A stretch of DNA of 26,897 nt from a virus (lineage: Duplodnaviria; Caudoviricetes), in IMG/VR virus record IMGVR_UViG_3300027186_000022, positions 1 to 26,897 of that record. The stretch is one strand, 5' to 3'. Position 1 is the first letter of the stretch. Each line of letters begins with the position of its first letter. The position numbers and the translations under genes are program-made. A model generated the notes under the pieces. That model was not told the origin of the DNA. It searched no databases and worked only from the letters and a program-made list of their open reading frames with translations. Positions 1-26,897 of the stretch are shown in pieces.

Positions 1-529
1 GTGCGACATCGGAATCATTAAATACAAACGTACCATTATTAGAATCCAATGAGAATATCGCAGTATTGTTTGTACTTAAAGACAATCCTAGACTAGTCTT
101 GTTGCCATCACTATCGACTACAACTAAGTCACCGCCACTATCTTGAATTGATAATGAACCCATCTTAATTGAACTACCACTTAGATAAAGGTCACGCCAT
201 CTATGTGTAGGTGTTCCGAGGTCGTATGTTACGTCATCAGCGGGTTCTAGATTACCAACAAAATCTCTATTGGTAAATCCAAAGGTATATGTATTTGCGG
301 AACTATCAAATGTTACAAAGATGTTCTCTTCACTACGTAAGTTGGTTACTTCATAATTACTTGTTGTGGTATTATATGCAAGAATAGAACCATTTTCTTC
401 GGTTGCAGACACATCCACACCACCCAAGTTGGTGATAGCGAATGAACCAGCGGTAACCTTTTTTACTGGTGTTCCTACAACAATTTTTTTGACTACAATC
501 TTGTCACTATACGTAGCTTTGATAGCCAT
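1..529 (-). CDS. Putative tail fibre / virion structural protein, N-terminal part (runs off the left edge)
   Basis: Not in the ORF track because it has no stop in the window. ATG at 529-527 is preceded by purine-rich AGAGGAAAGAG. The frame is open to the edge: MAIKATYSDKIVVKKIVVGTPVKK...GNLEPADDVTYDLGTPTHRWRDLYLSGSSIKMG...VDSDGNK...FNDSDVA. The 'G.L.P..D.TYDLG....RWRDLYLSG' segment is typical of phage fibre proteins. Confidence 0.75.
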   Translation of the reverse strand, partial: MAIKATYSDKIVVKKIVVGTPVKKVTAGSFAITNLGGVDVSATEENGSILAYNTTTSNYEVTNLRSEENIFVTFDSSANTYTFGFTNRDFVGNLEPADDVTYDLGTPTHRWRDLYLSGSSIKMGSLSIQDSGGDLVVVDSDGNKTSLGLSLSTNNTAIFSLDSNNGTFVFNDSDVA

Positions 530-542
530 CTCTTTCCTCTTC

Positions 543-911
543 TTATTTTGTAACCGAGGGAGATACTTCGATTTGACCTTCGAGTATTCTCTGGGTTATT
601 GTATTGGTATCACTATCAGTGTGAGATAACTCTACGTCATAGACGTACCTACCTCTAGGTTTCAAAGCATCTGTTTGTGCATTAGTGAGTGATAAAGTGA
701 GAATCCCATCAGCTGGTGGGGTTGCTACTACTGCATTGAATTGTAGTGTGTCGGGGTCGTTTGCAGAGTCAGTGTATCTGCGTTTCATCATAGCAGAAAC
801 TGACCTATTTGTCAAGTCAAACGCACTTCCACTATCATGAACCAGATGCACTTCAATTGCAACATCTGTTCCCTGATTAATTGTTATATCTTCGTAATTT
901 GTTGATGACAT
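543..911 (-). CDS. Small Ig-like virion adaptor protein (BppU N-terminal-like), conserved in marine T4-like phages
   Basis: 122 aa with pattern 'I.QG.D....V......FDLT...V.A.M.R.Y...G.LTLSLT..QT..LK..GRYVYDVEL....RILEGQI.VSP.VT'. A late promoter lies directly upstream. Confidence 0.7.
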   Translation of the reverse strand: MSSTNYEDITINQGTDVAIEVHLVHDSGSAFDLTNRSVSAMMKRRYTDSANDPDTLQFNAVVATPPADGILTLSLTNAQTDALKPRGRYVYDVELSHTDSDTNTITQRILEGQIEVSPSVTK

Positions 912-947
912 TCTAAATACCCATGTTAAATAAAACCTTTATGTGTT

Positions 948-955
948 TATTTATA
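948..955 (-). promoter_or_regulatory. T4-type late promoter (TATAAATA)
   Basis: The + strand reads TATTTATA, a perfect TATAAATA on the minus strand. It is intergenic, 36 nt upstream of the ATG at 911. The context AACCTTATAAATA is identical to the copy at 16593-16605. Confidence 0.85.
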
Positions 956-975
956 AGGTTTAGAACTCCAAGATT

Positions 976-1650
976 TTAGTAATCGGACATTATTTCTTCT
1001 ATGATTTCGTCTTGCATACCCATAGACATTGCACTCTCGTCAAAGATAAAAGAAACGGTTATTCTCCAACAATTAGTTTTTGCGGCATGATAAACTCTTT
1101 TGTCCCAAGATTCACTATACGAACCAAAGTATCCAGCTTTGCATTGCCAACCCTGTACATCTTGCATGACAACATCTTCGCCTGTCTTACCATCAACATA
1201 TTTGAAGTATCCGTCTCCAGTTTCTGACCAAGAGAAGATTAAGTTATATGCACACGCATTTGCATTGTTATGCCACGAGAGAAACCCGCCAGGCGGATAC
1301 ATTGTGAACAATGCACACGTTCGTGTAGAGAATATGGTACACAATTTTTCATTAAGTATACTAAATCTTTCTACGAGTTTTGCTATTTCAGCATTATTTT
1401 TGGTCTTACCATTAGTGTCTAGATGAGTGTTTTTTAGTGATATTGAGTGAGTAGCTTCTGGATACCCATCGTGGTCGGTATCCATGTTTATAATTTGGTC
1501 ACGATACTCATCACTTGTAAACCAATCCGCATCCTTTTCACTTCCATTAACACGCAAAAGTGACATTAGATGTTCACGGTCATCATAGTATGTTTTCACT
1601 TCTTCGAGAAGTTCAATGACTTCCTTATTTCTTATAGGAATATTTTTCAT
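976..1650 (-). CDS. 2OG-Fe(II) oxygenase-like / double-stranded beta-helix protein
   Basis: 224 aa. 'YPPGGFLSWHNN' ... 'VYHAAKTNCWRITVSF' matches the Y.PGG...WHx[D/E]...H......R...F layout of prolyl-hydroxylase-type 2OG oxygenases, but with HxN in place of HxD. Confidence 0.6.
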   Translation of the reverse strand: MKNIPIRNKEVIELLEEVKTYYDDREHLMSLLRVNGSEKDADWFTSDEYRDQIINMDTDHDGYPEATHSISLKNTHLDTNGKTKNNAEIAKLVERFSILNEKLCTIFSTRTCALFTMYPPGGFLSWHNNANACAYNLIFSWSETGDGYFKYVDGKTGEDVVMQDVQGWQCKAGYFGSYSESWDKRVYHAAKTNCWRITVSFIFDESAMSMGMQDEIIEEIMSDY

Positions 1651-2393
1651 TATACAATCAACTTATCCTTCTGTAAACATCCAGAATAGTGTCTCAATAT
1701 TGGGGGTTTATCTGGTTTTTTCAAACCACTATAATCATACTGTGTAAAGTAGTTCCATCGAATGTCATCATCAAAGATTCCGATCTTCAAGCCTTTGTAC
1801 TTTTCCACCTTCTCGGTCAACCACCAGAGGGTTGTCTGATCAAAGTGTTTGAGGTCTTTGTTCCAAATATCATCATCAAAACCATCGGGTTTCCATTGAC
1901 CCGAATGTTGTCTACGATACAGATCATCCCAGTCCTCCATGAACTCTTTTACTAATGGATTGGAACTACGATAGAGACACACACCCCCACATAACTTGTA
2001 CTTCTCAACGCCACCATCAAACTTAAATTCACGAATTGCATAAAACTTTTCACGTTCTTTATTCAATTCATGAAAGACTAAATCATAGTCCTTCATTTCA
2101 TCCCAGACCTTTGCGATGTCTTCGTGTTCGCATTCCATGTCTGCATCAACATACATGGTGATGTCGTAGGGTGTTTGGGCCATACCAGTTAGTTTCGCAC
2201 GATAATGATTGTCACAAATTTCGACATTATCAGCTTCATCTGCACGATGGTCAATAAACCTTTCTTCAGTGAAAAGTGTTATATTCGCATCAGGATACCA
2301 GTCTCGGATTGATTCTATTAGGTTGCAAGCGTAAATGTAGAAGTTTGAATTTCTGGATGCAACAATCACAAAACCTTTAGTGAGTTCCTTCAT
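1650..2393 (-). CDS. GT-A fold glycosyltransferase (GT8 / nucleotide-diphospho-sugar transferase-like)
   Basis: 247 aa. N-terminal 'GFVIVA...Y...A..L..SIR....A.ITLFT', 'K......TPYD.TMYVDAD' (DxD motif), 'GGV.LY', 'DQ..L' and C-terminal 'RWNY...I.HY' are all characteristic of GT8-like enzymes. Confidence 0.8.
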   Translation of the reverse strand: MKELTKGFVIVASRNSNFYIYACNLIESIRDWYPDANITLFTEERFIDHRADEADNVEICDNHYRAKLTGMAQTPYDITMYVDADMECEHEDIAKVWDEMKDYDLVFHELNKEREKFYAIREFKFDGGVEKYKLCGGVCLYRSSNPLVKEFMEDWDDLYRRQHSGQWKPDGFDDDIWNKDLKHFDQTTLWWLTEKVEKYKGLKIGIFDDDIRWNYFTQYDYSGLKKPDKPPILRHYSGCLQKDKLIV

Positions 2394-2826
2394 TTTTCAT
2401 AGAGTCCTGTATAATTAAAATAGCGTAAAGGTTCACTTCAGGGACAGACTTAGAACGTCTCAGTTTAGATTTCAATGCACGATTCTTAGATGCTTTGATT
2501 TCTTCGATCTCAAAGGTTTCTAGTTTATATGCAAATAGTTTCTCTAGTTTCTTCGCACGTTCCTTTTCAAGTTTTTGTTGTTTATCAACTTCTGCTTCTT
2601 CTTGTTTCTGTTCGAGTCGTTTCTTACTTGAATTGTTAATCTGTTCTTCGCCAAGAAACGCAACGACTTCTTTGAAATCTTCGTTCTCTGTGCCGTCAGC
2701 GTTTAACTTGTCGAGTTTCCAAACCTTACGAGTTGTTTTATTTCCTTCGACAATCTCACTAATTGCATTTAGAGTTTTCTTTCGAGGGGTTTCCCAAAAT
2801 GCATTATCTAACCATGTTCTAGACAT
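2377..2826 (-). CDS. Hypothetical protein with a charged C-terminal helix (possible fibre assembly chaperone)
   Basis: 149-aa ORF with RBS AGGAGA upstream; it overlaps the start of the glycosyltransferase gene. K/E-rich coiled-coil-like stretch. The function is a guess from position only. Confidence 0.6.
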   Translation of the reverse strand: MSRTWLDNAFWETPRKKTLNAISEIVEGNKTTRKVWKLDKLNADGTENEDFKEVVAFLGEEQINNSSKKRLEQKQEEAEVDKQQKLEKERAKKLEKLFAYKLETFEIEEIKASKNRALKSKLRRSKSVPEVNLYAILIIQDSMKNEGTH

Positions 2827-2865
2827 TGTTGTCTCCTAATTCATTCAAAATTATATATAAGTATT

Positions 2866-4986
2866 TTACGAAACCCTTTGGTATAGGGTATATGTTGCAC
2901 TGACAAAGGTTCCACTACCAACAGTTGTTCCTTGAAAATCGCCAGTATAGTTACCAAGAAAGTTTCTACTATAGTTTGCACTGAAAGTACTAGTACGTGA
3001 TCTCGTTGAGGTCGCTGTACTATCACGAGTAAAATCACCTGTGGAATTTCTGGTAAAATCCTGCGAGAATGTGGAAACTCGATTCCTTGTATAGTTAGCA
3101 GAGAAGACAGAACTTCTCGTTCTTTGGTATTCAGCTGAATATGCAGAACTCCTCGTTCTTTGGTATTCAGCCGAAAATGCAGAACTTCTCGTTCTCAAGA
3201 AGTCCCTAGAATAATTACCAGTGTAGTCACCTACATAATTGCTTGATCGTGTTCTCTGATAGTTTGCACTAAATGCTCTTGAATAATTACCAACAAAGTC
3301 GCCAGTAAAGTCATTAAGAGAATCTCTGGTAGAGTTAAGAGTAGAATTTCTTGTAAAATCGTTTGAGTAATTACCAGTATAGTTACCAACAAAATTGCCT
3401 GTACTCGTTCTCGTACTCGCTCTCGTACTCGTTCTCGTACTCGTTCTCGTATATGTTGATCCATCATTCCTAGTACTAGTACGTGTTGATGTTCTGGTAT
3501 AGTTACCAGTAAAGTTACCATAATAATTTGTAGTGCCTACATATGATGAAGATTGTCTACTAGTACGTGTTGATGTTCTGGTATAGTTACCAACAAAGTT
3601 ACCAGTAAAGTTACCTAAGTAGGTTCTACCGTAGTTACCAAAGAAGTTACCAGCAAAGTCACCAGCATAGTTACCAGTAAAGTCTGTTACACGAGTTCTG
3701 GTATACGCTTGGGAAAACACATTTGTAAAGTTACCAGTAAAATCACCTGTGAAATCACCAGCAAAGTTACCAGTAAAGTCTTGTGTATAATTAGCTTCAA
3801 AGTCTCTGCTATAATTACCAGTGAAATCACCAACAAAGTTACTTGTACGTGTTCTCTGATAGTTTGCACTAAATGCTCTTGCATAGTTACCAGTAAAGTC
3901 TCTGCTATAATTACCTGTATAATTGCCTACAAAGTTTCTCGAATAATTACCAGTATAGTTACCAACAAAGTTTCTACTATAATTACCAGTGTAATCACCA
4001 AGAAACCCAGAATTTGAAAAATTGCCCTCGAAGTTGCCGGTGAAACCTGACTGGAAATTACCAGTAAAGTTACCTAAGTAATTTCCTGCAAAGGTTCTGG
4101 AATAATTTCCTTCAAAACTACTTGATCGGGTTCGGGTAAAATCTGTGGTGTAATTTACGTCCCCTGTTGAGTGACGTGTATCTGTCGCAGTACCACGAGA
4201 GACCCAAGTACCTGACGAAGATGGCGCACCTTGTGAATTACTTCTTAACTGATAACTACCAATATCAACAGGAAATGAAAAACCATCTTTTTGCATCCTA
4301 GTTTGACATCTTGTACCAAAGGTATAACCAATTTCGGCATCAGTCATTTCCTGAAGACCTTGGAAAGTGCCTGTCAGACCACTAGACCTTTTGATTGCAA
4401 CTGGTCGCACAGCCGTGGGTGCGGTCATCGTATCTCTTATATACAGATTATAAGTTGTTCCGGCAGTACCATCAACCAGAGTATCTTCAAAGACTCCAGC
4501 TTTGTATACCGAATAATCTGAACTGGGTGCAGATGAACCGATCTTGATTGTGCCAGGATATTCGGATGTTGTAATACGAGAAAGTAATCGGTCGGTGAGA
4601 GTGTCAACTTCCGAAGAATCTAACTCATGTATTTCGGACGTTCCGCTGTTATCAGTAAATTCAATTGGGTATCGGAATGCAGATGAATCATTGGCAAAAT
4701 CAACTGTATCAGCAGTACCTTTCTGAAATAGTGTCGTTTGCACTGTGGTTACAGGAACACCACCACCATCGAATGCATGACTGCCTGGCCCAGAACTATA
4801 ATACCCATCGGTAAGCACACCAACAGTTTTAACATTGTTATTAACAGTACACAACATACCTAGGGCGTTAGAATCTAATGTAGAGATATGCAACCCAGCT
4901 TGGTACGCAAGGTAGTTCTCTTCGGTAGTCGTTATTTCCTTGAGGTCACCATTAGTGCCTTCAAGTTTTAGTGTAGTATCTCCCAT
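2866..4986 (-). CDS. Tetrapeptide-repeat fibre-like virion protein A (706 aa)
   Basis: RBS AGAGG upstream. About 275-aa N-terminal region paralogous to 4998..7616 (shared EENYLAYQ.GL, YPGT, TMTAPTAVRP.AIKRS.G, QGLQ.MTD, GTATDTR). It is followed by about 410 aa of xG(N/D)(F/Y) and xRT(S/R) units and a C-terminal TYTLY.R. Confidence 0.85.
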   Translation of the reverse strand: MGDTTLKLEGTNGDLKEITTTEENYLAYQAGLHISTLDSNALGMLCTVNNNVKTVGVLTDGYYSSGPGSHAFDGGGVPVTTVQTTLFQKGTADTVDFANDSSAFRYPIEFTDNSGTSEIHELDSSEVDTLTDRLLSRITTSEYPGTIKIGSSAPSSDYSVYKAGVFEDTLVDGTAGTTYNLYIRDTMTAPTAVRPVAIKRSSGLTGTFQGLQEMTDAEIGYTFGTRCQTRMQKDGFSFPVDIGSYQLRSNSQGAPSSSGTWVSRGTATDTRHSTGDVNYTTDFTRTRSSSFEGNYSRTFAGNYLGNFTGNFQSGFTGNFEGNFSNSGFLGDYTGNYSRNFVGNYTGNYSRNFVGNYTGNYSRDFTGNYARAFSANYQRTRTSNFVGDFTGNYSRDFEANYTQDFTGNFAGDFTGDFTGNFTNVFSQAYTRTRVTDFTGNYAGDFAGNFFGNYGRTYLGNFTGNFVGNYTRTSTRTSRQSSSYVGTTNYYGNFTGNYTRTSTRTSTRNDGSTYTRTSTRTSTRASTRTSTGNFVGNYTGNYSNDFTRNSTLNSTRDSLNDFTGDFVGNYSRAFSANYQRTRSSNYVGDYTGNYSRDFLRTRSSAFSAEYQRTRSSAYSAEYQRTRSSVFSANYTRNRVSTFSQDFTRNSTGDFTRDSTATSTRSRTSTFSANYSRNFLGNYTGDFQGTTVGSGTFVSATYTLYQRVS
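3108..3195. repeat. 36-bp tandem coding repeat (about 2.4 copies; QRTRSSA(Y/F)SAEY)
   Basis: cagaacttctcgttctttggtattcagctgaatatg / cagaactcctcgttctttggtattcagccgaaaatg / cagaacttctcgttct. Confidence 0.9.
3401..3450. repeat. 12-bp tandem coding repeat (4 copies; TRTS/TRAS)
   Basis: gtactcgttctc gtactcgctctc gtactcgttctc gtactcgttctc gt. Confidence 0.9.
3474..3592. repeat. Exact 35-bp direct repeat pair, 84 bp apart (GNYTRTSTRTS)
   Basis: tactagtacgtgttgatgttctggtatagttacca at 3474-3508 and 3558-3592. Confidence 0.9.
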
Positions 4987-4997
4987 AATACCTCTAT

Positions 4998-7616
4998 TTA
5001 TGCGGTTCTTACATAGAGTGTATATGTCTCAATGTTTGTGGGACTACTCCCTATTTCTGTGCCAGCGTAATTTCCTGTAAAGGTTCTTGAATAATTACCC
5101 TCAAAACTTCTCGCATAATTACCAGTATAGTTACCTATATAATTCTCCGATCTTGTTCTTGTAGAGGTACGTAAAAATTCACTACTGTAGTTGCCAACAT
5201 AGTTACCAACGAAATCTCGTGAGAATTCTGATGCGCCAATGTAACTGGATACTCGTGTTCTCTGAAAGTTTGTTGTGTAATTGCCCACAAAGTTTCTTGA
5301 ATAATTACCAGTAAAGTCACCTGTGTAGTTTCCTTCGAAATTCTTTGAAGACGTTCTGGTTGAAGCTCGAGTAGAATTTCTGGTTGAAGTTCGGGTAGAT
5401 GTTCTAGTATAAGAGGCTGTTCCACTACCAACGGTTACCGTATAGCGAAGAGAGGAGCTGGTTGATTGTAGGCGAGAGAGTGCTTGGGCGAAACCGCCCT
5501 CTGGCGACCCATAAGAACCACCATAAGCGGCTGGTGTGCTGTCCTCAATGTCGCCAGTATCACTATTCTCCGCCATGAACAAATAAGTATAAAAAGCCGG
5601 GCCTTGATTGGTCATTTCATTATATTGGAAAGCACGGTAGAATCTCATTAGACGTTGACCACCATCAACATAACCAGTAAAATATCCTGCCATCTGAAGA
5701 TAAGTAATCGTTCTTGAGCCGGAACTTACTATAGTAGTATCCACATTAGTAACAGCTTCATTACTACTTAGAGTTACCACAGCAGTACCAACATAGTTAC
5801 CAAGGAAATTACCACCGTAGTTACCAGTAAAGTCCCCAGTAAAGTTACCAGCATAGGTACTTGTACGTGTTCTCTGAAACTGTGTATTCCTCTCCCTTGT
5901 ATAATTACTTGTTCTAGTTCTAGTGAAGTTGCCGACATAGTCACCAACAAAGTTACGACTAAAACTATCTTCTACGGTTCTGGTACTATTTCGGGTGAAG
6001 TCACCAACAAAGTCACCAGTAAAATCACCATCAAAGTAAAGAGTTCTTGAGAAGTTGCCGACATAGTTACCTGCGAAGTCGCCAACAAACTGATTCTGTC
6101 TAGTACTGGTTCTTGTATAACTGGCTGAATAGACACCTTGGAAATTATGATTATAATTCTTTTGTCTAACCGCCCAGTTATCGGTGAGGGTATAACCTGT
6201 TATCGAAACACCTCTCTCGTATGTAAAACCATCATTGCCAGGATATGAAGTCACGTTCATAGCAGTGCTGTGATTTGAGTAAGAGTTCTGTATTACAGTG
6301 ACGCCGTTAAAGACAACATATAAAGTTGCTGAATTGCCATAATAACTGCGGACAACCCTCCAATAGTAAGTAGAATTATTACCGTAATAGGGACTATTGC
6401 TGACGCCCAAATAGTCACCAGCATAGTTACCAAGGAAATTACCAGTATAACTACTTGTGCCTTGGAAGTCTTGGTTACGATCTCTGGTACTAGTTCTAGA
6501 ATATGTACTGGTTCTCGTAGAAACTCTTGTAAAGTTTTGGTCTCTTTCTGTAGTATAGTTACCAATGTAGTCGCCCACAAAGCCTGGCGAGTATATACTT
6601 GTACGAGTTCTAGTATAGGTGTCGCTAAAATTACGAGTATAATTACCTATAAATTGTTGTGAGAATGTCGAAGCTCTATCTCTAGTGTAGTCTTGTGAGT
6701 AAGTAGAATCTCTTTGTCTCGCATATGTTGAAACCCTACTACGTGTATAAGTTGCATCAGTAACCGCTTGTCGAGTGTCTGTTGCAGTACCCTTTGATGA
6801 CCACGAACCAGAATACCCATTTGCGACAGGAGTACCTTGTGCAGAACTTAGAAGTAAGTAGGAACCGACAGGATTAGCCGACTGACCAATTCGATTTTTT
6901 GATACAGTACCCAGACTTTGACCTATCTGTCGGTCTGTCATTTGTTGAAGACCCTGATAATCACCACTATCACCATTAGACCTTTTTATCGCAAATGGTC
7001 GCACAGCTGTTGGTGCGGTCATGGTGGTTCTTTTATGAAGATAGTATGGAACAGTAGTACCATCTGTCCTAGTGTCACTAAAAATATGTTTTTCAATCGC
7101 ATAGTCGGTAAGTGACCCAGAAGAAGATAATTTGTATGTGCCTGGGTAATCGTTTGTATAGATGGTCGAATTAATTCTATCGATCACCCTGATTTGGTCA
7201 GAATCATCCATCTCCCTGATTTTAAGTTGGGGTATAACTGTATCAACACCACCATCAGTCTGGGTATAACCCACACTAGTATCGGAATCTGAATAGATAA
7301 GTCTACGTACATCACTGTCCGCATTAGATTGAACAAAAGTATTTTGTCCTATTACTGAACCAACAGTGGTGATCGGCAAGAAACCGCCAACTCCAGATGG
7401 AGTACCCACCGCAGAATCATAAGAGGTATTAACGAAAGTGCCGATAGGTTGATAAGAAGATGCCGCCAAAGACGTAGACAGTCTACCAGTATTAGTAGAG
7501 TCCTGTTCTGCGAGATATAGACCTGTTTGGTATGCGAGATAGTTCTCTTCAGTCGAAGAAAACTTCTGAAGTTCTGTTGGCGCTGCACTATCCTTTAATT
7601 TTAATGGAACACTCAT
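4998..7616 (-). CDS. Tetrapeptide-repeat fibre-like virion protein B (872 aa) with two inserted non-repetitive domains
   Basis: RBS GGAG upstream. Paralogue of 2866..4986 in its N-terminal ~285 aa and in the C-terminal TYTLYVR. The repeat tract (about 5060-6750) is interrupted by non-repetitive segments at about 6130-6400 and 5421-5780. Confidence 0.85.
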   Translation of the reverse strand: MSVPLKLKDSAAPTELQKFSSTEENYLAYQTGLYLAEQDSTNTGRLSTSLAASSYQPIGTFVNTSYDSAVGTPSGVGGFLPITTVGSVIGQNTFVQSNADSDVRRLIYSDSDTSVGYTQTDGGVDTVIPQLKIREMDDSDQIRVIDRINSTIYTNDYPGTYKLSSSGSLTDYAIEKHIFSDTRTDGTTVPYYLHKRTTMTAPTAVRPFAIKRSNGDSGDYQGLQQMTDRQIGQSLGTVSKNRIGQSANPVGSYLLLSSAQGTPVANGYSGSWSSKGTATDTRQAVTDATYTRSRVSTYARQRDSTYSQDYTRDRASTFSQQFIGNYTRNFSDTYTRTRTSIYSPGFVGDYIGNYTTERDQNFTRVSTRTSTYSRTSTRDRNQDFQGTSSYTGNFLGNYAGDYLGVSNSPYYGNNSTYYWRVVRSYYGNSATLYVVFNGVTVIQNSYSNHSTAMNVTSYPGNDGFTYERGVSITGYTLTDNWAVRQKNYNHNFQGVYSASYTRTSTRQNQFVGDFAGNYVGNFSRTLYFDGDFTGDFVGDFTRNSTRTVEDSFSRNFVGDYVGNFTRTRTSNYTRERNTQFQRTRTSTYAGNFTGDFTGNYGGNFLGNYVGTAVVTLSSNEAVTNVDTTIVSSGSRTITYLQMAGYFTGYVDGGQRLMRFYRAFQYNEMTNQGPAFYTYLFMAENSDTGDIEDSTPAAYGGSYGSPEGGFAQALSRLQSTSSSLRYTVTVGSGTASYTRTSTRTSTRNSTRASTRTSSKNFEGNYTGDFTGNYSRNFVGNYTTNFQRTRVSSYIGASEFSRDFVGNYVGNYSSEFLRTSTRTRSENYIGNYTGNYARSFEGNYSRTFTGNYAGTEIGSSPTNIETYTLYVRTA

Positions 7617-7632
7617 CGTGTCAATACTCCGA

Positions 7633-8730
7633 TTAGTTTAGTTGAGTTCCATTTACATCGTATATAAGTGGGACATCTGCTCTTAGAGCATTAAGTGCAT
7701 TTACAAAGTTATCTCGTTCTGAACCAACAAACGCAACATTAAGATTACTTAAACTTCCCAAACGATTGTCACGTATACCAGCATCAGAGTCTAAAAGAGA
7801 AATATCATCTGCAAGTGAGTTGACTACAGTTACAAGACTTGTTCTATTTCCTATGGAACCATCAGTATTTAGTTGTGCAATATTACCTACCGCACTATCT
7901 AGTAGTCTAATAGATTGACCTATGCGGTTTGCCCTGAGATTTCCTGAACCGCCTGAGTCTGGAATTGCACCCATTTCAATGTGTAATTCATTAATCGCAC
8001 CACGAACAGTAGTCTCAGAAGTAGAAAGAACTGCGGCACCAATCTCTGCATCCAATTCGTTGATACCATCAGCGAGTGTTCCTGCCGTAGTAGTCAATGC
8101 CTGTGATGGTTCAACAAAGGTATTGAGTGTATCAATCTCCACTTCAAGTTCTGCAATCGCACCTGATACAGTTGTTGCAGTAGTACCCATCGCATCCGCA
8201 GTGATTGTACCTAACTCTGCATCAAGTTCATTAACCGAACCTGTAAGAGTTTTTGCGACAGTGGTCAGAGTTGTATGTGGTGTCGCACCAATGTCAGAAT
8301 CTAGTTCATTGATTGCGCCCGTAAGATGTTTCTTGGTAGTGTTAAGATTATTTTCAACTAGGTTGGAAACATCACCTCGAATTGCAGTTTCAAGTTCGTT
8401 GATTGCATCAACAATACAAGTTTGGTCATTTGTACCTAAATCCGCAAGCGTTCTTTTAGTACCACCTTCCGCATTGTACAGGTCTTGTTCTAGTTCGTTG
8501 ATACCTGCTACAAGGTTAGTTGCAGTAGTGGTAATTTTCGCAGAAACAAGTTCATTGGAAGCTCCTCGAATTGCAACTTCAAGTTCGTTGATAGCAGCAA
8601 CTGCACTAGAGTCTTCATTAGTATTCAGACGCCCAGTCGCACCCAAATCCAATGATATGGTGTTTTGATTGGTTACCAACGTAGTGAAGGTATCCTGAAT
8701 ATCTGTGATTGTAGGTTTATTAGTCGCCAT
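7633..8730 (-). CDS. Segmented coiled-coil fibre/stalk protein with 'L.T....(L/V).GAINEL' repeats
   Basis: 365 aa with about 8 clear and 3 degenerate copies of a 25-35-aa unit (AVAAINELE, LVAGINELE, IVDAINELE, LTGAINELD, LTGSVNELD, VSGAIAELE, LADGINELD, VRGAINELH). This repeat type is common in phage fibres and whiskers. Confidence 0.75.
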   Translation of the reverse strand: MATNKPTITDIQDTFTTLVTNQNTISLDLGATGRLNTNEDSSAVAAINELEVAIRGASNELVSAKITTTATNLVAGINELEQDLYNAEGGTKRTLADLGTNDQTCIVDAINELETAIRGDVSNLVENNLNTTKKHLTGAINELDSDIGATPHTTLTTVAKTLTGSVNELDAELGTITADAMGTTATTVSGAIAELEVEIDTLNTFVEPSQALTTTAGTLADGINELDAEIGAAVLSTSETTVRGAINELHIEMGAIPDSGGSGNLRANRIGQSIRLLDSAVGNIAQLNTDGSIGNRTSLVTVVNSLADDISLLDSDAGIRDNRLGSLSNLNVAFVGSERDNFVNALNALRADVPLIYDVNGTQLN

Positions 8731-8940
8731 TTACAGTTTCTCTACTAGTTTATTGAGAAGTACCTTTAGTTCATCGACATCTTGTCGCAACTCTTGGAAC
8801 TCTGATTTTCGTCTTCGTTTCTTCATTTTCACTTCACGTGCTTTTTGTATCTCATCTTTATTTATATTAATAATGGCACCACTGTTTGAACTTCTCACCA
8901 AACCAGTGTGTCCATCGACACCAATATGATCTCCACTCAT
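8731..8940 (-). CDS. Small conserved hypothetical protein following VrlC-like genes
   Basis: 69 aa, 'V.GH..LVR...SGAIIN.N......AR..K....EL..DV.ELK.LL..L', a pattern I recognise at this position in T4-like marine phages. It abuts both neighbours. Confidence 0.75.
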   Translation of the reverse strand: MSGDHIGVDGHTGLVRSSNSGAIININKDEIQKAREVKMKKRRRKSEFQELRQDVDELKVLLNKLVEKL

Positions 8941-11900
8941 TAGGTAGCCATCGCAATTGCACGTAAGTCACGCAACAGGGGTGGTTTAGAGGTGTTGTTA
9001 CCATTAAACACTATTTTGAATTGATACTGTGTGAATGGTGCAACATCACCACCATCACCACCAATAAGATAACGATACTCACGGAAGTTTCTTTCGTCTG
9101 GTGCAATCGCATTCTCTACTGGTTGTAGTGTCCAATCCACATCAAAGATGTTTTGGTCACCATTTGCAACTCTCCAGTACACATCAAGGTTACTACCAGC
9201 GGGTCTCATCGCAGCAATCATTAACTTCAAACCAACTGCGGGTTCTTCGAGGTCTCCAACACTAGTAATATGTTTTGCAAGTGAGGAACCACCAAACGCA
9301 TCTGTCTCTGCAACATAGTTAATCGGAACATTGAATCCGTTTGCAGTAGCAGATGCCTGATTATCAATCAAGTTTGCTTCGGTTGTTAAAGATGCATTCT
9401 GTGCATCAATAACAGGACTCACATCGGTACGTGTTGTTGACATATCAACTTTGAAAGTACAAGAACGTTGACCAGAACCCAATTCACTAGTTTCGTTTGA
9501 GGTGTTTGCGATCATTCTCGGTGCAGTAAACATATTCAAGTCAGCAATGGAGATATCACTACTATACGTACCATCTTTCTGATATTTTACTTGCGAACCA
9601 GAAGGTGCAGCAAGTGATTTACCAGTAGTGAATTTCGCATTGTATACCAATGAAGTGTCATCTGGCATCAAAGTTGAGAACTGAGGTATACAAGTATCAA
9701 ATATAACTTGTTTATCTATCAATACGTCATCACCACCAAATCTTCCTGAAGAAGTACAAGCGGAGTCTGCATTGAATTGTAGGACGAATCCATCTACCGC
9801 AGTAATAGTTCTTTCACCATTAATAGACGAACCCTTAATACCATTATATGTAGTTGCATCAACAAGACCAGAAACATTAACTTTATCGTTAACATGGAAA
9901 CCATGATGACCCGCAAGTACTGTTACTTGGTCACTGTCTGCACCATGATCAGCACTCATGTATAGTGGGTTTTCGTCAAGCAATTCTTCTTCAACATCAC
10001 GGTTCTCAAATACTGCACTACCAGAAGTTGCAAAGGTAGCAGTAAAGATTTTGAACGCAAGGTCTTTAGTTTGATCTGGTTCCCAAGTCGTACCATTCTG
10101 TGACTTAAACAATGAACCCATAGATGGTTGACGAGAGATTCTCTTCTCGGTTGAACCTAACTCGAACGCATATGTTTCACCAACATACGCCTCATATTCA
10201 GTAGATTCTGCAAGAAGTACAATCGCATACTCTGTCTGTGGATTCAAGAAGATTGGTTCATCGAACTCAAATGTAGTAGGTGTAGCAACTACCGCAGATT
10301 GTGTTTGTGAAGAAGGTAGATTCACCTGACTAGGTGGTAAGAACACAATAGATTGCGAATGGATGTCGGTCGCACTTGGCGCACCATTAACCATTGGTCG
10401 AATCTGTAATTGAATCGGAACACCACTGGTATCCTTACTCTTGAAATAACACTGTACTTTAGTTACATAGATACCACTTGGGTTTGTAACTTGGAAAGAC
10501 TGTGCAAGTGGGTCAGTAAATCGAACACGAGTAGTCTCTGTCCAACGTTTTGTTTGGACTGTAGTAATACGAGTAGAAGTAATAGTCTTCTGTCTAGTAT
10601 CCAGAGTACCCTGTGCAGTATAGTTGAATGTCGCACGTGATAGTGCAGCATTGTCATCATTCTTACTAATGTCAAGAAGTTTGAACTCACGAGTACCAGC
10701 ACGGAAACGTAGACTAGGACTAGAAGGTATAAAGAATGAACCTTCAATAGAACCATTCACATCGGATTCAAGAATGGTTTGTCCCTGTGGATGTGATGAC
10801 TTACGTCTATATCTGTTTGAATATGTTAGATCGGTTGCCTTTTGACCATAACGTTTGAAAGTCTCTTCTCTACAAAATGCACTTACATCCTTACCATCAA
10901 AGAATGGGAAGTAACGAGTATTTGGTCGTAGACCCTCTGCCTTGAAGAATACTTTACGTGAACGTATGAATGGTAGGAATGTCAATGATACAGTTTTGTC
11001 ACCGACCACCTTACGAACGGTTCTTTCACCAACAACTACACGTTGCGAGAAAGACCTAGTGAGGTCAAACCCTTCGGGGCGACCTGCTCCACCATTAAGT
11101 TCGGTAGCCCTTACATTATTAGGTACACCCACCCAGTTCCATGCGGTTGATCGTCTCCAACCACCGAAACGGTTTCTCCCACGACCAGTCGGACTCTGAG
11201 TGCCACCGATAAGACCGAAGCCTGGTACAGGAACGTGCCATCGTCCAACTCTCCATTTCCAACGAGCTCTTCGGTTTGCACGAATTTCAACAGTCGTTGA
11301 ACGGTCACCAAGATTCAAATCCGCAAGAGTTTCGGTTGCAGTCTGATTAATAACGTTTGCGGGAGCGTATCTTGTTTGGAACCAATTGTCTCTAGAGGGA
11401 GATAATTTTAGATTACCTTCACCTGTAATAACTGCGAATGGGTTAACATTCATTGAAGACGATACAAGATTCTGGACTATACCTTCCTTTTCACTATACT
11501 TCAGATAGATCGAGTCACCTTTCATTACAGTGTTTGTCGATAGATCGGAATCGTATGCAAGAATTACATCATCTTCTTCTGTGGGTACACCCAACATTTT
11601 TCCAGATGGGTCGATTGAAGCACGATACTCTGGATTATCTCCGTCCGAGAAACTTCTATCTGCGAAGTTATCAACAAAGAAACCTGACTTAGTTCTTGGG
11701 TTACCATCAGAATCTAGTACTAATAGAGCAGAAGTATCTAGTTCCAGTAGACTTAAAGAAGTCACTTCTTCTAGTTTATCAACTCTCTTTTCCAGTTCAG
11801 AGATATCACTCATGGTAAATCGTTTTGTTTTGATCGGTGTCATTACAACATCCGAATCATTCAGACCATATGCATTATGTTCTAGATGGAATAGTGCAAG

Positions 11901-14171
11901 AGTGTTCTCTGGAGTAGCAGGAACTTGTGAACCGAAACCAGCCTCACCGACAAGATTCTTAACTTCACCTTGTGTGGTTACAACGATCTTATCTGCACGT
12001 GGCACATAGTATTCAACATCTGCTTGGAACACATCACCATTCTGAGGCAGTTCGTTTACACCAGATGAAACAAAGACATCACTTGCATTATGGGTAGAAC
12101 GGAAATCGATCACGTCTCGCAAACTGATTGAAACACGTTGATTAACTTCAAAATCTGGAATCTTTTCGTACTCTACTTGACCAGTATATGAGTTAACCGC
12201 AAAGAAGTCACCAGTACCATGTGTAAAGTGTTTGAATCTAGAGAATACATTACCTGTAGGTGCTGTAGCACCAGTTTCTAAAATTAAACGACCGTTCCCA
12301 TAAAAACCTGCACGTTGACCATTGTCTACACTGAACAAACGTGAGATGTCATTACCGGCAGAATCGGTCTGTTTGATAGATTCCACACTAAAGATGTCTG
12401 CGACACCCATAGGAATAAACTTAACACCATTACCATCTGAATCAATTGCAGCAGCAACAGTGGTCTCGACCAAAGTTTTCTGTCTGAGTGCGGGTGAAGC
12501 CTTGTTCACTTTCGCATATATGGTAAGTGCTGTATTAGGGAGGTTGGTGACTGTCATCGACTGAGTACCAGCAGCACCAAATGTTGCATTAGTAATTACT
12601 ACACCTGTGTCATTACGAGTAACAATCCAATCAGCAGTGTTTGCCCATGTCTCACCTGTAACTGTCAATGCGGACAATGTTAAAGAGGCACCACTTGCAG
12701 TACCAGTTACAACACGTTGTACCTCGAAGTCGAAGTCAGTAAGTGACTTGGGTCGTGCCTGCGGTAATGGATATACCAAATTAGTTTTTTGTGATTCTTT
12801 AATTACTGCTTTACTATTCTCTAAAATAAGAACCGCACGTTTAGTTGCGGTAGTACCAACAGTCTTAACATTACGCAAAGACTGACCAGAGTTCATCTTG
12901 ATGTCGAATAGATACACTCGGAAGTTTGCGCCATCTTCTTCAATGAAACGGACTCGTGCAGTACCAATCACACTACCTGATGGGTCACTCGCATGAGTCG
13001 ATAGGTTTTGTGCAGCGAAAGTCCCAACATCAAGTAGACCTTTCAGTTCACTACATATGAAGTACTGACCATATGAGATACCAGATACTTCATTCGGAAT
13101 TATTTGAGATGTACGAGGTTTTGCAATTGTAAGTGGAGTAGGTTTCTCGGTCGCACCACGATAACCATTCACATATGCAACACCATCAGATACGGTTGCA
13201 ATAATATTATCACCAGAATCTTCGAAATCTATGGTGAATGGGTTAACAATATAATTACCAGACTCTTCTTCAGTCCTTGTCGCCAAGACATCGTTAATCT
13301 TATTGTAATCGTCAGTACCTTTTACTTGGTCAACGATATTACCTTCGTGAACGTCACAGTAATAAACAAAGTTTTCATCACTTTGAATCAGGTCTTTGGT
13401 TGTTAAGGTAAGTTGGATACGATAACGATCTGCGCCAGGCGAAGATAAATTTGGTGTTACACCTTGGTTATCATACAATGCATCCGTATCTGCGGTAGTT
13501 ACGATGTCTTCGGTTACTTTGAAACCAACAACTTTGGTTGGATATCTTGTGTACTTTGAAAGGATGATTGACTGACCCTTTGAAAATACAAAATGTCCAC
13601 GAGTAAAGAAGTCACCTTCTGCGTTTGAAATCTGACAACCACGACCGACAGGTAGTTCTGTACCAACCGCATTTGCAACCTGTAATGTGACCGATGCGCC
13701 CACATTGGTCATCACATTACCAGCAGCTAATCGGATAGGTTCTTCGCCAGATACACCCGATGCAGTATTAATGTACTGTACATAAAGAGTTGAGGGGTCA
13801 CTACTTGTAGCAGCAACAAACTCAAGTACTCGCACCTGAATACCACTTCCAGCACCAATGTTCGGCCCAGTAAGAACTGTTCCGACCAATGTTTGTGGGT
13901 CAGATGGTAGGGGGTGTGTCAGTGTGTTTAATTTGATGAACTCGTAATCATTATTAATAGTTGGGCCGCCTGGATTTACTGCAGCGCCTTCCTTAAAAAT
14001 GTTTCGACCAAATCTTCCTATTTCCTCTTGGATAATAGTCTGTAACTGAGTAAGTTCTCTTGCCTGTAGAGATCGTCCACTATTAAAGAGGAGTCTGTGG
14101 TAGTTATCACTATCTACAAAATCGTCTTTGTATGATGAAGAGAATACATTGGATGTAAATGTTTTTGACAT
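8940..14171 (-). CDS. Large virion structural protein, VrlC-like / DUF4815 family
   Basis: 1743 aa. N-terminal 'Y.DDF....NYHR.LF..GR.LQARELTQLQT.IQ' and later 'PGADRYRI.L', 'LA.RT.EESGNY.V.PF', 'RFTM.DI..LEKR...LE..TSLSLLE', 'KSGFFVDNF', 'DPLAQSF', 'GSLFKSQNG.TW...Q..DL.F' are all hallmarks of this family. Confidence 0.9.
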   Translation of the reverse strand: MSKTFTSNVFSSSYKDDFVDSDNYHRLLFNSGRSLQARELTQLQTIIQEEIGRFGRNIFKEGAAVNPGGPTINNDYEFIKLNTLTHPLPSDPQTLVGTVLTGPNIGAGSGIQVRVLEFVAATSSDPSTLYVQYINTASGVSGEEPIRLAAGNVMTNVGASVTLQVANAVGTELPVGRGCQISNAEGDFFTRGHFVFSKGQSIILSKYTRYPTKVVGFKVTEDIVTTADTDALYDNQGVTPNLSSPGADRYRIQLTLTTKDLIQSDENFVYYCDVHEGNIVDQVKGTDDYNKINDVLATRTEEESGNYIVNPFTIDFEDSGDNIIATVSDGVAYVNGYRGATEKPTPLTIAKPRTSQIIPNEVSGISYGQYFICSELKGLLDVGTFAAQNLSTHASDPSGSVIGTARVRFIEEDGANFRVYLFDIKMNSGQSLRNVKTVGTTATKRAVLILENSKAVIKESQKTNLVYPLPQARPKSLTDFDFEVQRVVTGTASGASLTLSALTVTGETWANTADWIVTRNDTGVVITNATFGAAGTQSMTVTNLPNTALTIYAKVNKASPALRQKTLVETTVAAAIDSDGNGVKFIPMGVADIFSVESIKQTDSAGNDISRLFSVDNGQRAGFYGNGRLILETGATAPTGNVFSRFKHFTHGTGDFFAVNSYTGQVEYEKIPDFEVNQRVSISLRDVIDFRSTHNASDVFVSSGVNELPQNGDVFQADVEYYVPRADKIVVTTQGEVKNLVGEAGFGSQVPATPENTLALFHLEHNAYGLNDSDVVMTPIKTKRFTMSDISELEKRVDKLEEVTSLSLLELDTSALLVLDSDGNPRTKSGFFVDNFADRSFSDGDNPEYRASIDPSGKMLGVPTEEDDVILAYDSDLSTNTVMKGDSIYLKYSEKEGIVQNLVSSSMNVNPFAVITGEGNLKLSPSRDNWFQTRYAPANVINQTATETLADLNLGDRSTTVEIRANRRARWKWRVGRWHVPVPGFGLIGGTQSPTGRGRNRFGGWRRSTAWNWVGVPNNVRATELNGGAGRPEGFDLTRSFSQRVVVGERTVRKVVGDKTVSLTFLPFIRSRKVFFKAEGLRPNTRYFPFFDGKDVSAFCREETFKRYGQKATDLTYSNRYRRKSSHPQGQTILESDVNGSIEGSFFIPSSPSLRFRAGTREFKLLDISKNDDNAALSRATFNYTAQGTLDTRQKTITSTRITTVQTKRWTETTRVRFTDPLAQSFQVTNPSGIYVTKVQCYFKSKDTSGVPIQLQIRPMVNGAPSATDIHSQSIVFLPPSQVNLPSSQTQSAVVATPTTFEFDEPIFLNPQTEYAIVLLAESTEYEAYVGETYAFELGSTEKRISRQPSMGSLFKSQNGTTWEPDQTKDLAFKIFTATFATSGSAVFENRDVEEELLDENPLYMSADHGADSDQVTVLAGHHGFHVNDKVNVSGLVDATTYNGIKGSSINGERTITAVDGFVLQFNADSACTSSGRFGGDDVLIDKQVIFDTCIPQFSTLMPDDTSLVYNAKFTTGKSLAAPSGSQVKYQKDGTYSSDISIADLNMFTAPRMIANTSNETSELGSGQRSCTFKVDMSTTRTDVSPVIDAQNASLTTEANLIDNQASATANGFNVPINYVAETDAFGGSSLAKHITSVGDLEEPAVGLKLMIAAMRPAGSNLDVYWRVANGDQNIFDVDWTLQPVENAIAPDERNFREYRYLIGGDGGDVAPFTQYQFKIVFNGNNTSKPPLLRDLRAIAMAT

Positions 14172-14181
14172 CAGTTTTACC

Positions 14182-15540
14182 TTAAATTTGGATTACGAGT
14201 TTAATATCTTCGGTCTGATCTGTCGAACGAGTAACAGAAGCACGGTTATCAATATATAGGACTTCTCCAGTAGTGGTATCTACTTCGGGAGTCACATAAG
14301 GCGATATCGATGCATTCAATACACCAGCTCCATTACCACTCACTTCTGTGATCGCTTCACCAGCAGAGAAGTTGCCAAAACCAGTTTCTAATGTTTGATG
14401 ATACCATATGTTTGCAGAGTCAACTTTATCAATAAACGCTTGAACACCTGAAGTTCCACCTACAATTTTGTTATCAGCAGTAAACCCTTGAGTCACACTA
14501 CTGAAATTAACTTTCTTCAAACAGATACCAGTATCAGCAGTGAACAATGCAGAACCAGTTGAGTCACTAGGATTCTTCAATAGACCAACTTGTCGGAAAT
14601 CGTTACCAACAATAAAGTCGGTTGATTCAGTACCAGATGGTTTACTGTTCAACATGATTGCGGTAGAACGTAAGTCATCTCTTGGGTCTGCACCAAATCC
14701 ACCATAACTTCCAATGATTGCACGTACTTTAGCGGGTTTAGTTGGTGAACCACCACCTGTAATGACCACTTCAGCGAAATTATAACCAGAACCTAATGTA
14801 TAAGCACCAGAACTATCAATTAGTTTAACATTGACTACCTGACCACCAGAGATGGTGGCGTCAGCTTTTGCCTTCGTTCCATTACCAACAATTGATACAG
14901 TGGGTGATGATGAGTAACCAGTACCACCTGAGTCAACTGCATACCCGATAATCTGACCCGCAATAGCATTGTTCTGTACTACCTGTTGTTCGATATCAGC
15001 AGCAGGAGAATCCGAGTCAGTGGATAACACCAGTTTTGTTGGTAGATAGTTTGCAGAAACGAACTTGGTCGCATCCAACGCACCAATGGAGTACAAGAAC
15101 TTCCAAATATAACCATCCGCAGTATCAAATGGAGTACCCACCGTATTACCTGTGGGTTGAACTGTAGATACCTGTGCCAGACCCTGTGCGTTTCTACCCT
15201 GTTGGATACACATATAAATTTGGTTGTTGTCGTTCATGACATAGTATGTCTGAGTAGGATAACCAATTTGTGCATCATCATATGCGGAATAGATCGAACC
15301 CGATGACCAGTTATAACGAGGAACCACAAACGAAAGGTCAACTACCTTTTTCGCAGACTGTAATCCAAGACGAAAGTCTCTTTCTTCTCTTGCAGTGTTT
15401 AGTGGAGCCGGTGCAATGTCCGAATCGTTCCAATCTTCAGAGCGACCAATCACCGCATAGTAGTGCGTACCCGAAGAATCTATATCATCCTTCAGATTTT
15501 GAATTACCTGCTTTTTAATTGGGTTTGTAATAATCGCCAT
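14182..15540 (-). CDS. gp8: Baseplate wedge subunit, T4 gp8-like
   Basis: 452 aa with 'Y..IGR...W', 'K.......VVPRYNW..G..Y..YD', 'YYVMN....IY.C', 'P.G......TADGYIWKFLY.I', 'DFRQVGLLKNP' and C-terminal 'GEVLYIDNR..V.R...Q.EDIKLVI'. Confidence 0.9.
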   Translation of the reverse strand: MAIITNPIKKQVIQNLKDDIDSSGTHYYAVIGRSEDWNDSDIAPAPLNTAREERDFRLGLQSAKKVVDLSFVVPRYNWSSGSIYSAYDDAQIGYPTQTYYVMNDNNQIYMCIQQGRNAQGLAQVSTVQPTGNTVGTPFDTADGYIWKFLYSIGALDATKFVSANYLPTKLVLSTDSDSPAADIEQQVVQNNAIAGQIIGYAVDSGGTGYSSSPTVSIVGNGTKAKADATISGGQVVNVKLIDSSGAYTLGSGYNFAEVVITGGGSPTKPAKVRAIIGSYGGFGADPRDDLRSTAIMLNSKPSGTESTDFIVGNDFRQVGLLKNPSDSTGSALFTADTGICLKKVNFSSVTQGFTADNKIVGGTSGVQAFIDKVDSANIWYHQTLETGFGNFSAGEAITEVSGNGAGVLNASISPYVTPEVDTTTGEVLYIDNRASVTRSTDQTEDIKLVIQI

Positions 15541-15548
15541 TTTCTATG

Positions 15549-16568
15549 TTATCCTATTGTTGTACCGTTATTAGATACGAAAAACCATTTACTTGCCGTT
15601 GAGTTCCATACAAGAATGCATCCATCACCCTGACCAAACGAGACATGACCATTGTTACCCACACCATAAATATTTGATGTTGAACCTGTAGTCAATCTTG
15701 CCTCACCCGCAGCGATATTCATGAAAGTCTTCATCTCACCTTGGATTGCGCCATCAGCAATAGTAGGAAGAATCAAACTACCTGAGTTAAATACCGTCAG
15801 TGGTTCGGTTAAGTCTACCGCACTTGTTGTGGAAACATCTGTTCCCTTCTCTAGAACTAATTTGTTCTTAATCTCGACACCACCTGTACCTTTCGCAGAT
15901 AATTCAAGACTGATATTAGTGTCCCCACCCTGTACATCTATAGATGGGCTATTACCTGTTGCAGAGTTTGAAATCTCAACATGGTTGACCGCACTCGAAA
16001 CATTAGCAAACTTGAGATATTCATTACTTGAACTATCTAGTAACGATGCACCACCATCTAAACCACCCAGAGTTGGATTCTTAATTGTTGGGGTAAGTAA
16101 TGTTTTGTTTGATAAAGTTTCAACGTGGTTTGCAAATACAAAGGTATCACCCGCACCCAATACAGGAAGCGCAATGTTACGATTCGCAGTGATGTTACCA
16201 ACTGTTATGTTGTAAGTGTGACTGGCATTGGCATCCTGAATCTTCGGGGTTGTCATTGTGGGAACAAGAAGAGTCTTATTAGACAGTGTTTGAGAAGAAC
16301 TGTCCAGAACCAGTGTTCCGCTATCATTGGGAAGATATACATTGTTATCAGCGGTAGGTTCCACCGCAAGCAATGTAGTTTCATGTACATCTTCAGCCTG
16401 ACCTTCGAACACCACACCCAACTGGCTGAGTGTCACAGTCGAAGAGTCACCACCAACAGACGTGTAGAGTTCTGTAAAGTTCTCGTTTATTTTTTGGGCA
16501 GCAACACGAAGGGTATCACCTGTACCATCGTTTGCTGTTGTTCCCCTGTTTAATGTCTGTTGTGCCAT
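15549..16568 (-). CDS. Baseplate / tail-fibre connector, T4 gp9/gp10 N-terminal-like, with fibre-type repeats
   Basis: 339 aa starting 'MAQQTLNRGTTANDGTGDTLRVAAQKINENFTELY' (gp9/gp10 N-terminal motif). Contains two 'LP...GT.V......TLSNKTL..PT' units. Confidence 0.75.
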   Translation of the reverse strand: MAQQTLNRGTTANDGTGDTLRVAAQKINENFTELYTSVGGDSSTVTLSQLGVVFEGQAEDVHETTLLAVEPTADNNVYLPNDSGTLVLDSSSQTLSNKTLLVPTMTTPKIQDANASHTYNITVGNITANRNIALPVLGAGDTFVFANHVETLSNKTLLTPTIKNPTLGGLDGGASLLDSSSNEYLKFANVSSAVNHVEISNSATGNSPSIDVQGGDTNISLELSAKGTGGVEIKNKLVLEKGTDVSTTSAVDLTEPLTVFNSGSLILPTIADGAIQGEMKTFMNIAAGEARLTTGSTSNIYGVGNNGHVSFGQGDGCILVWNSTASKWFFVSNNGTTIG

Positions 16569-16592
16569 TTTATAGTCCGTTTGTTATTTAAC

Positions 16593-16600
16593 TATTTATA
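16593..16600 (-). promoter_or_regulatory. T4-type late promoter (TATAAATA)
   Basis: The + strand reads TATTTATA in the intergenic gap, 24 nt upstream of the ATG at 16568. Confidence 0.85.
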
Positions 16601-16611
16601 AGGTTTATATG

Positions 16612-17613
16612 TTATAATGTAAAACTTTTTAGGTATTGATCTGAGTCTGCACTCCACCATTCGTGTTTCTGTTGGTCGAGTGTTTCGAATGCAAAGTTGT
16701 TACTCAAGTCCATACCATTGGTTCCAACTTCATCCGAATCATCGAATGTTGGTGAACCCGCAATCTGTGCCTCACGCAAAGATGAGTACTGATTATTGAT
16801 TGTCTGTATCTGTTGTAGAGAGAAGTCTTCAAGTGAGTTGAACTCCGCATTGATACGACTATAAACACCCGCTGAATCAGTATATAGGTCATCCACAATA
16901 GCGGTCAAATCTGTAACTCCTTGATCTAAAAACCCTGCGGCAGAATGAACCGCAATGGGTGCTGGATTTTCTAATATAACTTGTGGTGCGGTCACGGTAT
17001 CTGTCACGACCGACATAATCTGAACTTCCGAACCAATGAACATCCCAGCTGGATGTGTAAATAATTTGTATGGTTCTAACCATTCTGACTGTGATATATC
17101 AGTCTTGATTAGAATCGCAAATGTCTGAAATAATTTATCATTAGTCAGATATTTTTGTGAGTTGAATCCAATCTCAGAACCAGTTTCACCAACCTTGAAT
17201 ACTTGGTTTTTAGTATACTCTATTGAGGGGTCAACATCAAAAAACGTTCGGAAGAACTGTTCAATAGAGAATTTAGTTCCCTTTGAACGATACAACTGAT
17301 TCGAATATTTTGCTGCAGCACGTTTGTCTTTGAATCCCTCAAAGTAAGATTGACCCAACAGTAATTCATCTTCAATAAATGATAGAAGATTTATATCTGT
17401 CTGTGTAATGTCTCTACTGTAGAATAATTCGTGTACGAGTTTTGACGGAGATAAGTCATCCTGTTCGAACCCATAATACTCTTTTAACAGCGAGATGAGT
17501 TTGGGGTATTCAGTACTAAAGAACTCTGGAAGGATGTCCTCAACTTTATGATCAATAAAAGTGAGTTCCCTTCGGTCGAGGTCGGTTAAAGTAACATCAT
17601 TTCTGTTACTCAT
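16612..17613 (-). CDS. Short baseplate wedge subunit, gp7-like
   Basis: 333 aa lying after gp6. 'V...LPEF...EYP.LI.LLKEYY', 'LYRSKGT..SI..FFR.FF' and 'Q.F...IK.......W....K...HPAGM..G' are conserved N- and C-terminal motifs of gp7-like wedge proteins in marine myoviruses. Confidence 0.7.
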   Translation of the reverse strand: MSNRNDVTLTDLDRRELTFIDHKVEDILPEFFSTEYPKLISLLKEYYGFEQDDLSPSKLVHELFYSRDITQTDINLLSFIEDELLLGQSYFEGFKDKRAAAKYSNQLYRSKGTKFSIEQFFRTFFDVDPSIEYTKNQVFKVGETGSEIGFNSQKYLTNDKLFQTFAILIKTDISQSEWLEPYKLFTHPAGMFIGSEVQIMSVVTDTVTAPQVILENPAPIAVHSAAGFLDQGVTDLTAIVDDLYTDSAGVYSRINAEFNSLEDFSLQQIQTINNQYSSLREAQIAGSPTFDDSDEVGTNGMDLSNNFAFETLDQQKHEWWSADSDQYLKSFTL

Positions 17614-19439
17614 TAGTTAGTAACTCCAGATTCAACGTCAACGATACGTGAGAATGATTGTGATGTGTCGAACTCAACAATATCCTGTCTAAATGGTGTA
17701 ACTGCACTTTCATTGGCTGGTTTTGCACTTAACTTAATAGTAGTTTCCGAACCAATAAAGTTGTCTATCTGAAGACCAACAATACTTACTGTATCACCAG
17801 TATAAGAACCCACATTGTCAACAAGAACTTCACTATCCTCAGTATTAAACACTTCTAATTTATTACTATTTAGTTTGTTTCTTAGGACACAAGTTTTATT
17901 CTTTAGTGTGAACTGATTTGATGTTATGATGTGATTAACATCATCGGGTGATGCTAAAGGGACAACATATCGTAATGTATGATCTCCCACACTAGTCAAA
18001 ATTGGTGAGAATCGTCTCTGGACAAATGTTTCTGAACGAGAAGAAAGGATAGCAGGACTTACGTCATCAATCAATGATAACAGATTAGAACGTCTATATG
18101 ATTGTCCGAACTTACCTGTATTGTCATCAAAATAAGTTTTAATTGTATTGTTTACTGTATCTTGAATAGTATTCCTTGACAAAGTGGTCAAGTTTGGGTT
18201 AAACTGGAAGAATGTTCTAGTCTCAATAAATGTCTTAACAGGGTCGGTGAACTTAACATTAAATGATGCAACCGATAATTGTTTTGCTAAATCGATAATA
18301 GAATCCTTAGTTACCTGTTCGGTCACTGCATCAACATCTGCATTAAATAGGATGGATAGGAACACTGTACCAAATTCTGGTTCAAGCGCATCTTCACCCC
18401 CAAAGGACTGCATATCCTTGATTAGTGTTGAGAAATTTCTCAATACCAAAGTAGAGTAATCTACAGCGGTTACCATTCGATTCTGAGTTGCATACTGGAA
18501 TGGTGCAGTTTGTCGGATAGATTCATTCGTTTCTTTTGCCGAACCACCAACTGCGTTAGAGACTGTCGATACACTCATGTCATATGAAGTACCAGAAACA
18601 CTAACACCAGACTGCGCTTCAAACACTTTCGCAGTGTTAGAGTCTTCGCCACTTACTGCAAGGTAAGTTAGTGTAACCTTTGAACCTGTCTTGGGTGCAT
18701 CACCCAAAGTAGAACCATTACCAAATGACAACTCATAGAAACCATTAGGTGATTCTTTTAAGATGTACAGTGTGGAGTTTGCATTAATTGTGTTCGCCTT
18801 CAATATACTTGTATATGGTGTGAAGACTGAACCTGATGCTGTTTGAAACACACGAACAATCGCAGTATCTATATCCATAGTCGCATCAGGAACAATATAA
18901 ACTGCATTGTCTTCTGCACGATGCACTAAGAAAGTTTTGACTCTCTCAGTACCTTCGAAAATCTTAATACTATTGCTACCACTCGCATCTCTAAATTCAT
19001 ACAGACCCGAACCATTATCCTCCGCAGATATGTCCTCTAATGTCTGGAACACAAATTCCTTATCATCCACAGTTGTATTAAACTTATATCCCGAAGGTAT
19101 CTGTATGGTTGAGGTACGGTCAGTAACACCAGAAAGATTCAAAGATAACTTGACAATCGCCTGAGATGATGTCATACTATCTGGGATGTAACCGATACCC
19201 TCTGAAAGAGAAATCAGTGAACTACGAAGTTGTGCGGTTCCAAGGAAAGATTCGTTCAATGCGAAATTAGCGATCAATCCGTTATAGTGCGTATTATAGG
19301 CAAGAACATCTAGAATGTTTGACAAACCAGACGCTTCGAAGTTGTAATCCGAAAATTCTTCTTTCTGTGCAAGGAACGTTTTTAAGTTGTTCTTAATTGC
19401 ATCAAAGTCTAATGAGGTTGATTTTATTGTTGTTGCCAT
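17613..19439 (-). CDS. gp6: Baseplate wedge subunit, T4 gp6-like
   Basis: 608 aa with 'LDFDAIKNNLK.FL....EF.DYNFEASGLS.ILDVLAYNTHYN...ANF..NESFL.TAQLRSS' and 'GG...E..ESIR..AP..YATQNR.VT..DY'. Confidence 0.95.
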   Translation of the reverse strand: MATTIKSTSLDFDAIKNNLKTFLAQKEEFSDYNFEASGLSNILDVLAYNTHYNGLIANFALNESFLGTAQLRSSLISLSEGIGYIPDSMTSSQAIVKLSLNLSGVTDRTSTIQIPSGYKFNTTVDDKEFVFQTLEDISAEDNGSGLYEFRDASGSNSIKIFEGTERVKTFLVHRAEDNAVYIVPDATMDIDTAIVRVFQTASGSVFTPYTSILKANTINANSTLYILKESPNGFYELSFGNGSTLGDAPKTGSKVTLTYLAVSGEDSNTAKVFEAQSGVSVSGTSYDMSVSTVSNAVGGSAKETNESIRQTAPFQYATQNRMVTAVDYSTLVLRNFSTLIKDMQSFGGEDALEPEFGTVFLSILFNADVDAVTEQVTKDSIIDLAKQLSVASFNVKFTDPVKTFIETRTFFQFNPNLTTLSRNTIQDTVNNTIKTYFDDNTGKFGQSYRRSNLLSLIDDVSPAILSSRSETFVQRRFSPILTSVGDHTLRYVVPLASPDDVNHIITSNQFTLKNKTCVLRNKLNSNKLEVFNTEDSEVLVDNVGSYTGDTVSIVGLQIDNFIGSETTIKLSAKPANESAVTPFRQDIVEFDTSQSFSRIVDVESGVTN

Positions 19440-19440
19440 T

Positions 19441-19890
19441 TTATCTTAACCTTGCAAGTGTGGTAGTGAACGTGGTCTCTTCTTCTGTGTTAACTACTTT
19501 GAATTTTAATGTTACTTCTAATGTGTTTCTATCGGGTTGAAGATTAACATCAACAGATAAGACTTCTGCTCTTGGTTCATAGATTTCTATATTATCTATG
19601 ATATTTCTTTTTAGTGAGGCAGACCCGCCTCCATCCGCCAACTCAAACAATTGTCCTCTCAAGTTTCCACCAAAGTCTGGACGAAATGGTTTCTCCAACA
19701 AATTTGTAAGGATTAAAGTCTTGACAGCCTGTTTAACCGCACCCCCATTTGACTTCTTGTAGACTTCACCACTAGTAGGTTTAATCGCAAGTGTCAAATC
19801 AATATCTTTGTACTGTCGTTCACGACTACTCGATATTGACGAGGTTTGGAGGTTGTTGTCTTCTTGTGCAAATGCTCTTCGTATCGCCAT
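19441..19890 (-). CDS. gp25: Baseplate wedge subunit, T4 gp25-like
   Basis: 149 aa with 'YKDIDL', 'AVKQAVK.LILTN..EKPF.P.FG..L...LFE' and 'I..YEPR'; directly upstream of gp6. Confidence 0.92.
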   Translation of the reverse strand: MAIRRAFAQEDNNLQTSSISSSRERQYKDIDLTLAIKPTSGEVYKKSNGGAVKQAVKTLILTNLLEKPFRPDFGGNLRGQLFELADGGGSASLKRNIIDNIEIYEPRAEVLSVDVNLQPDRNTLEVTLKFKVVNTEEETTFTTTLARLR

Positions 19891-19895
19891 ACTTC

Positions 19896-19903
19896 TATTT
19901 ATA
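19896..19903 (-). promoter_or_regulatory. T4-type late promoter (TATAAATA)
   Basis: The + strand reads TATTTATA in the 20-nt gap; only 5 nt separate it from the gp25 ATG. Confidence 0.8.
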
Positions 19904-19910
19904 ACCTTTT

Positions 19911-20504
19911 TTACTCGGTTTCTTTAATTTCTACTAATTCATCTTCACTCATTAACTCATTATTATAATAAGTTTCTACATCCCCAGCGAACTCAATATC
20001 AAATGATTCGGGGGTGTTCGGAAACTCTAATCCTATTGATGCACAAAGACTTTCGTCTGGATTATAGTTATCATAGTCAAGATACAACTTACCAAACTTG
20101 ACATAATCCTTCCAATACTCTGCAACATCGAATGTTCTTTCTAGGTCAATATTACCTTCTTGATCTACTACTTGATAATACACCAATCTACCATCAGACT
20201 TCTTCTGCATAGTTTCATCATTCACGTCTGGTTCTCTCATCTGATAGATTCCTTCAGAGACAATCAAACGAACATCATTAAAGTTCTTGGTATTACCATT
20301 GATGATTCTCATCGCTTCAGCTTGTAGGTATAAGTGTCTTGCGATTTTCTGTCTCTCGGTATTGGTTACGACATGGTTGAACGGAGTTCGGTCACCATAC
20401 GCACCAAGGAACTTTGCAATCGTGATGCCAGGCCCTAACTTGGTTGCAGATGTTATCGCACCCTGTTTCGCTGGATTGTATACTGGGTCAACTAATATAA
20501 TCAT
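19911..20504 (-). CDS. Hypothetical baseplate-associated protein, possibly a degenerate peptidase M15-like fold
   Basis: 197 aa with an ATGA overlap with the upstream gene. 'TKLGPGITIAKFL', 'LIVSEGIY' and 'QKKSDGRLVYYQV' loosely echo the M15A motifs 'LS.NF.L.EF', 'I.SGYR' and 'S.H..G.A.D'. Confidence 0.55.
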   Translation of the reverse strand: MIILVDPVYNPAKQGAITSATKLGPGITIAKFLGAYGDRTPFNHVVTNTERQKIARHLYLQAEAMRIINGNTKNFNDVRLIVSEGIYQMREPDVNDETMQKKSDGRLVYYQVVDQEGNIDLERTFDVAEYWKDYVKFGKLYLDYDNYNPDESLCASIGLEFPNTPESFDIEFAGDVETYYNNELMSEDELVEIKETE

Positions 20505-22003
20505 GGCGTAAATCTCTTTCCTCTATTCTCAATTGCATTACCAATAGGTTCAAATCCAAATCTAGATGAAGCGGATTTCTTCGCAGTCCTACCAACTGAT
20601 GGTGGAGTCTTTGTTTTATATTGTGGATTGAGTCTTTCTTCTGCAACAAGAGTCGAACCAATAGTATTACGAGATGCCGAGTTTCGAAACGCAGAACGAA
20701 TCTCTTGGGTTGTCGGAATCTTATCGAATACGTTTTTATAGTCATCTGATAACAGGGTTTTGGTCAATAATACATCTCCACCATCAACCACAACTGTTCT
20801 GATTGCATAGTCACCATTGACCGCTTGACCTATTACCCACTCACCAGTAATTTGTGCTTGACCAAGACCCGAACTCGGATATTGAAATTCCTCTGCAAAT
20901 ATAGGAGTATGTGTACTTGCACTTAACAGGTCGGGTGGTGTGAATGTTGCCGAACCCACCGCAGCAGTACCAGCGGTTACTGCGGTCTTCGCAGCTTTTG
21001 CATTCTGTGCATAGTATGACCTAAGTGAAAGATCAGCGAAGTTTGCGTTATTCGCTTTCCATGCTTCAGACGCCTTACCAAAGAACGTACCATAGAAGTT
21101 CGCACCTGAGTTAAACTCAACAGGGCCTTCGCCACCTTGGAATACGTTACCTGTAAAGTCAACCATTCTACCACCGATTGCACCCTTTTGTCCCATAACA
21201 GAAACATACTTCGCACCAGTGATGTTTGCATTCTTACTCGTGATTGCAACTGCTTCCTTACCTGACACGAGGATATTGTCCTCCGCAGCAATCTCAATAT
21301 TACCCTCAACAAAATTCTTTTGGTCTAACTTGACAAACTGATTGTGGTCTGCTAACATAACATCTGTAACGGTACTCAAGGTTCTGTTTGTCTTGGTCTT
21401 CTTAACAGTCTCTTCACGATTACCTGTTGTGATGGTTCGATGATTCTGTTGAATCTCTTCACGTAGACTACCACCAACATTGACATTGTAGTTACCACCC
21501 ACGTCAACATTGTAGTCACCAGTCACCTTCATGTTCAAGTTACCTTGATACACGAGATTACCATTACCCTCAATGATGACAGTCTGGTCACCACCAGTCA
21601 CTTCGACCTTGTTGTTTACTGCGGAAATGATAACAGAACCATCTGCCCTCATCTCCACACCCGCACCTGTACGATGTTTGATCAGTACTCGTTCACCGCC
21701 AGGCGTGTCATCCTGTTCGATTACATGACCCGACACAGTTTCCTGTACTTGGTTGAACGGATATTCGGAAGGACGTTGTGACTGTATCCCCAAAGATACA
21801 CCAATGTCACCACCCCCAACATAGAGGTTATTCGTCTTGGAACCACGAGATGCCTTATTGATTGATGACCCATAGTTATACTCACGTTTGGGGTACTCAC
21901 CAGTAGGGTCTTGCATTCCATCACTAGGAACACCCAGAGTATTCTCTGTACCTTCACCGATCTTATCGACTCTTAGGTCAAAATTGTCTTTCTTAGTTGT
22001 CAC
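20501..22003 (-). CDS. gp5: Tail spike, T4 gp5 C-terminal (beta-helix) moiety
   Basis: 500 aa, GTG start overlapping the upstream TGA. 'DPTGEYP', 'YPFNQV.ET.SGHVIE.DDTPGGER....HRTG...E...DG' followed by V.G.YN..V.G octapeptide beta-helix repeats. Confidence 0.85.
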   Translation of the reverse strand: MTTKKDNFDLRVDKIGEGTENTLGVPSDGMQDPTGEYPKREYNYGSSINKASRGSKTNNLYVGGGDIGVSLGIQSQRPSEYPFNQVQETVSGHVIEQDDTPGGERVLIKHRTGAGVEMRADGSVIISAVNNKVEVTGGDQTVIIEGNGNLVYQGNLNMKVTGDYNVDVGGNYNVNVGGSLREEIQQNHRTITTGNREETVKKTKTNRTLSTVTDVMLADHNQFVKLDQKNFVEGNIEIAAEDNILVSGKEAVAITSKNANITGAKYVSVMGQKGAIGGRMVDFTGNVFQGGEGPVEFNSGANFYGTFFGKASEAWKANNANFADLSLRSYYAQNAKAAKTAVTAGTAAVGSATFTPPDLLSASTHTPIFAEEFQYPSSGLGQAQITGEWVIGQAVNGDYAIRTVVVDGGDVLLTKTLLSDDYKNVFDKIPTTQEIRSAFRNSASRNTIGSTLVAEERLNPQYKTKTPPSVGRTAKKSASSRFGFEPIGNAIENRGKRFTP

Positions 22004-24057
22004 TTATTCATCTCCGATGGACTCAATGGCGCAGAATTTAATGGGTCACCTATTTTATTCTCTTTTCTGAATACCGACTCAATATAATCCTGTACATCAA
22101 AGTATGGGTCAAATTCACTTGCATCAATGTCGTTGTGTCCAAACACTTGTCCGCCTGGATATCTACGATAATAACTATTGACAAACTTTTCTAATGTGGT
22201 AAACTGTTCTCTAGTAAACGATTGTGCAGACCTATAGTCTGTAGGGTTGTTATCACCCGAAGAAACATTCAGTCCACCCACCATTGCAATACCTATAGAG
22301 TATGTATCATGGCCATTGACCACAGCGTGTTCACCGATACGGTTAACTGGTCTACCACGTTGCAGTCTACCATCTCTACGAATCACATAATGGTATCCAA
22401 TACCCTCATGTCCCAACTCTACTTGTAGGTTATTTATCTCAACCGCACCTATATCTTTATTGGTGTATGTCTCGGTTGCATGGATAACCAACTCTGTGAT
22501 TTGACGGAAGACATTACCAAATTCCGCATCAAGTTCCTCGACAGATGATACCATAGTGAACATATCATCTGGACTACTCTTGCCACTCCATTTCGCTGAC
22601 TGATCAATTGGTTCTGCAACATCAAACAAGTTAGCACTAACAACAAAGGAACCACTAATGGTAGTATCCAAATCACTCATCTGTTGTTCAATAGATGATA
22701 TTTCTTGTACCGCAATCGCAATCTCTGATTCTGGGATACCTCGTCTTCTCGCTTCCTCTTGCATCTTTATTTGCATATCTAAGGTAGTAGAAGTATTAGG
22801 GTCATCACCAAGAACTTCTTTCATGCGGTCTGATACATTAGGTGACTTGGACACAAGAGTCTTAACACCCTCCTTCTTATCCTTACTATTACCCGAATTA
22901 AACTGTTCCAGTATCGCAATTCGTTCTTGTTCTGATGATGATATCCCGCCAGGAACCAGATTCTCAATGAAAGATGATGCAGCACCAGTTAGTGATTCTG
23001 CAACATTTTGTAGAACACCAGACAAACCCCTATTACTTCTACCATCAAAACCAGTGTTGAAGTTATCCGCTCCTTCCTTAAATTTATCTAACGAACTAGA
23101 AACATTTTTCACATCAGTATCTACAATACCAGCGGCAGTACCCAACTCTGGTATTTCGGATTTAAGTCCCTGTTTTTTATCGGTCAGTCCATCTAGGTTA
23201 GTGGAATTTACAACAGAGTCTGTCGCTTTCTGAATCAACTTGCCAGGCAATGCTTGTGCTTCATCAATTGCATCAGTTACAGTTGAAACTGCATCATTTA
23301 TAGCTGCAATGGGTGCAATCGAACTTAATGTGTTCGCCAGATTACCCGAAAACTTTAGATTACTCATGGAAGGTCTAGACAGGAAATTACCGCCAATAGA
23401 ACTAGGAGGTCTCAGTGCTTCGGTAATATTCGTGAAGGTTTCTATTTCTGCGAAGTCTAACGATTTCTTATTCTCCGCAATACCTTGACATTTTGCAATA
23501 CTCTCCGCAGTACCATCACACACAACCGCAAGTGCAGAAGTCGGGTTGGTCGCTTTAAGTGCTGGAAGTCCTGTTAATGATGTAACAGATGTTGTCTTAG
23601 AACCAAACGAACGAGCGGGGTCGGTTATATCACGACCAGCACTCTGGGTTATCGTAAGATTACCAGAACCATCAGAGTCTATTGTTTGAGTTTTCTCCAC
23701 TAGACTACCATCCGAGTCAGTTGGCACTTTCAAACGAAGAAAATTACCATCTGAGTCGAGTACAGTATCACTTGTTGTTGATGTGTTATTCCCCTGTATA
23801 CCAGTAATTCCATTAATGTTGTCGGTGAACTGTCCTACCGAACTGTTGATAACCTCTTCCGAAGAGTTTGTAGATTGACCTAGTGTCTTTATACCAGCGA
23901 CTTCTAGACCATTTTCTTGACCAATGATAGTATTACGTTTCGCAAAACGTTCTTCGATTGCCCTTCTACTAGAACGAAGATGTGTCGCCTCTAGACTATG
24001 TTTCTTTCTGTTCTCGGAACCGAGATTAACATTCAAATTTGTTTTATCAAGTGACAT
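22000..24057 (-). CDS. Virion-associated protein with a C-terminal N-acetylmuramoyl-L-alanine amidase (T7 lysozyme / Amidase_2 type)
   Basis: 685 aa. The last ~165 aa read 'LVIHAT...IGYHYVIRRDGRLQRGRP....GEHA...SIGIAMVGG...FTREQF..L...YP...VFGHND......DPYFDV', co-linear with T7 lysozyme. The N-terminal ~520 aa are S/T/D/G-rich and unassigned. Confidence 0.85.
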   Translation of the reverse strand: MSLDKTNLNVNLGSENRKKHSLEATHLRSSRRAIEERFAKRNTIIGQENGLEVAGIKTLGQSTNSSEEVINSSVGQFTDNINGITGIQGNNTSTTSDTVLDSDGNFLRLKVPTDSDGSLVEKTQTIDSDGSGNLTITQSAGRDITDPARSFGSKTTSVTSLTGLPALKATNPTSALAVVCDGTAESIAKCQGIAENKKSLDFAEIETFTNITEALRPPSSIGGNFLSRPSMSNLKFSGNLANTLSSIAPIAAINDAVSTVTDAIDEAQALPGKLIQKATDSVVNSTNLDGLTDKKQGLKSEIPELGTAAGIVDTDVKNVSSSLDKFKEGADNFNTGFDGRSNRGLSGVLQNVAESLTGAASSFIENLVPGGISSSEQERIAILEQFNSGNSKDKKEGVKTLVSKSPNVSDRMKEVLGDDPNTSTTLDMQIKMQEEARRRGIPESEIAIAVQEISSIEQQMSDLDTTISGSFVVSANLFDVAEPIDQSAKWSGKSSPDDMFTMVSSVEELDAEFGNVFRQITELVIHATETYTNKDIGAVEINNLQVELGHEGIGYHYVIRRDGRLQRGRPVNRIGEHAVVNGHDTYSIGIAMVGGLNVSSGDNNPTDYRSAQSFTREQFTTLEKFVNSYYRRYPGGQVFGHNDIDASEFDPYFDVQDYIESVFRKENKIGDPLNSAPLSPSEMNK

Positions 24058-24920
24058 TATGAAATCCTATCTACTAAGTTAAGTGCATTTCTTTCAATCT
24101 CTTTGATTGATACACTGTCTGGTTTGCCCAAGTAGTACTTACTGACTATGTAACATATACCTTTATTCTCAAGTTTATCTGAGTTGAGAAGTCTAATGTT
24201 TGTACTAGATTGTGTACCATTTAATTCAAATGCGACAAAGGATAACTGAATCAAAAATTCGTTATAATCGTTAGAGAATTTTTGTAACTCTGAGTATCGG
24301 AGTTTCGTGAATGCCCCTATCCCATTTGAATCTGAACTAACACCTGTCTTAAAACCAGAAACAAAACTGAGTGCAGCAGTTAAACCTATAGATTGTTTAA
24401 CCGAATAACCTAGATTTAAGAAGAACGATACCGCAGTCTTTTCCCTATTTTGTTTTACAAGCAAAGAGATGTCACCAGTTGTTTCGTTTTGTATATCGAT
24501 GTTTTTGGGTGAGGATTCTGTCGCAACATTATCCCAAACAACTTCTGGTTTGTTATCTGCATCCAAGGAGACTTCTGTTTGACCTATTTGTACTGTAGTA
24601 GGATATTCGATATGTGGAAGTGAACCAAGTATAATAGGTGTCTGTGAGTTTACTCCATCCATAAACATACCAAATACCAATGCACTTGGTTGTAGTTGTG
24701 GCATTCGTCCGATACCAGATGCACCGCCTTCGGTAGTAGGAACCATGCATTGTGCCCAAGGTAGATCGGACTGAGGAATTAGTCGGGTGGATTCTGTGTG
24801 TAATCCGTGAACACGAATCTTCACTCGTCCCTCATAACCATATGGGGGTGATGCATCAATCACAGTTGCAACGAACCATCGTGTGTTATCACCATAGAAC
24901 TCAGATAGAATTGGATTCAT
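24057..24920 (-). CDS. gp5: Tail spike, T4 gp5 N-terminal OB-fold moiety fused to a degenerate phage tail lysozyme-like domain
   Basis: 287 aa. 'WFVATV.D..P....GRVKIRVHGLH.......DLPWA....P......SGIG........VFG.F.DG...Q.P.ILGSLP' is the gp5 OB domain. The C-terminal 'FF...GYS..Q..G', 'R...L..F' and 'QL.FV..EL' resemble the Phage_lysozyme2 family. Confidence 0.85.
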   Translation of the reverse strand: MNPILSEFYGDNTRWFVATVIDASPPYGYEGRVKIRVHGLHTESTRLIPQSDLPWAQCMVPTTEGGASGIGRMPQLQPSALVFGMFMDGVNSQTPIILGSLPHIEYPTTVQIGQTEVSLDADNKPEVVWDNVATESSPKNIDIQNETTGDISLLVKQNREKTAVSFFLNLGYSVKQSIGLTAALSFVSGFKTGVSSDSNGIGAFTKLRYSELQKFSNDYNEFLIQLSFVAFELNGTQSSTNIRLLNSDKLENKGICYIVSKYYLGKPDSVSIKEIERNALNLVDRIS

Positions 24921-26278
24921 TATGGAAGTTTCTCCAGTTTACAAACATTCATCGACACGGTGTGTTGTGTCCCTTGGAATGTGTGTCTTGTATCATAGAT
25001 AATAAAATCACCTGACTTCGCCTTATCTACCAAATCGTCTGGTGATGCAATTTTAGATTGTTCAATATTATCATTCACGATTTTTAGATTAACTATATCA
25101 CCAACACCAGCTTTTGAGATGATGAAACCAGCACCTTCGACAACCACATTTAACATATTTTTATACAAATGATTCAGTACTGACCTTCGTTCTAATTTCT
25201 TTTTAAGTTTTGTTCCATCGTATTCATCGTGGTACGACTTAAATCTACCGTAAGTACCCGAAGAAGTGACAGTATGGTAGACATGAGAACTGTGTTCATC
25301 TATAATCTTGTCACCTATCTTCATCTCTGCATCAAACACGTTCTGATTTGCACCAATAAAACTATGTTGTTCTAGATTATCTAGAACATTTTTTATTGAG
25401 TGTTTACTCTTGGATATCCTACCAGTATTAATATTGGTATTCTGCATAGTAGAAGCAATTGCGCCCTGTTGAATCAAGTTTAGAGTATTTGCTTGTTTTG
25501 ATACCATGAGCGCCTTAATCGTGAAGGTCTTCTCAAACTCTGTCTGGTCTTCTGCGCCAGCAATGTTTGCTGGATTATACACATAAGGTAACTTTGAGTT
25601 GAACGCCTTTTGTGACAACATCGCATCTAGATTACCCAGTCTTAAATTTTTATCATGCATTGATGCATATGTAAAGAATGGCGAACCTGTGACTGTGGTC
25701 GCACGTTTGGTCAACCAATCTACTGCATCAATTGGTGTCAGATTAGGAATGATACCTTTCATATTTGATTGTAACGGAAGGTTTCGTTTTCCATTAGGTA
25801 AGAATAGATACGATAAGTCAATGTCAAGACCCATCTCTGTTGCAAGCATCTTAATTAAGATTTCATCAATACGACCATTGAATGATTTGCTGATTTTCTT
25901 GAGAGACGATAGAAATGCGTGTTCATCTAATAATGTAAACAAGAGTACACTAGACTTTCCATTATCGTTAGACTTAATAGAACGTTCGATACCTGTCATA
26001 ATGAATGTACGTTCCATGACCACATCAAGATTGTTATCAACCGAGGACATCTTAATCGACAATCTCTCGGTTCCTTGAAAGGATATTGTGTCGAATAACG
26101 CTTTATCATCAAGAAGGACAACCTGACCTGATAGATAAGGTTTATCTAAACTTTCGAATAAACTAAGTTCCACAACAGAAGTCTTTACGTCAAAGGATGA
26201 AACATCTCCGCCCCCAAAACGATCAGCGGTGATTAGTGCTTCAATAATTTTATACTGTTGAGACTTCGAGGTCTTCAT
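24920..26278 (-). CDS. Probable baseplate hub protein (gp27 / phage late-control-D-like)
   Basis: 452 aa between gp53 and gp5. 'V.EL.LFESL.KPYLSG.V.L.D......I...G.E.L.I', 'IIPN..P..A..WL..RA....G.PF', 'VGD.VNL', 'SG.FII...RH' fit hub proteins. The assignment rests largely on position. Confidence 0.6.
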   Translation of the reverse strand: MKTSKSQQYKIIEALITADRFGGGDVSSFDVKTSVVELSLFESLDKPYLSGQVVLLDDKALFDTISFQGTERLSIKMSSVDNNLDVVMERTFIMTGIERSIKSNDNGKSSVLLFTLLDEHAFLSSLKKISKSFNGRIDEILIKMLATEMGLDIDLSYLFLPNGKRNLPLQSNMKGIIPNLTPIDAVDWLTKRATTVTGSPFFTYASMHDKNLRLGNLDAMLSQKAFNSKLPYVYNPANIAGAEDQTEFEKTFTIKALMVSKQANTLNLIQQGAIASTMQNTNINTGRISKSKHSIKNVLDNLEQHSFIGANQNVFDAEMKIGDKIIDEHSSHVYHTVTSSGTYGRFKSYHDEYDGTKLKKKLERRSVLNHLYKNMLNVVVEGAGFIISKAGVGDIVNLKIVNDNIEQSKIASPDDLVDKAKSGDFIIYDTRHTFQGTQHTVSMNVCKLEKLP

Positions 26279-26897
26279 TAGACACCTTTATGGAAATTAT
26301 TAAACTCTGACACAACTTTTTCGATTACACTTGGTTTCAATATAATAATTTGTTTCAAGTCATCCTGTTTTCGTTCTACACGTTCACGATATGTCACTGC
26401 TGTTAGGTTTCCAATATTACCGAAGTCGTATAACGGAACATCCTGATAAAGACCCTTAGCGTCTTCGTAGTGATGAACAGCATCATATTGTTTTGACTCT
26501 TTAATCAGTGTAGCAGTAAAAACCTCACCCTCTGCGGATGTGTAAATTAAGGTTTCGTTCTGACCGAAGTTTTCTAGATTTGGTAACTTACCAAAGAGAG
26601 CGCCAGGGGTCAAGGAAGTGTCAATCACTAGTTGACCAAGGTCTGGGATACGTCTAACCACACGTCCTACTGTACCACTCTGTGTACCAGTAACAACCTG
26701 TCCTACAGGAAAGGAGTTTGATATGTCAGTGTTGGTAGTCACGATGCGGTACGGATACTTTGCCTTTATAGCATCCAACACTTGATGTTGTACTACGGGC
26801 CAACCAGACGAACGTATTGAGTCATTCATCAAAAAGAATGTCCAGTAGTAATCGGTTGTTCCATAGAGTCTGTAAGATAGTGTGTCGGGTCTATCAC
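26278..26897 (-). CDS. gp53: Baseplate wedge subunit, T4 gp53-like (5' end outside the window)
   Basis: The frame is open beyond the ATG given at 26832, to the window edge: DRPDTLSYRLYGTTDYYWTFFLMND.....WP (LysM-like gp53 motif), later 'AVHHYED' and 'VTY.E......D..KQI.ILKP..I..V..EF'. Confidence 0.88.
   Translation of the reverse strand, partial: DRPDTLSYRLYGTTDYYWTFFLMNDSIRSSGWPVVQHQVLDAIKAKYPYRIVTTNTDISNSFPVGQVVTGTQSGTVGRVVRRIPDLGQLVIDTSLTPGALFGKLPNLENFGQNETLIYTSAEGEVFTATLIKESKQYDAVHHYEDAKGLYQDVPLYDFGNIGNLTAVTYRERVERKQDDLKQIIILKPSVIEKVVSEFNNFHKGV

Follow-up and report, generated by a model that had tools for sequence, protein, structure and literature searches.

Closest described systems

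To our knowledge, described phage fibres are either parallel trimers (beta-helix, collagen or coiled coil) or short fold-back needles. The needle of T4 gp37 is six-stranded. Its D11 domain comprises 128 residues, is trimeric and holds seven His-bound irons, according to the available part of the source (PMC6957217). The protein family described here resembles the D10 collar and D11 needle of gp37 in having an out-and-back insertion in a base domain, a C-terminal closure and a tail-fibre context (PMC6957217, same part). However, the insertion of the member P0001 is 413 residues long, contains no His and follows a complementary code with a period of four residues and, unlike the needle, the family can branch and is likely monomeric. 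Sequence and profile searches of the PDB give no sequence match between the gp37 needle and the family.

A second point of comparison is Gp38, the receptor-binding adhesin of T2/S16-type Straboviridae, which combines an attachment domain with a beta-helix and a compact polyglycine II sandwich (PMC12032242, in the portion available). Like Gp38, a monomer on a trimeric fibre tip, the family is predicted, from a model of a relative of P0001, to sit as a monomer on such a tip, and it has conserved N- and C-termini as a base, a variable middle and a gene beside that of the fibre (PMC12032242, same portion). Unlike in Gp38, a self-paired stalk forms the middle, on a base that consists of a three-repeat, prism-like body predicted to bind a tip motif of 12 residues. 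The glycine-rich polyglycine II motifs of Gp38 are absent from the P0001 sequence, and PHROG and Pfam give no family match.

The MABP domain is a three-repeat prism with pseudo-threefold symmetry (PMC2881412, part of the text) and that of perforin-2/MPEG1 carries an elongated beta-hairpin (PMC6753088, likewise in part). The phage body shares the three internal repeats of MABP and the one extended hairpin of MPEG1 (same parts of PMC2881412 and PMC6753088), but each of its repeats has an additional helix, it also carries a docking hairpin, and its extension is far longer and coded.

Our reading, which we consider probable, is that the two arms of the P0001 insertion are mirror-matched under a conserved code, so that the chain runs out and back as one long, twisted, antiparallel two-stranded beta-ribbon standing on a three-repeat body, and that this single chain clips onto trimeric fibre tips, where it would lengthen the reach of the virion to the host surface. 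The family would function like gp38 (a monomeric cap) and be shaped like the gp37 needle, yet it is a member of neither. The word 'hairpin' is absent from the main text of PMC12143355, as far as available, which sets out 16 fibre classes, and no description of the family or of a coded fold-back stalk was found in the literature searched (few subscription papers, no supplements). The family is broad (639 clusters), but occurs in only 1 of 50,697 GenBank phage records, which may explain this lack of description.

The locus

The window (the whole stretch of 26,897 nucleotides analysed) is, from PHROG and Pfam annotation, a minus-strand structural module of a T4-like phage, with baseplate hub, wedge and gp9/10-like genes, a 1743-aa DUF4815 protein and an LtfC-like gene. 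The sequencing runs that contain this stretch are mostly marine. P0001 itself has no PHROG match and no Pfam match. The features are as follows (all on the minus strand).

2866..4986: P0001, 706-aa gene with the stalk, second of two paralogues
4162..4986: body of P0001, residues 1-275, completed by the C-terminal strand (AlphaFold, repeat alignments, fold matches); its repeats, of about 90 residues each, span about residues 3-92, 104-188 and 192-275, the last together with the C-terminal strand
3559..4161: outgoing arm, residues 276-476, 50 units and one bulged residue
4015-4017: bulged residue of the outgoing arm, near residue 324
3523..3558: tip loop, residues 477-488, 12 residues without a tip domain
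2923..3522: returning arm, residues 489-688, 50 units
2866..2922: C-terminal strand closing body repeat 3 (ATYTLYQRVS; the family ending is ETYTLYVRTA)
4998..7616: P0002, 872-aa paralogue with the same body, parsed as a three-way junction
6591-6758 with 5055-5222: trunk of P0002, 14 units (folding parse)
5973-6578: branch 1 of P0002, ending in a non-repeat tip domain (folding parse)
5241-5960: branch 2 of P0002, ending in a non-repeat tip domain (folding parse)
7633..8730: 365-aa tail-fibre-like protein (PHROG 25848)
7636-7671: conserved fibre-tip motif, the last 12 residues of the 365-aa protein
2..529: large fibre gene, start only, cut by the window end
976..2826: linked trio of small genes
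2377-2826: trio, 149-aa protein of unknown function
1650-2393: trio, 247-aa glycosyltransferase-like protein (Glycos_transf_2 below cut-off)
976-1650: trio, 224-aa protein of unknown function, with no significant match in a PDB sequence search

The linked trio follows the family gene in 48/48 loci with enough flank. The protein sequence of P0001 recurs identically in two IMG/VR contigs, which may share the window's source, and sequence pieces from four public runs agree with parts of the tract at every position. Reads over the tract gave only fragments of strain variants, in which compensatory changes were not seen.

Mirror pairing in P0001

The repeat tract corresponds to residues 284-684 of the 706-aa minus-strand ORF (4986-2866), close to the roughly 410 residues of the original prediction, which had been made from the sequence alone. 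Aromatic residues recur every fourth position along it, with one phase shift at about residue 324. The centre proposed there, SSSYVGTTNY, sits at 3552-3523, and the midpoint (482) of the conserved anchors at residues 276 and 688 falls inside it. The stem begins about 8 residues earlier than first given (4161-2923).

With a hand-set unit score, devised after the data had been seen, the antiparallel alignment exceeds 1000/1000 unit shuffles and 1000/1000 run shuffles (z 3.7-4.1), and the best circular shift of the returning arm comes near the native order (37 versus 38). Since this score was post hoc and the circular shift nearly equal, tests based on homologues were used. A nested, RNA-like folding program, whose pair scores were trained on 49 homologue clusters with P0001 and six others held out, folds P0001 as one hairpin of 50 unit pairs, residues 276-476 against 489-688, with 97% of the tract paired and a single 1-residue bulge. 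The folding score is 120.4. In 500 unit shuffles it averages 58.0±4.5 and never exceeds 73.2, in 500 shuffles of three-unit blocks it averages 74.1±4.5 with a maximum of 94.1, and with the arms set in parallel it is 65.7. The antiparallel complementarity thus lies above all unit, run and block shuffles, of which the unit shuffles are the comparison that the original prediction had proposed.

The pairing code admits no Gly-Gly at position 2, where pairs are mainly G-R, G-A and R-S, and has at least one aromatic residue at position 4. In P0001, the 50 pairs at position 2 are G-R (22), G-other (17), R-S (6), S-S (2), R-R (2), N-N (1) and G-G (0). The two-class reading, Gly-type units facing Arg-type units, therefore captures the largest pair class (22/50) but only part of a wider code. 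All 50 pairs carry at least one aromatic at position 4 (aromatic-aromatic 26, Ser-aromatic 14, Arg-aromatic 9, Asp-Tyr 1); Ser opposite aromatics, as first proposed, holds in 14/50, against 26/50 aromatic-aromatic and 9 Arg-aromatic. An enrichment of N-glycosylation sequons was considered and rejected, Ser/Thr standing at +2 after 48% of 4422 Asn and after 45% of 2427 Asp.

The mirror pattern could also be a product of DNA events (inverted duplication, slippage) or of a two-class repeat composition, with no pairing in the protein. Tandem 36-nt repeats and one-arm indels in relatives, together with the near-equal circular shift under the crude score, speak for such an origin. However, the outgoing arm shares only 33% DNA identity with the reverse complement of the returning arm at the best shift, on which ground a DNA palindrome as source of the mirror order was rejected; shuffles that preserve composition and controls across proteins fall short of the native score; and the register is tied to conserved protein anchors. 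We regard this explanation as scarcely credible.

Covariation and arm lengths across homologues

The homologue search used the best 120 of 619 matches, plus 7 longer and 65 shorter ones; at 50% identity the family comprises 639 clusters, 150 of which were used. Complete members have a common body of about 270 residues and a conserved, ETYTLYVRTA-like C-terminal strand. From 129 complete proteins, 117 with both anchors were retained, of which 56 fall below 80% body identity. In these 56 clusters units were counted inward from the conserved anchors, allowing neither gaps nor fitting. Only 42/931 pairs (4.5%) are Gly-Gly, versus 12.0±1.2% when arms are paired across proteins, the minimum of 1000 permutations being 7.5%. 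Exactly one Gly occurs in 573/931 pairs (61.5%, versus 47.1±1.9% across proteins), and pairs without any aromatic number 3/931 (0.3%, versus 3.7%).

Excess mutual information (882 pairs) is highest at the register that places position 2 opposite position 2. The diagonal couplings are +2 on the Gly/Arg/aromatic face and -2 on the Thr/Asn face. A twisted antiparallel pair is expected to give opposite diagonals on its two faces. The coupling peaks are thus as expected for such a pair, beyond which the register could not be fixed from sequence, and the register of Arg opposite Gly given in the original prediction is consistent with this pattern.

The held-out members P0003, P0004 and P0005 fold into ungapped stems of 42, 43 and 32 pairs. 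In 13 orthologues the arms range from 132/132 to 442/442 residues and are all equal within 2, an equality partly favoured by the folding method. Their native arms score 0.26-0.32 per residue, versus 0.19±0.03 for 156 cross-arm pairs, of which 4 reach the native range, all between near-identical siblings. A segmentation that makes no use of pairing (45 clusters with one non-repeat insert) gives correlated arm lengths (r 0.79), with arms within 8 residues in 15/45 clusters, where 2.7 would be expected; branched members account for many of the misses. When distant clusters that had never been used in training were folded, 38/60 beat all 12 of their own shuffles and 22/60 did not. Several of the failing 22 carry other repeat alphabets on the same body, and 2 further clusters had too few units.

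Insertions and deletions give a mixed picture. The equal arms of the 13 orthologues agree with the proposal that length changes in one arm be compensated in the other, but some near-identical members show one-arm indels: P0145-P0149 have arms of 4/13, 10/7, 4/7, 7/7 and 7/7 units, and one arm of P0082 is shorter by 12 residues than in P0064 (both counted by eye). We suspect that the indels in P0145-P0149 and P0082 reflect assembly collapse of exact 36-nt repeats. Balanced arms (44/44) occur in a close relative present in three contigs. In a pairwise indel test with badly placed anchors, 5 pairs were usable, of which none was an equal case and 2 were one-arm cases. A pairing-free search for the tip by phase break was centred in only 2/13 orthologues because Arg-type units fell below threshold. 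Matches to Synechococcus phages were set aside, since the one examined, S-RIM2, reflects VTGN composition only and lies outside the family. Altogether, an antiparallel fold-back in register is supported by covariation above the cross-protein controls and by arms that stay equal over a wide range of lengths.

Body domain and stem base

With a 100-row alignment, AlphaFold is confident for residues 1-280 and 684-706 of P0001. Blocks of the body mostly reach pLDDT 82-98, apart from two loop blocks at 60-64, and long confident strands (261-279 and 684-704) stand at the base of the stem. With the stem removed, repeat 3 can be aligned with repeat 2 (probability 97.5, E 7e-12), and the stem, inserted in this third repeat, occupies the place of the short beta-turn of repeat 2; both the base strands and this position accord with the antiparallel fold-back. 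The alignments of repeat 1 with repeats 2 (E 5e-5) and 3 (E 1e-4) are weak. BLASTP found no match between the repeats, so profiles were needed.

The best fold matches of the body are MABP beta-prisms (MACPF-associated and MVB12; Z 6.9, 6.4, 5.7 and 5.0, under the tool's caution level of 8, with 7-14% identity). The top three superpose with an rmsd of 3.7-3.8 A over 116-121 residues. The body has no MABP match in Pfam. A further trait of MABP domains is the binding of acidic lipids through a basic loop or hairpin. Foldseek on PDB and BFVD and VIA return nothing at E<=0.001 or Z>=2, an ESM Atlas search gives matches to unnamed viral clusters only, and PDB sequence searches with the body, the body profile and the tip profile give no significant match. 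A collar of the T4 gp10/gp12 kind was our assumed candidate for the body, but the collar of gp10, gp11, gp12 or gp37 is not among the matches listed in fold searches with the 706-residue model or in profile searches. From the models, the body is predicted to be a three-repeat, pseudo-threefold, beta-prism-like docking cap. The original prediction had not included the body, its docking partner, branching or the wider code.

Predicted docking on fibre tips

Among 43 distinct genes upstream of the family gene (72 loci), 25 end in (I/V)(Y/F)(D/N)xxG(T/V)(Q/L)LN by pattern; the remaining 18 are 1 close variant of the motif, 5 cut family genes and 12 other genes. The same motif closes a second, large fibre encoded further downstream, so that two otherwise different fibres share this C-terminal tip. 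In a contig with an identical P0001 the large fibre is about 2080 aa long, and its tip motif lies just before the neck (Ad2) gene, which we take to be the place of wac in T4. The numbers of family genes and tips in 26 records (nine of them incomplete or read in part) are 2 and 2 in nine and 1 and 1 in six; the only complete genome examined has two of each. A strict rule of one cap per tip is not universal: G023 probably has two tips for its one family gene, and in C48C1, which has one family gene, the tip motif was not found.

The complex was modelled on a 401-aa relative, with 41% body identity to P0001, together with three copies of its own upstream stub. It scores 0.78, versus 0.00 for the best of 3 controls; the score mark is reached by 116/157 solved complexes and 2/215 mismatched pairs, figures only roughly applicable here. 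Runs agree in at least 95% of contacts, with a partner pLDDT of at least 73. In this predicted complex residues 94-105 of each stub copy (its last 12) touch one of three equivalent body hairpins, the opening hairpin of each repeat. A sequence search did not find a similar solved complex. The model supports a body that caps a trimeric fibre tip 1:3, each repeat taking one copy of the motif, which would solve the 3:1 symmetry mismatch. In a quick tree, which served only to select orthologues, P0001 falls among second-gene orthologues, grouped with single genes from genomes that have the large-fibre tip only. This placement makes the large fibre the likely capping partner of P0001, and the 365-aa fibre that of P0002.

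One body capping three tip motifs, as predicted for the relative, favours a monomeric stalk. The hairpins of three chains might instead intertwine into a six-stranded needle, as at the T4 gp37 tip, or arms might pair between chains. Complementarity in sequence does not distinguish pairing within a chain from pairing between chains; the out-and-back topology is the same as in gp37 D10/D11 (PMC6957217, in the part available), and phage fibres are mostly trimers (PMC12032242, likewise). However, the body already has internal threefold repeats, predicted to be filled by three fibre tips, 62/219 members parse with two or more tips, which are hard to fit in a symmetric needle, and the tract contains no His. 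We judge a homotrimer, or pairing between chains, very unlikely. Both the pseudo-threefold body, with its predicted capping of a fibre trimer, and the branched members lend indirect support to the single-chain, two-stranded reading of the original prediction.

Conformation of the stalk

AlphaFold gives a pLDDT under 50 over residues 293-674 with the 100-row alignment, and a single-sequence run (pLDDT 28.6) is under 50 for nearly the whole chain. No model therefore shows the ribbon. The out-and-back ribbon would have two faces. One would carry the Gly/Arg and aromatic/Ser/Arg positions, with Arg lying over the opposite Gly, stacked between aromatics; the other would carry Thr/Ser/Val and Asn/Asp/Thr. 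The code would set the register, so that a repetitive chain could not slip.

The same mirror register might also be kept by a ribbon that crimps, supercoils or folds onto itself or onto a neighbouring ribbon, with its aromatic stripe buried and a stalk much shorter or thicker than 65 nm. All 50 pairs place an aromatic on one face, which would be exposed if the ribbon were flat, and there is no confident stalk model. Gly-Asn/Asp steps often leave the beta region, which would also suit crimping. However, a turn signal of longer period is not apparent, ungapped runs extend over 38 to 103 unit pairs with irregular Gly spacing, arm lengths vary freely in four-residue steps, and the diagonal couplings resemble those of a plain twisted pair. 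A compacted stalk is thus unlikely, and the extended ribbon is the reading followed below.

An extended strand measures about 3.3 A per residue. At this rise the stalk would be up to 66 nm long in P0001 and up to 300 nm in C48C1.

The stalk may act as an antenna for adhesion. In relatives, the tips and side loops bear variable domains. P0001 has a loop of just 12 residues and a stalk with net positive charge (41 Arg/Lys, 27 Asp/Glu; no His among the 401 residues of the tract), so it probably binds through the stalk surface or the loop.

Probable branched and giant members

In the folding parse P0002 has a trunk of 14 units that leads through a junction into two branches, each with a tip domain, and a branched parse with at least 2 tips is obtained for 62/219 complete members. 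One member has a repeat-propeller-like tip (precomputed Pfam PF14312, presumably FG-GAP). The single GenBank record with the family body is C48C1 (OQ984149, Kyanoviridae), whose member is 3347 aa long. Its insertion exceeds 3000 residues, versus 413 in P0001, and when held out it gives 232 unit pairs in helices of three or more. The outgoing arm is nearly continuous, whereas five domains are looped from the returning arm and one stands at the tip.

On balance, and with less assurance than for the P0001 hairpin, we favour an RNA-like grammar in protein, in which a four-residue code would specify single-chain beta-ribbon stems, bulges, three-way junctions and side-loop domains. The C48C1 stalk would then have about 930 residues per arm and reach up to about 300 nm, with five lateral domains and one tip domain, on a pseudo-threefold cap seated on a trimer. 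If this is true, the sequence alone would suffice to read, and to design, how long a stalk is and how it branches.

Implications

What can be read in the sequence is that the arms match in mirror order and are of equal length, that the stem enters at the turn of the third body repeat, which the C-terminal strand closes, and that the family is linked to fibres bearing the tip motif. If the proposed reading is true, the family would form a new fibre class, a two-stranded ribbon made of one chain, able to branch and measuring tens to hundreds of nanometres. It would also be a natural case of base-pair-like coding in protein, in which register follows from a readable complementary code; the rules of cross-strand pairing become testable by compensatory mutation, and protein design would gain a length-programmable single-chain rod. 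For the phages themselves, such stalks suggest how marine T4-like phages may reach sparse hosts and vary their adhesins.

Fibre Tips and Neighboring Tail Genes

The cap, the three-repeat body of the family protein, is predicted to dock through a portable tag: a 12-residue motif at the C-terminus of certain fibres. Two otherwise unlike fibre types carry this same motif (window; L077, L078, L079, L081, L082, L084). It was not found in the genome of phage C48C1.

7636-7671 (window), minus strand: 12-residue fibre-tip motif
22000-24057 (window), minus strand: 685-aa protein carrying an Amidase_2 domain at its C-terminus

The terminal strand of some upstream fibres at loci L036-L045, ..YMWRRTA, looks similar to the closing strand of the family, a likeness that may hint at kinship with gp10/gp12-type ends. 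Elsewhere in the window, the gp5-like hub genes are divided among several ORFs, and the 685-aa protein is situated amid them.

A Linked Gene Trio

976-2826 (window), minus strand: 149-aa gene, 247-aa glycosyltransferase-like gene and 224-aa gene

This trio follows the family gene in every locus with sufficient flanking sequence (48/48) and may have a putative role in stalk chaperoning or stalk modification. The product of the 224-aa gene, putatively oxygenase-like, has a conserved WHNN motif and a His further along. No N-x-S/T enrichment was detected in the family sequences.

Variation in Body and Stalk

19980-30023 (L001): C48C1 family protein

The C48C1 protein contains an exact repeat of ~74 residues near 1900-2060, where a side domain ends; this is possibly an assembly artefact. 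In the homologue P0128, a domain of ~140 residues sits between body repeats 1 and 2, and the body therefore tolerates a second insertion site. Five further homologues (P0291, P0297, P0309, P0236, P0262) combine the family body with different stalk alphabets, comprising five-residue GVRNV/GPQPQ units, GSRQF units, and Pro-rich or Cys-containing repeats. Some of these stalks are visibly mirrored in order, and they suggest that several pairing codes exist among stalks on a common body.
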